Source: a virus
IMG/VR virus record: IMGVR_UViG_3300042307_001176
Coordinates: 64,001 to 128,000 of that record
Length of the DNA stretch: 64,000 nt
Direction: 5' to 3' (one strand)
The translations under genes and the position numbers were made by a program. How positions within the stretch are numbered: the first letter of the stretch is position 1; the number at the start of each line of letters is the position of its first letter. Positions 1 through 64,000 of this stretch are shown piece after piece. The notes below the pieces were generated by a model that had not been told where the DNA came from, ran no database searches, and saw only the letters and a program-made list of their open reading frames with translations.

Positions 1-410
1 TTTGAACCATCTATTCCACCATTCATTAAATATGATTTATATCTAATTTTTGGGAATATTTTCTTAATTGTTTTTTTCCATGGATTCATAATTTCTTCTG
101 CAGATTCTTCTCCTAAAATATTATAGATATCTAATAGCCTCTTCTGTCTTTGTATTAGTGATTCTGATTCTAATACGGATCTTACAATTTCATCCCCATC
201 TACAGCATGAAATACTTTTAAATCTGCTATTGTGTCCTCGTTAATTTTACACCTTACTTGGTATGTCTCTAATTGAATATGCTTAGTTTTCGTGGTTAAT
301 TTTAAATGAGGATAATCCGGATTATCTGGGTGTGAGGTAAAATCTAAATATGTAATAATATTATGACCAGATGTTGTTTCTGAATGTTTTGCTGTGTCTA
401 AAAATTTCAT
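1..410 (-). CDS. gp23/gp24 capsid-fold-like protein, runs off the window edge
   Basis: Manual translation from ATG at 410 gives ...TYQVRCKINEDTIADLKVFHAVDGDEIVRSVLESE..., resembling the T4 gp23 segment SRQLKAAYSIELAQDLRAVHGMDADAELSGIL; not in the ORF track. Confidence 0.45.
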   Translation of the reverse strand, partial: MKFLDTAKHSETTSGHNIITYLDFTSHPDNPDYPHLKLTTKTKHIQLETYQVRCKINEDTIADLKVFHAVDGDEIVRSVLESESLIQRQKRLLDIYNILGEESAEEIMNPWKKTIKKIFPKIRYKSYLMNGGIDGS

Positions 411-815
411 ATTATATTTATTATTTATATCTTACTCAGATTTATGCCCGATTGTTTCGTTTTTTTGTGAATGTTTATAATAAAACCACAAATTATTTTG
501 TAATATTAAAAAATTATTATTGGTTAAAAATGATTTAATATATACATTATTAAAAAATAAAATTATGAATCATAATTACAATGAATATTTAGAAAGTATT
601 AAGAAAAAACTTGATGCTATGAATAAAGCAGCAGGAGTAGATCCGGAAGCTAGCAAAGAGTTCCAAAAGCATATGCAACAATCAGAAATGCCTTCAAATG
701 ATATCTTTGATATGCTTGGAAATGGAGCTAAAATGTGGATGGAAAAAAATCAAAATCAAAATCCTATGTAACTAAATGGGTTTCTAACAATAAGATTAGG
801 AACTTTAAAACATAA

Positions 816-1694
816 TTGATGAGGGAATTTAAGATTATCAATAGGATTACAAATACTACCGATAATATATCTAGATATTTTGCCGAAATAAGTAAGTACG
901 AAATATTAACCCCAGAAAAAGAAGCAGAATTAGCAGTTAAATCAAAAAATGGAGATACTAAAGCTAAAGATCTTATATTAAAATCCAATTTAAGATTTGT
1001 CGTATCAGTTGCTAAAGCTTATTCTTCACCACAAAACCCTTTAGAGGACCTAATATCAGAAGGTAATAAAGGTCTAGTAGAAGCTATAGAAACATTTGAT
1101 CCTTCTACAGGTTTTAAATTTATTAGTTATGCTGTATGGCACATCCGAAAGAATATATTTCTGTATATGCAAAATAGTTCAAGATCAGTTAGAATACCGA
1201 CTAATGTAACACAGCAATTAAGGAAATATCAATCATTAGAGGAGAGCTTTATTTCTTATAACGGAAGAGAACCTTCAGTAGATGAGATGTTATTATTAAT
1301 AGAAGAAAACACAGATATCAAATTATCAGAATCAGCTATTGAGGCTATTAAAAATACACCGAGATCAATTCCTTTAGAAAGCAGTACAAATCCTAGCGAT
1401 GATGAATCGTTCAGTCCTATCAATTGGATAGAATCTGAAAATAGCACTGATAGTAATATAATAAGCGAGGATTTAAAAAAATCTATAGCAAGTATTCTTT
1501 CAGAGCTTAAACCAATGGAAAGGGAAATTACTATACTTAAATATGGACTAGGAGAAAATAAAGAACCACAAACATTTGGACAAATTGGTGAATCGTTTGA
1601 AAGAAGCCCAGAATGGGCTAGAGGCGTATCTAATATGGCTGAAAGAAGAATAAGGGCTATTATTAATCGAAGAAATTTAAAAGGAAGTATTTAG
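816..1694 (+). CDS. sigma70-family (RpoD/RpoS-like) RNA polymerase sigma factor
   Basis: Region 2 motifs SNLRFVVSVAK, DLISEGNKGL, FDPSTGFKFISYAVWHIR; C-terminal region 4 HTH. Confidence 0.92.
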   Translation: MMREFKIINRITNTTDNISRYFAEISKYEILTPEKEAELAVKSKNGDTKAKDLILKSNLRFVVSVAKAYSSPQNPLEDLISEGNKGLVEAIETFDPSTGFKFISYAVWHIRKNIFLYMQNSSRSVRIPTNVTQQLRKYQSLEESFISYNGREPSVDEMLLLIEENTDIKLSESAIEAIKNTPRSIPLESSTNPSDDESFSPINWIESENSTDSNIISEDLKKSIASILSELKPMEREITILKYGLGENKEPQTFGQIGESFERSPEWARGVSNMAERRIRAIINRRNLKGSI

Positions 1695-2005
1695 ACAAGA
1701 TCTAATACTTCTATTTTAAATGGCATTTTAGTTCCATATCTATAAATACAAAACTTTTCAAATTCTTCATCAGTCATATTATCTGTACTGAATTCCATTT
1801 TACCCCATTCTAATTCTTCAGATCCTTCTTTAGTGTACTTATCAAATATTTCTTTTGATATGATAATCTCAGATTCTAGTGAATGATTTAATTGAGCTTT
1901 TATTTTATTTGCTCTTTCTTTAGAAGCTGTTATTGATTCTATCCATTCTTTCTTTCCTCCGGAATCTAGCGATGAACCTCTAATAAGATAAACTTTTTTA
2001 CTCAT
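1691..2005 (-). CDS. hypothetical protein
   Basis: 104 aa ORF. Confidence 0.6.
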   Translation of the reverse strand: MSKKVYLIRGSSLDSGGKKEWIESITASKERANKIKAQLNHSLESEIIISKEIFDKYTKEGSEELEWGKMEFSTDNMTDEEFEKFCIYRYGTKMPFKIEVLDLV

Positions 2006-2242
2006 TTTTTTCTTCTTGATTTAATACGTGATTCCATTATTAAAATCTCTATCTCTTCTAATCTTAATCTTTCCGCCCAAGATAATTGTTTTCTTCCGTT
2101 TATAAAAAACCACCCGAATGTTTTATTAAACAGGAATATTATTTTTCTAATCCTAAATTTTATATAATATGATTTCATATTGTTACTGCTAAATTAAAAA
2201 TTAATATACTATAATAAATAAAAAGTTTTAAACAATCATTGG

Positions 2243-2842
2243 TTAATCCCACCAATGTCCCATTCCTGATCCATCGTACCAATTATCCCAAACCCCTTCC
2301 TTTCTCTGTTCAGGAGTCGTTTTATCTAATAGCATTATATAATGAGAGTGTTCTTGTCCGTGGAAAATAGTCCATAGCTCTTTCCATTCTTTATCCTCTA
2401 TTTCTTGAGAAAGATCCCTAATTATATTATTTGCTCCTTTTATTTCCTCTGGCTCATCGTCACAAAAAGTATAGTCATAGTTCATTTCACATCCTAGTTG
2501 AGACTCTGCAATTTCCATGTATTTGTCTTCTGTGATATTATTAAGAATTTCTATTGCTCTTTCTATCTTTGCAACTTTCTTTAATCTAGGCACATCAACT
2601 TCTCTACCTTTGATTATAGAATCTCTCAAAGGTTCTAAAGATTTTGAAAGGATCTTTAAATTATATGTGTGATCCCAAGGCCTAAAATTCCATATCACTT
2701 TCCAAAAGAAAATTATATTCTTTACTCCTTTAGGTATATCATATCTTAGGAAATACCAAGTTTTCCAATACCATCTTTCTCTTTTGGATATACGTTCTAA
2801 GCTTTCCCAAAAGCTATCTGCAAATTTTACTTTCATAATCAT
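2243..2842 (-). CDS. hypothetical phage protein
   Basis: 199 aa Trp-rich ORF ending in GHWWD. Confidence 0.7.
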   Translation of the reverse strand: MIMKVKFADSFWESLERISKRERWYWKTWYFLRYDIPKGVKNIIFFWKVIWNFRPWDHTYNLKILSKSLEPLRDSIIKGREVDVPRLKKVAKIERAIEILNNITEDKYMEIAESQLGCEMNYDYTFCDDEPEEIKGANNIIRDLSQEIEDKEWKELWTIFHGQEHSHYIMLLDKTTPEQRKEGVWDNWYDGSGMGHWWD

Positions 2843-2900
2843 TATACATATAAATCATTTAATGTTTTCAAAATAGGATATATATTAAATATTAATCAAC

Positions 2901-3761
2901 ATGAAGCATTTAAAATCTATAGAAGAATTCAAAGCAGTTAATGAACAGCTTTTTGGAAATTTTGGAAAAAGATTATCCGATGCAATATTCGGAGATCCTA
3001 ACGATACTACAAAAACGAGCGAATCACCAATATCTGGATCAATAACTAATATTCCAGTATCTGGAGATAAAGCTAAGAACGTTCAAGCTCTTATGGATGC
3101 AATGAAAAGACATGGAATAACTAACCCATATACTCAAAGAGCAATTCTTGGATGTGTAGGAAAAGAGTCAGGGTTTATTCCGCAAGACGAAACAAGTTAT
3201 AGAAACACTTCTAATGATAGAATACGTAAAATATTTGGCAAAAGAATTACTGTTAGTGATGCTGAGCTTGATACAATAAAAAAAGATGATGTTAGATTCT
3301 ATGATATGGTTTACGGAAAAGAAGCAGCAAAATCTTTCGGTTGGGATACGGGTAATACAGCACCTGGCGACGGTTACAAATATAGGGGTCGAGGATTTAA
3401 CGGTATAACTTTTAAAAGTATTTACCAAAAATATCAAGATATATTGAATAAAGACGGTAAATTAGGTAAATCTGTAGATATAGTGAATAATCCAGATCAA
3501 TTAAATGAAATTGATGTAGCAGCAGAAGCAGCAGTATTATTCTTTATTAATGGCGCAAAAAGTGATACAATGCAAAGAAAATATGGTACTAAAGATATCA
3601 ACACATTTGCTGATCAAAATACAGCTTTAAAAGGAATAGTTAATATTAATGCTGGATTAGGTAACGATGTTACTAGTACATATTTAGGAGGCTTACAAAA
3701 AGCTACAGATATAGCAAATCAATTTAATATTACTGCTACTGGAGCATCTAATATGGCTTAA
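2901..3761 (+). CDS. glycoside hydrolase family 19 (chitinase/lysozyme-like), possibly virion-associated
   Basis: GNTAPGDGYKYRGRG GH19 motif and KESGF; MKHLKSIEEF N-terminal peptide; GATATATA upstream. Confidence 0.8.
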   Translation: MKHLKSIEEFKAVNEQLFGNFGKRLSDAIFGDPNDTTKTSESPISGSITNIPVSGDKAKNVQALMDAMKRHGITNPYTQRAILGCVGKESGFIPQDETSYRNTSNDRIRKIFGKRITVSDAELDTIKKDDVRFYDMVYGKEAAKSFGWDTGNTAPGDGYKYRGRGFNGITFKSIYQKYQDILNKDGKLGKSVDIVNNPDQLNEIDVAAEAAVLFFINGAKSDTMQRKYGTKDINTFADQNTALKGIVNINAGLGNDVTSTYLGGLQKATDIANQFNITATGASNMA

Positions 3762-3788
3762 TTTCTAACGATTTAGATAAATACGCTA

Positions 3789-4136
3789 TTATTTTTTAAA
3801 CTTATTTGGATACATGATTCTTAGAGGGTGTCCATGAGGAATATCTTTCACCCTAATTCCTGCTACTTTTTCCTCTGGACATGTGTCTTCTTGTCTAACC
3901 ATTCGGTTATTCATCCACGTTTCAATTTTAATAAAGTTGTTTCTACAAGCCCAAGTTTCTATTGATCTGTTCCATGAAGATCCCACGCCGAATGGAAACA
4001 TAACATTGGAATTGTTTACCACATCCATTATTTGACTTCCTTGGAGTTCGATTTTAATCTCTCCAAAGTTTCTGTGTTTAATAATCATTGTTCTTTGATT
4101 AAAATTCTCGTATAATTCTATATGTTCCATTACCAC
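3789..4136 (-). CDS. hypothetical protein with MxHIxxYENF N-terminal peptide
   Basis: ORF; MEHIELYENF. Confidence 0.6.
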   Translation of the reverse strand: MVMEHIELYENFNQRTMIIKHRNFGEIKIELQGSQIMDVVNNSNVMFPFGVGSSWNRSIETWACRNNFIKIETWMNNRMVRQEDTCPEEKVAGIRVKDIPHGHPLRIMYPNKFKK

Positions 4137-4702
4137 GGGTTACTTGATTTAATTCCTAAAAGCTTTCTGTATCTTGCCACGTTGCAAGACCAGTATTTAG
4201 CACTCCATTTAGGCCCTGGATTATCACATCTCATTCTTTTCTGAAATGATCTTGCTTTTTTAGGATCGCTGTTGTTAACTCTCATACCTGGTTGACCAAA
4301 TCCCACTTTAACAACATTGCCTTTTTCATTTTTGGTGTATACACCAAATTTCCTAGGTCCCGAAGGTGTTCTGAATGGCCGATTGAGATCTACTTTTCTA
4401 CCTCTATACTCTGCCTCGTGTAGCTCTTCTACATCTTCAAAAGGTATGTCAAGAAGAACCTCTCTTCCTTCATATATTCCCTTTTTGCCAGCGTCTGTTC
4501 CGACCAACCAAATTTCATCTTCGGTTAGACCAATTTTTCCTGAATAATATAAATCTCTTGATTCGTTGACTAGATCTAACCAACTTTCCGATTCTAATCT
4601 AAAAACGCTCTCTAATATACCTATACCTTCATTTAGATGGTATGATAAATTTTCAGATAATGTATAGTTTTTAAAGCCGTTAAAATCGCTTATATGCTTC
4701 AT
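4130..4702 (-). CDS. conserved T4-like phage hypothetical protein (basic C-terminal domain)
   Basis: LNRPFRTPSGPRKFGVY...KVGFG...ARSF..R..CD...YWSC pattern of T4-like phage proteins. Confidence 0.65.
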   Translation of the reverse strand: MKHISDFNGFKNYTLSENLSYHLNEGIGILESVFRLESESWLDLVNESRDLYYSGKIGLTEDEIWLVGTDAGKKGIYEGREVLLDIPFEDVEELHEAEYRGRKVDLNRPFRTPSGPRKFGVYTKNEKGNVVKVGFGQPGMRVNNSDPKKARSFQKRMRCDNPGPKWSAKYWSCNVARYRKLLGIKSSNPW

Positions 4703-4710
4703 TATATTTT

Positions 4711-5436
4711 TTATTTAATCAGATTATTTTGTGATATAATATCAGCAATCATTCTTGATATTTTAGTATCTGATGGATAATGTATCCCTGTTACCTCTCT
4801 GCTATTTGCAATTTTTTCACCTAATTTTTTTAAATCTTCTGAAATTTCTGGATGTTTCTTTGAATAATGATCAGCCATTACAAAACCAGTAAGTGCGTGA
4901 CCACTGGGATATGCTGCTGTCATAGCATCAGTACGCATAAGTGGATAAAGGGATAAATTATAAGCTTTAGCAAGTTGATATGGTCTTGGACGATTTATAA
5001 CATTCTTAAGAAAATTTAGTATCACGTCAGTTTGATTATCTACCATGAAATATTCTTCCATAGTTTCATTGTATCCTTTAGATTGTAAAAGATCTATAAA
5101 CAAGTTAGGAAGATTATTTTGATCGTCTGCATATCTAGCAAAAGTTAGATCATCTCCAGTTGCCTTGCTAGTTTTTTCTATTAAAATAGAGAGATCTTCT
5201 TTTGTCGTTTCACTACTGTTAAGTGGCGCTTCTTCTATGATTTTTTTAATAAGCCCCTCTTTTTGAAACCATTCTTTTATTGAATCATTATTATCCTCTA
5301 TGATTTCTTTAAATTCTATAGGTGAATTTCCATATACTATTTCATCTAAATTATCTGACATATCATTAATATAATATGACGTTTTTTCGGATAGTGAAAT
5401 GTTTTTAAATGCGTTAAAATCGCTTATATGCTTCAT
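4711..5436 (-). CDS. PAP2-superfamily acid phosphatase
   Basis: KxxxxRPRP, YPSGH and SR...GIHYPSD motifs. Confidence 0.85.
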   Translation of the reverse strand: MKHISDFNAFKNISLSEKTSYYINDMSDNLDEIVYGNSPIEFKEIIEDNNDSIKEWFQKEGLIKKIIEEAPLNSSETTKEDLSILIEKTSKATGDDLTFARYADDQNNLPNLFIDLLQSKGYNETMEEYFMVDNQTDVILNFLKNVINRPRPYQLAKAYNLSLYPLMRTDAMTAAYPSGHALTGFVMADHYSKKHPEISEDLKKLGEKIANSREVTGIHYPSDTKISRMIADIISQNNLIK

Positions 5437-5467
5437 ACAAAGTATATATCTAAAATCTATTTTTAGA

Positions 5468-5908
5468 TTATTCCTCTTCGTCTAGATCTTCCTCCACGTC
5501 TAAATCTCCTCTAAGATACATTACATAAAGGTCGTTAGTGTTTTGAAGTGTGGTAGTATCTTTATTGTTAATTACCCAATATGAAATTCCTTCTTCGTTT
5601 TCCGAAAGAGATATTTTATGTGACAATATCCATTCTGCAAAATCAATAGCATGTTTTCTTTTCTTAATCGTCTCTTGTACTACTTGATGTGTTTTTTTAG
5701 CTTCAAGATTAAGCTTCACTTTATTCCATTTTTGGTCAGGAATACTATCTAAAAACTCTTCTAACCTAATATCTAGGTTTCTAATTTCACTCCGGAATTC
5801 TTTATCGTTTATAGTTTTTGAATCCTGCCAAGCTTCCTTAGCATCTTTCCAAATTATCCAGAGCCTAAAGAAATCATAGATTCTTCTCATTTTATTTTTT
5901 CTAACCAA
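5468..5908 (-). CDS. hypothetical protein
   Basis: 146 aa ORF in a minus-strand run. Confidence 0.6.
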   Translation of the reverse strand: MVRKNKMRRIYDFFRLWIIWKDAKEAWQDSKTINDKEFRSEIRNLDIRLEEFLDSIPDQKWNKVKLNLEAKKTHQVVQETIKKRKHAIDFAEWILSHKISLSENEEGISYWVINNKDTTTLQNTNDLYVMYLRGDLDVEEDLDEEE

Positions 5909-6162
5909 TTAACAAAGTGCTGCTCAGGAGTTAGTTCGTCCCATTCATAGTCAGTAAAACCTTTCTTGCAGTATTCTCCAAAGTTGATCATATCAACAGC
6001 AGTAAATCCTGGTGTTCTTTTAAGCACATCCTCGACTCTTTCTGGTGTTGCATTTTCACCTTCTTTTTCGATTAATTTCCATTCCTGTTCAATAGCATCC
6101 GAGTCCATACTATTAAATTTCTCTGCTAACATTGCAGTTAGTTTCATTTCATTTAGATTCAT
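5887..6162 (-). CDS. hypothetical protein
   Basis: 91 aa ORF overlapping its neighbours. Confidence 0.6.
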   Translation of the reverse strand: MNLNEMKLTAMLAEKFNSMDSDAIEQEWKLIEKEGENATPERVEDVLKRTPGFTAVDMINFGEYCKKGFTDYEWDELTPEQHFVNWLEKIK

Positions 6163-6622
6163 ATTCTTTTATTTGTTTTATATAAGGTGCATAAACTGAT
6201 GTTCTTACTGATCCTGATCCTTCGTAAGAATCTATAGGTATCCAACGAGTAACTATTGTTTCATCTTCTTTGCTTTCACAAGGAAATGCTATAACTGTGG
6301 TGTCTTTGATATCTTCTCCCTGACAAAATAACTCTTTCCACGTTGACACATCTAAATAATTTCTTAATGCACTCCATGGCTCCATATCCGTTTTTAACCA
6401 CATATTATCATCTGTCCTTATAGCATCTTCGATTTGTTTTTGTACTTCTTCAACCAACGCTCTTTTTTGATCAGCTGATAATCTTTTTCCAAAGTTCATA
6501 AGTAATTCAGTGGGATATGTTGCAGAAGCTATCGAGTATCTTCCGCAGAAATATCTTAAAGAAGACCAAGTGAGTGTCCATTCCCAATCACTTAAAGGCT
6601 GAATTTTCTTTTCTTTTTTCAT
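6149..6622 (-). CDS. hypothetical protein
   Basis: 157 aa ORF. Confidence 0.6.
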   Translation of the reverse strand: MKKEKKIQPLSDWEWTLTWSSLRYFCGRYSIASATYPTELLMNFGKRLSADQKRALVEEVQKQIEDAIRTDDNMWLKTDMEPWSALRNYLDVSTWKELFCQGEDIKDTTVIAFPCESKEDETIVTRWIPIDSYEGSGSVRTSVYAPYIKQIKEYESK

Positions 6623-6684
6623 GTCTGTTATATTTTAATTATGTGTTTAAGTTTCTTCGTATAAAAAGAAAAGATAAATATAAT

Positions 6685-7017
6685 ATGATAGAAGGCTATG
6701 TTTATCTTATTGTAGAAGGAGATCAGTACGGAGAGGAGAAGTATAAAATTGGAATCACTAAAAATGACCCTCAAGAAAGATTAAAGAAATTAAAAACTGG
6801 TAATTCCGGAGATCTATCTGTGCTTAAAACATATAGAAGCAGAAATTATAAAAAGATAGAAAGATGGCTTCATAGAAAATATAAATTGCAGAGAACATTA
6901 TCTAATAATGAATTCTTCCATCTGACTGATTCTGAAGTTATTGGTTTTACCGAGGATTGCAAAAAAATAGATGAGATTGTTTCAACACTAAGCGAATTGA
7001 ATCCTTTCTTTAAGTAG
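6685..7017 (+). CDS. GIY-YIG / T5orf172-like nuclease domain protein
   Basis: GYVYLI...YKIGIT...RLKKLKTGN...IERWLH...EFF; start set at the ATG at 6685. Confidence 0.8.
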   Translation: MIEGYVYLIVEGDQYGEEKYKIGITKNDPQERLKKLKTGNSGDLSVLKTYRSRNYKKIERWLHRKYKLQRTLSNNEFFHLTDSEVIGFTEDCKKIDEIVSTLSELNPFFK

Positions 7018-7018
7018 T

Positions 7019-7603
7019 TTATTTTTTATCTTTTCTATTAGCTTTAGCTTGCTTGTATAAAGCTTTATCACCCATCTTTGTTGTTTTACCTCCTGTTACA
7101 AAAGAATTAACTCTAGCCATTGCCCATTGTTGTGGTGTTGTTCCTGGAATATGACCTATTTTCCAAGCTGCATAACCCCTTTTCCATACCTGAGTTAATA
7201 TACCTTGGGGAAATCCAGTCTTATCTGATTTATTCTTTAGAGCTTTTTTTACTGGGCTACCAGCAGAAGTTACTCCCTCATTTAAGAATCCCTCAATTTC
7301 AAGGATCTCATCTTCTGATAAAGATTCTAATAAATCTATAAACTCATTTTCTATTTCTTCTAAGACACTCATGAATTGATAAGGGTCTGTCATTAAATTT
7401 TCCCCAAACATTTCTTTGTATTTTTTAGTGTATTTGCTTGTTTTGGTTTTTACTGGCTTACCCTTTCCTGCTTTGCGCGATTTATAATCAGCATCCCATG
7501 GACCATAAGCAGAAGAATCAGAATCATCTTTGCCACCATGTTTTTTTATCTCCCTTTTCATCACATTAGGATTAGTAGACAAGTATTTTTTTGGGTATTT
7601 CAT
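7019..7603 (-). CDS. conserved viral hypothetical protein (DUF5824-like)
   Basis: QVWKRGYAAW..GH.PGTTPQQWAMARVNSF motif. Confidence 0.6.
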   Translation of the reverse strand: MKYPKKYLSTNPNVMKREIKKHGGKDDSDSSAYGPWDADYKSRKAGKGKPVKTKTSKYTKKYKEMFGENLMTDPYQFMSVLEEIENEFIDLLESLSEDEILEIEGFLNEGVTSAGSPVKKALKNKSDKTGFPQGILTQVWKRGYAAWKIGHIPGTTPQQWAMARVNSFVTGGKTTKMGDKALYKQAKANRKDKK

Positions 7604-7678
7604 TCAATATATATTCAATTTTGTTAAAACATTTTTTTAATTAATAAGAAATTTCTATCTTTACCTAAAATTAAGATA

Positions 7679-8098
7679 ATGGAGTTCCAAAGGAGCAAAT
7701 ACAGCAGAAGAATTAGAAAGAAAAAGAGGGTCGGCGAATTCAGACAATATGGATTTTGTATTGATGTTTACTGTGGTCCAGATCCAGATGGAAAAATTGT
7801 AGATGAGATAATCAATATTGTCATATCTAGAGGAATGGATTGTACAGGTGGAGGTGATCAGGAGAAATACCAATTCTTTTTTGATAGTCTAAAAAACGAA
7901 TCAGATAAAGAATGGGTTTCTAATGAAATTAAAAAAATCGAGGAAGTAGAAGATGTAGTTTATTACGGAACTGTTGATGTGTGGCACGATGATGCAGATC
8001 AATATTTTGAAGAAGTCGATAAAATCAGAAAAGAATATGTCGAGAATTATTTAAAAAAACAAGAGGATGAGAAAACTAGCGACAATTCAGAAAATTAA
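7679..8098 (+). CDS. yggL: YggL-family (DUF469) 50S ribosome-associated protein
   Basis: N-terminal SRRIRKKKRVGEFRQYGF, a GGG motif and C-terminal VDVW. Confidence 0.7.
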   Translation: MEFQRSKYSRRIRKKKRVGEFRQYGFCIDVYCGPDPDGKIVDEIINIVISRGMDCTGGGDQEKYQFFFDSLKNESDKEWVSNEIKKIEEVEDVVYYGTVDVWHDDADQYFEEVDKIRKEYVENYLKKQEDEKTSDNSEN

Positions 8099-9086
8099 AG
8101 AAATCCTTCCAATTGAAGGAGCAGATGCTATTGAGTTAGCAATTGTAAACGGATGGAAAGTAGTAGTGGGAAAAAACGTAGAACACAAAGAAGGTGATTA
8201 TGTTATTTACTGTGAGATTGATTCGTTTCTTCCTATAAAAGAAGAATTTGAATTTCTTAGAAAGTCATCATATAAAAAAATGGCAGATGGCACTGAGGGA
8301 TTCAGATTGAGAACAATTAAACTTAGAGGACAAGTTTCTCAAGGTCTAATTATTCCTATAAATGTTCTTATGAGATATAAGAATTTTCAAGTTGAATTTG
8401 AAGAAGGATCTGACGTATCTGAAATTTTAGGTGTCGTTAAATATGAACCACCTATACCTGCAGAGTTATCTGGAATAGCTAAAGGATTATTTCCTGGATT
8501 CATTCCAAAGACTGATGAGGAAAGGATTCAGAATCTTTCTGAAGTATTTGAGACATGGAAAGAAGAACATAAATTCTATGTGACAGAAAAGCTAGACGGA
8601 AGTTCTGCTACATACTATTACAAAGATGGAGAATTTGGAGTATGCTCTAGAAACTTAGAGCTTTTAGAAACTGAAGGAAATTCATTCTGGAAAGTTGCAA
8701 GAAATCTAGATCTAGAGAACAAAATGAAATCTTTAGGATACAATGTGTGTTTCCAAGGTGAATTAATTGGCGAGGGTATACAAGGTAATCCTTATAAAAT
8801 ATTAGGACAGACGGTTAAGTTCTTTAATGTGTTCAATATTGACACCCGTGAATATGTGGGATTAACAGAATTTGTTAATACTATTCATGGATTAGGACTT
8901 GATACTGTACCTAAGATTGAAACAGAATTTACTTTACCAGATACAATAGAGGATCTTTTATCTTATGCAGATGAAAAATCTTCATTAAATTCAAACTTTG
9001 ATCGAGAAGGCGTAGTTATAAGAAGTATAGACAGAACAATATCATTTAAAGTGATTAGTAATAAATTCCTACTGAATGAAAAATAG
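8067..9086 (+). CDS. RNA ligase, DRB0094 family
   Basis: N-terminal IEGADAIE...EIDS, FIPKTDEERIQN, motif I EKLDGSS, QGEL, EGVV, FKVIS. Confidence 0.9.
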   Translation: MRKLATIQKIKEILPIEGADAIELAIVNGWKVVVGKNVEHKEGDYVIYCEIDSFLPIKEEFEFLRKSSYKKMADGTEGFRLRTIKLRGQVSQGLIIPINVLMRYKNFQVEFEEGSDVSEILGVVKYEPPIPAELSGIAKGLFPGFIPKTDEERIQNLSEVFETWKEEHKFYVTEKLDGSSATYYYKDGEFGVCSRNLELLETEGNSFWKVARNLDLENKMKSLGYNVCFQGELIGEGIQGNPYKILGQTVKFFNVFNIDTREYVGLTEFVNTIHGLGLDTVPKIETEFTLPDTIEDLLSYADEKSSLNSNFDREGVVIRSIDRTISFKVISNKFLLNEK

Positions 9087-10083
9087 AAAAGTTCCAAAAA
9101 ATAATGTGGAGGTTACGGAAAGAATAAACAATTTAATTAATATAAATAGAAAAATGAGAGATAGACACATATCATTTGAGGATGATGATTTAGAATCAAT
9201 AGACACGCAAAAACACACACAATGGTCAGTATTACAAAGTGGTCAATTTGCTCCATCTTATGTTTCAATATCACAAGTACCTTCTGGGCTTTATGAAATG
9301 AAATGGAATAGTTCATTACAGACTTGGGTTATTGCTAAGCAAGCTTTAAATATTGATGAACTTTACGAGCTTCCATCGCCAGAGATTGAAAGCATTCTAA
9401 GTGATATAAAAATATTCTGGAGAAAAAGAGAAACCTATAGGGAGTATAACTTCGTACACAAAAGGGGTATTTTACTTTACGGAGATCCTGGGTGTGGTAA
9501 ATCTGGAATTATACAGCTTTGCGTTAAAAACCTAATAGAGGAAGAGAATGGTATTGTTATTAATATCAAAGAAGATGAGGATTTTAAAGCATTTGTTGAA
9601 ATGGTTCCCACTATAAGATCTATTGAACCAGAAAGACCTCTTATTGTAATACTAGAAGATATTGACTCATTAGCAGGGGAAGACAGATATTCAACAACAA
9701 AATTGCTTAATATTCTAGATGGGGTTAAGCAGATAGAAAATGTTGTTTATATAGCAACAACAAACTATCCGGAAAAACTACAAGAACGTATTACTAATCG
9801 TCCATCAAGATTTGATAGAAGATACGAGGTGCAAATGCCTTCAGGCGAAATTAGAGAAGCTTATATAAAAAATAAGCTTACTGACGAAGATCTTAAAAAA
9901 ATAGATATTAAAAAATGGATAGAGCTTACTGACGGAATGTCTCTTTCACACTTAAAAGAATTAGTAATTTCTGTTGTAGTAATGAGTAAAGACTTTGATG
10001 AATCAATTGCTACCCTTAATAGTATGGGAGAAAAACCTAAGGTTACAAGCAGGAAGAAATCTAAATTAGGATTTGGAAATTAA
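9076..10083 (+). CDS. AAA+ ATPase
   Basis: Walker A GDPGCGKS, Walker B ILEDID, TTNYPE, RPSRFD. Confidence 0.9.
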   Translation: MKNRKVPKNNVEVTERINNLININRKMRDRHISFEDDDLESIDTQKHTQWSVLQSGQFAPSYVSISQVPSGLYEMKWNSSLQTWVIAKQALNIDELYELPSPEIESILSDIKIFWRKRETYREYNFVHKRGILLYGDPGCGKSGIIQLCVKNLIEEENGIVINIKEDEDFKAFVEMVPTIRSIEPERPLIVILEDIDSLAGEDRYSTTKLLNILDGVKQIENVVYIATTNYPEKLQERITNRPSRFDRRYEVQMPSGEIREAYIKNKLTDEDLKKIDIKKWIELTDGMSLSHLKELVISVVVMSKDFDESIATLNSMGEKPKVTSRKKSKLGFGN

Positions 10084-10972
10084 TATGGAAAGATCATTAA
10101 TAAGAATATGTTCCGGATCCCTTGGTGATACTATAGGAGCAATGGCAGTAATAGACTCGTATCGTTCTAAAAATAATAAAAATGTATCTGTTATTTGCAA
10201 TCTCCATAGCGAGTATTTTTGTAATAGCTATCCAGACATTAAAAAAATATATCCACATAATTCCGTTCCTAATTATGCGCCAGATATCGATAAATGGGTA
10301 ATAGACGGAATAGAATATGACGAGTACAAGCAGATCGTATACAAATTTGATAAGCCGTTGATGAAAGGATACGCACAACAGCTTGATGTAAAAGAATGGA
10401 ATAGACCAATGATAGATTCTTTTGTAAAAGAAAGACCAATAAAAGGTAAATATGCGTGTTTTTCTATGCACTCAACAGCTCAATCTAAACATTGGAATTA
10501 TGAAGAAGGCTGGGATCAATTGTGTAAAATGCTCAGAAAAAAAGGAATAACACCAGTTTGTATAGATGTTCACGAAAGCTTCGGTACTGATGGGAATTGG
10601 AATACTGTACCTAAGTCATGTGTCAAAAGAAATGGAATGAATCTTAAAGAGATGTCCAACTACATACACCATTCTGAATTCTTTATAGGCTTAAGTAGCG
10701 GTTTAACATGGGTTGCTCACGCTTTAGGTAAACCAGTAGTTATGATATCAGGGGTAACTTCGGAAGATAATGAATTTACTGAAGACACAGTTAGGTTAAT
10801 AAACAAAGATGTTTGTCATGGATGTATAAACAATCATCAACATAAATTTGATTCGGATGACTGGTTCTGGTGTCCTTTACATAAAGGAACAGAAAAACAT
10901 TTTGAGTGCACAAAGACAATCACACCGGAGCAGGTTTTCAATTCCTTATCCCATTTATTACCCAAAGAATAA
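10073..10972 (+). CDS. GT9-type glycosyltransferase (autotransporter heptosyltransferase Aah/TibC-like)
   Basis: SLGDTI, STAQSKHWN..GW, FIGLSSGLTWVAHA, CHGC...CP...C iron-finger-like Cys motif. Confidence 0.8.
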   Translation: MEINMERSLIRICSGSLGDTIGAMAVIDSYRSKNNKNVSVICNLHSEYFCNSYPDIKKIYPHNSVPNYAPDIDKWVIDGIEYDEYKQIVYKFDKPLMKGYAQQLDVKEWNRPMIDSFVKERPIKGKYACFSMHSTAQSKHWNYEEGWDQLCKMLRKKGITPVCIDVHESFGTDGNWNTVPKSCVKRNGMNLKEMSNYIHHSEFFIGLSSGLTWVAHALGKPVVMISGVTSEDNEFTEDTVRLINKDVCHGCINNHQHKFDSDDWFWCPLHKGTEKHFECTKTITPEQVFNSLSHLLPKE

Positions 10973-11012
10973 TTTATATAAAATCCTGCTGATATATAAT
11001 CTATAGTTATTT

Positions 11013-12086
11013 ATGAAAAGCTTTAGAAACAAATATCCAGGTCTGTCAGAGAATCAGCTACTTATAAAGTATAAAATATGGCAGAGAGAAAAAGAAACTC
11101 AAAGACTTCTAAATGAAGCAGAGGAGAGGAAGAAATACAAAGATCCGTTTAGTAAAAAAAATGATACAGGTGAAGATGGTGCTTATGATGGAGCTTTAGA
11201 TGTAGATGGAAGTCACGGGGTTGTTTCTGATGCTGCTTTAGTTGGTGCTAGAGTAAATTTTTTGTATGCAAATAGTGGGGGTTTAATAAAAACAGCTATC
11301 ACTGATTTTGAAGGAAGATTTAATATACCCAGAAGTTTTGGATCGGGAGAAATATATATTAATGGCGGAATAGATGCTGTTAATGGATTACCATATAGAG
11401 GTGGATTTAGAATAGATCCTCCGTTTTTTCATCAATATAGGGCAATTACACCTTTAACACATATTACTAGTCACATTTGGACAAATACAGCAACTAGAAT
11501 TCCACAAGAAGCCTTAACAATAGTACTTGATTATTTGCCTGAATTTTTTGGAATACCAACGGATAATATAGATCATTCAATATTTGGTAAGGATCACGTA
11601 AGATCAACTTTAGAGGGTCTAAGAGGAGCTAAAGAGATACAAGCCATAAATACCCTTATTGAAATATATTCAGAGCTTATAAGCGGACTAAAAGCAAATC
11701 ATTCAAGTGAATTAGAAGGACTAAAAATTCAAACATACAGAGAAATAGGTGATGCTTTACTAACAAAAATAAATGGACAGGAAACGGAAAAATATTTTGA
11801 GAATATTTTTAAATTCCATATTAGCGGACAGAAAAAAAATCACGATGCCTGCTGTACAGAACTCATAAACAAAGCATCAGATATTATTAAAGACTCTTTA
11901 GATTTAGGATCATTGGAATGTACATCAAATATACAGTCAATAAATTTAGCTGTTAAATCCGAATGGACGGAGAAGGCTTTAATTATGACAGAGGATAATG
12001 GAATTACGAAATCCGATGTTTGGAAAGATATAGAGAATAAAAAACCGGAAAATTTAATGGATCAGATTAATATACCTACGGTTTAA
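11013..12086 (+). CDS. hypothetical protein, possibly structural
   Basis: 357 aa ORF after GATATATA. Confidence 0.6.
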   Translation: MKSFRNKYPGLSENQLLIKYKIWQREKETQRLLNEAEERKKYKDPFSKKNDTGEDGAYDGALDVDGSHGVVSDAALVGARVNFLYANSGGLIKTAITDFEGRFNIPRSFGSGEIYINGGIDAVNGLPYRGGFRIDPPFFHQYRAITPLTHITSHIWTNTATRIPQEALTIVLDYLPEFFGIPTDNIDHSIFGKDHVRSTLEGLRGAKEIQAINTLIEIYSELISGLKANHSSELEGLKIQTYREIGDALLTKINGQETEKYFENIFKFHISGQKKNHDACCTELINKASDIIKDSLDLGSLECTSNIQSINLAVKSEWTEKALIMTEDNGITKSDVWKDIENKKPENLMDQINIPTV

Positions 12087-12691
12087 TCTTTCTCATGGTG
12101 ATCTAAAGCTTTACCGAATTTATCCAACTTGTTCATTATCTTCTTAAGTTCATTAAAAGACCAAGGCTTAAGAGAGTTTGTATCCAATCCAATATCCATG
12201 GTTCTTCTTCTTTCATTTGCTTTTGATGAAGTCCACCATTCGTCTGGCTGAAGATTATTATGGCAATGTCCATGTAATTGCCAAGATCCTTTATGGCATT
12301 TGTTCCACATCTTCATCGGCCAATGACTCATGATTATTCGGATTCCATCAATCTCAATTTCTAAATAATGTTGTACACTGGAAAAATAATCATGACAATC
12401 ATCTCTATTATTCTCCAAATGATGATCGTGATTCCCTAGTATTAAATGTATGTTTGAACAATTTAACCTGTCTCTGAATTTCTTAATATTATCGAATCCA
12501 CCAAAACTCCAGTCGCCTAAATGATAAAGTGTGTCTTCGTATCCTACAGTGGAATTTATTGATCTAACTATAAATTCGTCGTGTTCAGAAAGGGAGCTAA
12601 ACTTTCTGCATCTTTTGTCATTGTCCCAAGAGGTACATCCGGAAACTAAATTCTTATGCCCGTAATGAGTATCTGAAGTGAAATATATCAT
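12083..12691 (-). CDS. calcineurin-like metallophosphoesterase
   Basis: SDTH.GH, HLGD, GNHD, HGH.H; start at MIYFTSD. Confidence 0.88.
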   Translation of the reverse strand: MIYFTSDTHYGHKNLVSGCTSWDNDKRCRKFSSLSEHDEFIVRSINSTVGYEDTLYHLGDWSFGGFDNIKKFRDRLNCSNIHLILGNHDHHLENNRDDCHDYFSSVQHYLEIEIDGIRIIMSHWPMKMWNKCHKGSWQLHGHCHNNLQPDEWWTSSKANERRRTMDIGLDTNSLKPWSFNELKKIMNKLDKFGKALDHHEKD

Positions 12692-12764
12692 GAAAATTAT
12701 ACGCTTTTTTTGTTTTTTGTTCCGGAACTTTTGTTCTTTTTTTCTGTAAAATAATAAAAATAAT

Positions 12765-13316
12765 ATGGATTTTAAAGACTTTAAAGAGTGTATAGACAAT
12801 TTAATTGAAATGCACAGAAAAAGTGACGAAGCTTATAAATTAAAAATAGACATCCTTGATTACCATGATGAATACGAGAAAGCTGTTACTATATTATGGA
12901 GTCAAATATTAACTGATACTGGACAAGACTGGTTATACTGGTATCTTTATGATAAAAATGGAATATCAGGAAAGCCTAGAAAAGATATGCAGGCTTGGGA
13001 TGAGGACAAGAAAGAAATTTGTAAAAATCTTAAGGGCCTTCATAGCTTTCTTGTAGAAAGTAATTACTTTCGAATCCAAGGTAAAAATGAAGAGGAAAAA
13101 ATAATAGACGCTAATAATATTACAGAAGTGAATAATCTTACCGATGAGAAGATGCCATGTATAATAAACTGGGATTTACACCAAAAGCTTAAAAAACCCA
13201 CTGAGATTAAAACCGAATTTGACTTTAAAAAAGAGCCAGGTAAGAAAAAAAATAAAATTAAAAAAGAAATAGTTCCTAAGAAAAAATCAAAGGACGGAGA
13301 AGATTCTAATAAATAA
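12765..13316 (+). CDS. hypothetical protein
   Basis: 183 aa ORF. Confidence 0.6.
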   Translation: MDFKDFKECIDNLIEMHRKSDEAYKLKIDILDYHDEYEKAVTILWSQILTDTGQDWLYWYLYDKNGISGKPRKDMQAWDEDKKEICKNLKGLHSFLVESNYFRIQGKNEEEKIIDANNITEVNNLTDEKMPCIINWDLHQKLKKPTEIKTEFDFKKEPGKKKNKIKKEIVPKKKSKDGEDSNK

Positions 13317-13494
13317 AAATATATGTCAGGAAAAATAAATCCAAAAATAATATTAGAAGATAAAGAGTATGAATTAGAAAAAATTCATATATCTGAACTA
13401 AATTATCTAATGGTGAGATTATTTAATCCAATAGAGAAGAATTATATTACTTACAATCTTGGTGATTATAATCCCGAGAATAATTTTATAAAAG

Positions 13495-13971
13495 ATGCGA
13501 TCGAAAAAATCTGACGAGATAGTACTTCTAAATAGTGAAGGGCCAATACTTAAAGCTAAAAAAACAGATTCTGATGAATATGTATTGTATGATAAAGAAG
13601 ACACAATAGTTGATATACTATCCACTAGCCAATTTACTGACTTCATATACAACAATGTTCCATTGACAGGAACTGATGGCAAAGAAATATATTATGATTC
13701 ATATTCACGAGATATGAAACCAGAGAAGGAAGATTTAGAGATCTTTATTAAAGGAGTACAAACTTTTGTTGCTTTTAATTCGGAAGATGGATCATGGATT
13801 TCTCCTGTTAAATCAGAGAAGGAATGGCAAGAATCGGTTCTAAAAGAATTATTTCCAAGCTATCCACACGGAGCTCCTAAATGGCAATATCTAAATGGGC
13901 TTTTACATATAGCACTAGAATATAAAGAAGGATTAGAAACGGAAGAAAACTACGAAGATGAAAACGGATAA
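13495..13971 (+). CDS. hypothetical protein
   Basis: 158 aa ORF. Confidence 0.6.
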   Translation: MRSKKSDEIVLLNSEGPILKAKKTDSDEYVLYDKEDTIVDILSTSQFTDFIYNNVPLTGTDGKEIYYDSYSRDMKPEKEDLEIFIKGVQTFVAFNSEDGSWISPVKSEKEWQESVLKELFPSYPHGAPKWQYLNGLLHIALEYKEGLETEENYEDENG

Positions 13972-14308
13972 GGAATTAATTTATATTGCTTCTCCTTATA
14001 CTAATCCAGATAATAACATTAGGATTCAGAATTATTTAGAAGTTACAAAAATAGCTGCAGATCTTGTATCTAATGGGCATGTTGCTATTTCACCTATAAC
14101 ATACGGACACGTTCTATCGGAATGCAAAGAAATGGCAACTGATTGGGGATTTTGGATGGATTTCTGTTTGGTTCTACTTAATAAATGTGATAAACTCCTA
14201 GTGTGTAATACTATCCCTGGATGGGAAAATTCTAAGGGTGTTGCAGCAGAGATTGAATTTGCAAAACAGAATGGGATAAAAGTTGAATATTTAAAACCAT
14301 TGGAATGA
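13958..14308 (+). CDS. DUF1937 / nucleoside deoxyribosyltransferase-like protein
   Basis: IYIASPY...SPI..GH...W...C..LL..CD...GWENSKGV..EIEFA. Confidence 0.75.
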   Translation: MKTDKELIYIASPYTNPDNNIRIQNYLEVTKIAADLVSNGHVAISPITYGHVLSECKEMATDWGFWMDFCLVLLNKCDKLLVCNTIPGWENSKGVAAEIEFAKQNGIKVEYLKPLE

Positions 14309-14612
14309 AAAGAATATTTCTGATACAAAATATTAAAGGTAGATACTATTCAAAAAATAGTAAAAGGTTTGGTGGTATAGAATTTGCTACCAGATTTTAC
14401 ATAAAAGAGCAAGCAGATACCACCGCAGAACTTCTAACAGATACTGATTTAGAAGGACCTTTTTTTATAATTGAAGGATTTGAAAAATTTAATAAAGACT
14501 AATGTGTTCACTTAAAAAGAAAATACAAAAACTTATGCTATGGATCTCTTATAAATTTCCAAAAAAAGGCAAAAAAAGTATTTGGGATTTTGATTAAATA
14601 TTAATAAAAAAT

Positions 14613-14861
14613 ATGGAAAAAAAAATAACAGCAGATACTCAATCAAATAGACTAAAAGATGACATTCGAACTGAGTTTGATAAGATAAAGTGGATGATCG
14701 ATGAACATACACGAGTACAGGATAATCAAATTAAATTTAGAGATGAATTAATTAAAGTATTATACTCCCAAGTAGTAGATCTAACTATGATGTCCAAAAT
14801 CGAATTGGGAGATGATGTGATAGCAGAAATTAAACGACTAAAAGATATTATCAATGAATAA
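14613..14861 (+). CDS. hypothetical protein
   Basis: 82 aa ORF overlapping the start of thyA. Confidence 0.5.
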   Translation: MEKKITADTQSNRLKDDIRTEFDKIKWMIDEHTRVQDNQIKFRDELIKVLYSQVVDLTMMSKIELGDDVIAEIKRLKDIINE

Positions 14862-15879
14862 TCTAGATAAACAATATATAACTTTACTCCAAGATATTCT
14901 AGATAATGGAGTAACAAAATCAGATCGTACTGGTACTGGAACACTTTCAGTATTTGGTAGACAAATCAGACACAAGATGAGTGATGGGTTTCCGTTACTT
15001 ACAACAAAGAAAATGCCATTCAAAACAATCACAACGGAATTACTATGGTTCTTACGTGGAGATACAAACATTAAATTCCTTGTTGATAATAATTGTCATA
15101 TTTGGGATGGTGATGCTTATAAGAACTATTGTATATCTTACAAAGACGGTCACGAGTTTTATGAAGATGAAGAAGTAAAACGTTCATACACACAAGAAGA
15201 ATTCATTAATAAAATCAAAACAGATGATGACTTTGCTAAGAAGCGGGGAGAATTAGGACCAATCTATGGGGCACAATGGAGAAATTGGACATTACATAGC
15301 GTAGGACCAAATGACTCTTTCCCTATATATGTAGACCAAATTAAACTATTGATTGAACAACTTAAAACAAATCCAGACTCAAGACGATTAATGGTTAATG
15401 CTTGGAATGTAGGTGAATTAGACCAAATGGTTCTTCCCCCGTGTCATTATGGATTTCAAGTTTATACAAGACCAACAACCAGAGAAGAAAAAATAACAAA
15501 TCCTGGAAAATACAGAGCAATTTCTTTAAGCTGGAATCAACGTTCAGCAGATACATTCCTAGGTTTACCTTTTAATATTGCTTCTTATGGTCTACTACTT
15601 GAAATCATTGCAAAAGCAGTGGATATGGTTCCAGATGAATTGATTGGTAATTTAGGTGATACGCATTTGTATTTGAATCACATCGAACAAGCAAAGGAAC
15701 AGATTACTAGAGAACCTATGAAATTAACAGAATTAAATATTAATACTGAATTCTGGGAACCTAAATATTTGTTAGATTTATTAGAGAAAGGAACATTTAT
15801 AAAATGTTTAATAGAAGAAGATATACAAATGCTTAATTACCAATCACATCCGGCAATTAAAGCGCCTTTGTCTAATTAG
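14854..15879 (+). CDS. thyA: thymidylate synthase
   Basis: DRTGTGT, ELLWFL, LPPCH, QRSADTFLGLPFNIASY, HLYLNH. Confidence 0.95.
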   Translation: MNNLDKQYITLLQDILDNGVTKSDRTGTGTLSVFGRQIRHKMSDGFPLLTTKKMPFKTITTELLWFLRGDTNIKFLVDNNCHIWDGDAYKNYCISYKDGHEFYEDEEVKRSYTQEEFINKIKTDDDFAKKRGELGPIYGAQWRNWTLHSVGPNDSFPIYVDQIKLLIEQLKTNPDSRRLMVNAWNVGELDQMVLPPCHYGFQVYTRPTTREEKITNPGKYRAISLSWNQRSADTFLGLPFNIASYGLLLEIIAKAVDMVPDELIGNLGDTHLYLNHIEQAKEQITREPMKLTELNINTEFWEPKYLLDLLEKGTFIKCLIEEDIQMLNYQSHPAIKAPLSN

Positions 15880-15913
15880 TAAAAGATAAAAATAAACATC
15901 AAATATAAATATA

Positions 15914-16159
15914 ATGGGGAAAATAATATTGGAATTTGATTCAAACGAAGAATCGCAAGAGGCAAGAGTGGCTCTTGATGGTTATAAATGGAAATTGGCA
16001 ATGTGGGATCTTGACCAAAAGTTAAGGTCAACAACCAAACACGGAATTAAGTTTTATTCAAACGAAGAAGCGTCAAGTGAGGAAATAGATATTTGTCAAA
16101 AAATCAGAAATGAAATCAGAGAGACTCTTGATAGCTATAATTTAAACTTAGAAGATTAA
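15914..16159 (+). CDS. hypothetical protein
   Basis: 81 aa ORF. Confidence 0.55.
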   Translation: MGKIILEFDSNEESQEARVALDGYKWKLAMWDLDQKLRSTTKHGIKFYSNEEASSEEIDICQKIRNEIRETLDSYNLNLED

Positions 16160-16412
16160 GTTATGAGTAAAGAAAAAATAATCGATGGAAGATAAAAAAT
16201 ATCCACCTATTACACCAGAAAAAAGCGAGGGAAAACATATGGGTGCACTTGCGGGTAGAGCTGAAGATGAAAGGAAAAGAAAAGAAGAGGCGCTGAAACA
16301 GTCAATGAGTATAGGTATTTCCTTAGATCCTGAAATCAATTGGATTGTAAAGACTATAAATGGTAAAAGCTATCTGTCTATTAAATAGTAATTTTATAAT
16401 AATAAATAAAAA

Positions 16413-16469
16413 ATGATAAACGTATATTTGGATGAAGTAAGAACACCTAATGATGAAAGATGGATATAG
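16413..16469 (+). pseudogene. 5' fragment paralogous to the gene at 17293
   Basis: MINVYLDEVRTPNDERWI* versus MEKVSIYLDDIRTPNDERWI; taagaacacctaatga[t/c]gaaagatggata shared at DNA level. Confidence 0.7.
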
Positions 16470-16807
16470 GAAAACTTATAATAGGAATATTTTTCGGTAT
16501 TATAGCTCAAATATTAGTTTTCTTCCAGTTGCAGGGATCTCTGAAGTATGATTGGTTTAGGAATAATTATTGGTTAGTTGTTCTTTTAGGTATACCTGCT
16601 TCTATGTTTTTTATGTATTCAGTTAAGAATATGGTAATTGCTTATAACGGACAAATGTGGCCATCGAGATTAATAGGATTTTCAATTGGTGCTATTGTGT
16701 TTACTTACTTTAGTTTGTCACTATTTAATGAGCCGCTAACTACAAAAACACTTATCTGCTTATTCTTGTCATTTACTATATTAGGAATTCAATTATTCGT
16801 AAAATAA
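16460..16807 (+). CDS. small 4-TM membrane protein (DMT/SMR-like)
   Basis: Four hydrophobic segments. Confidence 0.6.
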   Translation: MDIGKLIIGIFFGIIAQILVFFQLQGSLKYDWFRNNYWLVVLLGIPASMFFMYSVKNMVIAYNGQMWPSRLIGFSIGAIVFTYFSLSLFNEPLTTKTLICLFLSFTILGIQLFVK

Positions 16808-16839
16808 AAGAAATGAGTAAAAAGATATCACTGAAATAA

Positions 16840-17289
16840 ATGCAACCGAAGATAAATTTGAAAAATATGGAAATGATATCGCAACATCCTATTAAAAAAT
16901 CTGATCTCGGATTTCATGGAAATCTTTTTGGCGGGCAATTATTAAAATGGATAGATTCTGCTGCAGCTAGTTATTCAATGCAGTTATGTGATACACCTAG
17001 AATGGTAACTGTATCAATAGATAAATGTAATTTTGAAAAACCAGCAAGAGAAAGTCAATTACTTAAAATATATGGTTACCCAACAACAGTTGGTAATTCA
17101 TCAGTAACATTATATATGGAAGCTAGAGCACATAATGTATATAATGGTAAACAAGTACTTGTTCTAAAGACCCATATTAAATTTGTACACATTGACGAGG
17201 AAGGTAATCCTATTCCTATTGGAGAGAAAGGAAGAAATAGAATAAATAGAATGATCGAATTGCAATCTAGCGAAGAGACTAACAATTAA
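16840..17289 (+). CDS. acyl-CoA thioesterase (hotdog fold)
   Basis: HGNLFGGQLLKWID, VTVSID..F..P, VG.SS, FVHIDE.G.P. Confidence 0.85.
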   Translation: MQPKINLKNMEMISQHPIKKSDLGFHGNLFGGQLLKWIDSAAASYSMQLCDTPRMVTVSIDKCNFEKPARESQLLKIYGYPTTVGNSSVTLYMEARAHNVYNGKQVLVLKTHIKFVHIDEEGNPIPIGEKGRNRINRMIELQSSEETNN

Positions 17290-17292
17290 AAT

Positions 17293-17706
17293 ATGGAAAA
17301 AGTAAGCATATATTTAGATGACATAAGAACACCTAATGACGAAAGATGGATAATCTGTAGGGATTATAATGAGTTTGTCAATAAAGTGAATGAGATAGGA
17401 TTAGATAATATTGAGACTATTTCATTGGATCATGATCTTGGCGAGACTGCAATAAGAGAATATTTCAAAAATGTCACAAATAATTACATTCTTGATTATG
17501 CTAATATACACGAAAAAACAGGATACGATTGTGCTAAATGGCTTGTTGAGAAAAGCATAGACACTGGAGTAAATCTTCCAACTATTTTAACACATAGTGC
17601 AAATCCTATAGGTTCTGCAAACATAATGGGATACATAAATAACTATCTGAAAAATAAAAGACTAACACAAAATTGTATAAGAGTTCAGATACCGCATTCA
17701 GCTTAA
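17293..17706 (+). CDS. cyclic-phosphate-processing receiver-like domain protein
   Basis: YLDDIRTP, ISLDHDLG, TGYD.AKW, HSANP.G. Confidence 0.75.
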   Translation: MEKVSIYLDDIRTPNDERWIICRDYNEFVNKVNEIGLDNIETISLDHDLGETAIREYFKNVTNNYILDYANIHEKTGYDCAKWLVEKSIDTGVNLPTILTHSANPIGSANIMGYINNYLKNKRLTQNCIRVQIPHSA

Positions 17707-17724
17707 ATATATAATATAAAGAGT

Positions 17725-18045
17725 ATGGATTTATTTAAAAGAATATCATCAGCAGTCCTTTTAGCGCTATTGATAGCGTTACCTTTAACACTATTAGAAT
17801 CTCTAATGGTTTACTCGATTATTAATCTTTACCAAATACCATATCTTATTAATTTTCAATATTGTCAAGTTCTAGGAATCAGCTTTATTATGATGATGAC
17901 TAGAAATAGAATAAGAATGCAAGAGGAAAAAGAGGATAAGAAAGATTTTATAAAAGATATCAGTTATCCCAGTTTAAATAGATTATTCAGAGTAGGTTTT
18001 GTATGGTGTATTGCTTTAATTATTCATGAAATATTTTTAAGATAA
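17725..18045 (+). CDS. membrane protein
   Basis: Three hydrophobic segments. Confidence 0.55.
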   Translation: MDLFKRISSAVLLALLIALPLTLLESLMVYSIINLYQIPYLINFQYCQVLGISFIMMMTRNRIRMQEEKEDKKDFIKDISYPSLNRLFRVGFVWCIALIIHEIFLR

Positions 18046-18049
18046 TATT

Positions 18050-18592
18050 TTGATCAATTCCTTATTAACCATAATAATACCATGTAAAAACTCCTTATAT
18101 GGATTAAAAGACACCATAGAAAACCTATTAGATCAGTTTAAGATCACAGGAACTAGAGTGTTAATATTAGATCTTGGATCTGATGACGGATCATACCAAT
18201 ATGCAGCTCAAGCATCATTTGAGCATTTTAAAAAATTAAAAATTGAATCAATAAAAATAGATGACGATCTTAATCTGTTTAAATTTATTGACGAATTAAG
18301 AACACCCTACTCAATGGTTATTACACCAGGCTCTATTTCCAAGAATCCCGACTTTATTTTTAATTCTATTAATAATATTTCCATAAAAAAAGTTCCTAGT
18401 GTATATTTAAAAAAATATCCAATAGTGAAAAGAATTTTACCCCTTAGAAATATAAGAAATAAAGTATTAGAAATAAATTGTATCGTTTCAGAAAAGAATT
18501 TCCTATGGGAAATTGGATTCAAAAATAATACTCTCTCTATTCACACATCTCAAATATCTAGGGGTAAAATTTCAATAGAAGGAAAATTGTAA
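18050..18592 (+). CDS. GT2-family glycosyltransferase-like, divergent
   Basis: LTIIIPCKN...ILDLGSDDGS. Confidence 0.6.
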   Translation: MINSLLTIIIPCKNSLYGLKDTIENLLDQFKITGTRVLILDLGSDDGSYQYAAQASFEHFKKLKIESIKIDDDLNLFKFIDELRTPYSMVITPGSISKNPDFIFNSINNISIKKVPSVYLKKYPIVKRILPLRNIRNKVLEINCIVSEKNFLWEIGFKNNTLSIHTSQISRGKISIEGKL

Positions 18593-18917
18593 TATTTTAA
18601 GAAGCAAACACCCTTTTAAGTGTTTTTTCTTTCTGTTCAGATGAACTAATTTCTGAATTTACACTTCTCCAAAGGATATCCAATGGTCTATTTATATCGC
18701 CTCCGTCTTTTTGTACTGATGCAATAAATTTAACCCAAAGCTTAAATTCTCTTTCGTCTCTTACGTTAATTCCCTCTTTTTTTGAGGAATTTCTTGTTGA
18801 CATCTTTTTTAAATTTTAATTAAACTTAGTAATGTTTATGACGCTAAATTAACAATAAGATGTTAATAAAAAAAATAAACTTAAGTAAATTGTAAGTTTT
18901 TTTAGAAAAAAATAGAA

Positions 18918-19220
18918 TTATTTAGAGATTTCGAATAGATCTTTCGCTTTTTTTGCCTTTACTGCATATTCATATAACTCTTTATCTACAAAATATTCTA
19001 TTGCTTTATCCATTGCAGTAGGAATGTCGCTTTTTTTCATATATAATTTAGAGTATATCTCATTATCCCAATAGAACTCTAAGAATGCTGACTCTAATAA
19101 ATTTTCACTCTCCATAAGTTTTAATGCAGTTTCTACAGACCTCACATAAACCTTATCTGGGTTTCTTATCAACCAATCTTCTAAATGGTCTGGATTAACT
19201 TTGTTTATCATTTCAATCAT
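18918..19220 (-). CDS. hypothetical protein
   Basis: 100 aa; YF..KELYE.A motif shared with 41059 (HFESIEEYEKCA). Confidence 0.55.
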   Translation of the reverse strand: MIEMINKVNPDHLEDWLIRNPDKVYVRSVETALKLMESENLLESAFLEFYWDNEIYSKLYMKKSDIPTAMDKAIEYFVDKELYEYAVKAKKAKDLFEISK

Positions 19221-19464
19221 ATATAAATTTCATACCAAATAAAAAGGGTTTTGTTCCGAAACTAAAGGCGAATAGATTGATAAAAAAAATAATTAAAAAA
19301 TCATAAATTATGTCAATAATCAAATTACCAAAATCGTTAGATCATTTAGAAAATGAGATTAAAATAGATACATTAGCAGATGTAATGAAATTTGAATTCC
19401 TTATGGAATTATATAAGAATCATACATTAGAAGAAATAGAGAAAAAGATAAAAGATTAATAGAA

Positions 19465-20148
19465 TTGAAAAAACTTATTTTTATATCAGATACACACAAT
19501 CAGCATAATAAGATAGAGATCCCTGATGGTGATATTATTATACATTGTGGTGACGTTTCTGGAAGAGGTGATAGAAGGGAAGTTGAATCTTTCCTTGATT
19601 GGTTTTCTGCTTTACCACATAATCATAAAATAATGATACCAGGAAATCATGATTTCTTTTTTGAAAAAGATTATGATACAGCTAAAAATATGGTGGATTC
19701 CAGAGGTATTACATGTCTAATTGATAGCGAAGTAGAAATAGAGGGAATAAGATTTTGGGGATCTCCAATAACACCTTGGTTTAATAATTGGGCTTTTAAT
19801 AGATTTCGAGGATCTGAAATAGAACATCATTGGAATAAAATACCAGACGGAATAGATGTTCTGTTAACACATGGACCACCCGCTTATTTACAAAATCATC
19901 TATCTATGGTATTGGAGGGAGAAGATGTCGGATGCGAGGATCTATATAAAGCAATACAAAGAGTAAAACCAAAAATTAATGCCTTTGGCCATATTCACGA
20001 GGGATATGGTACATCTGAGGAGGAGGGAGTATTATATATGAATTGTAGTGTTGTAAACAGAAGATACTCAATTCAAAATAAACCAATAGAAGTAATATAT
20101 TTAGATGGAGAATTTTCTATTTATAGAGGAGCTACAGAAGGGAACTGA
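19465..20148 (+). CDS. metallophosphoesterase
   Basis: SDTH, HCGD, GNHD, THGPP, FGHIHE. Confidence 0.9.
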   Translation: MKKLIFISDTHNQHNKIEIPDGDIIIHCGDVSGRGDRREVESFLDWFSALPHNHKIMIPGNHDFFFEKDYDTAKNMVDSRGITCLIDSEVEIEGIRFWGSPITPWFNNWAFNRFRGSEIEHHWNKIPDGIDVLLTHGPPAYLQNHLSMVLEGEDVGCEDLYKAIQRVKPKINAFGHIHEGYGTSEEEGVLYMNCSVVNRRYSIQNKPIEVIYLDGEFSIYRGATEGN

Positions 20149-20503
20149 TCCTTCTGGCTTCTTTAGAAAACTTTTAGTTTTTAAGAAGTATATAAAATTT
20201 GATGGTAAAAAAATCAAAGGAGAAGTGTGCTATGACGCATATTATAAGGACTTCGAGAACGAAAAAGGACTAAAGTATACTATCTATTGTTATTGCTATG
20301 ATTACAAAGATCTTGTAGATAATCCAGAAAATTTTGAGTTCTGTTTTGAAGTGCAATTAAATACAGGAAGAGGAATTATAGGAGTAGAAGCTATACAGTG
20401 GGATTTTGGAACAAATCCGGATTCACTTATTAATATAGAATTCTTCGAAAAGAAAATAGAAGAAATATGGGAAAAATTTGATTCGTTAAATTTTCCGACT
20501 TAA
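20105..20503 (+). CDS. hypothetical protein
   Basis: 132 aa ORF. Confidence 0.5.
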   Translation: MENFLFIEELQKGTDPSGFFRKLLVFKKYIKFDGKKIKGEVCYDAYYKDFENEKGLKYTIYCYCYDYKDLVDNPENFEFCFEVQLNTGRGIIGVEAIQWDFGTNPDSLINIEFFEKKIEEIWEKFDSLNFPT

Positions 20504-20757
20504 AATTTAAAAACTATGGATTTAAAAAATTATCTAAACATCTACGAAGAAGACACACAGTCTCTCAAAAAAGCAATCGTTAAAAAAGGCGTAGGAGATA
20601 TGTCTTGGATGAAACACACATTTGTTCCTCTACAGAATGGAGATGAGATTTATCTTCATCCAGATCAAAGCGATGTGTCAGGACATTATCTAAAGATTAT
20701 ACATTCAGAAAATAAATGTATATCTGTTTTTAATAAAACATATTTTGAAATAGTAGA

Positions 20758-21516
20758 TTAGAATTCGAAGAGTCTTTTAATACCTCTATAGCGATTTGAT
20801 AAAGACTCTTTTAATCTTGTAATTGAGATTTCAAATTCTCTACCAAAAACTTTAGGGGCTTCTTTGTAGGATTCTTGTGATTCGTCATTAGAATCTTGAG
20901 TGAATTGCCAATAGAAAGACATTTCTTCTGGTACATTAAATCCATAAAATTCATATACTTGCATTTGTGTCTCTAGAACTGTTTCTCCGTTCCAGTTTTG
21001 TCCTATAATAACACATCCTGCATCTATACCTTCTACAACGTTAATATCTTCCAGTGTTGTTTTTCTATTCTCTATCCAGTTTAATCTTTCAATTAGTTTC
21101 TGATAGAATGCGTTTGCTTGACCCCATCTAACACTTATAAAGAAAACTACCGCATCGGATTCAAAAAGTTCTTTAGTAACTTTCCAAAGTTCATCTTCCT
21201 TGTTATTAAGAGAAGCCCAGCATCTATGATTTCCTGATGGATCTTTTTCTTCGTCTTTTAGTTGTGCACCTTCTACACCACAATTATTACCTTCTACACC
21301 AGATACGTTACCTTCACAAGGAAATATTTTTAATTTAGGTATTTCCAATAGGACAACCTCAGTTGATTCCGCTAATTTTTTCTGTATATCCATTGCAAGA
21401 AGAGTAGACTTAGGTATCTCTTTACTCCCCTCCCATCTATTAGATGTGGTTAAAAATAGTACCTTCTTTTTACCAGAAAGATACTCCATTAATTTTTCTA
21501 ATTGTTCATTTGGCAT
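20758..21516 (-). CDS. flavodoxin-like NAD(P)H-dependent FMN reductase family protein
   Basis: TTSNR...ST.LA, I.PC.G, ESDAVVF...RWG...LIERL. Confidence 0.7.
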   Translation of the reverse strand: MPNEQLEKLMEYLSGKKKVLFLTTSNRWEGSKEIPKSTLLAMDIQKKLAESTEVVLLEIPKLKIFPCEGNVSGVEGNNCGVEGAQLKDEEKDPSGNHRCWASLNNKEDELWKVTKELFESDAVVFFISVRWGQANAFYQKLIERLNWIENRKTTLEDINVVEGIDAGCVIIGQNWNGETVLETQMQVYEFYGFNVPEEMSFYWQFTQDSNDESQESYKEAPKVFGREFEISITRLKESLSNRYRGIKRLFEF

Positions 21517-21563
21517 GTATTATATATCCTATCTTTTTAAATACCTTCATGAATATATAGAAT

Positions 21564-21818
21564 ATGAATCATATCCAGATATTTGAAAATTTTATACAAG
21601 GAGGAAGAAAAGAATTTACTGATTCTGAAATTGAATACTACCAGAAATTGTGGGATTGGCTCCATGATAAGTACAGATACAATAAATTCTTTCTAAGTCT
21701 TTGGGATCAGGCTAAGAATAAAAGGTCACTTAGTAATAAACAATGGACTCAGTTAGAATTCCTTCTTAAAAACGGAAAATCTCAATACGAAGCTGGTATT
21801 CTACCTAATAATTATTAA
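21564..21818 (+). CDS. hypothetical protein with MNHIQIFENF N-terminal peptide
   Basis: ORF after GAATATATA. Confidence 0.6.
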   Translation: MNHIQIFENFIQGGRKEFTDSEIEYYQKLWDWLHDKYRYNKFFLSLWDQAKNKRSLSNKQWTQLEFLLKNGKSQYEAGILPNNY

Positions 21819-21856
21819 TCTTACGAAACAAACTTTTTAAAACTGATATAAAAAAT

Positions 21857-22459
21857 ATGTCAACTAATAGAAATTGGGGTAAATCTAATCTTTTTTCGGA
21901 GGGTCATAGAACACATCTTCCTAGAAATTTCTGTTTATTTGATGTTGATGGTATTCTTCTAGACGATAAAAGAAATCCTAAATTTATATACGAGGGAAAA
22001 TATAAAAAAGTATCAAAAAGCAATGGGGACTTTATAGATACATTTTATCAACCAACCAATCTACAAGCTTCATTTCTAAGAAAAATTTCAGAAAAAATAG
22101 GTGTTTATATTCACGAAGAAACAACTAATTCATGGTGGTTTATTAATGACCGCACTTTAGAAGAATGTGAAAATCCCAATCTTGATAAAATAAAAACGGA
22201 GGATAGAGTCTACATTGAGGATATTGTTAATGGATATTCACATAACATTTCTGGCGTATTTGTAAGAACTGAAGGGGAGAAACCTTCTGAGATGGAAAAA
22301 TATGGCGAGCTTATAGCCGATTTAATATCTGTTCCTAAGGTATTAGTTAATGATGTGTTTGAAAGCGATTTTATACACTTTAAAAGAGAAGATAAACAAG
22401 TTAAATGTGAATCTGAATCCCTTTGGGATACCACATGGAAGGATTTAGAGTTAATCTAA
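21857..22459 (+). CDS. hypothetical protein, possible PD-(D/E)xK-like fold
   Basis: DVDG...YEGK pattern. Confidence 0.4.
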   Translation: MSTNRNWGKSNLFSEGHRTHLPRNFCLFDVDGILLDDKRNPKFIYEGKYKKVSKSNGDFIDTFYQPTNLQASFLRKISEKIGVYIHEETTNSWWFINDRTLEECENPNLDKIKTEDRVYIEDIVNGYSHNISGVFVRTEGEKPSEMEKYGELIADLISVPKVLVNDVFESDFIHFKREDKQVKCESESLWDTTWKDLELI

Positions 22460-23215
22460 ATCAAACTGGCCATCTAAGAAATCATTAAAATATTCATTAG
22501 AGTTATTCCAAAAATCATCTATAGATTTTTTAACCTTAATTAGGTGAGTTTCTAATACATTCAATTCTTCAATCAGTAATTCTAGATTAGGCTTACATGT
22601 ATTGAATTCTTCTTCTAAAATTTGAATATCTTCGGGTATTGGAGTTTTTATATTGAATGACTTTAGCATTCTTAATCCTTTTCCTCCTTTTTTTTGGAAT
22701 TCTTTCCACTCATTAAAATCTTCATCATCTACCCGATTTGCATATAAATTATAATCTGTTATGTCATCATCTATTGTTTCCTCAGTGTATTTAATTATTC
22801 TTTCGTTATATTTTAGAATTAACCATCCTCCACTTCTGCCTCCTTGTGACCAATCATCAAAGATATTATCGTTTTCTATTATATCATCTCCGTACATTTC
22901 TAATTGATCACTTAAGAAAAGATACCAAAGATCTTCTATCTCCTCTTTTGTAGTATTATATTTTTCAGCAAGATTATCTAGATCTGGCCAAGATCTTGTT
23001 TTTATATCAAACTCAAATCCGTCATCACTTCTTCTACCATATCCGTATGTTTCTTTTAATTCATTAGATTTATCTAGAATATTTTCTGCTAATTCACCAA
23101 GTTCTTTACTCCATTCGAACCTTTCATCTAAACCAAAATATTTCATAGTTTGATCAACAGATTCATTTAGAAATTCTGAGAATTTTAGTATTCTTAGCAT
23201 GAAACTATATATCAT
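22451..23215 (-). CDS. hypothetical protein with MLRILKFSEFLNE peptide
   Basis: ORF; GRSGGWL motif. Confidence 0.6.
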   Translation of the reverse strand: MIYSFMLRILKFSEFLNESVDQTMKYFGLDERFEWSKELGELAENILDKSNELKETYGYGRRSDDGFEFDIKTRSWPDLDNLAEKYNTTKEEIEDLWYLFLSDQLEMYGDDIIENDNIFDDWSQGGRSGGWLILKYNERIIKYTEETIDDDITDYNLYANRVDDEDFNEWKEFQKKGGKGLRMLKSFNIKTPIPEDIQILEEEFNTCKPNLELLIEELNVLETHLIKVKKSIDDFWNNSNEYFNDFLDGQFDLD

Positions 23216-23245
23216 CTTTTTGTCTATGATAGAGAAAAAATTATT

Positions 23246-23620
23246 ATGCCTAAGAGTAAAGTAAGAAAGAAAAAAGGTAAGCCAGTAAAATATACACCAA
23301 AACCTACTGGCATTTCTAAAACAAAAATGAAAAAATTAATGGAGTTAATTGCACAGCAGCAGGAATTAATGAAAGAAGCTCCAGAAACTCCAGAAATTAG
23401 AGAAGGTAAAGGTGCTTTGCACATTTCAGAAGACTTCACAAAGAAATTAAATGTTCTAGCTACGGATCAAATTAATGAAGGTCCCGAATTACAAGAAAAT
23501 GAAGATTCGAATAATAAATTTTCTGATGAATCAGGGGATTTACCAACAATTGTTGTGGAAAATGAAGACTTAGAAATTTCTGAAGAAAATGAAGGACCAG
23601 TTTCTTCAGAAAGTGAATAA
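23246..23620 (+). CDS. hypothetical protein, basic N-terminus and acidic C-terminus
   Basis: MPKSKVRKKK start; Glu-rich tail. Confidence 0.55.
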   Translation: MPKSKVRKKKGKPVKYTPKPTGISKTKMKKLMELIAQQQELMKEAPETPEIREGKGALHISEDFTKKLNVLATDQINEGPELQENEDSNNKFSDESGDLPTIVVENEDLEISEENEGPVSSESE

Positions 23621-23669
23621 TTTTTTATTCTGCTAATGGTTATATACCATAAAGAAATAATCTATAAAA

Positions 23670-23987
23670 ATGACAATTAATAGTGATGAACAATTAAATG
23701 AAGCAATAAATAATGATAAGGAGACTTTAATTCTTTTCTCTGCAGATTGGTGTGGACCATGTAAAATTCTTAAACCCACTCTAGCAAAAGTCGAAGAATC
23801 TCTTTCTGAATCATATAATTTCATTAAAGTTGATATTTCAGAAGTGGAAGAAAACACAAAAAAATTTAATATCAGAAACATTCCCACTTGCATTTTAACT
23901 AAAGGGGGAAAAGAAATTTCAAGATTCTCTGGCGTAAAAACTGAAGATCAAATAAAAAAATTCTTAGAGGAATATATAATAAATTGA
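23670..23987 (+). CDS. trxA: thioredoxin
   Basis: FSADWCGPCK and IRNIPT. Confidence 0.92.
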   Translation: MTINSDEQLNEAINNDKETLILFSADWCGPCKILKPTLAKVEESLSESYNFIKVDISEVEENTKKFNIRNIPTCILTKGGKEISRFSGVKTEDQIKKFLEEYIIN

Positions 23988-23996
23988 AACTTTTAG

Positions 23997-24035
23997 TATA
24001 TTTGCGAATATTATTAAAAACACGTTCTTTAACAT
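23997..24035 (+). promoter_or_regulatory. Bacteroidota-type -7 promoter element plus boxA
   Basis: TATATTTG at 23997-24004; GTTCTTTAACAT at 24024-24035. Confidence 0.65.
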
Positions 24036-24041
24036 ACTTAT

Positions 24042-24264
24042 TTTCTTGAAGCGGTTTAGAGGGTTACTTCATATAATCGATGAAAAGATTAGTTCTCCGG
24101 TTCTAATCTACATAGGTTCTCAGTACTGCTATAGATGAGACGCTTTTATTTTCGTAAGGATTTAAAAGAAGAATACAGTAGCTCGGTTCAATTCACTGGA
24201 CTAGAAATAAAGGAATGATTACCTCCCATAAGGAGGGACCACCTTTTAAAGATTTCTCAAGAAA
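24042..24264 (+). ncRNA. Y-RNA-like structured RNA, copy 1 (long insertion)
   Basis: tttcttga/tcaagaaa closing stem; GAAGCGG; 10-bp stem tttagagggt/accttttaaa; TACTTC; upstream of Ro60. Confidence 0.65.
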
Positions 24265-24280
24265 GTATTATTAATAAAAT

Positions 24281-24351
24281 AAACTCCGACGCGGGAATAA
24301 GGATTACATCATACAGGAAATAAAAACATCCTTATTTAATATTCTCGGTTT
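24281..24351 (+). ncRNA. Y-RNA-like structured RNA, copy 2
   Basis: ccga/tcgg stem; GACGCGG; gaataaggat/atccttattt; TACATC; AATATTCTC. Confidence 0.65.
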
Positions 24352-24360
24352 TTAAATTAT

Positions 24361-24436
24361 TATTCTGAAGCGGGGTAAAGAGTTACTTCTTATAAATTTG
24401 CACGAAACAACACTCTTCATCAATATACTCAGAATA
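24361..24436 (+). ncRNA. Y-RNA-like structured RNA, copy 3
   Basis: tattctga/tcagaata; GAAGCGG; ggtaaagagt/actcttcatc; TACTTC; AATATACTC. Confidence 0.7.
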
Positions 24437-24443
24437 TAACTTT

Positions 24444-24479
24444 AAGGGGTTTGGACGCTATGCGACTGAACCCTTTTTT
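24444..24479 (+). terminator. terminator-like hairpin between the RNA array and the Ro60 gene
   Basis: aaggggtt...aacccttt followed by a T run. Confidence 0.5.
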
Positions 24480-24505
24480 ATTGCGTAACGATTAAAAATA
24501 AATAT

Positions 24506-26152
24506 ATGTCAAGACTAGGCGAATTTGCTGACAAAAAAACAGCAATGCAAATTTTACAAAACTCCTCTTACGGAGCACTAGGAGTAGAGAACTTCATGGG
24601 TGGAACATCTTATTCTTTATCCCCACTGAACACATTAAAGATTGTTGCTGCGTCTTCAATCTTTGGAGAACCACAGTATTATAGAGATGGACTTGGATCA
24701 CCTAAAAATCTTAGTACAATTTTAGAGTATTCAATACTTTCACCGCTGTTCAAAAAAGAATCAGGAGAAGTTATAGACAATATGACTTCATTGGACATAT
24801 TTGAAATTGCCATACAAGCAGCTTTAGACTTTGACTTTAAAGCAACATTAGATTTGACATTAGAACTTCGTAACGAGTACTACATGCGTCTAAATCCTGC
24901 TGTAATATTCATGAAAGCGAGTATGCACGAAGGACGTCAGGAGTTCAACGAGAAAAATCCAGGTTACATGAAAAAGATAGGTAAATCTATTGCTCTACGT
25001 CCAGACGATTTGACCAACCAATTCGAATACTACATGTATAAGAATTCGTCTAAAAAAGGTCTTTCATCATTAGTGAAAAGAACTTGGGCAGAAAAACTTG
25101 CAGAATTCTCTCGTTACCAATTAAACAAATACAAAGGTAAAAGTCTAATTGATCTTGTTCGTATCTCGCATGCTAAGAGTGAAGATATTAACGAGCTAAT
25201 GACAACAGGAGGATTAAAAGTATCTGACGCAGAGAAAACTTGGGAGAATCTAAAATCAGAAGGAAAAAACTGGAGAGATATCACAGACACAATCTTGATT
25301 CCCCATATGGCTCTTTTAAGAAACCTTAGAGGTATTTTTACTGAGATCGAAGATCCTTCAACTACAGCAAGAATCTTAGCTCAATTAAAAGCTGGAGTTA
25401 TTAAAGGTAAACAATTTCCTTTCAGATATTGGTCAGCTTATAAAGCAGTATCAAATTCTCAAATACATCACAAACAACTTGTATTGGATACATTAGAAGA
25501 GTGTCTAGATATTTCAGTTGAGAACATGCCTAAATTAGGAGGTAAAACTGTGTGTCTTTCTGATAACTCAGGATCTGCATGGAGTGCTTTCAATAGCGAA
25601 TATGGATCAGTTACTGTTGCCGAAATTGCTAACTTGTCATCTTTGATCACTTCACTCCAATCTGATTCAGGGGAAGTTGGAGTATTTGGAGATAATCTTT
25701 CGTTAAAAGGAGTATCTAAAAGAAATGGGCTTCTTACACAATTGGAAGAGACATCAGAAAGAGGTAGAGCTCAAGGAGGTGGTACAGAAAATGGTATTTG
25801 GGTATTCTTTGATGATGCTATCAAAAAAGGAACACAATATGACAATATCTTCATCTACTCCGACATGCAAGCAGGACATGGTAATCTTTATGGACACAGA
25901 GAAACAGTAGGGAGAACTAATTTTGTTCATTCAACGAAAGGAGGGACATACATTGACGTACTTGCAATGGCTCAAGAATATAGAAACAAAGTTAACCCTA
26001 AAGTGAATTTATTCACTGTACAAGTTGGTGGTTATAATAACAGTGTTCTACCAGAATCATTATACAGAGGAGCAATTTTAGCTGGATGGACAGGTAAAGA
26101 GCCGGTTTTTGCTAAAGCAATTATAGATGCTTGGGATTCAGAAGAAGCATAA
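24506..26152 (+). CDS. rsr: Ro60/Rsr TROVE-domain RNA-binding protein with vWA domain
   Basis: ENFMGG, FGEPQYY, KYK...DLVRISH, TWE, MALLRNL, FPFRY, MIDAS DNSGS. Confidence 0.9.
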   Translation: MSRLGEFADKKTAMQILQNSSYGALGVENFMGGTSYSLSPLNTLKIVAASSIFGEPQYYRDGLGSPKNLSTILEYSILSPLFKKESGEVIDNMTSLDIFEIAIQAALDFDFKATLDLTLELRNEYYMRLNPAVIFMKASMHEGRQEFNEKNPGYMKKIGKSIALRPDDLTNQFEYYMYKNSSKKGLSSLVKRTWAEKLAEFSRYQLNKYKGKSLIDLVRISHAKSEDINELMTTGGLKVSDAEKTWENLKSEGKNWRDITDTILIPHMALLRNLRGIFTEIEDPSTTARILAQLKAGVIKGKQFPFRYWSAYKAVSNSQIHHKQLVLDTLEECLDISVENMPKLGGKTVCLSDNSGSAWSAFNSEYGSVTVAEIANLSSLITSLQSDSGEVGVFGDNLSLKGVSKRNGLLTQLEETSERGRAQGGGTENGIWVFFDDAIKKGTQYDNIFIYSDMQAGHGNLYGHRETVGRTNFVHSTKGGTYIDVLAMAQEYRNKVNPKVNLFTVQVGGYNNSVLPESLYRGAILAGWTGKEPVFAKAIIDAWDSEEA

Positions 26153-26170
26153 TAAATACTACTAATTATT

Positions 26171-26197
26171 AAAATCCCTAGAGATAGGGATTTTTTT
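26171..26197 (+). terminator. intrinsic terminator after the Ro60 gene
   Basis: aaaatccct-agagat-agggattttttt. Confidence 0.8.
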
Positions 26198-26219
26198 GTG
26201 TGCTTTGGATAAATAGTAT

Positions 26220-26468
26220 ATGAAAAATATAAGAACTTTTGAAAATTATGATGTACAGGAAATTCATGATAACTCACCAATTAAACCATATGGTGTTCCT
26301 TATTCTTTAACTAATCTTAATATTGGGGATAAAGTGACTTATTTAGGAATGCCTGGTGAAGTTAAAAGTGTTGATGAATATTTATTAATTCTTACCTTAT
26401 TAAAAACAGGAAAACAGATAAGGATTAATCAATCTATGTTTAATCAAAGGGGATTTATTGGTAAATAA
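26220..26468 (+). CDS. hypothetical protein (MKNIRTFENY peptide, SH3/KOW-like)
   Basis: 82 aa ORF. Confidence 0.55.
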   Translation: MKNIRTFENYDVQEIHDNSPIKPYGVPYSLTNLNIGDKVTYLGMPGEVKSVDEYLLILTLLKTGKQIRINQSMFNQRGFIGK

Positions 26469-26490
26469 ATCATAAAATAATAATAATAAA

Positions 26491-26637
26491 ATGGCTAAAG
26501 CTAAATCAATAGACTCTTCAAAGAATCATATGCGTAAAGCTAAGACAAAAAGACCTGGCGTGCATTCTAAATGTAAGAATAGCATCAGCAAAAAAGCCAA
26601 GCATTATAATAAGCCTTATAAATCTCAAGGAAGATAA
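26491..26637 (+). CDS. small basic protein
   Basis: 48 aa MAKAKS...KRPGVHSK...KPYKSQGR; below the ORF-track cutoff. Confidence 0.6.
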   Translation: MAKAKSIDSSKNHMRKAKTKRPGVHSKCKNSISKKAKHYNKPYKSQGR

Positions 26638-26660
26638 TAAAGATATATAAAATAAAACAA

Positions 26661-27023
26661 ATGAGACACATCAGAATATACGAACAATTCGACATGGCAG
26701 CAGCTCCTGAAATGATAGAATCTCCAGAATTAGTAAAAGATGCTCATTTTGAAGCAGAAACTACAGAGTTCAGACCAACTGAAGACAATGAAGAAGGAGA
26801 ATATGTAGTTAATTTTACAAATCCAGAGGGCGAAGAAACAACAATTAATATTGGGTTTGCTAATGAACCGGAATACGTAGGTAATTCTATGATCAGTTCA
26901 ATTGATATGGTAGCAGATTCAAGTTCGGATGGTAAACAATATTCAATAATAGGATACTATGACGAACTTACAGGTACTGGAGGAGCTTATGAACTTAAAA
27001 AGGTACTAATAGAAGAGATATAA
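26661..27023 (+). CDS. acidic hypothetical protein (MRHIRIYEQF peptide)
   Basis: ORF after GATATATA. Confidence 0.6.
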   Translation: MRHIRIYEQFDMAAAPEMIESPELVKDAHFEAETTEFRPTEDNEEGEYVVNFTNPEGEETTINIGFANEPEYVGNSMISSIDMVADSSSDGKQYSIIGYYDELTGTGGAYELKKVLIEEI

Positions 27024-27027
27024 TATT

Positions 27028-27306
27028 ATGTCGGTTTCGATCTATTCCACTTATAATGAATTTAAATTTGCAGATACAGAATCATGTGAATACTTAGAAT
27101 CTGTTGAATCAGACTATGAAGACGATTCAGATAAGGATGTGTTCTTTTATACAGAAAGCAAACTAGATCCTATAGATGACGCATCTTTTTATGTTGTAGC
27201 TGATACAGAGGACGAGGATATTGCCGAAGATATTTCTAATTACCTAGGAAAGTTTAGTAAGTTTTTTCTTATTGATCTACACAAGACTATTTTCGTTATA
27301 AAATAA
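27028..27306 (+). CDS. acidic hypothetical protein
   Basis: 92 aa ORF. Confidence 0.55.
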   Translation: MSVSIYSTYNEFKFADTESCEYLESVESDYEDDSDKDVFFYTESKLDPIDDASFYVVADTEDEDIAEDISNYLGKFSKFFLIDLHKTIFVIK

Positions 27307-27383
27307 TCTAAAAACATTTTTTTTATAATAGAAAAGTTCTATATTTGTGAAACAAAATAACAAAGAGAACATATAATACTCAA

Positions 27384-27443
27384 ATGAACAAAACAATTAA
27401 CATATTACCTATATCATTAAGACCGTCGTCAAGACGATCCTAA
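27384..27443 (+). CDS. leader peptide 1 (MNKTINILPISLRPSSRRS) of the tRNA operon 1 attenuator
   Basis: Follows TATATTTG (27340); 3' part is ATA/TCN/AGA/CCN codons matching the downstream tRNAs. Confidence 0.8.
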   Translation: MNKTINILPISLRPSSRRS

Positions 27444-27524
27444 AGGTCCTATGTTAATAAAAAATAATCATTAACTAAACCGGGACCTTTAAAAGTCTCG
27501 GTTTTTTTTTGTGTTCTTTGACAT
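27441..27524 (+). promoter_or_regulatory. attenuator 1: antiterminator, terminator and boxA
   Basis: taaaggtcct (27441-50) pairs with gggaccttta (27482-91); terminator aaaccgggac/gtctcggttt plus T run; GTTCTTTGACAT at 27513-24. Confidence 0.8.
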
Positions 27525-27540
27525 GTTGGATTATAAAATT

Positions 27541-27630
27541 GGAGAGTTGCCAGAGCCAGGCTTAATGGATCAGTCTTGAAAACTGACGTAGCGAAAGTTA
27601 CCGGGGGTTCGAATCCCTCACTCTCCGCCA
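27541..27630 (+). tRNA. tRNA-Ser(TGA)
   Basis: Cloverleaf, tcagt-cttgaaa-actga, long variable arm, encoded CCA. Confidence 0.95.
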
Positions 27631-27633
27631 ATT

Positions 27634-27707
<74 letters not shown>

Positions 27708-27713
27708 CACAAA

Positions 27714-27872
27714 GCCCTCTGCCTAGCGCTGGGTATGGATCGAAGATAGAATATGCCTCTACAACGTAGACAGTTAGAATATTTCGGTATTCTTTAATGA
27801 TATGCACACTTATTCTCTAAATCGTGGGTTAGCACAGTTTGTATGTTCTGGGGATATTTAAAGACATACAAT
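27714..27872 (+). ncRNA. unidentified structured spacer RNA in tRNA operon 1
   Basis: Hairpins tgccta/tgggta, tctac/gtaga, agaatat-ttcg-gtattct, ttgtatgt/acatacaa; no plus-strand ORF in the track. Confidence 0.35.
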
Positions 27873-27874
27873 TT

Positions 27875-27947
27875 CGGGATGTAGATCAGTTGGTAGATCG
27901 CCTGGTTTGGGACCAGGAGGCCGTCAGTTCGAGTCTGGCCATCCCGA
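27875..27947 (+). tRNA. tRNA-Pro(TGG)
   Basis: cctgg-tttggga-ccagg. Confidence 0.95.
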
Positions 27948-27954
27948 CATCAAT

Positions 27955-28028
27955 AGAGGCGTAGCTCAATTGGTTAGAGCACATGCCTTATACGCATGCG
28001 GTCACGAGTTCGACTCTCGTCGTCTCTA
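27955..28028 (+). tRNA. tRNA-Ile(TAT)
   Basis: catgc-cttatac-gcatg. Confidence 0.9.
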
Positions 28029-28032
28029 CTTA

Positions 28033-28106
28033 GGTCCCTTAGCTCAGTAGGTTAGAGCAACTGACTCATAATCAGTAGGTCCACGGTTCGAGCCCGTGAG
28101 GGACCA
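28033..28106 (+). tRNA. tRNA-Ile2(CAT), lysidine type
   Basis: actga-ctcataa-tcagt; GGTCCCT acceptor resembles bacterial Ile2 rather than Met. Confidence 0.8.
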
Positions 28107-28167
28107 CTAAATTTTAAAGTCTTTAGGAGAACAAAAGTTCATGCTGGTTCAGATCCAACCTCTTGTA
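28107..28167 (+). pseudogene. decayed class II tRNA 3' remnant, probably Leu(TAA)
   Basis: ctaaa/tttag stem with a TTAA-containing loop, variable arm gaac-aaaa-gttc, T-arm-like gctgg-ttcagat-ccaac, discriminator A; no D arm. Confidence 0.4.
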
Positions 28168-28189
28168 TTTTTTGGATATATAATAAATC

Positions 28190-28561
28190 ATGAATGATCA
28201 TATTAGAATATCCGGACTCGGTATAGAAATATACAAAAATGATATACCAGGAGTGAGATGGAATAAAGCTCAGACTTTTGCAGAATTTCTTAAAGATGGG
28301 TGGAGGTTGCCTACATTAAAAGAACTTGCTTTAATAAAAACACTAAGGGATGTTGGAGGCATAGGAAGATTTCCTGCGGAATATTCGGATTTTTCTGATT
28401 CATATTATTGGAGCGGAAAAGAAGGAGAAGCTGCCACTCTAAGAACTCAATTAAAAGACGGAAGTAGTAGTTATGCTTATTACTTTGATGTGGCTAAAGG
28501 AATTTCTTCACATAGTAAAAAAGCATACGATCTTAGGGTTAGGTTTGTCAGAGATATATAA
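28190..28561 (+). CDS. DUF1566 (Lcl C-terminal)-like domain protein
   Basis: W..A...GWRLPT.KEL...YYWS...RVRFVR. Confidence 0.75.
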   Translation: MNDHIRISGLGIEIYKNDIPGVRWNKAQTFAEFLKDGWRLPTLKELALIKTLRDVGGIGRFPAEYSDFSDSYYWSGKEGEAATLRTQLKDGSSSYAYYFDVAKGISSHSKKAYDLRVRFVRDI

Positions 28562-28564
28562 TGT

Positions 28565-29416
28565 ATGGCAACAACAAGACCTTTTTCGTATAATCCAACG
28601 CAATCAACAATTGCTGGAACTACTAATTTAGGTACCATATGTATAGGAGTATCTGATTTAGACTATGCTGCTAGCCCTGGAGGATTAACGTGGTGGATGG
28701 GACCGGATGAAGATAATTCTTATGTAGTATGCAAGGATGTACCAGCTCAAAATTTCCCTACTCCGTTAGGAAATATAGGCAATGTACAATTTTGGAGATG
28801 CACTAATACAGATTTAGCATTTAGAGATATGGTATCTACAATAAGTGGTACTACACAAGCATCGGCTTCAGCAGCTAGTGATTGGTTAGCATCTAATAAC
28901 TATTGGACTAACAGAAATCCATATCTTGCAGGTCTATATAAAACAACTTACTCTGGATATTTCGCAGATTCAGTTAGTTTCTTTGCAACTGCAACTCCTC
29001 AAGCATTTGGAACAAACCCAGCTACTTCTGTACAAACTACTGCAATATCAGAAGCAGCTAGTGGTGATGGTGATTATTTTAGTTGTCAATGGTTGGGTTA
29101 TTTCAGTCCGACTACTACTCAAACTTATACATTTTACACCAACTCGGATGATGCATCTTATGTGTGGGTTGGAGCAAATGCGATATCTGGATTTACTACA
29201 GCAAACGCAACAGTCAATAATGGAGGTGCTCATGGTCCTATAGAGGCATCAGGTTCTATAGATCTAACTGCAGGAGTTTATTATCCTATAAGAATTCAAT
29301 TCGGTGAAGCCGGCGGAGGTGATGTACTTACTTTCAATTATTCAACACCAACGATAGCAAAAACAACTAATGTAACAGGATTAGTTTTCTATAATACATC
29401 AACTAACGGATTCTAA
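28565..29416 (+). CDS. putative virion fibre/decoration protein with PA14 domain
   Basis: W.GYF.P...YTFYTNSDDASYVW...YYPIRIQFGE.GGG. Confidence 0.75.
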   Translation: MATTRPFSYNPTQSTIAGTTNLGTICIGVSDLDYAASPGGLTWWMGPDEDNSYVVCKDVPAQNFPTPLGNIGNVQFWRCTNTDLAFRDMVSTISGTTQASASAASDWLASNNYWTNRNPYLAGLYKTTYSGYFADSVSFFATATPQAFGTNPATSVQTTAISEAASGDGDYFSCQWLGYFSPTTTQTYTFYTNSDDASYVWVGANAISGFTTANATVNNGGAHGPIEASGSIDLTAGVYYPIRIQFGEAGGGDVLTFNYSTPTIAKTTNVTGLVFYNTSTNGF

Positions 29417-29421
29417 AACAT

Positions 29422-30198
29422 ATGGCAACAACAAGAGCATTTTCATATAATCCAACACAATCAACAATTGCGGGAACTACGAATGTGGGTACTCTATGTA
29501 TAGGTGTATCTCCTTTAGCATATAGTACTAACCCTGGTGGATTAACCTGGTGGATGGGACCAGACGAAGATAATTCTTACGTGATAGCTAAGGATGTATC
29601 AGCTGGAAATTTTCCCACTCCTGTAGGGAACGTAGGTAATGTACAATTTTGGAGATGCACTAATACGGATTTAGCATTTAAAGATTTAGTATCTATAATA
29701 AGTGGTACTGCACAAGCATCGGCTTCAGCAGCTAAATCATGGCTAACAACAAATAATTATTGGACTAATTATACCAGTGGTGTAACTTTCTCTCGCCCTT
29801 TCGTTAATGGTATTGCACCAGGAGCTACCACAGAAACTGCTTGGAATACATTCAGAGCAGCATTAACGGGATCTTATACACAATTTGTTATATCAAATTC
29901 ATTAGGATTTAGTCTAACCGTAAGCCATGCTACTTCGGTCCAAACTTTGGCAGATGCTTTAAAAAATGCAACAAGCAATACCTCAGTAACTATAAACAGC
30001 GTAGTTTGGAGAGTGGGAACAGCTTGTGGAACTCCTTCTATTGGTGGAGTTGCTGTTGAATTTTCTAATGTAGGAAGCTGTACTGGATCAAGTACTATAG
30101 CATTTAGACCTATGATTAATAACTTAAACTGGGGAGGTATGGGTACAGGGTCTACTGTAAGCCAGGCTTCTCAAACAATGACACTAACATTTAGCTAA
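29422..30198 (+). CDS. paralog of 28565: shared N-terminal ~115 aa, different C-terminal domain
   Basis: Near-identical MATTR.FSYNPTQSTIAGTTN...NNYWTN N-terminus. Confidence 0.75.
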   Translation: MATTRAFSYNPTQSTIAGTTNVGTLCIGVSPLAYSTNPGGLTWWMGPDEDNSYVIAKDVSAGNFPTPVGNVGNVQFWRCTNTDLAFKDLVSIISGTAQASASAAKSWLTTNNYWTNYTSGVTFSRPFVNGIAPGATTETAWNTFRAALTGSYTQFVISNSLGFSLTVSHATSVQTLADALKNATSNTSVTINSVVWRVGTACGTPSIGGVAVEFSNVGSCTGSSTIAFRPMINNLNWGGMGTGSTVSQASQTMTLTFS

Positions 30199-30361
30199 TG
30201 GAAAATTATAGAATAATGAATATAACAGTAACACCATATATTGTTGTTCCTGGTAAAGAATCGCTAACTCTAGAAGAATGCATATTGTGGATAAATGAAA
30301 ACGGAGGAGATTGTCCTTTATGTAATTACACCATACAGCCATCGGAACATAATATATAGTC

Positions 30362-30494
30362 AGATATATAAGTAATGAAAACATTTAAAGATTTTATTTA
30401 CGAAAAAATTAATGAAGACACATTATCGTATAGGGGATTAGTTTTCTATAATACATCAACTAACGGATTTTAAAACATATGGCAACAACAAGAG
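30362..30494 (+). repeat. chimeric duplication scar
   Basis: 30362-30440 identical to 30630-30708; 30435-30494 matches 29378-29437; junction microhomology GGATTA. Confidence 0.85.
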
Positions 30495-30642
30495 AATTTG
30501 CATATAATTTACAATAAATTAAATAAATAGAGAATATTAAAAATTAGGCAAAGTAACCACAAACCCACTGGTAATAGGCAGTTCTTGAGATGGAATGCAA
30601 TATAAAACGTAAGTCCTGCTTTGCCTTTTAGATATATAAGTA

Positions 30643-31227
30643 ATGAAAACATTTAAAGATTTTATTTACGAAAAAATTAATGAAGACACATTATCGTATA
30701 GGGGATTAAAATTTAATTTTAATTCAACTATCGATGGGTATGTTAAAGTAAAAGAAGATGATCCAACTATATCATTTGATAGTGAAACCTCGTTTGATAA
30801 ACTTATAATAACCGATCCTCGTGAATTCTTTAACTTTAGATATGATAATGAAAAGGATAATAAGAACTTATCTTCTATTGATTCAGAAAATGTTCTTAGA
30901 ATTAGAATTGGATCTAAAGATTTTAAGGGAAGATCCGGCGGGGTTACTCATGTATCTGTAAGAGTCCCTGAAAATTTTGACTATAATAAATTTCAATTAG
31001 AGTTACCTAATATAAAGATAGCGCTTACAGATAGAACTGAAGTAGACAGAGTTATTAAAGAAGTTGAGGCTCTTGTAACTAAATGTGCAGGGGAAGAACC
31101 TAATGCGTATTCAGATAATAAACCAGATTACAGACAGGACATCGTAAATTTTATTAAATCTATAGAAGAAAAGCTAGGTAAAGAAGATACCAAAAGAATA
31201 TTTATTGATATTATTAATAAATTGTAA
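30643..31227 (+). CDS. hypothetical protein (MKTFKDFIYE peptide)
   Basis: 194 aa ORF after GATATATA. Confidence 0.65.
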   Translation: MKTFKDFIYEKINEDTLSYRGLKFNFNSTIDGYVKVKEDDPTISFDSETSFDKLIITDPREFFNFRYDNEKDNKNLSSIDSENVLRIRIGSKDFKGRSGGVTHVSVRVPENFDYNKFQLELPNIKIALTDRTEVDRVIKEVEALVTKCAGEEPNAYSDNKPDYRQDIVNFIKSIEEKLGKEDTKRIFIDIINKL

Positions 31228-31265
31228 AATTTAATTTACATAGATAAGAATATATAAAATAAAAA

Positions 31266-31544
31266 ATGAAACATCTTAAAAAATATCAATCTAATAATTC
31301 AGAAATTAACGAAGGATTTTGGGATTCTCTTTTTGGCAAACCCACTGTTGATGATGCTGCTCATGACCAAATGAGAGGTCAAGGATGGAGCCACAGAGGT
31401 AAAGACGAAGAAAATTATATCATGTTTCAAGGACAAAAGTTCTATCCAGAACAGATCCAATATGATGATGCTTATTCAACTAAACAAATACCAAGAGTTG
31501 AAGGTGGTATGCTAATCGTAGCTAACCCAGCTTGGAATTTATAA
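31266..31544 (+). CDS. hypothetical protein (MKHLKKY peptide)
   Basis: 92 aa ORF after GAATATATA. Confidence 0.6.
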   Translation: MKHLKKYQSNNSEINEGFWDSLFGKPTVDDAAHDQMRGQGWSHRGKDEENYIMFQGQKFYPEQIQYDDAYSTKQIPRVEGGMLIVANPAWNL

Positions 31545-31633
31545 TAAAAATAAAAAAATATCAGAAATCGTTTTTTAATGAGAAACTTTTCTGTACATTT
31601 GGAGTATATAATAAAAAAGGAACAAAACTTTCA

Positions 31634-31723
31634 ATGAAACACTTTTTAAATATCGCAACAGATTTTCAACTTCGTAAAGAGGATGACCTTCTAGAGGATA
31701 GATTTAAGTGTCAGAGGAAATAA
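31634..31723 (+). CDS. leader peptide 2 (MKHFLNIATDFQLRKEDDLLEDRFKCQRK) of the tRNA operon 2 attenuator
   Basis: Follows TACATTTG (31594); EDDLLED run matches the downstream Glu, Asp and Leu(TAG) tRNAs. Confidence 0.8.
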   Translation: MKHFLNIATDFQLRKEDDLLEDRFKCQRK

Positions 31724-31794
31724 ATTTATATAATGATATAATTTAAACCTCTGATAACCTCAGAGGTTTTTTTGTTTTATACGCTCTTTGAAAT
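31711..31794 (+). promoter_or_regulatory. attenuator 2: antiterminator, terminator and boxA
   Basis: tcagagg (31711-17) complementary to cctctga; terminator aaacctctga/tcagaggttt plus T run (31745-31773); GCTCTTTGAAAT at 31783-94. Confidence 0.8.
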
Positions 31795-31797
31795 TAC

Positions 31798-31869
31798 GCT
31801 GCCATCGTCTAACGGTTAGGACCTATGGTTTTCATCCATAAAATCGGAGTTCGATTCTCCGTGGCAGTA
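31798..31869 (+). tRNA. tRNA-Glu(TTC)
   Basis: tatgg-ttttcat-ccata. Confidence 0.93.
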
Positions 31870-31880
31870 CAAAAAATTAA

Positions 31881-31955
31881 GGTCCCGTAGTTAAACGGCT
31901 ATAATGCTGCCCTGTCACGGCAGAGTTCGGAGTTCGATTCTCCGCGGGACCGCCA
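31881..31955 (+). tRNA. tRNA-Asp(GTC)
   Basis: ctgcc-ctgtcac-ggcag; encoded CCA. Confidence 0.95.
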
Positions 31956-31963
31956 AATTATAT

Positions 31964-32036
<73 letters not shown>

Positions 32037-32040
32037 CTAA

Positions 32041-32121
32041 GCCCAGGTGGTGAAATGGTATACACGCTAGTCTTAGAAATTAGTGACGTAAGTCGTGAGG
32101 GTTCGAGTCCCTCCCTAGGTA
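32041..32121 (+). tRNA. tRNA-Leu(TAG)
   Basis: ctagt-cttagaa-attag; long variable arm. Confidence 0.92.
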
Positions 32122-32123
32122 CT

Positions 32124-32693
32124 ATGAAAATTATATTTTTAGATCATGACGGTGTAATTTGTCTTTCCCAACAATTTGGAGGACGTTACAAAAAGCAGGC
32201 TAAAGCTAGAAAAAAGCTTTCTCAGGATCTGATGACTTTTCCTGTTGGAGCTAGGTTTGATAATTTTGATAAGAAAGCAATAAAGGTTTTAAATACAATC
32301 TTAGAAGAAACAGGAGCTGAAATAGTGGTTTCTTCAGATTGGAAAAACTGGGCAACTGTAGAAGAAATGGGTGAATACTATAAAGAGCAAGGAATTATTA
32401 AAACTCCTATAGATTTCACTCCTAGAGAATACACGTTACCAGAGAAACAAGAATGGCATCCAGATTGGGATTTAGAAGCATCAAGAACTTTAGAAATCCA
32501 AGAATGGTTGAAAGATCATCCAGAAGTCTCTCATTGGGTAGCAATAGATGATTTGGATATGAGTTTTAAAGAAGTATCTTCTAATAGAAGCGGTACCGGA
32601 TGGGGATTAATAAATTTCGTACACACTCCAAGCCTTAATGAAGGTATTAAAAAATGTGGAATTAAAGAAAAAGTTTTAAAATTTTTAAAATAA
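32124..32693 (+). CDS. HAD-superfamily phosphatase (HAD_SAK_2, RNA-repair-associated type)
   Basis: IIFLDHDGV, IVVSSDW, EI..WL...WVAIDD; start is the ATG right after tRNA-Leu. Confidence 0.8.
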   Translation: MKIIFLDHDGVICLSQQFGGRYKKQAKARKKLSQDLMTFPVGARFDNFDKKAIKVLNTILEETGAEIVVSSDWKNWATVEEMGEYYKEQGIIKTPIDFTPREYTLPEKQEWHPDWDLEASRTLEIQEWLKDHPEVSHWVAIDDLDMSFKEVSSNRSGTGWGLINFVHTPSLNEGIKKCGIKEKVLKFLK

Positions 32694-32790
32694 TTTAAGA
32701 AATCATTTTTTTATCCCGTTACATTTGGTTATCTTTGTAATATAAATTAACAAACTTTATTTACAATTTACAATTTACAAAAAACCTATT

Positions 32791-33168
32791 ATGAAAAATC
32801 AAAAATTAAAAAGAGTTACTATGAGTGTATCTCACGAGAATCCTGATGCACAGGTAAATTTTAAATCAATCGGAATTGGAAAAGATCAAAGAGAAGCAGC
32901 TATTTTTGCTTTAGGATCTTTCTTAAATGTTATAGATGGAGTAAGCCAAGAAGGTATATCAGATTACAACGAAGCTTTGGAAATGGTTAATGCTCAATAT
33001 TCGGAAGCTGAAATAGTATCATTTACTGAAACCCAATTGGAAAGGGCAAAAGATGCTTTTATTACTACTTACGAAACAACTAAAGTTGATTATGTTTGGG
33101 ACGAAGTAGAAGATGGAATGGCTTTGGGCTTGATCGAAGGATTAGAAATAATCGAAGAGGAATATTAA
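32791..33168 (+). CDS. acidic hypothetical protein
   Basis: 125 aa ORF behind a TAnnTTTG promoter. Confidence 0.6.
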   Translation: MKNQKLKRVTMSVSHENPDAQVNFKSIGIGKDQREAAIFALGSFLNVIDGVSQEGISDYNEALEMVNAQYSEAEIVSFTETQLERAKDAFITTYETTKVDYVWDEVEDGMALGLIEGLEIIEEEY

Positions 33169-33254
33169 AAAATATCAAAAAACATCTTTTTATTCAAAAA
33201 AGATATTGTACTTTTGCGAAACTATTCTGGAAACAGGATATATAATTAAGAAAA

Positions 33255-33362
33255 ATGAAAAACTGTAGTAAACATAACATCAATCGCATGATCAGTCAGA
33301 TTAATGGCTGCTATCAAACGGTGGCGTTTTGGGCAAAGGGGAAAGAACCCGATCGAAGCTAA
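33255..33362 (+). CDS. leader peptide 3 (MKNCSKHNINRMISQINGCYQTVAFWAKGKEPDRS) of the tRNA operon 3 attenuator
   Basis: Follows TACTTTTG (33209); first 30 codons use exactly the 16 amino acids of the 16 downstream tRNAs. Confidence 0.85.
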   Translation: MKNCSKHNINRMISQINGCYQTVAFWAKGKEPDRS

Positions 33363-33436
33363 TACAGGAAATCATATTTAGATATTTTGGAAAAGGCTTT
33401 GATTCACATCAAAGCCTTTTTTTTGTTCTTTGACAT
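33351..33436 (+). promoter_or_regulatory. attenuator 3: antiterminator, terminator and boxA
   Basis: gatcgaagct (33351-60) pairs with ggctttgatt (33395-404); terminator aaaaggctttgat/atcaaagcctttt plus T run; GTTCTTTGACAT at 33425-36. Confidence 0.8.
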
Positions 33437-33448
33437 ACTGGAAAAAAT

Positions 33449-33521
33449 GGTACCGTAGCTCAGTCGGTAGAGCACTAGACTGAAAATCTAGGTGTCGCCG
33501 GTTCGATTCCGGCCGGTACCA
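33449..33521 (+). tRNA. tRNA-Phe(GAA)
   Basis: ctaga-ctgaaaa-tctag. Confidence 0.95.
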
Positions 33522-33531
33522 CAATTAAAAT

Positions 33532-33604
33532 GATCTCGTAGCTCAGCTGGTAGAGCACCGCACTTTTAATGCGGGAGTCGAGGGTTCGAGCCCCTCCGGG
33601 ATCA
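33532..33604 (+). tRNA. tRNA-Lys(TTT)
   Basis: ccgca-cttttaa-tgcgg. Confidence 0.95.
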
Positions 33605-33610
33605 CTACAC

Positions 33611-33683
33611 ACATCAGTAGCTCAATTGGTAGAGTGTTGGTCTCCAAAACCAAAGGTTGTAGGTTCGATTCCTACCTGGTGTG
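33611..33683 (+). tRNA. tRNA-Trp(CCA)
   Basis: ttggt-ctccaaa-accaa. Confidence 0.95.
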
Positions 33684-33689
33684 CTAAAA

Positions 33690-33762
33690 GGCTCTGTAGT
33701 TCAAGGGATTAGAATGGATCACTACGGATGATCTGATCCTGGTTCGAATCCAGGTGGAGTCT
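33690..33762 (+). tRNA. tRNA-Arg(ACG)
   Basis: gatca-ctacgga-tgatc. Confidence 0.92.
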
Positions 33763-33773
33763 CAAACAAATAG

Positions 33774-33844
33774 GGTCGTGTGGTCGAGTGGTTAGGCACT
33801 AGTCTGCAAAACTAGTTATACTGGTTCAATTCCAGTCACGACCT
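33774..33844 (+). tRNA. tRNA-Cys(GCA)
   Basis: ctagt-ctgcaaa-actag; U73. Confidence 0.95.
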
Positions 33845-33861
33845 CAAAAAAATTTAAAAAT

Positions 33862-33999
33862 ATGATGATAGAAAGTAAAATAGTAGCCAGAGGAAGTTTC
33901 CCCTCAAGCAGAGAAAACTTAAGAAGAGAAACATTAAAATTTAATAGAGCCAAAATATTGATCGGAAGAATTAAAAGACTAATTAACAAAGGAAAGTAA
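33862..33999 (+). CDS. small basic ORF inside tRNA operon 3
   Basis: 45 aa MMIESKIVARGSFPSSRENLRRETLKFNRAKILIGRIKRLINKGK; stop overlaps the 5' end of tRNA-Ser. Confidence 0.4.
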   Translation: MMIESKIVARGSFPSSRENLRRETLKFNRAKILIGRIKRLINKGK

Positions 34000-34076
34000 T
34001 CTCAGATGGTGACGGGGCTCGCCTGCTAAGCGAAGCGTACCTTAATTGGTATTTGGTTCGATTCCAATTCTTTCCG
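33991..34076 (+). tRNA. tRNA-Ser(GCT)
   Basis: tcgc-ctgctaa-gcga; long variable arm; G73. Confidence 0.85.
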
Positions 34077-34082
34077 CAACAT

Positions 34083-34159
34083 TGACATATAGCTCAGTTG
34101 GTTAGAGCGTTGATCTGATACGTCAAAGGCCGAAGGTTCGAATCCTTCTATGTCAACCA
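34083..34159 (+). tRNA. tRNA-Ile(GAT)
   Basis: ttgat-ctgatac-gtcaa; encoded CCA. Confidence 0.92.
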
Positions 34160-34164
34160 CATTT

Positions 34165-34237
34165 AGTCTCTTAGCTCAGTTGGCAGAGCGTTTGGTTTAC
34201 ATCCAAAATGTCGGGGGTTCGAATCCCTCAGGGACTA
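34165..34237 (+). tRNA. tRNA-Val(TAC)
   Basis: tttgg-tttacat-ccaaa. Confidence 0.93.
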
Positions 34238-34239
34238 CA

Positions 34240-34321
34240 AGATTAGAAGCGGCGAATGGGGTTACTTCTCAGAACTTTTAAATTTGACCAAAAAACACCT
34301 CGCTCAAATATTCTCTAATCT
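34240..34321 (+). ncRNA. Y-RNA-like structured RNA, copy 4, within tRNA operon 3
   Basis: agattaga/tctaatct; GAAGCGG; GGGGTTACTTC; AACAC; AATATTCTC, same architecture as the 24042-24436 copies. Confidence 0.7.
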
Positions 34322-34326
34322 AAACT

Positions 34327-34398
34327 GGGGATGTAGCTCAGCGGTAGAGCTCTCGACTGTTAATCGATAGGTCGCTGGTTCGAATCCAGCCTTCCCCG
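34327..34398 (+). tRNA. tRNA-Asn(GTT)
   Basis: tcga-ctgttaa-tcga. Confidence 0.93.
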
Positions 34399-34403
34399 CA
34401 ATT

Positions 34404-34485
34404 CGGAGTGTTGAGCAATTGGCTGCTCAGCTGACTGTAAATCAGCCGCCTTAAGGCATTGGGGGTTCGAATCCCTCCGCTCCGA
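34404..34485 (+). tRNA. tRNA-Tyr(GTA)
   Basis: gctga-ctgtaaa-tcagc; long variable arm. Confidence 0.92.
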
Positions 34486-34505
34486 CACAGTGTATCTGTA
34501 AGATA

Positions 34506-34558
34506 TAGAGACGGACAGTCCGACGGTTGAAGTGGATGCGTAATTCCACACGTCTCTA
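34506..34558 (+). ncRNA. unidentified small structured element
   Basis: tagagacg/cgtctcta closing stem with internal gtgga/tccac hairpin. Confidence 0.35.
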
Positions 34559-34561
34559 AAT

Positions 34562-34637
34562 GCGATAGTAGCTCAGTTGGTAGAGCACCGTCCTTCCAAG
34601 TCGGGGGTCGCAGGTTCGAATCCTGTCTATCGCTCCA
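34562..34637 (+). tRNA. tRNA-Gly(TCC)
   Basis: cttccaa loop; U73 and CCA. Confidence 0.93.
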
Positions 34638-34638
34638 C

Positions 34639-34711
34639 GGGGTAGTAGCTCAATTGGCTGAGCGCTTCCTTTGCAAGGAAGAGGATGTGGGTTCAAGTCC
34701 CATCTACTCCA
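34639..34711 (+). tRNA. tRNA-Ala(TGC)
   Basis: cttcc-tttgcaa-ggaag; G3:U70. Confidence 0.95.
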
Positions 34712-34718
34712 CTTATAT

Positions 34719-34791
34719 GGCGAGTTAGCTCAGTTGGTAGAGCGTTGGAATCATACCCCAAAGGTCGGCAGTTCGAACCTGCCACTCGCTA
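34719..34791 (+). tRNA. elongator tRNA-Met(CAT)
   Basis: GGCGAGT acceptor; atcatac loop. Confidence 0.85.
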
Positions 34792-34793
34792 CT

Positions 34794-34870
34794 GTGACGG
34801 TAGCTCAGTTGGTTAGAGCGTCTGATTGTGGTTCAGAAGGTCGGGGGTTCGATTCCCCTCTGTCACCCCA
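34794..34870 (+). tRNA. tRNA-His(GTG)
   Basis: tctga-ttgtggt-tcaga; C73 and CCA. Confidence 0.93.
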
Positions 34871-34871
34871 T

Positions 34872-34944
34872 GCCTTTGTAGCTCAGTTGGTAGAGCACTT
34901 CACTTGTAATGAAGATGTCGCAGGTTCAATCCCTGTCAAAGGCT
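34872..34944 (+). tRNA. tRNA-Thr(TGT)
   Basis: cttca-cttgtaa-tgaag. Confidence 0.95.
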
Positions 34945-34950
34945 CTAAAT

Positions 34951-35023
34951 TGTCCTGTGGTGTAATTGGCAACACGTCTGGTTTTGGACCAGAAGAGTCC
35001 AGGTTCGAGCCCTGGCGGGACAT
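34951..35023 (+). tRNA. tRNA-Gln(TTG)
   Basis: tctgg-ttttgga-ccaga; U1-A72. Confidence 0.93.
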
Positions 35024-35070
35024 CTAAAAAATAAGATAAATAGATTGACCAGTGTGTAAAAAATGTAGTT

Positions 35071-35559
35071 ATGAAAGTGCTAGTTCTAAATAATGACTTT
35101 ACTCCTATAAGTGTTACCGACTTTGCTCGTGGATTTAAGCTTGTGTATAAAGGTAAAGCAGAAGTTTTAGAGCACGATGAACAAAATCCAATTGTTACTG
35201 AACAAAGCACTTACAAAAGACCTTCTGTTATCAGACTTTTAAAATATGTTGTATTGCCTTTTAAGAAGTTAAAACCGACTAGGGAAAATATCTTTAGAAG
35301 AGATGGGATGAAATGTGTTTATTGTGATACTACTAAGAACCTAACAATAGATCACGTTCTACCTAGATCTAGAGGTGGAGTTAATACATGGGAGAATCTA
35401 ACAACATGTTGTTCAAAATGTAACAATAAAAAAGATGACAGGACTCCAGAAGAAGCTGGAATGAGAATGAGACAGAAACCATTCAAGCCAGGATACGGAT
35501 ATTTTATACGCAATTTCGCAAAAGGATTGGAGGTATGGACAGCATATCTCCCTGATTAA
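35071..35559 (+). CDS. HNH endonuclease
   Basis: VLVLN...PSVIRL...RD...CVYC...TIDHVLPRSRGG..TWEN...C..CN..K. Confidence 0.9.
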   Translation: MKVLVLNNDFTPISVTDFARGFKLVYKGKAEVLEHDEQNPIVTEQSTYKRPSVIRLLKYVVLPFKKLKPTRENIFRRDGMKCVYCDTTKNLTIDHVLPRSRGGVNTWENLTTCCSKCNNKKDDRTPEEAGMRMRQKPFKPGYGYFIRNFAKGLEVWTAYLPD

Positions 35560-35566
35560 AAATTAA

Positions 35567-35597
35567 CCCCGGATTTATCAATAATCTGGGGCTTTTT
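35567..35597 (+). terminator. intrinsic terminator
   Basis: ccccggatt...aatctgggg plus T run. Confidence 0.7.
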
Positions 35598-35644
35598 GTG
35601 GAAATCTTTATCGTCACATAATCTATAAGAAGTAAACTATTATT

Positions 35645-36709
35645 ATGTTATTTGATTTTGACGATATCTTAATTGAACCTGAAATACAAACCCACATTAG
35701 ATCAAGAAAACAGGTCGATGTAATGGACGAAAAACAAATGCTTCCTCTCTTTACTGCACCTATGGATACAGTTATAAATGAGGATAATATAAATATATTT
35801 AATAACAATAAAATATATGGAATTATTCCCAGAAAAGCCAATCCTGGATTAGATTACTTCTCAACTAATTATAAGGTATGGTATTCCTATGGTTTAGATG
35901 ATTTTAAGAAGATATTTATTGAAAATGATATAAACCTAAAGATAGGTGAAAGATCGTTTGTCTTAATTGATGTAGCAAATGGTCATATGAAATATGTTAA
36001 GGACTTAGTTAAAGAATCAAAAGAAAAATACGGAAGATCTTTAGTGCTAATGGTGGGAAATTGTGCTAATCCATCTACATTTTTATCTCTGTCACAAGTT
36101 GGAGCGGATTACGTCAGAATGGGAATAGGTAACGGAGCTGGGTGTCTAACCACCGTTCAAACTGGTATCGGTTACCCTATGGCATCTTTAATTCATGAAA
36201 CAGTTAAGATACAACAAGAAAGAAACCTCACAACAAAGATAGTAGCAGATGGAGGTTTTAAAAAATATGCAGATGTTATTAAAGCATTGGCTTTAGGAGC
36301 TGACTATGTTATGCTTGGTAGTATTTTTAATAAAACATTAGAAAGTTGTGGCGAAACATATGAAGGTAATAAAAAATATGATTCATGGACCGAGCCTGGT
36401 GACAAAGTAGACCAATACTCTTTAGATGTTCTAATACAATTTGAAGCTGGTAAAAAATTCTATAAAAAATTTAGAGGCATGTCAACTAAGGATGTGCAGA
36501 AGAGTCTAGGCAAAACAGAATTAAAAACATCAGAAGGAATTTCTAAAATGCAACCAGTTGAATATACTCTTACCGGATGGATTGAGAACTTTACTGATTA
36601 TTTAAAATCTGCTATGAGTTATACTGATTGTTTAACTATTGGTGAATTTATTGGAAAGGTTAGATTCAATAAAATTTCAAAAAATTCAATGGAAAGATTC
36701 AATAAATAG
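35645..36709 (+). CDS. guaC: GMP reductase / IMPDH family protein
   Basis: FDDILIEP, APMDTV, IDVANGH, GIG.GAGCLT, ADGG, DYVMLGS. Confidence 0.8.
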   Translation: MLFDFDDILIEPEIQTHIRSRKQVDVMDEKQMLPLFTAPMDTVINEDNINIFNNNKIYGIIPRKANPGLDYFSTNYKVWYSYGLDDFKKIFIENDINLKIGERSFVLIDVANGHMKYVKDLVKESKEKYGRSLVLMVGNCANPSTFLSLSQVGADYVRMGIGNGAGCLTTVQTGIGYPMASLIHETVKIQQERNLTTKIVADGGFKKYADVIKALALGADYVMLGSIFNKTLESCGETYEGNKKYDSWTEPGDKVDQYSLDVLIQFEAGKKFYKKFRGMSTKDVQKSLGKTELKTSEGISKMQPVEYTLTGWIENFTDYLKSAMSYTDCLTIGEFIGKVRFNKISKNSMERFNK

Positions 36710-36750
36710 GAAACTAGATCAGGTTTTTTAGTATAATAAAGAAAAAAATA

Positions 36751-37536
36751 ATGAAAAAGTTTGGGCGTTTTAATGATGTGATCCGTTGGACTGCACAACA
36801 AATGTACGATTACTCATATGAGGTACATACAGAAAAATGGCAGGGTAAGGAGATTAAACATGATCCTAAGTACACAATGATTGAAACATTAAACCTTTCT
36901 TTTTCGTGTCAGATGTCACCGGATATTAAAGAGATAGGTGAACAGATTAAACCAAATTTTGCATGGGCAGACGAACACTTTGAAGAAAGAGTTAGCGGAT
37001 TACCATTGAACCCTCCTCCCTCACATGTGAGATGGCCTTATGCTCAAAAGAATAATGAGGAATTTGGAGGACTTGAAAAATTTTCACATACTTATCCAGA
37101 AAGAATCTGGCCCAAATTTGCATCAGAAATTCCTAACAGTAAGATGTCAGGAATAAGATATGAATACGGGGATTTTAATGATGTTGTTGAATTAATGTCA
37201 AGAGAACCTTTCACTAGACAAGCATTCCTTCCTATTTGGTTTCCTGAAGATACTGGATCAGTTACAGGAGAAAGAGTTCCTTGTACTATTGGATATCATT
37301 TCATTAGGAGAGGAGATTGGGTACATGTTGTTTATTATATTAGATCTTGCGATTTCTTTAGACACTTTAGAGATGACATTTATCTTTGTGCTAAAAAAGT
37401 ATTCTGGTTAATTGAAAAACTAAAAGAAAAAGATCCAGAGAATTGGAATAATGTAAAACCTGGTATGCTTACTATGCACATTACTTCTTTACATGCTTGG
37501 GCAGTAGAAAAGTCTTTGCTAAAGAAATTAATGTAA
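36751..37536 (+). CDS. thymidylate synthase-like protein, putative dCMP-modifying enzyme
   Basis: TRQA..., catalytic PC (RVPCT), RSCD.......D, MHITSLH. Confidence 0.75.
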   Translation: MKKFGRFNDVIRWTAQQMYDYSYEVHTEKWQGKEIKHDPKYTMIETLNLSFSCQMSPDIKEIGEQIKPNFAWADEHFEERVSGLPLNPPPSHVRWPYAQKNNEEFGGLEKFSHTYPERIWPKFASEIPNSKMSGIRYEYGDFNDVVELMSREPFTRQAFLPIWFPEDTGSVTGERVPCTIGYHFIRRGDWVHVVYYIRSCDFFRHFRDDIYLCAKKVFWLIEKLKEKDPENWNNVKPGMLTMHITSLHAWAVEKSLLKKLM

Positions 37537-37549
37537 TGATATATATTGG

Positions 37550-38380
37550 ATGCTTAAACATCTAAAAGATTTTAAAAATTTTAGTCTATTCGAATCGATT
37601 AGAATAGAAAAAATGGATCCTTCCACATACGAAAAAGAAACAGTTACTGCTTTACCTTATGTTGATAAGATAGAGGAAAATAGACAATTATTTCTTAAAA
37701 AACTTTGTAAAATTTCAGAAGAGCTAGATATAAAACCAGAATGGCTTTTACATACAATATTTCATGAAAGTAGGTTTGATCCTAAGTACAGAGATCAAAT
37801 GTCACGTGCAGTAGGACTTATTTCTTTTCTTCCTAGTATTTTAAAAATATTTATCAACGATGAAACAGGTAAAACAATAACGCCTAATGACGTTTTACAA
37901 ATGAGCAATATTGATCAATTGGACTTAGTTGCGGAATTTTATAAAATGTGGTTCGAAAAAATGAAATTAAAATCACCAATTATTGCTGGAGATTTTGCAG
38001 CTTTAACTTTCTATCCTGCAGTAATACAAAAGGATTGGGGGTGGAAATTCCCTGATTATGTAGTGGATTTAAATATAGAAATGTTTAATAAGTTCCCTTC
38101 TGGTGTTGGTAGAACTAAAAAAGATTATTATGATTATATTGATCAAGTATTAAATAACAATACTGAACAAGATGATGATAATGATTATATACTAGGTAAT
38201 TTTGGTGGTGCTTTTGCAGAGCCAGGAGTATATAGTAATAAGAAACCTTTAGAATTTTATAAAGATCTTTTATTTGCTATACAAGATCCAGCACAAAATC
38301 AAGAGCTACAAGCTCAGGACATAGAAAATACAGAGAAATCCAAGCAGATTGGTACACTAGGAATAAACAACGTAAAATAA
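37550..38380 (+). CDS. lysozyme/SLT-fold protein, possibly virion-associated
   Basis: WLL.TI.HES.FDP...A.GLI.F...L.MS.IDQLD.V..FY. Confidence 0.65.
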   Translation: MLKHLKDFKNFSLFESIRIEKMDPSTYEKETVTALPYVDKIEENRQLFLKKLCKISEELDIKPEWLLHTIFHESRFDPKYRDQMSRAVGLISFLPSILKIFINDETGKTITPNDVLQMSNIDQLDLVAEFYKMWFEKMKLKSPIIAGDFAALTFYPAVIQKDWGWKFPDYVVDLNIEMFNKFPSGVGRTKKDYYDYIDQVLNNNTEQDDDNDYILGNFGGAFAEPGVYSNKKPLEFYKDLLFAIQDPAQNQELQAQDIENTEKSKQIGTLGINNVK

Positions 38381-38560
38381 AATATAAAATGAAAGCTATT
38401 ATTAATTTTTTTAAATCTTTATTTACAACTAAAAAAGAAGAGATGTTTTGTGAGATCGTGAAAAAAGAAGCTACTCCTAAAGCTAAAAGAGGAAAAAAAC
38501 CTAAAACTGAAAAAGCGATAGGAAAGGAAGTTAAAGCTCCTGCTAAAAAATCCAAAAAAA

Positions 38561-38848
38561 GTGAAAATTAAGAAGCTAACCGAATTCCTTATAGAAACTA
38601 ATAGTCAATTAGAATATAGCGGAGAAGACGTTACAAAAATGCCAATTATAGGTAAGATTATTACCTATTCTATTGGTCCTTTTGAAGAGGGAGAATATGA
38701 TGTAGTAGAAATAATAGATTCTCCAGACGGGAAAGATATTTATGTTACAGATAAATGGTATAAAGAATACAAAAGAATACCACAGATCATACATTCTGAT
38801 TTAGTAAAAGAATATATTCCAGTAGAAAAATTGGGAAACTTTTATTAA
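38561..38848 (+). CDS. hypothetical protein (MKIKKLTEFLIE peptide)
   Basis: 95 aa ORF. Confidence 0.55.
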   Translation: MKIKKLTEFLIETNSQLEYSGEDVTKMPIIGKIITYSIGPFEEGEYDVVEIIDSPDGKDIYVTDKWYKEYKRIPQIIHSDLVKEYIPVEKLGNFY

Positions 38849-38956
38849 TAAGGTTATATAATAATAGAACTAGAGGTTTCTAGTCACTTCCCGGTCAACA
38901 AACCGTAGAGTTTTCAGAAATGGAAGCAAAGGAAGGGGCCAAATAAAATAGTCTTT

Positions 38957-39712
38957 ATGTATTATTCAACGCCAAGCGTAATGTCGGCATGTACTGCTAA
39001 CATTACAAAAAACAGAAATAGATCTAAGATCTATGAGAATTCCGTCTATCTAAAAGACGGTGAAAATTTCGAGATTGAGTTATTCAATCCAACAACGTCA
39101 AGGGTACTTGCAAAAATCACTATCAACGGTAATAGCATTTCTAATTCAGGAATTGTTCTAAAACCAGGAGAGAGAGTTTATCTGGAAAGATTTATTGATT
39201 CAAACAACAAATTTGTTTTTGAAACGTATGAAGTCGAAGGATCAAATGAAGCTTTAAATGCTATCAGAAATAATGGAGGTGTAGAAGTTTCTTTCTATAC
39301 TGAAATTACAACTTCCACTTACTCGTCATTTCCAACTAGCCATACTGGATATGTGTCGGGTACATTGAATGATACCTACAGCTATCCATTTGGTGGTACT
39401 ACAGTAAATAATCTTTTTACAATGTCCAGTGTTACTAATAGTTCTATAGGAGTTAATTCTAGTGTATTAACTAGTTCAACAAAAAGTATTGAAACTGGTA
39501 GAATCGAAAAAGGTGATTCAAGCGATCAATTATTCGAAACAGTAAATGGGAATTTTAGCACATTTGCTACAAGTTCTATTACTATCAAATTACTTCCTGA
39601 GTCACAAAAACCAGTTGAGGTTTCTACACTTAGAAACTACTGTGCAAATTGTGGAACAAGATCTAAAAAGCAATCTTGGAAATTCTGTCCAAATTGTGGA
39701 GAAAAAATCTAA
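38957..39712 (+). CDS. hypothetical protein with C-terminal zinc ribbon
   Basis: YCANCG...FCPNCG. Confidence 0.7.
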   Translation: MYYSTPSVMSACTANITKNRNRSKIYENSVYLKDGENFEIELFNPTTSRVLAKITINGNSISNSGIVLKPGERVYLERFIDSNNKFVFETYEVEGSNEALNAIRNNGGVEVSFYTEITTSTYSSFPTSHTGYVSGTLNDTYSYPFGGTTVNNLFTMSSVTNSSIGVNSSVLTSSTKSIETGRIEKGDSSDQLFETVNGNFSTFATSSITIKLLPESQKPVEVSTLRNYCANCGTRSKKQSWKFCPNCGEKI

Positions 39713-39725
39713 ACCCTACTACACA

Positions 39726-39751
39726 AAAAACCCAAGAGCGATCTTGGGTTT
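39726..39751. terminator. terminator between convergent genes
   Basis: aaacccaaga/tcttgggttt hairpin. Confidence 0.65.
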
Positions 39752-39761
39752 GTAGTTTTTA

Positions 39762-40574
39762 TTAATTAAGGTAAGTATCCCAATCCTGAGCCATTTCTGC
39801 TTGAGAAATTTCAGTATCTGTATAAGGTCTAATATTTTTTAAAGGAGTACCTTGATAGTTCATGTAAGCTTCTTTAGGTACTGGAATTTGTGATTGCTGA
39901 GGTGTTTCTGATCCGTATCCAGCATATGTAGGTTGAGTTGTAACATCGCTTTTTGTAGGAGCTCCTGTTACCCAACTAACTGCTTTAACTCCAGATTTAA
40001 TTTCAGTTGTTACTCCTCTTAAAGCTTTAATTTTTCCAGCGTCTTTACTAAGAGCTACTAATTTAGATCCCCCATTAAGTACAAATGATTTTAAAGATCC
40101 TAGCATTTTTCCAACAAATGGTGCAATACCAGAGAATTTAGCTAAAAATTTAGAACCTTTTAAGAATTTAGCAATTTTAGGAAAGAATTTAGCAACTCCA
40201 TTAATTAATGGCTTAAGAATCCCCGCTCCTATTCCTACACCTTTTCCTAGTGCTTTAACTAGAAGAGTTCCTCCTGCTCCAATGTATTGTCCAAATAATG
40301 GGATTAAACCAATTGCACAAAGTCCAGCAAGAAGAAATTCGCCTTGCTTAGCATAAGAAACTAAATTAATACCTTCTGCTACTGATCCTACTCCTGGTAT
40401 AAGAGCTGCAAAATCTAAAATTGTATTATACCATGCCTCTAGTAATTGATCATCATTAGAATTTAGATATTCTATAGATTCAATAATTTGTTCATGTGAA
40501 AAATCGTTCTGGTTGAAATTAAAGCTATTCTCATCTTCGAATAGAAATCCGTCCATTGATAATATGTGATTCAT
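39762..40574 (-). CDS. hypothetical protein with pre-toxin TG-like Gly-rich hydrophobic segment
   Basis: LDFAALIPGVGSVAEGIN...AGL.AIGLIP.FG. Confidence 0.55.
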   Translation of the reverse strand: MNHILSMDGFLFEDENSFNFNQNDFSHEQIIESIEYLNSNDDQLLEAWYNTILDFAALIPGVGSVAEGINLVSYAKQGEFLLAGLCAIGLIPLFGQYIGAGGTLLVKALGKGVGIGAGILKPLINGVAKFFPKIAKFLKGSKFLAKFSGIAPFVGKMLGSLKSFVLNGGSKLVALSKDAGKIKALRGVTTEIKSGVKAVSWVTGAPTKSDVTTQPTYAGYGSETPQQSQIPVPKEAYMNYQGTPLKNIRPYTDTEISQAEMAQDWDTYLN

Positions 40575-40614
40575 ACTATTATTTTTATTTTATATATCTG
40601 ATTCAAGGAAACTT

Positions 40615-40992
40615 TTGATGTTTTTCACTATAATTAGCATGTTATATAGATCAAGTAAAATATATGTAGATGATTCTGATATTCATGGACGTGGAGTATT
40701 TGCATCGGAATTTATAAAATCGGGTGAAATTCTAGAGGAATGTCATTTTTTAGTATTAGAAAATGGATTACAATATCCAGAAATTTTACATAATCATTTT
40801 TTTTCGTGGCCAAAAGGCGCAGGAGACAAATTAGCTATATGTCTTGGATATGGAAGTATCTTTAATAACTCAGACGAATCTCCCAATGCAGATTGGCAAA
40901 CAGACACAACAAAAAACAAAATAATATTCTTCTCAATCCGAGATATTAATCAAGGAGATGAAATATTTACGAATTACCGAAAAAATGATTAA
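40615..40992 (+). CDS. SET-domain protein
   Basis: SDIHGRGVFA..I..GE...GSIFN...PNA...RDI..GDEIF.NY. Confidence 0.85.
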   Translation: MMFFTIISMLYRSSKIYVDDSDIHGRGVFASEFIKSGEILEECHFLVLENGLQYPEILHNHFFSWPKGAGDKLAICLGYGSIFNNSDESPNADWQTDTTKNKIIFFSIRDINQGDEIFTNYRKND

Positions 40993-41058
40993 TTTTTTAA
41001 AAAATCGTTTTTTATAACAAAGCAGTATCATTAAATTTATCCTATAAACAAAAACAAG

Positions 41059-41325
41059 ATGGACACGGAAGACAGGAAAAGATTAGAAGAAATAGAGAAA
41101 AGTATAGAAAAGCTCTATGATGAACAATCAAGAAAACTTTACGATTACATTGCTCAAATGGGTGAAGATGCTTTTATGGAAGGACAACCTTTATATAAGT
41201 TTAGAGACACCGATCTTTTTGATAAACTTATAGCACACTTTGAATCTATTGAAGAATACGAAAAATGTGCATTCATTCTAGAGCAATCTACAAAAATTAG
41301 ACAAGCAATTATAGAAAGGATGTAA
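41059..41325 (+). CDS. hypothetical protein
   Basis: 88 aa ORF. Confidence 0.55.
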   Translation: MDTEDRKRLEEIEKSIEKLYDEQSRKLYDYIAQMGEDAFMEGQPLYKFRDTDLFDKLIAHFESIEEYEKCAFILEQSTKIRQAIIERM

Positions 41326-41367
41326 TACAGAAGAAACTTTTCCAAGTTCATACAATATAAATAGTGT

Positions 41368-41622
41368 ATGGGAAAAGGACGAAGATACATAAAAAAATCT
41401 GCTGATGGCAGATTTTTTTTGCATATAGAGAAGCCAGAGTATCAGATAGATCTTGATAAGAAAACAAAATTATGGACCTCTTCAGATTATCTGTTCTCAG
41501 AGGCTCTTAAAGAAGATTTAGAAAACACAAAAAATACTCTGGACGTATTAATAAGGTGGAATGAGATTCAACAGAATTTTGAAGCTTGTAATAAGCTTCT
41601 ACTTTTAAGAAAAACTTTCTAA
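41368..41622 (+). CDS. hypothetical protein
   Basis: 84 aa ORF followed by a terminator hairpin at 41626-41655. Confidence 0.5.
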   Translation: MGKGRRYIKKSADGRFFLHIEKPEYQIDLDKKTKLWTSSDYLFSEALKEDLENTKNTLDVLIRWNEIQQNFEACNKLLLLRKTF

Positions 41623-41699
41623 AATAAAAAAAAAGAGTGGATTCACTCTTTTTTTGTGAACCTAAATTAAAAAATCGAGTATAATAATAAAAAGAAATT

Positions 41700-42005
41700 A
41701 TGGAATCGATTTTTGAAAACGAAAAATTATTATCGGGAAGAATGCTTTCCTTATCTAAATCTGGATATAGAGAAGAATTCCCAGATAATGAGGTTTATTT
41801 CAATGCAAACATTTTTGTTTTAGAAGAGGGTAAAATTTGGTATGGTGATATTGATGTCACTAAAGAAAAAGAACAATTAGAAAATGTAGCAAGAGAAATT
41901 GGAAAAGATTTGTACATCCTTAGGGAAATGGACGGAAGATTTGGAAATGAAGAATTAAAGGATTCTGAAATTATTACTAGAGCAATGTGTAAAATAACTA
42001 AATAA
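41700..42005 (+). CDS. hypothetical protein
   Basis: 101 aa ORF. Confidence 0.6.
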   Translation: MESIFENEKLLSGRMLSLSKSGYREEFPDNEVYFNANIFVLEEGKIWYGDIDVTKEKEQLENVAREIGKDLYILREMDGRFGNEELKDSEIITRAMCKITK

Positions 42006-42019
42006 TAAAAATAATAAAT

Positions 42020-43183
42020 ATGGCAAAGAAAGAATTTTCGTTCGCGGAATTAGACAAATCACTTTCAAAAATTGAAGGATTTGAAATGGGATCAATTTTA
42101 GAAACTAATGAGTTTTCTAAAACAACAGAATGGATCTCAACAGGTAATTATCTTTTAAATGCTCAACTTTCAGGAAGTTTATTTGGAGGAATAGCAAATA
42201 ACAGATCAATAGGAATTGCGGGTGATCCTTCTACAGGTAAGACTTTTCTGGCAATGAATATTACAAGAGAAGCTCAGAAGCAAGATTATGATGTTATTTA
42301 TTGTGACACAGAAGGTGCTATAGATAAAAGCTCAGCCAAAAAATTCGGAGTTGATCCAACAAGAGTTAGATACCAGCCTATTAAAACTATTAATGACTTT
42401 AAAATATTCACAACAAATATTTTAGAAAAAGTTAAGAATGCAAGAAAAGAAGGGGCAGAACCTAAAATCATGATCATTTTAGATTCTCTTGGTATGCTTA
42501 GTACAGATAAAGAAACAGGTGATGCTATTAAGGGTAAGAGCGCAATGGATATGGGATTAAGATCTAAAGAAATGAGATCACTATTCCGTGTTATAACATT
42601 AGACTTAACAGGTGTTAGAATTCCATTGGTTTGTACTAATCACACAACAACAGGAGGAATAGGCGGATTTATGCCAACGAAAGAAGCATCAGGAGGTGAT
42701 GGACCAATTTTCTCAATGAGTAATGTTATTATGCTTTCTAAAGCACAATTAAAAGAGAATGACACAAAAACCGGAATTATTGTAACATCTACACCTAAGA
42801 AAGCAAGATTCACCAGACCTTATCCAGTTAAATTCCATATCTCATTTATGAATGGTATGAATCCTTATGTGGGATTACAAGATTTTACTTCCTGGGAAAT
42901 TTGCGGAATTGAAAGAGGTAAATTAGAGGTTGATAAAAAAACAGGAGACATGGAATTTACCGCTAATGCTACTTCTACAAGATGGGCAATTAAACATTTA
43001 GGCAAGACCGTTACTTCTTCTCAATTATTTAATGGAGAAATATTCACTGATGAAGTATTAAGTATGATCGATGAGAAAGTAATTAAACCTCATTTCTTAT
43101 TACCCGATCTTTTTGACGATGAAGAATTAGCAATACTAGCTGAACCTGAAGCAGACACTGAAGAGGAAGATGGAGAAGAATAA
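42020..43183 (+). CDS. uvsX: UvsX/RecA-like recombinase
   Basis: STG...LNAQLSG, GDPSTGKT, DTEG, LDSLG, TNH, SGG.G. Confidence 0.92.
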   Translation: MAKKEFSFAELDKSLSKIEGFEMGSILETNEFSKTTEWISTGNYLLNAQLSGSLFGGIANNRSIGIAGDPSTGKTFLAMNITREAQKQDYDVIYCDTEGAIDKSSAKKFGVDPTRVRYQPIKTINDFKIFTTNILEKVKNARKEGAEPKIMIILDSLGMLSTDKETGDAIKGKSAMDMGLRSKEMRSLFRVITLDLTGVRIPLVCTNHTTTGGIGGFMPTKEASGGDGPIFSMSNVIMLSKAQLKENDTKTGIIVTSTPKKARFTRPYPVKFHISFMNGMNPYVGLQDFTSWEICGIERGKLEVDKKTGDMEFTANATSTRWAIKHLGKTVTSSQLFNGEIFTDEVLSMIDEKVIKPHFLLPDLFDDEELAILAEPEADTEEEDGEE

Positions 43184-43463
43184 ACTTAAAATGAAATATC
43201 TGCTAGGTATCTGGAAAGATCTTCCCGAATATCCAACAAAAGAAGATGTTATTTATGAGCTTAACTCATATTTAATTAAGGATGGAAGACCTGATGGAGA
43301 GTTTTCAGACCAGACTTTTAATTCTTTTCTTCCTGAAGGATGGGAAGAAAATAAATTTGCAGAAGCAGTTAATGAACTTATAGAGACAGACATTTTTGAA
43401 AAAACTGAAAAAACATTAGGAAATAAAAATTGGTATAAAATAAAGGATAATCCACACTATTAA
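43170..43463 (+). CDS. hypothetical protein
   Basis: 97 aa between uvsX and the helicase. Confidence 0.6.
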   Translation: MEKNKLKMKYLLGIWKDLPEYPTKEDVIYELNSYLIKDGRPDGEFSDQTFNSFLPEGWEENKFAEAVNELIETDIFEKTEKTLGNKNWYKIKDNPHY

Positions 43464-43465
43464 AA

Positions 43466-44767
43466 ATGCAAAATCAACACTTAGAAAATATTTGGTTTAA
43501 AGCGGTAATTGACAATCCAGCTTATATTGAAGCAACAGAATCTAGTTACTTCAAAAATGCAGATTTCCAAGAAGCTTTTAAAGTCGTAAAATCATTTTGG
43601 AAAAAATATCAACAGGTCCCTAGCAAAAATCAAGTCAGAGAATCTGCAAAACTTTTGAAATTAGAAGATAAACTCACAGATTCTTTACTTGAATCTATGT
43701 GGTCAATATCTCTTAATGATTACGATACTGATTGGTTACAACAGAATACCGAATCTTGGATTGAATGGAAGACATTAGAAAAAAGTGCGGTAGATTCAAT
43801 AAATTATATCAAAAGTACTGATGTAACTCCAGATAATATTAAGGATGTGATTAACACTTACAAATCGATAGTTGTTGATCGTAATAAAGTGGATTTCTCA
43901 TTTGATATGGGGCTTAACTTTAAAGATCCAGAAGCTCACAAGCAGCCAAGCAGCTTAACATTCTCTAGTGGATATGATTACATAGATCATTGCCTTGGTG
44001 GAGGATTTTCAGCTAAATGTCTATATGTTTTATTAGGACAGCCTAAAGTTGGAAAAACTCTTTGGCTTGGTAATATAGCAACACAAGCTATTAGAGCAGC
44101 AAATAATGTCGCTATTGTTACATTAGAATTAGGAGACAGAAAATACATGAAAAGATTAGGATCTAATCTTTTGGGAATCAAGATGTCAGAATATAAAGAC
44201 TCAGCGGAGAATGACTCACAAATTAAAAAGAAAATAACAAATCTTGGATTTGATAATTTAAGAACCCCCGGTGAATTAGTAGTGAAAGAATTTGCCACAT
44301 CTCAAGCATCTGCAATAGACGTAGAAAATTGGTTAACTAAGGTTGAACAAGTAATGGGAATTAAATTCAAAATCGTTATTATTGACTATATTAATATTAT
44401 GAAGAACTGGAGAAATCCAAATTCAGAAAATACATATATGAAAATTAAACAGATTGCAGAAGATCTTAGAGCTGCAGCACAAAGAAATGATTGGGCAATA
44501 GTGACAGCAACTCAGACAAAACAAAGTGAATTTGATGCTACGGATCTCAGTATGAATTCAGCATCCGAATCATCAGGACTGGTAGCAACAGTTGATGGTA
44601 TGTTTGGTATTATTCAAGATCCTATGATGCTTACTAACAACGAATACAAGCTAAAATTGCTTGCAAATAGGGACGAAGGCTATAAAAACTCTTACAAAAA
44701 GTTTATAGTTGATTACACCTTCATGAGAATATCTGAAGATCCCAACTCTCAAATAATAAATGATTGA
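43466..44767 (+). CDS. T4 gp41-like replicative DNA helicase
   Basis: GQPKVGKT, TLEL, IDYI, IAEDLR, TATQ, SES.G. Confidence 0.92.
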   Translation: MQNQHLENIWFKAVIDNPAYIEATESSYFKNADFQEAFKVVKSFWKKYQQVPSKNQVRESAKLLKLEDKLTDSLLESMWSISLNDYDTDWLQQNTESWIEWKTLEKSAVDSINYIKSTDVTPDNIKDVINTYKSIVVDRNKVDFSFDMGLNFKDPEAHKQPSSLTFSSGYDYIDHCLGGGFSAKCLYVLLGQPKVGKTLWLGNIATQAIRAANNVAIVTLELGDRKYMKRLGSNLLGIKMSEYKDSAENDSQIKKKITNLGFDNLRTPGELVVKEFATSQASAIDVENWLTKVEQVMGIKFKIVIIDYINIMKNWRNPNSENTYMKIKQIAEDLRAAAQRNDWAIVTATQTKQSEFDATDLSMNSASESSGLVATVDGMFGIIQDPMMLTNNEYKLKLLANRDEGYKNSYKKFIVDYTFMRISEDPNSQIIND

Positions 44768-45243
44768 TGAAAAAACAGCAAAAACTGATCGAAGATGAAA
44801 AAACCGACCTTGACATAAATCAAGAACTAGCAGAAAAAAAGAACGAAAAAGATACTGTTGATGAAGAGTTTGAAATGGATTCAAGTACAGATTATAGAAG
44901 CTTACAGTCTATAGTAACTTATGAAGATGAAGACTATATTCATTCGTGTAATTTAAATGATAAAATAGACGAGATCTTTCAAGTATCTAGATGGACTATC
45001 ATAAGTCCAAGTAAAAAAATACCAAAGGATCTTATCCCTTTAATATTTCAAGACATATTAAAAGAATTGGAAGAGACAGAATTTACAATGGTAGAGAAAT
45101 TTGTTGCTATTTGTGATTATACAGCAATAAATTATCAAAAAGCTTATGAATCTATTCATATGAAGTATAAAGAAATTATAGTTCAAGAGATGGATCAAAA
45201 ATATGGTATTTTAAGTAAAAAAGGAATTAAAAAGATATTTTAA
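44764..45243 (+). CDS. hypothetical protein
   Basis: 159 aa ORF in the replication block. Confidence 0.6.
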   Translation: MMKKQQKLIEDEKTDLDINQELAEKKNEKDTVDEEFEMDSSTDYRSLQSIVTYEDEDYIHSCNLNDKIDEIFQVSRWTIISPSKKIPKDLIPLIFQDILKELEETEFTMVEKFVAICDYTAINYQKAYESIHMKYKEIIVQEMDQKYGILSKKGIKKIF

Positions 45244-46355
45244 TGGAAAAATTCTCAGATATTAAGAGAGTAATTTTTATTACAGATACTCATTTAGGTG
45301 TAAGGAACAATTCTAATGATTGGATAGACATTCATGATGATTATTTTAAAAATTGGTTCATTCCCCTTTGTAAAAAAATATACAGACCAGGAGATTGTTT
45401 AGTGCATCTTGGTGATGTTTATGATAGTAGACAATCACTTAATCTTCGGGTTCTTAATCTTGGTATAGAAATATTTGAAGATCTTTCGCAAATTTTTAAA
45501 GATGGTATTTTTATAATATGTGGTAATCACGATATTTACGGAAAAAATACAAATGAAGTAAACTCTTTAAAATCTCTTAAATGGATACCAGGAATAAAAA
45601 TATACGAAGAACCTGAATCTATACAACTAGGTAACAGAAAGATTTTTCTTATGCCTTGGAGAAAAGATCATGATGCGGAGAGAGAAACATTAATGACAGT
45701 AAAAGAACCACATGATTATATGTTCTGTCATACAGATCTTAAAGGTCTAATGTTTAATAAGTTTGTGAGAATTGATGCAGGATTAGATTATGCAGATATG
45801 GATAAATTTGAAAGAGTTTATTCTGGACATATACATTATTCACAGACATTTGGAAAAATGAGAATGCTAGGATCTCCTTTTCAGTTAACAAGATCCGATA
45901 CTGATAATGCAAAAGGGATAACCATACTAGATTTAGAATCTGGAGATGAGGAGTATTACGAAAACAATTACTCCCCTAAATTTGTTAGAATCACTTTTGA
46001 TAAAGTTTTAAATTCAACGCCTAATGAATTAAATCCTATATTCAAAAATAATTTTATAGACATATTAGTTGATCCAGAATTAGCAGTAAAAGCTCCTCTC
46101 GGATTATTAACAGAATATGTAGTTCCCCCATTAAAAATATCATTCACACCTATAACTAATCCCGGAGAGGAATTAGTAGATGAAGGATTTCACGATCTAG
46201 AAGGAAAAAGCTTTTCTATTTTAGATCTAACTAAATTATACTTAGATAAGTGTAACTATGAAGATGATAAGAAAAGTAAGATCTATAAAGCGATAGAAAA
46301 ATTATTACACAAAGTTTCAGTACAAGTTAAAGAAGATGAAGATCAAGAAGATTGA
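45243..46355 (+). CDS. gp47-like recombination endonuclease (Mre11/SbcD family)
   Basis: DTHLG, HLGD..D, GNHD, SGHIH, GSP. Confidence 0.92.
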   Translation: MEKFSDIKRVIFITDTHLGVRNNSNDWIDIHDDYFKNWFIPLCKKIYRPGDCLVHLGDVYDSRQSLNLRVLNLGIEIFEDLSQIFKDGIFIICGNHDIYGKNTNEVNSLKSLKWIPGIKIYEEPESIQLGNRKIFLMPWRKDHDAERETLMTVKEPHDYMFCHTDLKGLMFNKFVRIDAGLDYADMDKFERVYSGHIHYSQTFGKMRMLGSPFQLTRSDTDNAKGITILDLESGDEEYYENNYSPKFVRITFDKVLNSTPNELNPIFKNNFIDILVDPELAVKAPLGLLTEYVVPPLKISFTPITNPGEELVDEGFHDLEGKSFSILDLTKLYLDKCNYEDDKKSKIYKAIEKLLHKVSVQVKEDEDQED

Positions 46356-48003
46356 ATGGAGAAATGTTGCTTCATACGGTAACAAAATCCAAAAATTAGA
46401 ATTACCAGATAAATCTGGTCTAATCCAAGTAGTTGGTGAAAATGGTGTAGGTAAGTCCACAATATCCGATGTTATTACATTCGGGCTATATGGAAAGCTT
46501 GAAGGAAAGAAACTTAAAGATATACCAAATAGATCTAATAAATGTGCTTGGATGAAGATAGAATTCGAGCAGGATGGAAAAATTTATGAAGTAGAGAGAG
46601 GATTAGAGCCTTCACTTTTTCAATTAACTATAGATGGTAATATTTACGATCAAGCTGGTAAAAATAATGTGCAAGATTTTTTAAGCGATGACATATTAAA
46701 AATACCTTATTATGTTTTTAATAATACAATTTCGTTATCAATAAATGATTTCAAAAGCTTCCTTAAAATGAGCACAACAGATAAGAAATTGATTATTGAT
46801 AAGATATTCGGATTCTATATTCTCAATGAGATGAGAGACATTTTAAAAGAAGAATCAAAGACTATAAAATCATCAATTGATAGATTATCCGGTGAAATAT
46901 TTGCTACTGGAAGATCTATAGCAGCATCACAAAAAGAACTAGAGGATTTACAACAAAAAATACTAGAAAATTCAGGGTCAGAAATAGAAAGTAATAAAGA
47001 GCAATTAGAAAACTACAAAGAACTTTTAAAACTACACGGAGATAAACTAAAAGATTTTAGGTCTAAAGAAAATGAAGCAACTAGGAACGTAACAAAATCA
47101 TACGAATTGTATAGTGATCTTTCTTCTAAAATCAAAAATATAGATTCTAAAATGAATTTATATAATAATGAAAAATGCCCGACTTGCTCATCCGATTTAT
47201 CTACAGAATTTCATAAAAATTTATTCGACGATCTTTCTGATACGAAGATTAAATTAACAGAAGATCTAGCTGATTTAAAAAAGAATTATGAGGATGCTAA
47301 GAAGGTTCAAAGTAATATTGCTACGATTAAGAATGACCTATTTACAAAAGGTGGTAAAATCGAAAGTGCAATTAGAACATTACAAGATAAAATTAAAACT
47401 CTCAAGACTTCAAAAAATAACGACCAGGTTAATTCGGTAAGGAAACTTTTAAATGGAGCTAATGAAGATCTTTCCGATTTTAGTCAAGAAAAGACTGTTT
47501 GGGAAGAAAGACAGATTTGGATTAAGACTTTAGATGAAGTGCTTAGTGAGAAAGGGGTTAAACAATTAGCTATTAAGTCCATATTACCGTCTCTAAACAA
47601 CGAAATACTAAATACCTTATTATCCCTTCACTTACCTTACAAAGTCGTTTTTAACGAAGAATTTAATGCCCAGATATTCCACTTGGGAGAAGAGATATCA
47701 ACACAGACATTATCCACAGGAGAAATGAAGAAAGTGGATTTTGCAGTTCTTGTTGCTATAATAAAGCTAATGAAAATAAGATTCTCTTCAGTTAACATAC
47801 TTTTCCTTGATGAAATATTTAGTTCAGTAGATCCTGATGGAGTTCATAGTATATTAAACACATTAAGAAAATTAACGGACGATCTAAGCATGAGCATTTT
47901 TGTAATAAATCATGCTCCAATGCCAACAGAAATATTTGATTATAAGATAGAAATATCAAAAAAGAATAATTTCTCAGATATTGCTTTCGATAAAATGGTG
48001 TAG
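46336..48003 (+). CDS. gp46-like recombination ATPase (Rad50/SbcC family)
   Basis: GENGVGKST, CPTC zinc hook, LSTGE, LDE. Confidence 0.93.
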   Translation: MKIKKIEWRNVASYGNKIQKLELPDKSGLIQVVGENGVGKSTISDVITFGLYGKLEGKKLKDIPNRSNKCAWMKIEFEQDGKIYEVERGLEPSLFQLTIDGNIYDQAGKNNVQDFLSDDILKIPYYVFNNTISLSINDFKSFLKMSTTDKKLIIDKIFGFYILNEMRDILKEESKTIKSSIDRLSGEIFATGRSIAASQKELEDLQQKILENSGSEIESNKEQLENYKELLKLHGDKLKDFRSKENEATRNVTKSYELYSDLSSKIKNIDSKMNLYNNEKCPTCSSDLSTEFHKNLFDDLSDTKIKLTEDLADLKKNYEDAKKVQSNIATIKNDLFTKGGKIESAIRTLQDKIKTLKTSKNNDQVNSVRKLLNGANEDLSDFSQEKTVWEERQIWIKTLDEVLSEKGVKQLAIKSILPSLNNEILNTLLSLHLPYKVVFNEEFNAQIFHLGEEISTQTLSTGEMKKVDFAVLVAIIKLMKIRFSSVNILFLDEIFSSVDPDGVHSILNTLRKLTDDLSMSIFVINHAPMPTEIFDYKIEISKKNNFSDIAFDKMV

Positions 48004-48015
48004 GATATATAAATC

Positions 48016-48435
48016 ATGGCAGATACATTTCCAGCAGGCACAGAATCTATAAGAAATTTAACACCCAAATTTAATTATTTTTTAGTAGTTAAAGAAGATT
48101 CTATTGCAGACGATATTCCACAAAAAGAATATTTTGTTTATAGATTTAAAGTGGCACTTAGTGCTAGCGATGGAATTAGTGAATTAAAAAAATACTTTAA
48201 ATTCATTCTAAATTCCCAGGTTTTTGTTTGTAACGAACTTAGCGATGTTGAATATGCTACTGGAATTTTTTATCATCCATACTACAAGAATAGTAAAAAA
48301 GAACCTTTATCTTTCAGATTAAAAGAAATCCCTATTTATATGCAATCTGAAATAAGAGTTATTGATTTTAATAAGGATCTATACCAATACGGGAGTAAAC
48401 CTATAATAAAGGATAATACATCTGTTATAATATAA
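48016..48435 (+). CDS. hypothetical protein
   Basis: 139 aa after GATATATA. Confidence 0.6.
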   Translation: MADTFPAGTESIRNLTPKFNYFLVVKEDSIADDIPQKEYFVYRFKVALSASDGISELKKYFKFILNSQVFVCNELSDVEYATGIFYHPYYKNSKKEPLSFRLKEIPIYMQSEIRVIDFNKDLYQYGSKPIIKDNTSVII

Positions 48436-48444
48436 TAATAAAAT

Positions 48445-49281
48445 ATGAATTTTTTAGAAAAATATAACACCGACGACGTATTCTTTAGAGGTATAATACT
48501 AGGTCTATTAACTGAGTTAAATCAAATAATAACTTATGAACAAACTGATAATAACCAAGTAACCACTAAAATTTACATACCATTCTTTTATTCTATGGTA
48601 GGGGATGAACCATTCCTACAAGACTTCTATCTTTCTTATGAAGACTGCAATGGTAAGCCAGCATTTGCTGAAGGAAATTATGATGTTATACCAAGAGGAA
48701 TTATCGAAATAGGATCAACAAGAATTGACTCAGGATCGGCAACTACTAAATTTGTTAGAGGTTCTTATGTTAAGGAAGTCGAAAAAGAAGAGGGAAGTGA
48801 AATGGTTACTTTTTCTTCTTATTTTAATCCAATTCCATTAAGTATACAAATTACTGCAAAAATAAAAGTTGATACCACTCTTGATGCTTTTAAAGTCCAA
48901 CAAAGTGTTCTTGAAATTCTTTATAAAAGGTTTATATACTATTTTTACTATAAAGGATTCAGAATACCAGTACAAGCGGTTCTCCCAGATGCACCACCAG
49001 ATAAGCAGCCTAATAATTTCCAAATGTCTTATGGATCTCAAAGAGGAGAAGCAATAACCCTTTCTTTCTCTATGGAGCTAGAAACATATCTTCCTGATTT
49101 GGATTTAACTACTGAAAGATTCAGAGGTAATTTAATGCAAGGAGGAATAAAATTAAATGCTGAATTTGGTACAGCTCCTGCAGATAATAGCCAAATAATA
49201 TCAGGATTAGGAGTTTATGCTATTAATAGCGACATAAAAGGGGAAACGGGTGCAACAGGATCTGGTCCAGCTAATCCTTAA
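48445..49281 (+). CDS. gp15-like tail sheath stabiliser/terminator
   Basis: Position in the morphogenesis block; IYIPFFY...IPRG...PIPL pattern. Confidence 0.55.
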   Translation: MNFLEKYNTDDVFFRGIILGLLTELNQIITYEQTDNNQVTTKIYIPFFYSMVGDEPFLQDFYLSYEDCNGKPAFAEGNYDVIPRGIIEIGSTRIDSGSATTKFVRGSYVKEVEKEEGSEMVTFSSYFNPIPLSIQITAKIKVDTTLDAFKVQQSVLEILYKRFIYYFYYKGFRIPVQAVLPDAPPDKQPNNFQMSYGSQRGEAITLSFSMELETYLPDLDLTTERFRGNLMQGGIKLNAEFGTAPADNSQIISGLGVYAINSDIKGETGATGSGPANP

Positions 49282-49640
49282 GAATTTAAAGGCTGATCAT
49301 CTTTTACTTCTTCTTCTTCTTTTACTTCTTCTAGATCAGTAACTCCAGAATCTTTAGATTTTCTATAACCTAAAAGAGTTGCACCTATTGATATAAGAAT
49401 AATAGATTGAGTTAGTATATCTGCACTTTTATCTAAAAACATTTTATCGATACAGCCAAGTAAGAAACAAATACCCCCAATAAAAACTATATATAGACCC
49501 GATGTGCCACTCCCAGAAGTTTTTCCATCTGAGTTAGAAGTAAGTTGCGCGAAGCTAAACCTCTCCATAGTTGCTCTGAATTTTTTCATATTGTTTTTTC
49601 TGATATATATTACAAACAGTAGCCAAAATGGCAGAGACAC
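49278..49640 (-). CDS. 2-TM membrane protein, holin candidate
   Basis: Two hydrophobic helices and a charged tail. Confidence 0.4.
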   Translation of the reverse strand: MSLPFWLLFVIYIRKNNMKKFRATMERFSFAQLTSNSDGKTSGSGTSGLYIVFIGGICFLLGCIDKMFLDKSADILTQSIILISIGATLLGYRKSKDSGVTDLEEVKEEEEVKDDQPLNS

Positions 49641-51817
49641 TAATAGATTTTACTTCAATAGGAAATTACAGAATAATTTCTTGGAGCCAGCCATGGAAAA
49701 ATGTTCAATCATTTAATGGGTGGATAATTGATACAACAGGAGAAGATCCTCCACACATTTTTTTATATCTAGAATATAGATGGAGTATTAACGGGTCTAA
49801 TTGGTCTTTATGGAGTCAATTGACAGAAGCATCAGTTCAGGCATTATCTATATCACCCGATAATCCATTATGGTTAGAGGCGAGAATGACTGCTACGTCG
49901 GATGAAAATTCTAGTCCTTATTACCCGCCAGGAACACCTTTAAGCCCACCAATAGAATTATTAGACTTCGAATTTGATTTGACATATGTAACAGTAGATC
50001 CTAGAGATTTAATGGGAAATCCGCCTGCACCTATGTGTAGTAAAGAATTAACAAATTATCCCATAGTATTTTCAGATTGTAATTATACATTTAGACCATA
50101 TGATATCAATAGGGCTATAAATCTATATCAGGATTTAAGCAAGATCGTAAATAATGTTTTTGGACACGAGGTTGTTTATTATTCAGTACAGCCACAAGGT
50201 AGAGGTAAAGATGTTGTATTAAAAGAGTATACATTATTTGATGTAGTAGAAGAAAAATGTGTGAAGGTAATGGTACCCAATAATACATTCCCTGATGCAG
50301 CTTTAACTTTCGATACCTACGGATTAAACTTTAATCAACCATTTGAAATCCATATTGATAGAAAATATTTTGAAAGCATATTTGGAAAAGCATCACAGCC
50401 AAGAAAAAGAGATATCATTTTCTTTCCCTTAACTAATAGAATTTATCAAATAGATTCAATGTATGTGTTTAGGGATATAAATAATTATCCTGTATATTTT
50501 AAGATTCAGTTAGTTAAATATGAGATTAAGAAAAACACATCTTTTGTCAATCCTGCTGCAGAAACTGAATTATTAGATTACACGGTAAACACCCAAAAAT
50601 TATTTGGAGAGGAAATAGAAAACCAAGAGATTGAATTAACCAAACCCCAACAATATGCAGTGACGTCGCAAAGAAGATTGGAAGATCCTATAAGATCATA
50701 TATTAGCAAAGAACTTCCTATAATAGAATATGATCTAAATAATAACTGGACGATAGTTTTTAATAATTATTATGATTTAGATAAATTATTTATTGACTCA
50801 CAAAATGCAGTAGATCCTGCATCTCCTGCATTATTAGATTTTGAAAGAGATGCTGTTAGATGGAAATCTGATCCAGTTTTAACAGCTACAGACGAAAGAT
50901 CATTTATGTGCTGGTTTAGAACAAGAAATTTCTTAGATAGAAGTAGATTAGTTCCTAAGCCCGCTCCTAAATTGTCAATAACTATTGATACAATAGGAAC
51001 AAATGAAATAACTTACACAACTTATCCAATACCACATAAATTAAGTCTTGGAGAAAATCCTAATGGATTTATATCAATACTCGGGGATGGAATAAGATCT
51101 GGCGGATTTGAAATACTAGAAATAGTCGATCAATTCAGATTTAAAATAAAAGATGATGGAGCAGCAGCACCAGGTACTACTGCAGGATGGAAAGCTCAAA
51201 AAGCTCAAACAAGAATTCTATTCGATGGATATTACGGGGGACAAGGATTACGTATAGATTTCATATGGAGCGGATCAAATGCAGTCGCTAGTCCAACAGA
51301 TAATAATTATATAGAAACAGGAAGTTTTAGAATAAAGATAAATAACTTAGAAGTATACTCTCCGTTTGGGGCTGGAATAGCTAGTACCATAGGACAATTT
51401 ATACCTTCTGTAGATGATTGGTACGGATTTGTTTTTAATTTTTCTAACATATTCAGACAATATTCACTAAAGGTTTGGCAATTGACTTATGATCCTGATA
51501 ATCCGCTAGCTCAAACTTCGGATTTGAGTCTAATACATTCAACGGATGGAGTTACTTCACAGGCTTATACTTTTAATATTACGCCTGTAATTGATAATAA
51601 TTATGATAGTCCATTTTACGGAACTAATAATTATTCATATAAAACTAGTTCTTGTCCACTTTGGGCAACTAACTATAGATTTTTTAAACATATGGTAGAA
51701 GAGGAAAAACAGTCAACAATGCTAAATCAGAATATAATAGGAGATGCGCATCTTGCTATTATAATAGATAATGCTAAACCTATATTAAAACTTCCTAAGG
51801 TCGCCAGAAACAGATAA
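49628..51817 (+). CDS. virion protein with gp14-like neck domain
   Basis: FGHEVVYY...D..LKEY...FG...PRKRDIIFFP...YQI. Confidence 0.55.
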   Translation: MAETLIDFTSIGNYRIISWSQPWKNVQSFNGWIIDTTGEDPPHIFLYLEYRWSINGSNWSLWSQLTEASVQALSISPDNPLWLEARMTATSDENSSPYYPPGTPLSPPIELLDFEFDLTYVTVDPRDLMGNPPAPMCSKELTNYPIVFSDCNYTFRPYDINRAINLYQDLSKIVNNVFGHEVVYYSVQPQGRGKDVVLKEYTLFDVVEEKCVKVMVPNNTFPDAALTFDTYGLNFNQPFEIHIDRKYFESIFGKASQPRKRDIIFFPLTNRIYQIDSMYVFRDINNYPVYFKIQLVKYEIKKNTSFVNPAAETELLDYTVNTQKLFGEEIENQEIELTKPQQYAVTSQRRLEDPIRSYISKELPIIEYDLNNNWTIVFNNYYDLDKLFIDSQNAVDPASPALLDFERDAVRWKSDPVLTATDERSFMCWFRTRNFLDRSRLVPKPAPKLSITIDTIGTNEITYTTYPIPHKLSLGENPNGFISILGDGIRSGGFEILEIVDQFRFKIKDDGAAAPGTTAGWKAQKAQTRILFDGYYGGQGLRIDFIWSGSNAVASPTDNNYIETGSFRIKINNLEVYSPFGAGIASTIGQFIPSVDDWYGFVFNFSNIFRQYSLKVWQLTYDPDNPLAQTSDLSLIHSTDGVTSQAYTFNITPVIDNNYDSPFYGTNNYSYKTSSCPLWATNYRFFKHMVEEEKQSTMLNQNIIGDAHLAIIIDNAKPILKLPKVARNR

Positions 51818-51820
51818 TTT

Positions 51821-52591
51821 ATGCCAAGAAGAAAACCAAAAATACCGAATCTTTCAAAAGAGGCAGAGCTTAATCTTAAAGATAAGCTTGATGGAATTGT
51901 TTTAGCAGATGAAATGCTAGCAGGACTAAGTACACCGGATATCCCGGCAATGAAGCCTCAGAGATTCATAAATGTAGATTCAGTAAAGAATGAGGTAGAA
52001 ACAGAAGCTAGAGCTATACTAGATTCATTATCTAGATTCTATGCCGATTTAGAAGATATTCCAGAAGACAGTTATTTAAAACACAAACAGAAAATAGATG
52101 CTCTTAATATATCAACTATGGCATTTCAGATAAGAACTGCACAGCATGCTATATCGAAGCTTGTAGAAGAAATAGATTCAGGAAGAATGGAGCCTAGGCT
52201 TTTTGAGGTTCTAGCACAGCTTCAAAATCAGATCATGCAAATGCCTAAAAATTTCTCTAACTACATGTCACAAATGGAGAAAAATTACAAACAGCTTAAA
52301 AATGAATCAGAAGAGATTAAAAGAGGCGGTAATATCCAATTAGATGAACACGGAAATGTTATACAAACTGACGAAAATATGGATCTTTTAAAAGTAAGAG
52401 GTACTAAAAGTTTAATGGAAAATTTACAATCTGTAATAAAATCTGGTAATCTTGTTAAAGACGCAGAAATAGTACCGCCTAACGATGATCTAATAAATCC
52501 ACGAACAAAATTCGGAACAGGATCAGGCGATTTATCTTTAGGCGGAGATGATGATATTGACTTTGTAATAGAAGATGATATTTTCGAATAA
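51821..52591 (+). CDS. possible terminase small subunit
   Basis: Immediately upstream of the large terminase; PRLFEVLAQL resembles gp16 PR..EV. Confidence 0.5.
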   Translation: MPRRKPKIPNLSKEAELNLKDKLDGIVLADEMLAGLSTPDIPAMKPQRFINVDSVKNEVETEARAILDSLSRFYADLEDIPEDSYLKHKQKIDALNISTMAFQIRTAQHAISKLVEEIDSGRMEPRLFEVLAQLQNQIMQMPKNFSNYMSQMEKNYKQLKNESEEIKRGGNIQLDEHGNVIQTDENMDLLKVRGTKSLMENLQSVIKSGNLVKDAEIVPPNDDLINPRTKFGTGSGDLSLGGDDDIDFVIEDDIFE

Positions 52592-52601
52592 TTAATTTAT
52601 T

Positions 52602-54407
52602 ATGGCACTTAAAGAAGATAAAATAGGTAATTTTTGGTCGACTGAAAAAGTTGATCAATTAAACTATAATGCAGAAGAAAATGGTATAGACTATAAAGAT
52701 GTTGATAATCCTTATCATGAGAATGATCCAGAATTAAGAAAGGGACAAATTCTATTCGAATACACTGAATGGGAATTAGAGGAGATGAGAAAATGTGCAG
52801 AGAATGTTGTTTATTTTGCAAATAAGTATTGTAAAGTAATGACAGATGATGGTATACAGAAGATAAATCTTAGGGATTACCAGATACAGATCCTAGATCA
52901 ATATCAAACTCACAGAAAAAATATATTCGTTTCTCCAAGACAATCAGGTAAAACTATAACTTCCTCCATATTTCTTTTATGGTATTTACTTTTTAATTTT
53001 GAAAAGAATGCTATGATTATGGCAAACATTGGAGATACTGCTGCGGAATTAATGGATAAGATCAAAGTTATTATGAAAGGACTTCCTTTCTTCTTAAAGC
53101 CAGGTCTAATCGTCTATAATGTAATGACCATGAAGTTTGATAACGGATGTAGAATAATGGCTAAGACGACAACTAAAACATCGTCTATCGGTTACACAAT
53201 TCATATGTTATACATGGATGAGTTCGCACACATTAACCCTAACTTTATCAATCAGTTCTTTAAATCAGTTTACCCTACTATATCTTCTTCACAGATAGCC
53301 AGAGTTATTATAACTTCCACTCCTAACGGAATGAATAAATTCTGGGAACTTTATAAAGGAGCAATAGAAGGGGAGAATGAATTTAATCCAATCAGAGTTG
53401 AATGGTGGCAAATTCCAAATAGGGATGAGGAATGGAAAAGGAAAGAAATTGCAGCATTAGGGTCTGAGGAGGATTTTAATCAAGAATATGGCTGCCAATT
53501 CCTTTCATCATCAAGACTTCTATTGGATTCTTACACATTAAAAAGATTAAAAAATAGTGAAGAACAATTCATTTTTCACGAACTCTCCCCGTTCGAAAAT
53601 AGTCCAATAGATTATTCTAGCCTTATATGGCATCCTAAATTCGATCCCACATCAATTTTTGAAAAGGATGGTCAAAGATTTTATGTTTCAATAGATACAG
53701 CAAGTGGTGGAGGAGGAGATTATTCAGTAGCAAATATATTTAAGGTTGCTCCTATGCCATCTAATGTCATTAAGAATAAAAAATTCTTTGAGGATGAGAG
53801 CGATTTCTTCTGTCTTTTACAAGTTGGTATTTTTAGATCTAACACAATAGAGATAGACGAATTTAAAGCTTTGTTAGAGATATTAATAGGAAGTATATTA
53901 GGTGTTGATAATACAAGAATAGTTCTAGAGCTTAATTATAAAGGGGAAATTCTAATGGATAAACTTTTAGATTGTGAAGAATTCTTTGACGAAATGTTTG
54001 TTTATACAAAACATTCTGAAGCTTCGAATAGATTAAAGCCTGGAATTAAACTAACCGTTAAGAATAAAGAAAAATTCTGCTACGATTTAAAAATAAATAC
54101 AAGATCTTCTAAAATAATTCCATGTAGTAAAAACGGAATACACGAATTAGCTAACTTTGGAATAAATCCAAATGGGAGTTTTTCTAGTCAAATAGGTAAA
54201 GATGATGAGGCAATGACACTGGTAAATATAAATTGTATATTTGATAACGGAGATTTTCAAGAGACAGTTTCTGACCTGTATGATATAATACCAGAAAAAT
54301 TCAGAAAATTAATGGAAGAAAGGTTAACTGAAAATGTAGAATCCATTCAAAACAAGACTAATGACCTTTCAAGTTATACTTTCTTAAACGGACTCCTTGA
54401 TTCTTGA
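52602..54407 (+). CDS. terminase large subunit (gp17-like)
   Basis: LRDYQ, PRQSGKT, MDEFAH, TSTPNG, QEYGC.F, D.A.G.GGDYS, DD. Confidence 0.95.
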   Translation: MALKEDKIGNFWSTEKVDQLNYNAEENGIDYKDVDNPYHENDPELRKGQILFEYTEWELEEMRKCAENVVYFANKYCKVMTDDGIQKINLRDYQIQILDQYQTHRKNIFVSPRQSGKTITSSIFLLWYLLFNFEKNAMIMANIGDTAAELMDKIKVIMKGLPFFLKPGLIVYNVMTMKFDNGCRIMAKTTTKTSSIGYTIHMLYMDEFAHINPNFINQFFKSVYPTISSSQIARVIITSTPNGMNKFWELYKGAIEGENEFNPIRVEWWQIPNRDEEWKRKEIAALGSEEDFNQEYGCQFLSSSRLLLDSYTLKRLKNSEEQFIFHELSPFENSPIDYSSLIWHPKFDPTSIFEKDGQRFYVSIDTASGGGGDYSVANIFKVAPMPSNVIKNKKFFEDESDFFCLLQVGIFRSNTIEIDEFKALLEILIGSILGVDNTRIVLELNYKGEILMDKLLDCEEFFDEMFVYTKHSEASNRLKPGIKLTVKNKEKFCYDLKINTRSSKIIPCSKNGIHELANFGINPNGSFSSQIGKDDEAMTLVNINCIFDNGDFQETVSDLYDIIPEKFRKLMEERLTENVESIQNKTNDLSSYTFLNGLLDS

Positions 54408-54485
54408 GAGACGAATGATATATACATAGAAAAAGAAGTCTAAAGCAGTATACTTCTTCGATATATAAAAAAATAAAAATTAAAG

Positions 54486-57400
54486 ATGGCCAAACAAGTT
54501 AAACTTGACTTATCCCAATTCAAAGCATCGGGTGTTTACACATTAGAATTTGATGCTTCGGAAAATATTATCATTAATCCTCAGACGATTAGATTAGTAA
54601 TAGGTTACTCTAATATTGGACCTTTCAATACTCCAGTATATTGTCCCGATATTACAACTTTCCAGTCAGTATTTGGGAGTACTGATAAAGCTTTAGAGAA
54701 AAAAGGATCATTCTTTCATAGATCTGTTTTAACATGTTTAGGGAGTGGACCTGTATTTGCTTTAAATCTAAGATCACTTAACAATACCGTAGATACTAAC
54801 GGAGATCCTGATTACGCTGCTGGTGCTGACGTTGCTAGATATCGTGCTTTCTCTATGGATTCAGAAGAGCAAAATGGTGCTAATGCAACAGGAGCATATT
54901 CAGATCCTTTGACAAATCAGGATAAATTAGTTTCTTCTTATTACAACAAAGAGAAATTCTGGTTCCCAGACACTAATTATTTCTTAGCAACTGAAGATTC
55001 TGCTGGTGCACAACCAGATACAAGAAAATTATTCAGCCTTGTTAACTTAGGTCAAAATCCAGTAAGTATTATAGTAAGAAAATCTTTAGATTCTAGATTT
55101 CCTTTAAGAGGATTTGATATTACAGCTAGAGAATATTTTGGAGCTGATAATGTACCTTCTTATATGAATCAATACGATTATCTTTCAGATTGGTTTATTG
55201 ATGTAATCGTAATTAGTGGAAATTGGACCGATTATCAAGCTTTAGCTAATGACCCAGTTTATAACACATATTTCACTTCTAAAGGATTTATTAAATCACA
55301 AATAGATAATTTCTTATCACAAAATGGAGTTAATACTTTATTAACTGTTACTGGTACTATTATTCCTAACTTTACAGACCAAAACGGTACTCTTAGATAC
55401 ATTCAGACATTAATTAACAACCAAACACCAACTACTGGTATATTCTGTGCAGTTAATGAAGAAGCTTTAGATGATTTATTAGTAAACTCTTCAGTTTTTG
55501 ATCTAGTTGGTCATCACTTAGTTGATGAAACTACTCCTGATGCTGATATCACTTCAGTTCCTAGGAATTTAAATTTCTTATCTTATAGCCAAAATCTATT
55601 TGCAGATTACACTTACGATAGAAATGTAGACGGTTCTACTACAGGTACAGAGATTTCTGATTCTGGAGTTTCTCCTTCTACTGGCTTTGATATATTACCA
55701 GAAACTGGTACATTATTAATAGATACTAACTACAATGTTATAGGAGACGCTGGAATACCTTTCACTGAATTTGATACATATTCTACTACTGCTAGAGATG
55801 GGGGATCTATTTATTTAGATACTAAATTTCAAAACCCAACTCTACACGATACACAAATTACAACTTTAACACAATTCTTAGATACTACGCCAGATTCACC
55901 TGCTGAAAGATGGGTATTAGGTAAAGTTACATCTACCTTACCAACAGCTGGTTATTTAGGATTCTACGTTGGTGACTTAGTTAAGATTAAGGTAACTGAA
56001 GCTAAATTTATTACTAATAACACTTTACCAACAGGTCTAAAACAACAGGTAAGAATCAGAATGAATCACCCTTTAGTTGGTTCTACTGCTTCTACAACAT
56101 ATGTTGAACCTTGGTACGAAACAAATAAAAGTACAGTGGATGCTTACCAGATTGGTACTCCAGATTACTTTGATAATGATGATGTTTTCTTCTCACCAGA
56201 TATCCCAGTAGGTACAGATAGCTATTTAGCTTATGAAAACTCTCTTATGTACAGAGACTGGACTAAGGGAAATATTGGAGATGGTGATCAAGACTGGAAA
56301 GATGATACTGGATCTCTTAAACAATACTTAAAATTTGAAGTAAATGTAGATAGAGACGGTTATAAAATCCTAGTCTGTAGAGCGTTTTCAGAGGATACCC
56401 TCACAACTCCTGAAGCAATTGAAGGATTTGGCGATACTTTTATTAGTTCTTTACCTACTGGTACTAATGCAGTTGGAACATACCAATTTAATATCGTTTC
56501 AACAACAGGTAACATTAGTGATTATATTGATATTGTTACTCAATTACAGCCTAACGTTATTGAATTAACTACAGCAATTGCTAATTCTTCAGGAATTAAA
56601 GTGGGAGATCTATTAGTTTCTACTGACACTCAAATTTACGATAATCCATTAACTGAGAATCTTCAGTCAAGATTAACTAGAGTACTTGAGGTTAAAACAG
56701 TATCTTCTGCTTCTTCCCCTGGTATTTACACAGTACAAGTTAAAACTGAAAGACCTATTAAATTGTATCCAGGTACAACAACAAGAGTTTTGAGCTTTAA
56801 AAATATACAAGAATTTGTTACATCTTTCAATTTCACTTATCTACCAGGAGCTCAGATTAAAGCTGCTTCTGTACCAAACGGAACAGATACAAGAATGAAT
56901 GAGATCTTGGACGTACTTTCTAATACAAACTTAGCAAGAACATTAGCTGATACTGACGTAATCACATTCAGATACATCGTAGATACATTCGACGGAGGTA
57001 TTCAACCAAACTGTAAATTCCAACTTACTAGACTTGCTAAAAACAGACAAAAATGTTTAGCAATTTGTAATGTGCCTTCAATGAAGAAATTCTCTGATTC
57101 TATTGATCCTAGATTTACTTCAGCACCTACAGCAACAGATCCAGCTCCAATTTTACAAGCTAGATATATTGCAGACGGAGGTAACTTAAGTTTGAATCCT
57201 TCATTCACGTTCTCTTTACCTGATGAAGACTTAGGAGCAAAATTCTCAGGATTCTTCTCTCCTTTCTTAACAATCAGAGAGAATGGTAAGAACTTAAACG
57301 TTCCACCATCAGCATACGTTTCTAACAACTTCATTCGTAAATTTATTACAGGTGAACCTTATTCAATCGTAGCTGGTCTTAAAAGAGGTATTATCTCTGC

Positions 57401-57887
57401 TGGTAACTTAGTTGGTCTTGAGTATGATTTCGATATTGAAGATAGAGAATACTTAGAGCCATTCGGTATCAATCCAATCATCAGAAAAAGAGGTGTTGGT
57501 ATTGTTATCTACGGTAACCAAACAAGCTACCAAAGAACTAACTCAGCATTTAATAACTTACACGTTAGAGACTTATTAATCACTATTGAATCTGCAATAG
57601 AGCAAATACTTTCTAACTATGTGTTTGATTTTAACGAAGACAATGTAAGACTTGAAATTAAAACATTAGTAGACAATTATTTAACTGGAGTAAGATCTGT
57701 TGGAGGTATTTATAACTACTTATCTATTATGGACTCTTCTAATAATACACCTGCAATCATTGATCAAAATATTGGTATTATTGACGTAATTATTGAACCT
57801 GCAAGAGGTATTCATAAGTTTATTAATAGAATGACAGTTACTAGAACAGGTGGTATTGCTTCTGGAGGATTTTTGCAATTTAGTTAA
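54486..57887 (+). CDS. tail sheath protein (gp18-like) with large insertion
   Basis: SGVYTLE.D, GPFNTP, AGLKRG, INPI, IYGNQT, VRDLL, F.FN. Confidence 0.9.
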   Translation: MAKQVKLDLSQFKASGVYTLEFDASENIIINPQTIRLVIGYSNIGPFNTPVYCPDITTFQSVFGSTDKALEKKGSFFHRSVLTCLGSGPVFALNLRSLNNTVDTNGDPDYAAGADVARYRAFSMDSEEQNGANATGAYSDPLTNQDKLVSSYYNKEKFWFPDTNYFLATEDSAGAQPDTRKLFSLVNLGQNPVSIIVRKSLDSRFPLRGFDITAREYFGADNVPSYMNQYDYLSDWFIDVIVISGNWTDYQALANDPVYNTYFTSKGFIKSQIDNFLSQNGVNTLLTVTGTIIPNFTDQNGTLRYIQTLINNQTPTTGIFCAVNEEALDDLLVNSSVFDLVGHHLVDETTPDADITSVPRNLNFLSYSQNLFADYTYDRNVDGSTTGTEISDSGVSPSTGFDILPETGTLLIDTNYNVIGDAGIPFTEFDTYSTTARDGGSIYLDTKFQNPTLHDTQITTLTQFLDTTPDSPAERWVLGKVTSTLPTAGYLGFYVGDLVKIKVTEAKFITNNTLPTGLKQQVRIRMNHPLVGSTASTTYVEPWYETNKSTVDAYQIGTPDYFDNDDVFFSPDIPVGTDSYLAYENSLMYRDWTKGNIGDGDQDWKDDTGSLKQYLKFEVNVDRDGYKILVCRAFSEDTLTTPEAIEGFGDTFISSLPTGTNAVGTYQFNIVSTTGNISDYIDIVTQLQPNVIELTTAIANSSGIKVGDLLVSTDTQIYDNPLTENLQSRLTRVLEVKTVSSASSPGIYTVQVKTERPIKLYPGTTTRVLSFKNIQEFVTSFNFTYLPGAQIKAASVPNGTDTRMNEILDVLSNTNLARTLADTDVITFRYIVDTFDGGIQPNCKFQLTRLAKNRQKCLAICNVPSMKKFSDSIDPRFTSAPTATDPAPILQARYIADGGNLSLNPSFTFSLPDEDLGAKFSGFFSPFLTIRENGKNLNVPPSAYVSNNFIRKFITGEPYSIVAGLKRGIISAGNLVGLEYDFDIEDREYLEPFGINPIIRKRGVGIVIYGNQTSYQRTNSAFNNLHVRDLLITIESAIEQILSNYVFDFNEDNVRLEIKTLVDNYLTGVRSVGGIYNYLSIMDSSNNTPAIIDQNIGIIDVIIEPARGIHKFINRMTVTRTGGIASGGFLQFS

Positions 57888-57932
57888 TAGATTTGTAAAT
57901 AAATCAGGGAGAAAAATATATAAAATAAAAAC

Positions 57933-58505
57933 ATGGCAGGATTACCACATTATTCAAGTTCGAAAGCTTCGGTTAATAAATTCGAACCCGTTTTCCTTAA
58001 TCAGTTTGAGGTGACTATTTCACCTCCTGCTGGTGTTATATCAGTTCAAGGAAATCCTGGTAGCGGAAATATTCTTTTAGAGCAGGTGACCAATATTTCA
58101 GGTTTACAAGTGGATCAAAATGCTGGTGAGATCACTCAACAGTACAAATTTGCTAAAAGATACTATGCTGGAGCAGCTCCACAAAGAACTGGTTTAGATG
58201 TTTCAATATCATTCGAAGTTAACCTTGATGATGACAATTCAATGTATGTTTTTAAAATACTTCGTCAATGGTCTGATTTAATTTATAATCCTATTACAGG
58301 AGCAATGGGTCTTAAGAAAGATTACACAGGAAATATTTTAATTAATGTTTTTAATAAACAAGGGGATATTTTCAGAAAGATTAATCTTAAAGATTGTTTC
58401 CTTATGTCACCTATAACAGATATGGGATTAAACTATACTCAAGCATCTATTTATAAAATTGATGTACAATGGGCAGTAGATTATTTCGAAGACGTATTTA
58501 TATAA
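57933..58505 (+). CDS. tail tube protein (gp19-like) 1
   Basis: Follows the sheath; N.FEV, R.YAG, W, L..CF. Confidence 0.8.
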   Translation: MAGLPHYSSSKASVNKFEPVFLNQFEVTISPPAGVISVQGNPGSGNILLEQVTNISGLQVDQNAGEITQQYKFAKRYYAGAAPQRTGLDVSISFEVNLDDDNSMYVFKILRQWSDLIYNPITGAMGLKKDYTGNILINVFNKQGDIFRKINLKDCFLMSPITDMGLNYTQASIYKIDVQWAVDYFEDVFI

Positions 58506-58517
58506 ATATAAAAGAAA

Positions 58518-59096
58518 ATGGCAGGATTACCACATTTTAGCTCAGCAAAAGCAGCAGTTCAATTATACGAACCAGTATATCTTAATCAATTCGAGGTTAT
58601 TATTCAACCTCCTGTTGGTGTAACTCTTCCTCAAGGAAACGGCGGAAGGTCTTTATTGGTAGAAAATGTACTTTCTGTTTCTGGCTTATCAGTTGATAAA
58701 AACCCAGGTGTAATGGAACAAAGGTATAAATTCTCAAGAAGAAGATATGCAGGTGGTGCAGTTGATGATACTGGTGTAAAATTCAGAATTGAATTTGAAA
58801 CCAATTTGGATGATAACAACAGCAACTACGTATTTAAAACTATGCGTCAGTGGTCAGATTTAATCTATAATCCTTTAACAGGTGCTACTGGTATTAAATC
58901 TACATATGCTGGTGGAACTTATGTACTTGTATCAATATTCAATAAAGAAGGCGATGTATTTAGAAGAATTAAATTAGTAAATTGCTTTCCTACAGATCAA
59001 ATAAAAGCAATGGATTTAGATTATACTAACGGAACAACTCCGTACAAAATAGCACTTTCATTTAGAGCGGATTATTTCGAAGACGTTTTTAACTAA
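58518..59096 (+). CDS. tail tube protein (gp19-like) 2
   Basis: Tandem paralog of 57933 (MAGLPH..., RQWSDLIYNP, DYFEDVF). Confidence 0.8.
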   Translation: MAGLPHFSSAKAAVQLYEPVYLNQFEVIIQPPVGVTLPQGNGGRSLLVENVLSVSGLSVDKNPGVMEQRYKFSRRRYAGGAVDDTGVKFRIEFETNLDDNNSNYVFKTMRQWSDLIYNPLTGATGIKSTYAGGTYVLVSIFNKEGDVFRRIKLVNCFPTDQIKAMDLDYTNGTTPYKIALSFRADYFEDVFN

Positions 59097-59116
59097 AAAA
59101 AATCAAGGGAATATAT

Positions 59117-59146
59117 AAATGGAGACTCAACAAAGTCTCCATTTTT
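59117..59146 (+). terminator. intrinsic terminator
   Basis: aaatggagact/agtctccattt plus T run. Confidence 0.7.
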
Positions 59147-59438
59147 GTTTGATCTTATTTCTTACAAGAATGTCGATATTAAAATAATATGGACGACGAT
59201 TGTGACTCAGAAACAGAAAAGAAGACTTGCCTCAATCTGCTTAATCCTAGCAACATTTTTCAATCCTTTCGGATTCGATATCCTTTTTGCAGCTTTAATG
59301 AAATGGACACATTCCTATTGGCATACTGTCGCAATTTTTTATTTCCTTTCGGGATTGTTCTTTGGTCTTTACTTTTTTTTATCGTCTAATAGGAAACTAA
59401 AAGAAAAAAAAGAGTAAAAGAAATATAAGAAAAAAAAT

Positions 59439-60470
59439 ATGATTGACAATTTTGACGATGAGCTTCTAAATGAACTCAACCAAAAAGAAGCTAAATCTAA
59501 GTTCGAGTATGATGCTCAACAAAGGATTGAAGAACAAGATCCAGATGTAGAAAATGTAACAATTCCCGATTGGATACCAACAGAAGATAATATAACACCG
59601 AGAAATTTAGGAAAAGTTAACGTCAATAGAACTCCACTTGGAATGGAGGCGGAATGGAAAAATATACCAGCAGACACTTTACCCTCTAAAGGATTTGGCT
59701 ATCCTGATGGATTTGAAATTGCAATAAAATCAGCTAAGGTTACTGAAATTAGGCAATTCTCCACAGTAGACGATAGCGATAGATTAGATCTAGATGACAA
59801 ATTAAATACTATCATTGAAAAATGTATGAAAATACGTTGGAATGGTGGTATTCTTGAATCATACGATTTATGGTACGAAGATAGATTCTTTATTATTATG
59901 TCAATAAGAGATATGACTTTCTTAAAAGGAGAGAATAGAATCTTATTACCTATTACAAAAAACTGTACTAAAGAAGAATGTAACATTCCTGATATGATAG
60001 AATTAAAATCTAATCTATTAGATAGTTTTGTTGTTGATCAGGAGATATTAAAAAGATACAATAAAGATTCATATTCATTCAAATTTATACCTAAAGACGG
60101 AAGTGCAGAAATGGATTTGTATATTCCCACCATTGGTGTTACCACAGTATGTAGAAGAATTATAGCAGATAAAAGAAAGAAGGGTAAAAAATTCGACGAT
60201 AGCTTTGCAAAGGTTGCAACTTTTATAATTCCAGACTGGAGAGGTCTAGATGAAAGATTATATGATCAATATGAAAGAGCGTCGTTAGAATGGACTCCAT
60301 TACAATTCTCAATAGCAGATCAAATCAGTGAAAAAATTAATTTTGCAACAAAATCAAGAATTTATACAAAATGTGAAAGCTGTGATGGGGAGGTCACAGC
60401 AGAAATTTCCTTTCCCGGAGGATACAGATCCCTTTTCATTATTTCAAATATCCTTGAGCAACTATTTTGA
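59439..60470 (+). CDS. gp26-like baseplate hub / tail assembly protein
   Basis: LPS.G..Y, DR.FI...IR, C....C and C..C motifs. Confidence 0.65.
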   Translation: MIDNFDDELLNELNQKEAKSKFEYDAQQRIEEQDPDVENVTIPDWIPTEDNITPRNLGKVNVNRTPLGMEAEWKNIPADTLPSKGFGYPDGFEIAIKSAKVTEIRQFSTVDDSDRLDLDDKLNTIIEKCMKIRWNGGILESYDLWYEDRFFIIMSIRDMTFLKGENRILLPITKNCTKEECNIPDMIELKSNLLDSFVVDQEILKRYNKDSYSFKFIPKDGSAEMDLYIPTIGVTTVCRRIIADKRKKGKKFDDSFAKVATFIIPDWRGLDERLYDQYERASLEWTPLQFSIADQISEKINFATKSRIYTKCESCDGEVTAEISFPGGYRSLFIISNILEQLF

Positions 60471-60648
60471 TATTAAATTTAGACTTTGGGAAGAATTTAA
60501 ACTCTCAATAGATAATTTAGAATCTCTTCCATTTTATGAATATCAACTATATGTAGATAAGCTTAATGAAAAAATAGAACGAGAGAATAAGAAATCCGAA
60601 CAGGGAGATTTAGTAGAAGCATTTTCATTTTCAAAGCCAAAAAGTTAA
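60454..60648 (+). CDS. gp51-like small baseplate assembly protein, start uncertain
   Basis: SIDNLESLPFYEYQLYVDKL motif; TTG start or frameshift extension. Confidence 0.5.
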   Translation: MSNYFDIKFRLWEEFKLSIDNLESLPFYEYQLYVDKLNEKIERENKKSEQGDLVEAFSFSKPKS

Positions 60649-60685
60649 CTTTTTGGCTTTTTAGGTATATAAATAAAAATACATT

Positions 60686-62386
60686 TTGGCAGGAGAAACA
60701 GGAACACAAGGATCAGAATTTCCAATTTTTAAATCTGGAGAAGGTGCTTTCGATAGAGCTAAATATAAGCAAGAAGAAAGTGCAATGATAACCCCTACGG
60801 GGCAATTAACGGGAAAGGAAATAGACGAAGATTTAAAAAAGAAGAAGAAATCTGCAGATGAGGTTATAAAAGAAGCTAAAGCATTCTATAATGAATCGTT
60901 TGAAAAAAATCTAAAAGCTTTAGATCCTGCTTATGATCCTAAACTTATTTATTATTCAGAAGCTTACGATGAAAGCGGAACTGATAGAATGGATATTGGT
61001 GAAAAAATAGACAATGGAGAGGCATTAGACGGTAAGGAAATTTTTGAAATGTCCAAAGGATCTGCTCAAAATAAGATAGGAAATGCACAAAAGCTTAAAA
61101 CTGGTAGTGTAACTCAGATAGTAGAAAATTTAGGGCTTAGAAATATAAAAGAGTACGAAAAGTACGATACAATCAAAGGAGAATTTGATAGTAAAGTAAA
61201 AGATGATAAACTTAAATTTGATCCATTATTGGATAAATTTTTAGATATTCTATCATATTTTAATGGGGATGGTGGCCCAATGACTGTACAAAAATCTGCA
61301 ATTCTTTTTACACCAGAGAATAACGCTATAATATCTGCATTTGCTAAAATACTAGAAGCTGAAGGGTTTGCTAGTGAAAGCGTTGTAAACATGTCCAAAA
61401 GATATGATGATAATTTAGCTAAGCTTATAGATAAATCTAAAGGCGGATCCATAGAGTCAATGAAAATGACTAAAGAGGGAGATGTTGTACCAGCTACAGG
61501 ACCTACAGGAGCATCTACAGAAACTAAGTTAGTAGAAAAAACAAGTACTACAGAAGGCACAGGAGGAACTACAGGACCAGCAGTTTCATCAACAGAAACT
61601 AAATTAGAAGAAGCAAAAAACACTACAGGAACTACTGGTGGAACTACTGGACCAGCAGTTTCATCAGCAGAAACTAAATTAGAAGAGACAAAAAACATTA
61701 CGGGAGGTACAGGTACAGTAAACTCTGAACCAGCAAAAATAGATACTGTAAATAATAATAAAGAAAGTAAAGTTAATAATTTGCTTAAGGATTTATTTGG
61801 TATAGATTCAGGAGCTTCCAGTGGAACTGGAGGAACTGGAGGAACTGGAGGAACTGGAGATAGTAAAGCTAAGACTGAAACAGAAAAACTTACAGAAAAA
61901 AAAGCAGAAGATATTACAGGCGCTCCTAAAGGAGTAACGGGATCTACTGTGGGAACTGAAAAAAAAGAACCGGAGAAAAAAAATGAGGAGACTAAGTTAG
62001 AAAATAAAATAGATAATAAAAATGATAAAGTAAATGAAACTTTACCTGTTTCTACGGGTAAGATAGAAACAACAACACAAAATTTATCTAGTGTAAGCAC
62101 AATGGTAGAAAAGCCCAAAGAGCCAGAACCTAATACTGCTACCACTACTAATACCACTACTAGTAATACTAGTTCTGATAACGGAAGCTCTGGAAGTACC
62201 ACTACAGAAGTTCCTAAGAGCGAAACTACTAATAACGAAAAAAAAGTTGAAGGAAATAAAACAGAAGGAGAAGGAAATAAAGAAATGTTAGATACTATGA
62301 AAAATATGGTATCATTACTGACACAGCTTAATAGCACTATGCAAGGACCCTTAATTGTTACTCCAACTAATAAAAAGTTTCAATAG
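60686..62386 (+). CDS. low-complexity putative tail/structural protein
   Basis: GTG/TTG repeats and duplicated TGGTTGPAVSS.ETKLEE units; tail block. Confidence 0.55.
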   Translation: MAGETGTQGSEFPIFKSGEGAFDRAKYKQEESAMITPTGQLTGKEIDEDLKKKKKSADEVIKEAKAFYNESFEKNLKALDPAYDPKLIYYSEAYDESGTDRMDIGEKIDNGEALDGKEIFEMSKGSAQNKIGNAQKLKTGSVTQIVENLGLRNIKEYEKYDTIKGEFDSKVKDDKLKFDPLLDKFLDILSYFNGDGGPMTVQKSAILFTPENNAIISAFAKILEAEGFASESVVNMSKRYDDNLAKLIDKSKGGSIESMKMTKEGDVVPATGPTGASTETKLVEKTSTTEGTGGTTGPAVSSTETKLEEAKNTTGTTGGTTGPAVSSAETKLEETKNITGGTGTVNSEPAKIDTVNNNKESKVNNLLKDLFGIDSGASSGTGGTGGTGGTGDSKAKTETEKLTEKKAEDITGAPKGVTGSTVGTEKKEPEKKNEETKLENKIDNKNDKVNETLPVSTGKIETTTQNLSSVSTMVEKPKEPEPNTATTTNTTTSNTSSDNGSSGSTTTEVPKSETTNNEKKVEGNKTEGEGNKEMLDTMKNMVSLLTQLNSTMQGPLIVTPTNKKFQ

Positions 62387-62447
62387 GGGATTTACTTTAT
62401 AAAAAGTATTTTCTATATTTGTAAAATAAAACCTAAAATAAAAAAGT

Positions 62448-62720
62448 ATGAGTAAAAACTATGAGATTTCGAAAGAGCTTAAACAGGCATCGGCTCAATT
62501 CCTTAAGGAATATTCGAACTATGAAAAATGTCTGCAGAATTTAGAAAATGAAGAAAAAATTGGATTTACGGAAGATGAAGTTAATGAGATATTAAATCTC
62601 CTTGGTGCTTTTAGACTAAGAGACGTGTTTTCTATTGTAGAACGCTATAAAATCGAAGTCGTACCTTTAAAAGCACAAGCTGATGATCAATCAGAGCCTA
62701 CCGCTGCAGAAGCAGAATAA
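62448..62720 (+). CDS. hypothetical protein
   Basis: 90 aa behind TATATTTG (62414). Confidence 0.6.
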   Translation: MSKNYEISKELKQASAQFLKEYSNYEKCLQNLENEEKIGFTEDEVNEILNLLGAFRLRDVFSIVERYKIEVVPLKAQADDQSEPTAAEAE

Positions 62721-63120
62721 GATCGATTTATTGTACTTAAGAATGGCCAAAGTTTGGTCGGAAAATTCTCACTGTAAAAGAAGTCAGGTAGGATGTCTAA
62801 TAGTCAATAATCGTACAATTATATCTGATGGGTATAATGGAACTCCTTCAGGATTTCCTAATCAATGCGAGGATTGCGATAACAACACCATATCAACGGT
62901 TTTACATGCAGAAGCTAATGCTATAACGAAAATAGCTAAAAGTACAAATACGGCGGAAGGCGCTACATTATATGTAACCCTATCTCCTTGCTTCGATTGT
63001 GCTAAACTTATAATTCAGGCAGGAATTAAAAGAATAGTTTACTCGGAAGTTTATAGAAAGACAGATTCTTTTAAACTTTTTGAACAAGCAGGAATAGAAA
63101 TAAAAAGATTAGAAATTTAA
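62683..63120 (+). CDS. dCMP deaminase
   Basis: GYNGTP.G, HAEANAI, SPCFDC. Confidence 0.92.
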   Translation: MINQSLPLQKQNKIDLLYLRMAKVWSENSHCKRSQVGCLIVNNRTIISDGYNGTPSGFPNQCEDCDNNTISTVLHAEANAITKIAKSTNTAEGATLYVTLSPCFDCAKLIIQAGIKRIVYSEVYRKTDSFKLFEQAGIEIKRLEI

Positions 63121-63136
63121 AAAAATTGGAACTAAA

Positions 63137-63757
63137 ATGGCAGTAAAAAACATTCAAGAATTGGCAGAGAGCTTTATGAGAAGCTCATCAGAAAAAGATT
63201 TTGTAGAACTATACAAAAGAATAAAACCTGGATTATTAAATCATTGTAAATCTATTTTAATAGAACAGGAAGCTGCAGAAGATGCTGTTTCTAACACAAT
63301 GGCTAAGATCTGGACTAAGATCACTCAGTATGATTCAACTAGAGGTAATTTTTCTACATGGGTCTACAATATAGCTAGGAACGAATCTTTAGTTATTAAA
63401 AAATGTGAAGATAGGTATATGCCTATTATAAACGAGATGGTTAGAAATTCCGATGATTCTGACGATCATGTATTCAGATCAAGTTCAAATGTAGTTCAAG
63501 GTGACACCACTTGCGACTATATAACTACTGATAATGATGAGATGGAGGATCTTTATGATAATGTTATAGAGAAAATGAGTGACCTACCGGAAATTTATAA
63601 AGACATTCTTTATGATAGAGAAATTCTAAGAATGAAATATCAAGAGATAGCAGATAAACATGGAATGAAAAAAAGAGCTATAGCTACAAGAATTAGAAGA
63701 GCAAGATTAAAAGTCAGAGAAATGTTTCCTGGAGTTAATTTAACTTTTAATAATTAA
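63137..63757 (+). CDS. ECF-type sigma factor
   Basis: AEDAV...KIW...YD..RG.FSTWVY.IARN; LPE.Y...YQEIA...TRI.RAR. Confidence 0.88.
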   Translation: MAVKNIQELAESFMRSSSEKDFVELYKRIKPGLLNHCKSILIEQEAAEDAVSNTMAKIWTKITQYDSTRGNFSTWVYNIARNESLVIKKCEDRYMPIINEMVRNSDDSDDHVFRSSSNVVQGDTTCDYITTDNDEMEDLYDNVIEKMSDLPEIYKDILYDREILRMKYQEIADKHGMKKRAIATRIRRARLKVREMFPGVNLTFNN

Positions 63758-63800
63758 TGTAACTTTTCTTATAGTATAATCTAAAATTAAGAAAAAAGTT

Positions 63801-64000
63801 ATGAAATATCCATTTAAAAGAGTTATAATAGACATAGGTAATTATTTCTTTGTGAGAAGAACTATAAAGAATAATATGAGTTCTATAGAGTGGAATAAAT
63901 TTAAGCTTAGAGTAGATTGGATTGGAAGAATTTATACTGTTGTAAATCTTCCGCCAGAAGTAATATATTCTCCAGATACACCAGAAGAAATAAGACCTGC
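63801..64000 (+). CDS. hypothetical protein, truncated by the window end
   Basis: Open frame from the ATG at 63801 to the edge. Confidence 0.5.
   Translation, partial: MKYPFKRVIIDIGNYFFVRRTIKNNMSSIEWNKFKLRVDWIGRIYTVVNLPPEVIYSPDTPEEIRP

Follow-up and report, generated by a model that had tools for sequence, protein, structure and literature searches.

A putative trp-type attenuator ahead of a phage tRNA operon, with a leader ORF rich in the codons of the operon's own tRNAs

Why phages carry tRNA genes and how these genes are controlled are open questions. The locus described here poses the second one in a concrete form: what decides whether RNA polymerase reaches a group of tRNA genes that lies behind an intrinsic terminator? 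The locus is found in a window of 64,000 nucleotides, i.e., positions 64,001 to 128,000 of the IMG/VR virus record IMGVR_UViG_3300042307_001176. All coordinates given below refer to this window and its plus strand, unless an accession is named. The source record comprises 154,411 bp with 33% G+C and contains 24 tRNA genes, which are grouped in three blocks. Our answer is that the segment ahead of five of them, Leader 1, is probably a ribosome-mediated attenuator of the trp type that gates a phage tRNA operon by reading the decoding speed of the codons which the operon serves. The case is built on observations, which are the anatomy of the sequence, its statistics, its conservation and the recurrence of the design in unrelated leaders. 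A preliminary description had already proposed Leader 1 as an attenuator that senses Ser, Arg, Pro and Ile(ATA). The proposal finds support, since its predictions hold at the level of sequence and folding models and comparative data agree; its coordinates, codons and pairings for Leader 1 were, item by item, correct on re-check.

The layout is simple. From 5' to 3' one finds a TAnnTTTG box, an A-rich 5' region, an ORF, a spacer of 33 nt, a stem-loop with nine T, a conserved motif and the tRNA genes. The box (27340..27347), which we take to be the -7 element of Bacteroidota promoters, is followed by a conserved GTGAAAC and is invariant, or nearly so, in all nine Leader 1 orthologs. It also occurs upstream of two more leaders of the same genome, Leaders 2 and 3, and upstream of a leader in Cellulophaga phage phi38:1. 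Since it shares the promoter box with the latter phage, the window's phage presumably has a host among the Bacteroidota. Leader ORF 1 (27384..27443) starts with ATG 37 nt past the box, has 19 codons plus TAA and is conserved in eight other distinct phages. No second promoter-like box is seen ahead of the tRNA genes. A short ORF, as an attenuator requires it, thus appears to reside within the transcription unit of the tRNAs, and it is kept in nine phages.

The operon (27541..28107; ARAGORN) is composed of tRNA-Ser(TGA) (27541-27630), tRNA-Arg(TCT) (27634-27708), a spacer of 166 nt, tRNA-Pro(TGG) (27875-27948), tRNA-Ile(TAT) (27955-28029) and a tRNA with a CAT anticodon on an Ile-like body (28033-28107). 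The first four had been named correctly before. The designation of the fifth as Ile2 is plausible, by elimination rather than by proof: its D-arm is like that of the adjoining Ile tRNA, and the two other CAT tRNAs of the genome resemble initiator and elongator Met, respectively. The one at 31964 bears the marks of an initiator, namely a 1-72 mismatch and three G-C pairs beside the anticodon loop; the one at 34719 has the look of an elongator. Behind the CAT tRNA, alignment with eight relatives reveals a deletion scar (28108..28170), where the relatives have a tRNA-Leu(TAA) and, in addition, the 5' portion of another tRNA-like element.

What does the leader ORF spell? Codons 7-19 (27402..27440), the sensing block, comprise Ile-ATA, Leu-TTA, Pro-CCT and Pro-CCG, Ser-TCN, Arg-AGA and a single CGA; they read ATA TTA CCT ATA TCA TTA AGA CCG TCG TCA AGA CGA TCC, as had been claimed. 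Of the 18 internal codons, the five downstream tRNAs read ten, where 2.9 would be expected (binomial P 1.3e-4); the tRNAs of the second block read none. The expectation was derived from codon usage in 123 long ORFs from the same genome, with bacterial wobble rules applied generously. The CAT tRNA was scored as a reader of ATG and ATA, which leaves the count for Leader 1 unchanged, since ATA has a reader in Ile(TAT) anyway. Of all 837 short ORFs in the genome (all ATG ORFs of 15-45 codons in six frames), only leader ORF 1 attains this level. The regulatory codons of an attenuator have to be clustered, and in the relatives the density is higher still (12-13 of the first 18 codons).

Two peculiarities of the sensing block, however, count against reading it as part of an attenuator. 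The CGA is kept in the orthologs, yet has no reader in the operon; its only reader in the genome is Arg(ACG), sited in the third cluster. The two TTA codons, in turn, are unserved in the window's phage itself, because the tRNA-Leu(TAA) present in the relatives has been lost by deletion. The earlier remark that no intact tRNA of the operon serves the TTA codons and the CGA was right.

By prediction, the transcript can adopt three structures of similar energy that exclude one another. If no ribosome interferes, the 5' strand of the antiterminator would be sequestered in a protector (1:2) hairpin of 22 bp (27396..27458), which belongs to the minimum-energy fold and has a calculated energy of -17.1 kcal/mol. 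The strand in question (27441..27450) begins with the TAA stop codon. Alternatively, it can form 10 bp, nine Watson-Crick pairs and one G-U, with the antiterminator 3' strand (27482..27491), which overlaps the 5' arm and the loop of the terminator. A small inner hairpin (27453..27475; 27453-58 paired with 27470-75) fits into the antiterminator loop. The intrinsic terminator (27477..27510), finally, has a 10-bp stem and an 8-nt loop (stem-loop 27477-27504) followed by the nine T, excludes the antiterminator and lies 30 nt ahead of tRNA-Ser. Antiterminator and terminator were thus recovered as first described. The protector was not quite: the pairing of GACC (27421-24) with GGTC (27445-48) around a TCGT/ACGA hairpin does exist, but is worth only -4.5 kcal/mol, and the larger hairpin wins.

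The calculated energies are instructive. The terminator amounts to -13.4 kcal/mol, the antiterminator to -11.6 kcal/mol alone and to -14.3 kcal/mol with the inner hairpin. The two being nearly isoenergetic, the decision of the switch must be kinetic, which is a point against the attenuator. In an RNA that is truncated ahead of the terminator 3' arm, the antiterminator is within the minimum-energy fold. The antiterminator duplex as such reaches -15.5 kcal/mol, as compared with -7.7 +/- 2.0 kcal/mol in dinucleotide shuffles of the leader (P 0.003).

The influence of a ribosome was modelled by constrained folding, whereby the RNA was blocked from the transcript start to 12 nt beyond the initial nucleotide of the A-site codon; the footprint size was assumed. 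A ribosome on codons 1-2 leaves the terminator with a probability of 0.94-0.95. With A-sites at 27396-27420, the probability drops to 0.07-0.66, the lowest values being reached at Ser-TCA (27414) and Leu-TTA (27417). From 27423 through the stop codon it is back at 0.68-0.95, with 0.95 at the stop. The stop codon provides the first three bases of the antiterminator strand, and a ribosome residing there would cover that strand, as the preliminary description had it. The constrained folding which it had suggested as a check also agrees in that stalled ribosomes are predicted to free the antiterminator, but within the footprint model this is limited to ribosomes halted at about codons 5-13. For a ribosome halted in the later half of the cognate block, from 27423 on, the equilibrium ceases to favour the antiterminator, which has to be counted against the attenuator. 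Taken together, the constrained folds yield a geometry that matches a trp-type attenuator.

From these elements the following mechanism can be proposed. Transcription would start from the promoter box at 27340, and a ribosome would engage the 19-codon leader while RNA polymerase proceeds. Given an ample supply of the tRNAs for Ile-ATA, Leu-TTA, Pro-CCN, Ser-TCN and Arg-AGA, this ribosome should get as far as the stop codon and cover 27441-50. The terminator at 27477-27510 could then form, and transcription would end ahead of the tRNA genes. A shortage of any one sensed tRNA would instead make the ribosome stall within the early half of the sensing block; the protector hairpin would be opened and 27441-50 would become free to pair with 27482-91. 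With the antiterminator formed, there would be no terminator, and the polymerase would run into the genes for Ser, Arg, Pro, Ile and Ile2. The tRNAs thus produced would ease the stall, which amounts to a negative feedback. The motif behind the terminator, which is boxA-like (see below), may help a polymerase that has passed the terminator to stay processive across the tRNA genes, which are untranslated. We infer, in this scheme, that ribosomes read the leader ORF, that its translation is coupled to transcription and that the switch works in vivo; the same applies to any cause of tRNA depletion. Candidates for the latter are the codon demand of the phage, host shut-off and cleavage of tRNAs by defence nucleases.

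Orthologs of Leader 1 were retrieved with the help of two neighbouring proteins, a Ro60-like protein of 548 aa encoded 1.2 kb upstream and a downstream protein of 283 aa, which led to 127 IMG/VR loci. Among these, the Leader 1 unit precedes Ser(TGA)-Arg(TCT) in eight further distinct phages, all of them uncultured, whose Ro60 proteins are from about 89% down to about 69% identical to that of the window's phage. ORF, terminator and antiterminator are conserved in all eight, and every one of their operons ends with tRNA-Leu(TAA). In their leaders, codons 7-17 are accordingly all cognate, 11 in a row; a CGA and a Ser codon come next.

The way in which the orthologs vary is telling. Seven positions of codons 7-19 are variable, and all 12 variant codons are cognate ones (Ile-ATA, Leu-TTA or Ser-TCN). 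In codons 2-6 the same holds for only two of 14 variant codons (Fisher P 9e-6). When the single-step null probabilities are multiplied over the 12 variants of the sensing block, 2e-4 results. Variation thus swaps the amino acid between Leu, Ser and Ile and leaves the codon set unchanged. A homologous leader is found in the loci L011/L012. Its operon contains Arg(TCT), a homing-endonuclease-like ORF, CAT, Ile(TAT) and Leu(TAA) and is devoid of Pro and Ser tRNA; both Pro codons are gone from the leader and a third Arg-AGR codon has been gained, while some Ser codons are kept.

The RNA structures persist as well. Across the orthologs, 94% of the cells are paired in the antiterminator, 99% in the terminator and 90% in the protector; with slid partners the figures are 10-70% overall and 27-42% for the protector. 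Against the attenuator, however, stands the covariation in the alignment of nine Leader 1 sequences, which is negligible because the helices hardly vary: there is one double change, which is matched by 50 of 500 shuffles, and the protector hairpin displays no covariation across the orthologs. By eye, the relatives have a hairpin of different sequence at the position of the inner hairpin, where the local alignment is poor. The ORF stops at 27441 in four of the nine phages and five codons downstream in the other five, in which the antiterminator strand falls within the ORF. Judged from the sequences, both stop positions would permit a terminating ribosome to mask the antiterminator strand.

The same genome contains two further leaders with the same layout as Leader 1. 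The Leader 2 unit (31634..31769) consists of a 29-codon ORF, an antiterminator (31709-17 with 31748-56) and a terminator, and it precedes tRNAs for Glu, Asp, Met and Leu(TAG). Its ORF contains a run of seven consecutive cognate codons (Glu, Asp and Leu-CTN), which is unique among the 837 short ORFs. The Leader 3 unit (33255..33422), a 35-codon ORF plus terminator, lies ahead of the block of 15 tRNAs, and 28 of its 34 codons are cognate.

Nor is the design confined to this genome. A simple terminator rule was applied to 247 distinct tRNA-cluster starts from all loci retrieved, and 37 of them have a terminator at most 100 nt upstream. Among the non-orthologous ones, six unrelated leaders precede clusters of different composition: Asn, Tyr, Asp, Met, Thr, Glu and Gly in the first; Phe, Leu, His, Cys and Gln in the second; Pro, Ser and Ala in the third; Pro, Thr, Lys, Gln and Trp in the fourth; Cys, His, Leu and Arg in the fifth; and Phe, Ile, Trp, Gln, Met and others in the sixth. 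Five of the six leaders are individually enriched for the codons of their own cluster (P 1e-6 to 1e-3). For a formal test, the ORF was chosen by a fixed rule, namely as the longest ATG or GTG ORF that ends at most 90 nt before the terminator.

Each leader was then scored against every cluster, and permuted assignments served as the null. For nine leader families, which may be a biased sample, the matched Z values sum up to 29.9 (P below 1e-5). For the 11 non-orthologous clusters preceded by a terminator, the sum is 29.5 as against -1.2 +/- 5.5 in the permutations (P below 5e-6). Two of these 11 clusters, however, have no matched leader, which again counts against the attenuator. The codon match has a structural counterpart: in all nine families, the strongest duplex with the terminator 5' arm falls within a span from 35 nt ahead of the stop codon to 15 nt beyond it, with P values of 0.003-0.13 for the individual families. 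In the distant phage L036 (386 kb), inspection by eye showed a GGAG-type sequence reminiscent of a Shine-Dalgarno element 7-10 nt before the ATG of all three leaders.

Of course, the combination of short ORF, hairpin and tRNA cluster could be a coincidence, the more so as the region is AT-rich and short ORFs abound in this genome, as their number of 837 attests. Chance is nevertheless contradicted by the statistics of codons, duplexes, variant codons and permutations and by the conservation in eight other phages, and we consider it scarcely credible.

A cultured example is available, too. In Cellulophaga phage phi38:1, a 25-codon leader (NC_021796 35283-35360) belongs to the first tRNA block; 17 of its 24 codons are cognate to the downstream tRNAs for Lys, Ile, Gly, Met, Asp, Thr, Val and Arg (P 0.02). 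A terminator is present, and a G-rich stretch at the end of the ORF is complementary to the terminator 5' arm. Promoter box and design are the same as in Leader 1, whereas the tRNA set and the sequence of the leader differ. The annotation merely lists a hypothetical protein that starts from an alternative codon upstream. Searches of GenBank phage DNA with the region, near and distant, yielded matches to tRNAs only and no named relative of the leader; tblastn with a neighbouring protein yielded no useful named relative. Bacillus phage G has a Ro60 homologue with 51% identity, but no comparable leader in the region examined; by eye, promoter-like sequences are seen there directly before the tRNAs. 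Among the small ORFs in the tRNA region of phage T5, no terminator-linked design was found. A Cys-rich ORF before the tRNA-Cys of T5 was considered as a leader and dismissed, as it rather resembles a zinc-binding protein of the CxxC type.

Directly 3' of the terminator lies a conserved motif of 13 nt (27512..27524), which is invariant in the orthologs. With its ending GA(A/C)AT, it occurs three times in the 154-kb genome, each time just past a leader terminator. It resembles the core of the rrn boxA, (G/C)TCTTT followed by (A/G)A. In bacterial genomes, one of 120 exact matches to a 14-mer of the motif is found in an rrn leader, 351 nt before the 16S gene. The other matches look random, and for this reason the likeness to boxA stays inferential. 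By analogy to the Nus-factor antitermination of rRNA operons, where such a motif also stands ahead of untranslated stable-RNA genes, it might load Nus factors, so that an escaped polymerase could cross the untranslated tRNA genes. The literature searched contained nothing relevant on a boxA-like motif of this kind.

The motif could also be seen as a promoter, and the consequence would be serious, since the tRNAs could then be made independently of the attenuator. The ORF would be an ordinary small gene or the stretch a non-coding spacer, the terminator an ordinary one, and the codon match irrelevant. The motif does contain TTTG, which forms the core of promoter elements in Bacteroidota, and it is sited 4-17 nt ahead of the first tRNA. 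Also, many tRNA clusters of T5 and Bacillus phage G, which have no such leader, are directly preceded by promoters that are annotated or seem by eye to be present. Yet the TA of the TAnnTTTG box is missing from the motif, and no upstream element is seen at the spacing that would be expected, which is why the role of a promoter element is disfavoured. Moreover, tRNA synthesis from such a promoter leaves unexplained why the codon set is conserved despite changing amino acids, why unrelated leaders match their clusters and why an antiterminator is found near the end of the ORF in nine of nine families. We therefore regard this explanation as improbable.

A different matter is what the attenuator would respond to. 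The signal could be the destruction of tRNAs by host defence or phage-induced shut-off; the leader would then act as a damage sensor that switches on replacement tRNAs, and not as a regulator of housekeeping supply. Phage tRNAs can indeed replace tRNAs that are depleted during infection. The architecture fits such a role equally well, and the leaders sample every isoacceptor of their own block, as if working through a checklist. The sequence, however, offers no feature by which depletion by a nuclease could be told from plain demand by codon usage, and we hold the role of a damage sensor to be possible but rather doubtful.

The attenuator proposed for Leader 1 could be extrapolated to phages in general. 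Many large phages, with hosts of different phyla, might share a modular, re-programmable tRNA sensor. In each of them, the leader ORF of a block would be spelled in exactly the codons of that block, and the block would be switched on as soon as any one tRNA becomes limiting, for instance upon cleavage by a host anticodon nuclease. Taken as a whole, this generalization is speculative, and we would rather bet against it. If it were true, the leaders would constitute a built-in damage sensor for counter-defence and, at the same time, the first example of a leader-peptide attenuator whose sensed molecule is also its regulated product, the tRNA.

How does Leader 1 compare with established systems? 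The mechanism class is that of classical leader-peptide attenuation. Among the multivalent attenuators of enterobacteria, the thr leader senses Thr and Ile, and the ilvGMEDA leader senses Ile, Leu and Val. With these Leader 1 has in common a short ORF in which regulatory codons of several amino acids are gathered, three alternative hairpins (2:3, 3:4 and a predicted 1:2), an intrinsic terminator that precedes the first structural gene, and a stop codon so positioned that a terminating ribosome would block the antiterminator. It differs from them in being encoded by a phage and in the choice of codons, which is made by isoacceptor (Ile-ATA, Arg-AGA, Leu-TTA) and not by amino acid alone. Above all, it would regulate tRNA genes instead of biosynthetic enzymes, so that the product would be the molecule sensed. 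The classical targets, genes of amino-acid biosynthesis or aminoacyl-tRNA synthetases, are not found behind the terminator; five tRNA genes are there instead. This is the point of novelty and leaves the mechanism unaffected.

Along with thr and ilv, the pheST and pheA (pheL) leaders of E. coli are the closest systems. They, too, control a component of the translation apparatus via decoding of cognate codons, yet they are chromosomal, respond to one amino acid only and have a protein gene as their target. The subject of PMC3082878 is the pheL leader and not tRNA genes.

The T-box riboswitch binds uncharged tRNA directly and does not need translation. It resembles Leader 1 in that the state of a specific tRNA is answered by a choice between terminator and antiterminator; in Leader 1, by contrast, a translated ORF is proposed to do the sensing. 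An Rfam scan of 27300-35100 revealed no match to the T-box model at E up to 1. None of the Rfam leader families scored above threshold, the best one, Thr_leader (RF00506), reaching 22.8 bits versus the required 55 (E 0.84, i.e., chance level), and no other cis-regulatory family exceeded its threshold either. In the literature searched, which covered few subscription journals, no relevant report on leader-peptide attenuation of tRNA genes or operons was found. New are the tRNA genes as the regulated genes, the sampling of the isoacceptors of its own block by the leader and the phage-borne, modular nature of the system.

The practical sides are easily named. The leaders could be of use in annotation, because the codon content of a leader predicts the tRNA content of its operon. 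The leaders are also a compact natural design for synthetic tRNA-responsive switches. With Cellulophaga baltica NN016038 and phi38:1, a cultured pair with the same design exists, which makes the idea testable at the bench.

If the attenuator reading is true, phages would sense and correct their tRNA supply block by block. Testable predictions would follow for the adaptation of codon usage and for the escape from defences that target tRNAs. Classical attenuation would, finally, be extended from genes of amino-acid biosynthesis and synthetases to those of stable RNAs, Bacteroidota hosts included.

A boxA-like motif occurs at only three sites in the whole 154-kb phage genome (27512-27524, 31782-31794 and 33424-33436), each lying directly 3' of one of the three leader terminators.

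The operon behind Leader 1, the proposed attenuator of the first tRNA block, differs among related uncultured phages. Its tRNA-Arg and tRNA-Pro are separated in the window by a 166-nt spacer (27709-27874). This spacer, which could be an inserted structured RNA, is kept in most relatives with a length of 166-174 nt; the loci L005, L010 and L038 lack it, and the two tRNAs there are only about 5 nt apart. Comparison of window 28108-28170 with 14858-15060 of the related locus L007 reveals that the phage has lost a tRNA-Leu(TAA). The same deletion took the 5' part of an element of about 100 nt that follows this tRNA. With its T-arm and a stem of acceptor type, the element resembles a tRNA; ARAGORN made no call for it in the relatives. 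At the locus L011, a homing endonuclease-like ORF (12823-13491) interrupts the Leader 1-type tRNA operon between the Arg(TCT) and CAT tRNAs. A close relative, L002 (5700-5990), has no leader within 260 nt 5' of its tRNA-Ser. Since these 260 nt look, by eye, like the end of a coding sequence, the attenuator may have been displaced or replaced by an insertion.

Upstream of Leader 1 the window encodes a Ro60/TROVE protein (24506-26152). It has 48 relatives among IMG/VR phage contigs, in many of which the gene sits just upstream of the tRNA region, and gp540 of Bacillus phage G is 51% identical to it.

Behind Leader 3, which precedes the 15-tRNA block, a tRNA-like gene (33990-34076) carries GCT (Ser-AGY) in its anticodon loop, and its variable arm is long. 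It is missed by ARAGORN and scores 38.3 bits with the tRNA-Sec model, which is under the threshold. Leader 3 contains three AGT/AGC codons, which this putative GCT tRNA would decode.

A possible leader was also considered in phage T5. T5.070, a 42-residue ORF on the minus strand (14628-14756), lies directly 5' of tRNA-Cys and contains 5 Cys codons (P 8.5e-5). No terminator was identified behind it, and its CxxC pairs suggest a zinc-binding protein rather than a leader.

The leader of the cultured Cellulophaga phage phi38:1 and Leader 2, which precedes the second tRNA block, share an identical short peptide stretch within about their first ten codons (35283-35312 and 31634-31665, respectively), and the start of Leader 1 resembles both beginnings. 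The leader cassettes may be paralogous modules in which the sensing block, written mostly in codons read by the tRNAs encoded behind the respective leader, has been replaced by a new one.

Follow-up and report, generated by a model that had tools for sequence, protein, structure and literature searches.

A putative leader-peptide attenuator upstream of a tRNA operon in an uncultured phage

Amino-acid operons and a synthetase are known to be regulated by leader-peptide attenuation. The multivalent leader-peptide attenuators of enterobacteria include thrL (Thr/Ile) and ilvL (Ile/Leu/Val), and trpL, hisL, leuL, and pheL belong to the same group of leaders. In E. coli, the pheST attenuator with its pheM leader controls phenylalanyl-tRNA synthetase. 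Bacterial tRNA genes are controlled mainly at initiation, through growth rate and the stringent response. The pheL attenuator has been reviewed (PMC3082878). Papers on leader-peptide attenuation were found for amino-acid operons, resistance genes, and other targets, but none was found on leader-peptide attenuation of tRNA genes.

The locus described here lies within a 64,000-nucleotide stretch of DNA (the window), which has 24 tRNA genes and comes from a 154-kb record of an uncultured phage. Comparative evidence supports a predicted unit composed of a promoter, a translated leader, an antiterminator, a terminator, a tRNA operon, and a co-transcribed HAD gene. The element is interpreted as a ribosome-mediated (leader-peptide) transcription attenuator that gates the phage tRNA operon, a reading held with good confidence but short of certainty.

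Like the enterobacterial amino-acid attenuators, the element has a promoter-proximal short ORF with a cluster of cognate codons covering two or more amino acids, followed by an intrinsic terminator. The antiterminator likewise shares the 5’ arm of the terminator, and the position of the ribosome would decide the fold. The element differs in its targets, which are four tRNAs and an RNA-repair-type HAD_SAK_2 phosphatase rather than biosynthetic enzymes. With tRNAs as the regulated genes, the signal would be the supply of the operon’s own products. It also differs in being phage-borne, in its Bacteroidetes-type setting, in having no conserved 1:2 protector, and in carrying a boxA-like element after the terminator. 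With pheST/pheM it shares leader-peptide attenuation of a component of the translation apparatus, but pheST controls a synthetase, senses one amino acid, and includes no tRNA genes. T-box riboswitches also couple tRNA status to terminator read-through by a choice between terminator and antiterminator. A T-box, however, binds uncharged tRNA without translation, whereas the phage element has a conserved open frame. No T-box match was returned by Rfam cmscan over positions 27000-35200 (E<=1). The Rfam comparison gave no known leader, riboswitch, or matching family either; a Thr_leader hit with an E value of 0.88 is at chance level.

The leader ORF (31634-31723, + strand) is 29 codons in length plus a TAA stop codon. 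It begins with ATG at 31634, ends with TAA at 31721-31723, and is preceded by an A-rich 5’ UTR. The predicted peptide is MKHFLNIATDFQLRKEDDLLEDRFKCQRK. Codons 16 to 22 (31679-31699, + strand) form the putative regulatory run GAG GAT GAC CTT CTA GAG GAT (E D D L L E D). These seven codons specify only Glu, Asp, and Leu(CTN), as the initial annotation had stated and as is read directly from the sequence. The final two codons of the run, GAG GAT (31694-31699), are invariant among the relatives described below. The annotation had also pointed to the use of CTN in place of the common TTA. Both Leu codons of the run are indeed CTN (CTT and CTA), but CTN accounts for 43.5% of Leu codons in the phage against 49% for TTA. 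Unusual CTN usage was therefore dropped as a stand-alone argument.

The rarity of the run was estimated against 163 long ORFs of the same phage, where codons decoded by the operon’s four tRNAs make up 19% of usage. Only 2 of 41,326 seven-codon windows in this background consist solely of such codons, and both are in one ORF. From this rate, the chance of such a run in the leader is about 1e-3. A run of this kind is contained in 1 of 37,577 28-codon segments from the same background. Taken over the full leader ORF, 9 of 28 codons match the operon tRNAs, which is not significant (binomial p=0.069), and the other 19 are decoded by tRNAs outside the operon.

The operon downstream of the leader contains four tRNA genes on the + strand, all identified by ARAGORN: tRNA-Glu (UUC) at 31798-31870, tRNA-Asp (GUC) at 31881-31955, tRNA-Met (CAU) at 31964-32037, and tRNA-Leu (UAG) at 32041-32122. 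Direct reading of the tRNA-Met sequence gives a 1:72 mismatch and a GGG/CCC anticodon stem, and it is therefore considered initiator-like. The HAD_SAK_2 phosphatase gene (32124-32693, + strand) starts 2 nucleotides after tRNA-Leu. It matches Pfam PF18143 with an E value of 4.7e-23 and a score of 82.5 bits, against a gathering cut-off of 27.5. The earlier proposal that the operon continues into a HAD phosphatase is borne out by this arrangement. No terminator-like site was found on the + strand between 31769 and 33389, and the HAD_SAK_2 gene would be co-regulated with the tRNAs.

The intrinsic terminator (31745-31776, + strand) is composed of AAACCTCTGA / TAACC / TCAGAGGTTT and a U-run, with a predicted energy of -12.5 to -13.0 kcal/mol. 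Its hairpin (31745-31769) has a 10-base-pair stem and a 5-nucleotide loop and is followed by TTTTTTTG (7 U). The sequence CCTCTGA in the 5’ arm is located at 31748-31754, and the corresponding 3’ arm is located at 31760-31766. The last codons of the leader contain TCAGAGG at 31711-31717, which is identical to 31760-31766. This is the duplication of the terminator’s 3’ arm that had been noticed at the outset. The suggestion made with it, that this copy can sequester CCTCTGA, also stands. The antiterminator 5’ strand (region 2), TGTCAGAGG, spans codons 26-28 (31709-31717, + strand) and pairs with 31748-31756 over 9 base pairs. For pairing of the ORF end with the 5’ arm of the terminator, the predicted energy is -14.1 kcal/mol, compared with -7.5 +/- 2.0 kcal/mol in 500 dinucleotide shuffles (p=0.002).

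The two structures are mutually exclusive in the predicted folds. Positions 31700-31776, folded alone, are predicted to adopt as their minimum free energy (MFE) fold (-16.7 kcal/mol) the antiterminator hairpin, in which 31709-31717 pairs with 31748-31756 around an inner helix (31721-31745, + strand). The inner helix starts at the stop codon and is predicted in all variants. When the stretch covered by a ribosome at the stop codon is blocked, the terminator is predicted to form at -13.0 kcal/mol. In the full-length MFE fold, the start region is base-paired to 31705-31716, and this pairing was considered as a possible 1:2 protector. It is not conserved, being absent from two of the relatives (L006/L007); no conserved 1:2 protector hairpin was found.

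The spacing of the leader is compatible with such a switch. The first base of the invariant GAT (31697) is 12 nucleotides before the antiterminator strand at 31709 (14 nucleotides in L006), and the stop codon is 4 nucleotides after 31717. The distance is 12-14 nucleotides in every variant, close to the reach of the ribosome’s 3’ edge from its A site in footprint data. With a footprint of this generally accepted size, a ribosome at or before GAG GAT would leave the strand free, and one positioned several codons later, or at the stop codon, would cover it.

Public phage genomes contained no close relative, offering at most tRNA-sized DNA matches and distant HAD matches of <=32% identity. IMG/VR contained many relatives, from which ten distinct versions of the leader were recovered. 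All ten keep the TAnnTTTG promoter element, the ATG, the stop position, the terminator, and the boxA-like motif. The leader frame is open in 10 of 10 variants, and the other two frames contain 1-4 stops each. Within the ORF, the indels measure 12 and 3 nucleotides and stay in frame; those outside it are 1-2 nucleotides long. Non-synonymous differences outnumber synonymous ones in the leader ORF. The frame is thus kept and the peptide sequence is not, as predicted for a leader peptide and not for a functional micro-protein. The C-terminus of the peptide is KCQRK in one lineage and RPPSF in L006/L007, tracking the terminator sequence.

Conservation of the codon run in related phages had been suggested as a check and is only partly met. 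The contiguous run is kept solely in the closest relatives. Elsewhere it is interrupted by R, S, N, V, or G, the longest runs being 2-6 codons, and the corresponding blocks read KGDERLED, QLDRLED, KEDSLLED, KENDLLVED, and KENNLLVED. What every variant does keep is a Glu/Asp/Leu(CTN)-rich block that ends in the invariant GAG GAT, seven codons before the stop.

The alternative folds were compared among the relatives as well. For the free RNA, all 10 variants have the antiterminator as MFE fold, with energies between -16.7 and -22.3 kcal/mol. The terminator, at -13.0 to -16.2 kcal/mol, forms only when the stop region is blocked, again in 10 of 10, and its sequence is either conserved or co-varied in all of them. 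In L006/L007, the terminator stem is CCTCGG/CCGAGG, and the end of the ORF is changed to CCGAG (codons CCG CCG AGT). Their inner helix also has a different sequence that retains pairing and is either replaced or compensated. The inner helix of L025/L112 shows a compensatory U-A to G-C exchange. Because these changes keep the pairing, the 3’ end of the ORF is taken, on comparative grounds, to be constrained by RNA pairing. The folds were computed for each sequence separately, and no column-wise covariation count was made because the MAFFT alignment (A1) shifts the L006-type arm by one base.

The promoter -7 element, TACATTTG, is of the Bacteroidetes TAnnTTTG type and lies at 31594-31601 on the + strand, with a T-run approximately 25 nucleotides upstream. 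The TA..TTTG positions are invariant among nine aligned variants. The same layout of -7 element and T-run also precedes stable-RNA units at 23997, 27340, and 33209. A sigma-70 promoter scan of the window was uninformative (40 sites vs 37.8 expected). The generic promoter pattern TTNNNTANNTTTGNR was not enriched (7 matches vs 5.8 expected), so the promoter call rests on conservation and on the likeness among the four stable-RNA promoters.

A boxA-like element, GCTCTTTGAAAT, is located at 31783-31794 on the + strand. It was identified by motif match, and there are no Nus-binding data for it. The E. coli rrn boxA is ugcucuuuaacaa (PMC2724277). The phage element resembles it in having the GCUCUUU core and in heading an untranslated stable-RNA unit, as in rRNA operons. 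It meets the criterion for an GCUCUUUAACAA-like boxA, namely a position in the transcribed leader of a stable-RNA operon. It differs from the rrn boxA in lying downstream of an attenuator terminator. Were it to act as a boxA, it would do so solely on polymerases already past the terminator, and NusB/NusE binding data are lacking. Exact matches to GYTCTTTRAMAT occur four times in the window, all on the + strand and all heading stable-RNA units. The copy at 24024 lies inside a transcript, just downstream of its own promoter, which points to boxA as an RNA element.

The gap between the U-run and tRNA-Glu is 28 nucleotides, and the boxA-like element occupies 12 of them. A promoter between the terminator and tRNA-Glu was considered and rejected: the TTTG elements are just 8 nucleotides apart, and the motif behaves as a transcribed boxA. 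As no room for a promoter remains between the U-run and boxA, the tRNAs must be reached by terminator read-through. In two relatives (L090, positions 3583-3680, and L112), about 100 nucleotides of apparently structured sequence are found between the boxA-like element and tRNA-Glu.

These features can be joined into a proposed mechanism. Transcription would start from the TACATTTG promoter, and a ribosome is inferred to translate the 29-codon leader. If the RNA from 31709 onward is free, the antiterminator hairpin would form and consume the 5’ arm of the terminator. Polymerase would then cross boxA and transcribe tRNA-Glu/Asp/fMet/Leu(UAG) and the HAD_SAK_2 gene. If instead a ribosome keeps up with polymerase as far as the last codons or the stop codon, it would cover 31709-31717, the terminator at 31745-31769 would form, and transcription would end. 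Delay of the ribosome at the invariant GAG GAT, or anywhere before it, would leave the strand free, and GAG GAT, 12 nucleotides upstream, would be the last position with this effect. The default state would be read-through, and the operon would be turned on, by the inferred stalling, when codons for Glu, Asp, and Leu(CUN) are decoded slowly. The inferred outcome is negative feedback on the supply of the operon’s own tRNAs.

The element is only relatively specific for Glu, Asp, and Leu, because any slow codon before GAG GAT would also free the antiterminator. These codons are decoded by host tRNAs too, and the sensor has no means of distinguishing those from the phage tRNAs. The original proposal that the leader controls the Glu/Asp/fMet/Leu(TAG) operon is thus supported by comparative evidence, while the regulation itself, including the read-through response, remains an inference without expression data. 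Against an attenuator stand the loss of the contiguous run in relatives, the weak enrichment over the whole ORF, and the absence of transcript, ribosome-profiling, or reporter data.

Two further leaders in the window can be compared with this one. Leader 1 (27384-27443, MNKTINILPISLRPSSRRS) precedes tRNA-Ser(UGA), Arg(UCU), Pro, Ile(UAU), and Met. It matches that operon in 10 of 18 codons (p=3e-4), and its RNA, when free, has the antiterminator as MFE fold. Leader 3 (33255-33362) has 28 of 34 codons matching its operon (p=0.006) and contains no Leu codons. Its free MFE fold keeps the terminator. Matches between leaders and operons other than their own are poor (0/18, 2/28, 2/34, and 3/34). Units of leader, terminator, and boxA were observed ahead of these other tRNA blocks at 27384-27524 and 33255-33436.

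A leader of the same design is present in the cultured Cellulophaga phage phi4:1 (KC821632), where a TAtgTTTG promoter, the ORF MKIQRLHLQELEQPIISGGTGV, a terminator, and a tRNA cluster follow one another (L091, positions 1214-1340; approximately 87065-87190 of the record, with the leader at approximately 87065-87133). The cluster downstream encodes tRNA-Pro, Glu, Gln, His, Leu(UAG), Leu(UAA), and Arg(ACG). An 11-codon run in the leader, QRLHLQELEQP, is made up of codons of those seven tRNAs alone and samples each of them. The analytic probability of this run is about 1e-7, and 0 of 40,674 windows were comparable. The free MFE fold of the phi4:1 leader, like that of leader 3, keeps the terminator, and the thermodynamic argument is therefore not valid for every member. 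The 40-nucleotide phi4:1 promoter recurs at approximately 2113-2152 of L091, before a second terminator and tRNA-Ala.

Two more comparisons come from the relatives. The leader before tRNA-Trp at 9055 in L020 differs by eight amino-acid changes from the leader before tRNA-Asn at 8112 in L016. The L020 operon lacks Asn, Lys, Thr, and Pro tRNAs. Each of the eight introduces a residue from the set of its own operon (W, I, F, G, D, Q); N to I and K to Q are among them. In L106, a contig of approximately 320 kb, the leader MSYLFSSYLYSSSSLFMSGRTSLAVC (MSYLFSSYLYSSSSLF...) and a terminator (4630-4775) precede tRNA-Tyr, Ser, Tyr, Ser, and Phe and a block of Leu tRNAs. At the amino-acid level, 15 residues match without exception, but the leader’s TCA codons are not decoded by the Ser tRNAs that were found.

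Three other explanations of the leader were weighed. The switch could be real and yet respond to any slowing of ribosomes, whether by host shut-off, ribosome shortage, or any scarce tRNA, with no special role for the Glu/Asp/Leu block. The default antiterminator fold fits such a general sensor of translation capacity, since any ribosome late to the stop codon would give read-through; so do the 19 of 28 codons not decoded by operon tRNAs and the interruption of the run in relatives. It does not account for the placement of the invariant GAG GAT at the last position where a stalled ribosome leaves region 2 free, or for a Glu/Asp/Leu(CTN)-rich block in every variant. Leaders before other operons also carry the codons of those operons, and the L020 leader has changed together with its tRNA set. 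A purely general sensor is considered unlikely. The weight of the evidence is likewise set against chance, by which an acidic, Leu-containing stretch in a spurious ORF would happen to precede an ordinary terminator. Acidic stretches are common in this phage’s proteins, and the run was picked after the sequence had been seen. The empirical rate is nevertheless about 1e-3 or lower, the shuffle test of the duplicated arm gave p=0.002, and diverged relatives retain the ORF, its spacing, and both folds. Coincidence of this kind is regarded as highly improbable.

The promoter, 29-codon ORF, and terminator do form a complete unit, and they could make a micro-protein or a trans-acting sRNA on their own account. 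The tRNAs would then be reached by constitutive leak-through, and the codon match, which is weak over the whole ORF, would be incidental. The excess of non-synonymous differences and the swapping of the C-terminus with the terminator sequence are unlike a functional micro-protein, and a pure sRNA would keep neither an open frame nor in-frame indels. An independent gene would also leave unexplained the antiterminator as MFE fold in ten variants and the codon-to-tRNA matches at several unrelated leaders. This explanation is judged quite unlikely as a replacement for the attenuator. An sRNA role in addition to attenuation remains possible, as released attenuator RNAs act in trans elsewhere, an example being rnTrpL (PMC6614838).

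The three attenuators in the window, with their counterparts in many tRNA-rich phages, might amount to more than housekeeping feedback alone. They could together be a sensor of tRNA depletion, that is, a codon-resolved counter-defence circuit. Host shut-off or anticodon nucleases would lower the level of a tRNA and cause a stall on the matching leader. The stall would switch on that block of replacement tRNAs and, with it, RNA-repair functions, which in this phage would be the HAD_SAK_2 phosphatase along with a neighbouring Ro/TROVE protein and Y-RNA-like genes. This extension is possible but doubtful, and it is offered tentatively.

If the attenuator reading is correct, it would show how tRNA-rich phages meter their tRNAs codon by codon and would link tRNA supply to RNA-repair genes. 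It would also give a direct read-out of the codons that limit translation during infection, as well as a compact, portable ‘decoding-speed’ switch for Bacteroidetes. Because a leader of the same design occurs in a cultured phage, phi4:1 of Cellulophaga baltica, the idea is open to bench experiments.

Several other features were observed in the window. The unit at 23997-24500 contains a promoter (TATATTTG), a boxA-like sequence (GTTCTTTAACAT, 24024), and two GAAGCGG...GTTACTTC copies (24049-24071 and 24368-24390). The copies resemble Y-RNA-type genes and are followed downstream by a TROVE/Ro60-like gene (24506-26152). In relatives, similar modules are found between tRNAs. A conserved insert of approximately 167 nucleotides (27709-27874) lies between tRNA-Arg(UCU) and tRNA-Pro and is near-identical in L003 and L004; it may be a structured RNA.

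A tRNA-like sequence at 33990-34076 scores 38.3 bits on the Rfam tRNA-Sec model, below the 47-bit threshold, and is not called by ARAGORN. It is preceded by a 45-codon Lys/Arg/Ile-rich ORF (33862-33999), and both are kept in L002, L003, and L004. Two tandem paralogous genes (28565-30198 and 30375-30710; 283 and 258 amino acids) have their N-terminus in common. The opening MKTFKDFIYEKINEDTLSYRGL recurs at 30375 and 30643, a repeat that looks like a duplication or recombination scar.

Follow-up and report, generated by a model that had tools for sequence, protein, structure and literature searches.

The IMG/VR virus record IMGVR_UViG_3300042307_001176 comprises 154 kb with about 33% G+C and is about 66% complete according to CheckV. 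All 24 tRNA genes called in it fall into three clusters on the + strand, and all three lie inside the window, by which we mean the whole stretch of 64,000 nucleotides analysed here. The clusters have one layout in common, in which a short leader ORF, a terminator and a boxA-like motif precede the tRNA genes (Table 1). Sister unit 1 is followed by the tRNAs Ser-TGA, Arg-TCT, Pro, Ile-TAT and Met, and sister unit 2, whose leader ORF contains an EDDLLED run, by Glu, Asp, Met and Leu-TAG. For the third cluster ARAGORN and Rfam at default settings call Phe, Lys, Trp, Arg-ACG, Cys, Ile-GAT, Val, Asn, Tyr, Gly-TCC, Ala, Met, His, Thr and Gln. The original prediction, made from the sequence before the present analysis, spoke of a 16-tRNA operon; 15 of these tRNAs stand at default settings, whereas the sixteenth, Ser-GCT (33990-34076), is found by ARAGORN only at relaxed settings and by Rfam as a sub-gathering match to the tRNA clan (38.3 bits, E 2e-6). 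The D arm of this tRNA is weak and the molecule may be impaired; in a relative (L169), a canonical Ser-GCT occupies the equivalent position.

Table 1. The third tRNA unit and its two sister units (positions are those of the window)
Feature	Positions	Strand	Remarks
Candidate Bacteroidota-type -7 promoter box TACTTTTG	33209-33216	+	38 nt 5' of the leader ATG
Leader ORF 3	33255-33362	+	ATG start, 35 codons plus TAA
Sensor codons 1-30	33255-33344	+	amino acids restricted to the 16 whose tRNAs follow
Antiterminator 5' strand GATCGAAGCT	33351-33360	+	codons 33-35 and the T that opens the stop codon
Intrinsic terminator	33389-33431	+	15-bp stem and T-run; independently called; hairpin -16.3 kcal/mol
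boxA-like element GTTCTTTGACAT	33425-33436	+	12-mer; tRNA-Phe 13 nt further on
tRNA cluster 3	33449-35024	+	15 default calls; in addition tRNA-Ser(GCT), below threshold
Sister unit 1	27384-27524	+	leader ORF 27384-27443, terminator 27477-27504, boxA 27513-27524
Sister unit 2	31634-31794	+	leader ORF 31634-31723, terminator 31745-31769, boxA-like motif 31783-31794

Within cluster 3, tRNA-Cys is followed by a 45-codon ORF (33862-33999) that reaches into the 5' end of the sub-threshold tRNA-Ser(GCT), and spacers are present at 34239-34326 and 34487-34561. An HNH endonuclease gene (35071-35559) follows directly 3' of the cluster and is itself followed by a terminator (35567-35591). The gene at 32055-32693, which begins within the 3' end of the tRNA-Leu of cluster 2, encodes a protein whose HAD domain is that of the "Swiss Army Knife" RNA-repair proteins (E 6e-23). 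A 548-aa protein with a TROVE (Ro60-like) domain (Pfam E 8e-10) is encoded at 24506-26152, and just 5' of its gene an earlier reading of the sequence had placed putative Y-RNA-like repeats. Two tandem paralogous proteins are encoded at 28565-30198; the first of them, the only one scanned, contains GLEYA/PA14 carbohydrate-binding-type domains, and a short N-terminal segment recurs at 30375 and 30643. In the relatives L003 (504-588), L029 and L351, a tRNA-Leu(TAA) stands 3' of the Met tRNA of cluster 1; the corresponding segment of the window (28108-28190) is non-homologous and has no such tRNA, and two TTA codons are still found in leader 1.

The amino acids encoded by codons 1-30 of leader 3 are exactly M, K, N, C, S, H, I, R, Q, G, Y, T, V, A, F and W, as had been claimed. 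L, E, D and P, whose tRNAs belong to clusters 1 and 2, are missing from these codons, and the E, P and D of the leader are confined to codons 31-33. The correspondence to "exactly 16" tRNAs depends on the sub-threshold tRNA-Ser. The choice of codons shows the same tendency, as 28 of the 29 codons from 2 to 30 are readable by the anticodons of the operon. Serine is encoded by AGT, twice (AGY accounts for 27% of the Ser codons of the phage), arginine by CGC (0.9% of Arg codons phage-wide, versus 78% for AGA), and isoleucine by ATC/ATT (ATA accounts for 46% of the Ile codons of the phage); the codon choices proposed for Ser, Arg and Ile are correct. More generally, the leader codons AGT, CGC, ATC/ATT, ACG, GTG and GCG fit the anticodons GCT, ACG, GAT, TGT, TAC and TGC. 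The one exception is GGC, also foreseen as such, which Gly-UCC cannot read under standard wobble and which is kept in homologs.

This composition is improbable under the codon usage of the phage, the background against which the original prediction was to be judged. Simulations based on 37,312 codons from long ORFs give a probability of 2.6e-4 for zero out-of-set residues in codons 2-30, of 5.6e-4 for the occurrence of all 15 non-Met residues, and of about 2e-6 for the two jointly. Without the post hoc cut, i.e. for the whole 34 codons with at most three out-of-set residues and full coverage, the probability is 1.7e-4. Given the peptide, synonymous choices of which at least 28 out of 29 are decodable by the operon have a probability of 5.8e-4. 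Among the 1378 ATG-started open stretches of 30 codons in the six frames of the 154-kb genome, leader 3 is the only one that combines the absence of out-of-set residues with full coverage. The amino acids of the own cluster make up 0.54, 0.43 and 1.00 of leaders 1, 2 and 3, respectively, versus a background of 0.245, 0.231 and 0.751, and the three leaders of this one genome split the amino acids the way their three operons do.

Between the leader ORF and the tRNA genes stands the intrinsic terminator, with its 5' arm at 33389-33403, its loop at 33404-33407 and its 3' arm at 33408-33422. The segment GATCGAAGCT, which had been proposed to overlap the stop codon and to pair with the 5' arm of the terminator, indeed pairs with positions 33395-33404 over 10 bp (3 of them G.U), and it is a near copy of the 3' arm of the terminator. 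The antiterminator duplex of leader 3 has an energy of -11.0 kcal/mol, versus -5.9 for shuffles. Folded without the 3' arm, the RNA adopts a minimum free energy structure in which GATCGAAGCT is paired to 33395-33404 in the 5' arm; in the full-length fold the terminator prevails, as its hairpin is more stable than the antiterminator, and hence any regulation must be kinetic, as in classical attenuators. In five homologs GATCGAAGCT is conserved and the pairing is kept, as judged by eye, unequal loop lengths misaligning the 3' arm in the alignment; in addition, the stem of the terminator shows a T>C change compensated by A>G in the relative L003. The sequences of leaders 1 and 2 are unrelated, yet in both a segment at or next to the stop codon complements the 5' arm of their own terminator. 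Thus, two attributes of leader-peptide attenuators, an intrinsic terminator between the ORF and the genes and a mutually exclusive antiterminator, are found here.

The 12-mer GTTCTTTGACAT has only three copies in the 154-kb genome, one before each tRNA cluster, and among the matches listed it is found in many IMG/VR contigs before tRNA clusters or between tRNAs. In an rrn operon of Chitinophagaceae (Bacteroidota), an identical 12-mer is found in the stretch that separates the spacer tRNAs from the 23S gene, i.e. in the position of the spacer boxA, and we read the phage element as a host-type rrn boxA. The alternative that it belongs to a second promoter was rejected, since the 14-26 nt from the T-run to the first tRNA leave no space for one and contain no fitting -7 box. 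The likeness to the boxA of rrn operons and to Nus antitermination resides in this identity of sequence, and the difference in its placement downstream of the regulated terminator. As it lies 3' of that terminator, the boxA cannot suppress it, and presumably it makes the polymerase processive through the structured tRNA array.

Upstream of the leader, TACTTTTG fits TAHHTTTG, the Bacteroidota -7 consensus (PMC6847099), and such a box sits 32-38 nt upstream of each of the three leaders in the window. The motif TAHHTTTG occurs at chance level across the window (62 found versus 64 expected), so that the assignment of this putative promoter depends solely on position; sigma-70 promoters are likewise at chance level (33 versus 33.4). 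Among the matches listed, about half of the units elsewhere have no exact -7 box upstream. Another box of the -7 type, TAAATTTG (34279-34286), is located within cluster 3, 40 nt 5' of tRNA-Asn. It is a possible internal promoter, and if it acts as one, the last nine tRNAs may not depend on leader 3 alone. The region upstream of the leader ATG is A-rich and resembles start sites of Bacteroidota that lack a Shine-Dalgarno (SD) sequence: in 57 units among the matches listed, A reaches 61-68% at positions -3, -6, -12 and -13, and 86% at -1, and A at these positions is reported to determine SD-less initiation in Flavobacterium johnsoniae (PMC6847099). Leader 3 is, therefore, a short 5' ORF with a credible start, as expected of the leader of an attenuator.

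Two pattern scans of IMG/VR yielded at least 70 units composed of a terminator and a boxA, at least 59 of them distinct, with leaders of 26 families; for matching leaders to tRNA sets, the operons were extended across inserted ORFs. Such insertions, ORFs of 100-230 aa located between the boxA and the first tRNA or between tRNAs, are present in L029, L044, L107 and L152/L350, and look like mobile insertions. In 55 of the 59 distinct units, among the matches listed, an ATG-started ORF of 19-45 codons ends 10-40 nt before the terminator, while shuffled sequences contain 4.8 such ORFs (maximum 13). This bears on the possibility that leader 3 is a chance ORF, in which case the hairpin would simply terminate a small RNA or the gene 5' of it, and transcription of the tRNAs would start from a promoter of their own. 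It is true that the -7 box is not enriched and that AT-rich DNA has many short ORFs, but the frequency of the ORFs in these units, the composition of leader 3 (P about 2e-6), the lack of any promoter-like or -7 box in the 14-26 nt from the T-run to the first tRNA, and the replication of the rule in unrelated families make this explanation extremely improbable.

The correspondence between leaders and operons extends to the whole collection. In the 26 families, among the matches listed, the fraction of leader residues with a tRNA in the own operon is 0.59, versus 0.43 after permutation (z 8.7), and it rises to 0.63 versus 0.43 (z 9.6) when the last five codons are trimmed; none of 200,000 permutations of leaders and operons reached the observed match. 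Among the matches listed, z is still 7.7 for a conservative choice of 17 units whose tRNA sets are dissimilar, and 6.9 for the 14 families unrelated to the window. When codons are compared with anticodons, z is 9.4-9.9 in the frame of the ORF and -0.5 to -1.5 in the other two frames, a result that rules out base composition as an explanation and speaks for decoding by the ribosome. The Ile codons follow the Ile anticodon (ATY with GAT, ATA with TAT; Fisher test, 4e-4), and the tests for the Leu, Ser and Arg boxes point in the expected direction, individually without significance (p 0.07-0.15). Across the families, the region of the stop codon pairs with the 5' arm of the terminator at -11.2 versus -3.3 kcal/mol (Wilcoxon test, 4e-6). 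Regulatory codons cognate to what the operon supplies, another attribute of attenuators, are therefore found both in the window and in the cross-family tests. One of the clearest examples among the small operons is that of L044 at 6155, where a leader in which Gln, Pro and His abound stands before a cluster made up solely of tRNAs for Pro, His and Gln.

On average across the 26 families, among the matches listed, the enrichment of cognate residues within the leaders begins at about codon 5 and extends to the eighth codon before the stop (codon -8; 0.62-0.77 versus about 0.42), no enrichment is seen at codons 2-3 or in the last seven codons, and at codons -4 and -5 cognate residues are depleted (0.19-0.27 versus 0.40-0.44). 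In most families the antiterminator strand spans -23 to +9 nt around the stop codon. The profile is as the attenuation model predicts: stalled no more than about 20 nt from the stop, a ribosome would mask this strand and bring about termination. The out-of-set Glu, Pro and Asp of leader 3 fall exactly within this stretch. The cut at codon 30 thus has a mechanistic basis, as the match covers only the codons at which a stalled ribosome would leave the antiterminator free.

The comparison with related genomes, from which the original prediction expected leaders to change along with their operons, gave a match that is strong without being exact. On the one hand, the match tracks the operons across families, and several homologs of leader 3 conform to it. 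In L003, in which a neighbouring protein is 75% identical, the two leader substitutions are both inside the 16-residue set; in L169 the leader differs at about nine positions, and its first 28 codons specify the same 16 amino acids before the same 16 tRNAs; and in L152/L350, whose 14-tRNA operon has no tRNA-Tyr, the Tyr of the leader is replaced by Phe. None of the substitutions in the sensor part across the homologs brings in Leu, Glu, Asp or Pro. On the other hand, L152/L350 keep three Ile codons with no Ile-GAT tRNA found, and have an Arg-ACG tRNA with no Arg codon in the sensor part, and L214/L351 combine a near-identical leader with an operon of only 7 tRNAs, a shortfall that looks like a recent deletion. 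These two cases break the one-to-one correspondence, and the match should therefore be regarded as a strong statistical rule rather than an exact code.

The closest relatives at the protein level are uncultured huge phages and crAss/Lak phages. A blastn search of the leader against GenBank phages returned only chance matches; Flavobacterium phage MaF61, considered as a cultured relative, was rejected, as its match lies inside a CDS. Bacterial contigs provided none of these units among 120 matches listed, mostly matches to CDSs. The exact motif of a T-run followed by boxA is present in 13 of 401 sampled Bacteroidota genomes, in none of them with tRNAs within 1.5 kb, and some of the 13 cases look like rrn leaders.

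Judging from these sequence features, we think it likely that leader 3 is a transcription attenuator of the ribosome-mediated (leader-peptide) type with the 16-tRNA cluster under its control, and that the phage probably makes the tRNAs of cluster 3 only when ribosomes run short of them. Transcription would start upstream of leader 3, at the putative promoter, and the 35-codon ORF would be translated. An undelayed ribosome would reach the stop codon and cover GATCGAAGCT, the hairpin at 33389-33422 would form, and transcription would end at the T-run. If an aminoacyl-tRNA were scarce, the ribosome would stall at any of about 25 upstream codons and leave GATCGAAGCT free, and the latter would pair with the 5' arm of the terminator as soon as that arm is made. 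RNA polymerase would then read through, acquire the boxA signal and transcribe the tRNAs as part of what we infer to be a single transcription unit, so that the output (tRNA) would relieve its own input (slow decoding). Such a competition between two structures would be decided kinetically, and kinetic regulation would require coupling of transcription and translation in the hosts. Since the sensor codons cover 16 tRNA species, mostly with the matching isoacceptor codons, the leader would act as one multiplexed sensor of demand. That inference of the original prediction now has computational support: the anatomy of the unit, the improbable composition of the leader, and the conservation of the codon-tRNA match and its replication in other families are all results of computation.

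A related explanation keeps the attenuator and gives up the species-by-species sensing: the leader could report the overall speed or availability of ribosomes, as a sensor of general translation capacity or coupling, the codon match resulting from weak selection or a shared codon bias and most single codons being without influence on regulation by themselves. The leader has only one to three codons for each tRNA, well short of the runs of classical leaders, L214/L351 retain the full leader despite their reduced operon, and the regulation must be kinetic, all of which would suit a general sensor. Nonetheless, we consider it unlikely, as the three leaders of one genome partition the amino acids like their operons, cognate codons are avoided over the antiterminator, and the match across the 26 families, among the matches listed, is specific to the operon and restricted to the frame of the ORF, which shared composition cannot explain.

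The leader RNA might bind tRNAs by codon-anticodon pairing without a ribosome, in the manner of T-boxes, which also switch between terminator and antiterminator, and the genes downstream are indeed tRNAs. However, the signal is made up of about 25 in-frame triplets, which open with an ATG in a Bacteroidota-type start context and run to a stop codon located 19-34 nt 5' of the terminator; T-boxes read only one specifier codon; and a search of the whole window with Rfam at the gathering threshold retrieved only tRNA families, with no match to the T-box or any other known leader family; we regard this reading as highly improbable. Alternatively, the leader might encode a small protein, or release an attenuator RNA, that acts in trans and is served by the composition. 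Trans-acting leader peptides and attenuator RNAs are known, the trpL peptide and RNA of Sinorhizobium being reported examples (PMC7298713, PMC6614838). Yet the leaders differ greatly between families, each tracking its own operon, and contain no conserved peptide motif beyond the first two or three residues, which makes a trans-acting role very improbable as well.

Returning to the attenuator that senses individual tRNAs, we propose a broader scenario to which we give even chances. Bacteroidota phages may run a self-referential tRNA homeostat, in which each operon is switched on by slow decoding of the codons that its own tRNAs read, with up to 16 species per leader. Stalling reports the loss of usable tRNA from any cause, and therefore the same device could also act as a counter-defence sensor that replaces host tRNAs depleted or cleaved in the course of infection. 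In this context, genes of a Ro60-like protein and of an RNA-repair-type HAD protein adjoin the tRNA clusters of the phage, and the overlap of the HAD protein gene with the tRNA-Leu of cluster 2 indicates that RNA-repair functions adjoin tRNA operons.

These considerations bear on the reasons for which phages have tRNA genes, and on the regulation of these genes. If the proposed mechanism is true, at least one large phage group does not supply its tRNAs constitutively but provides each species when it is needed, and the ideas of "codon-usage compensation" and of "replacement of depleted host tRNAs" become directly testable. Leader-peptide attenuation would come to include, besides enzymes, the RNAs that do the decoding; the number of sensed amino acids would rise from the present one to three up to sixteen; and the SD-less translation of Bacteroidota would be added to its range. 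In addition, tRNA genes would for the first time be both the output of an attenuator and its sensed input. As compact natural reporters, the leaders could also reveal how much of an individual tRNA is available.

To our knowledge, all described leader-peptide attenuators control genes of amino-acid biosynthesis or of synthetases, while the genes downstream of leader 3 are tRNAs; in the literature, searched in full text, we found no account of leader-peptide or attenuator control of tRNA genes or operons, either in phages or in bacteria. The pheST operon of E. coli, in which attenuation at the pheM leader controls an aminoacyl-tRNA synthetase, resembles the phage unit in that leader-peptide attenuation acts on part of the machinery that decodes the sensed amino acid. 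It differs in that a synthetase is controlled there, in response to a single amino acid, and tRNA genes are controlled here. The T-box shares with the phage unit the principle that the status of tRNA selects between a terminator and an antiterminator before translation-related genes, but it binds one tRNA directly, without an ORF and without a ribosome. The multivalent attenuators of enterobacteria, namely the thr leader for Thr and Ile and the ilvGMEDA and ilvBN leaders for Ile, Leu and Val (for the general theory of leader-peptide attenuators see PMC1183508), have in common with the phage unit a short translated leader with regulatory codons, the sensing of more than one amino acid, and a terminator that competes with an antiterminator masked by the ribosome at the end of the ORF. 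In contrast to them, the phage unit would control tRNAs rather than biosynthetic enzymes, sense up to 16 species with one to three codons each and without runs, match the isoacceptor codons, and place an rrn-type boxA after the terminator, and it is encoded by a phage, apparently of a Bacteroidota host with SD-less initiation.
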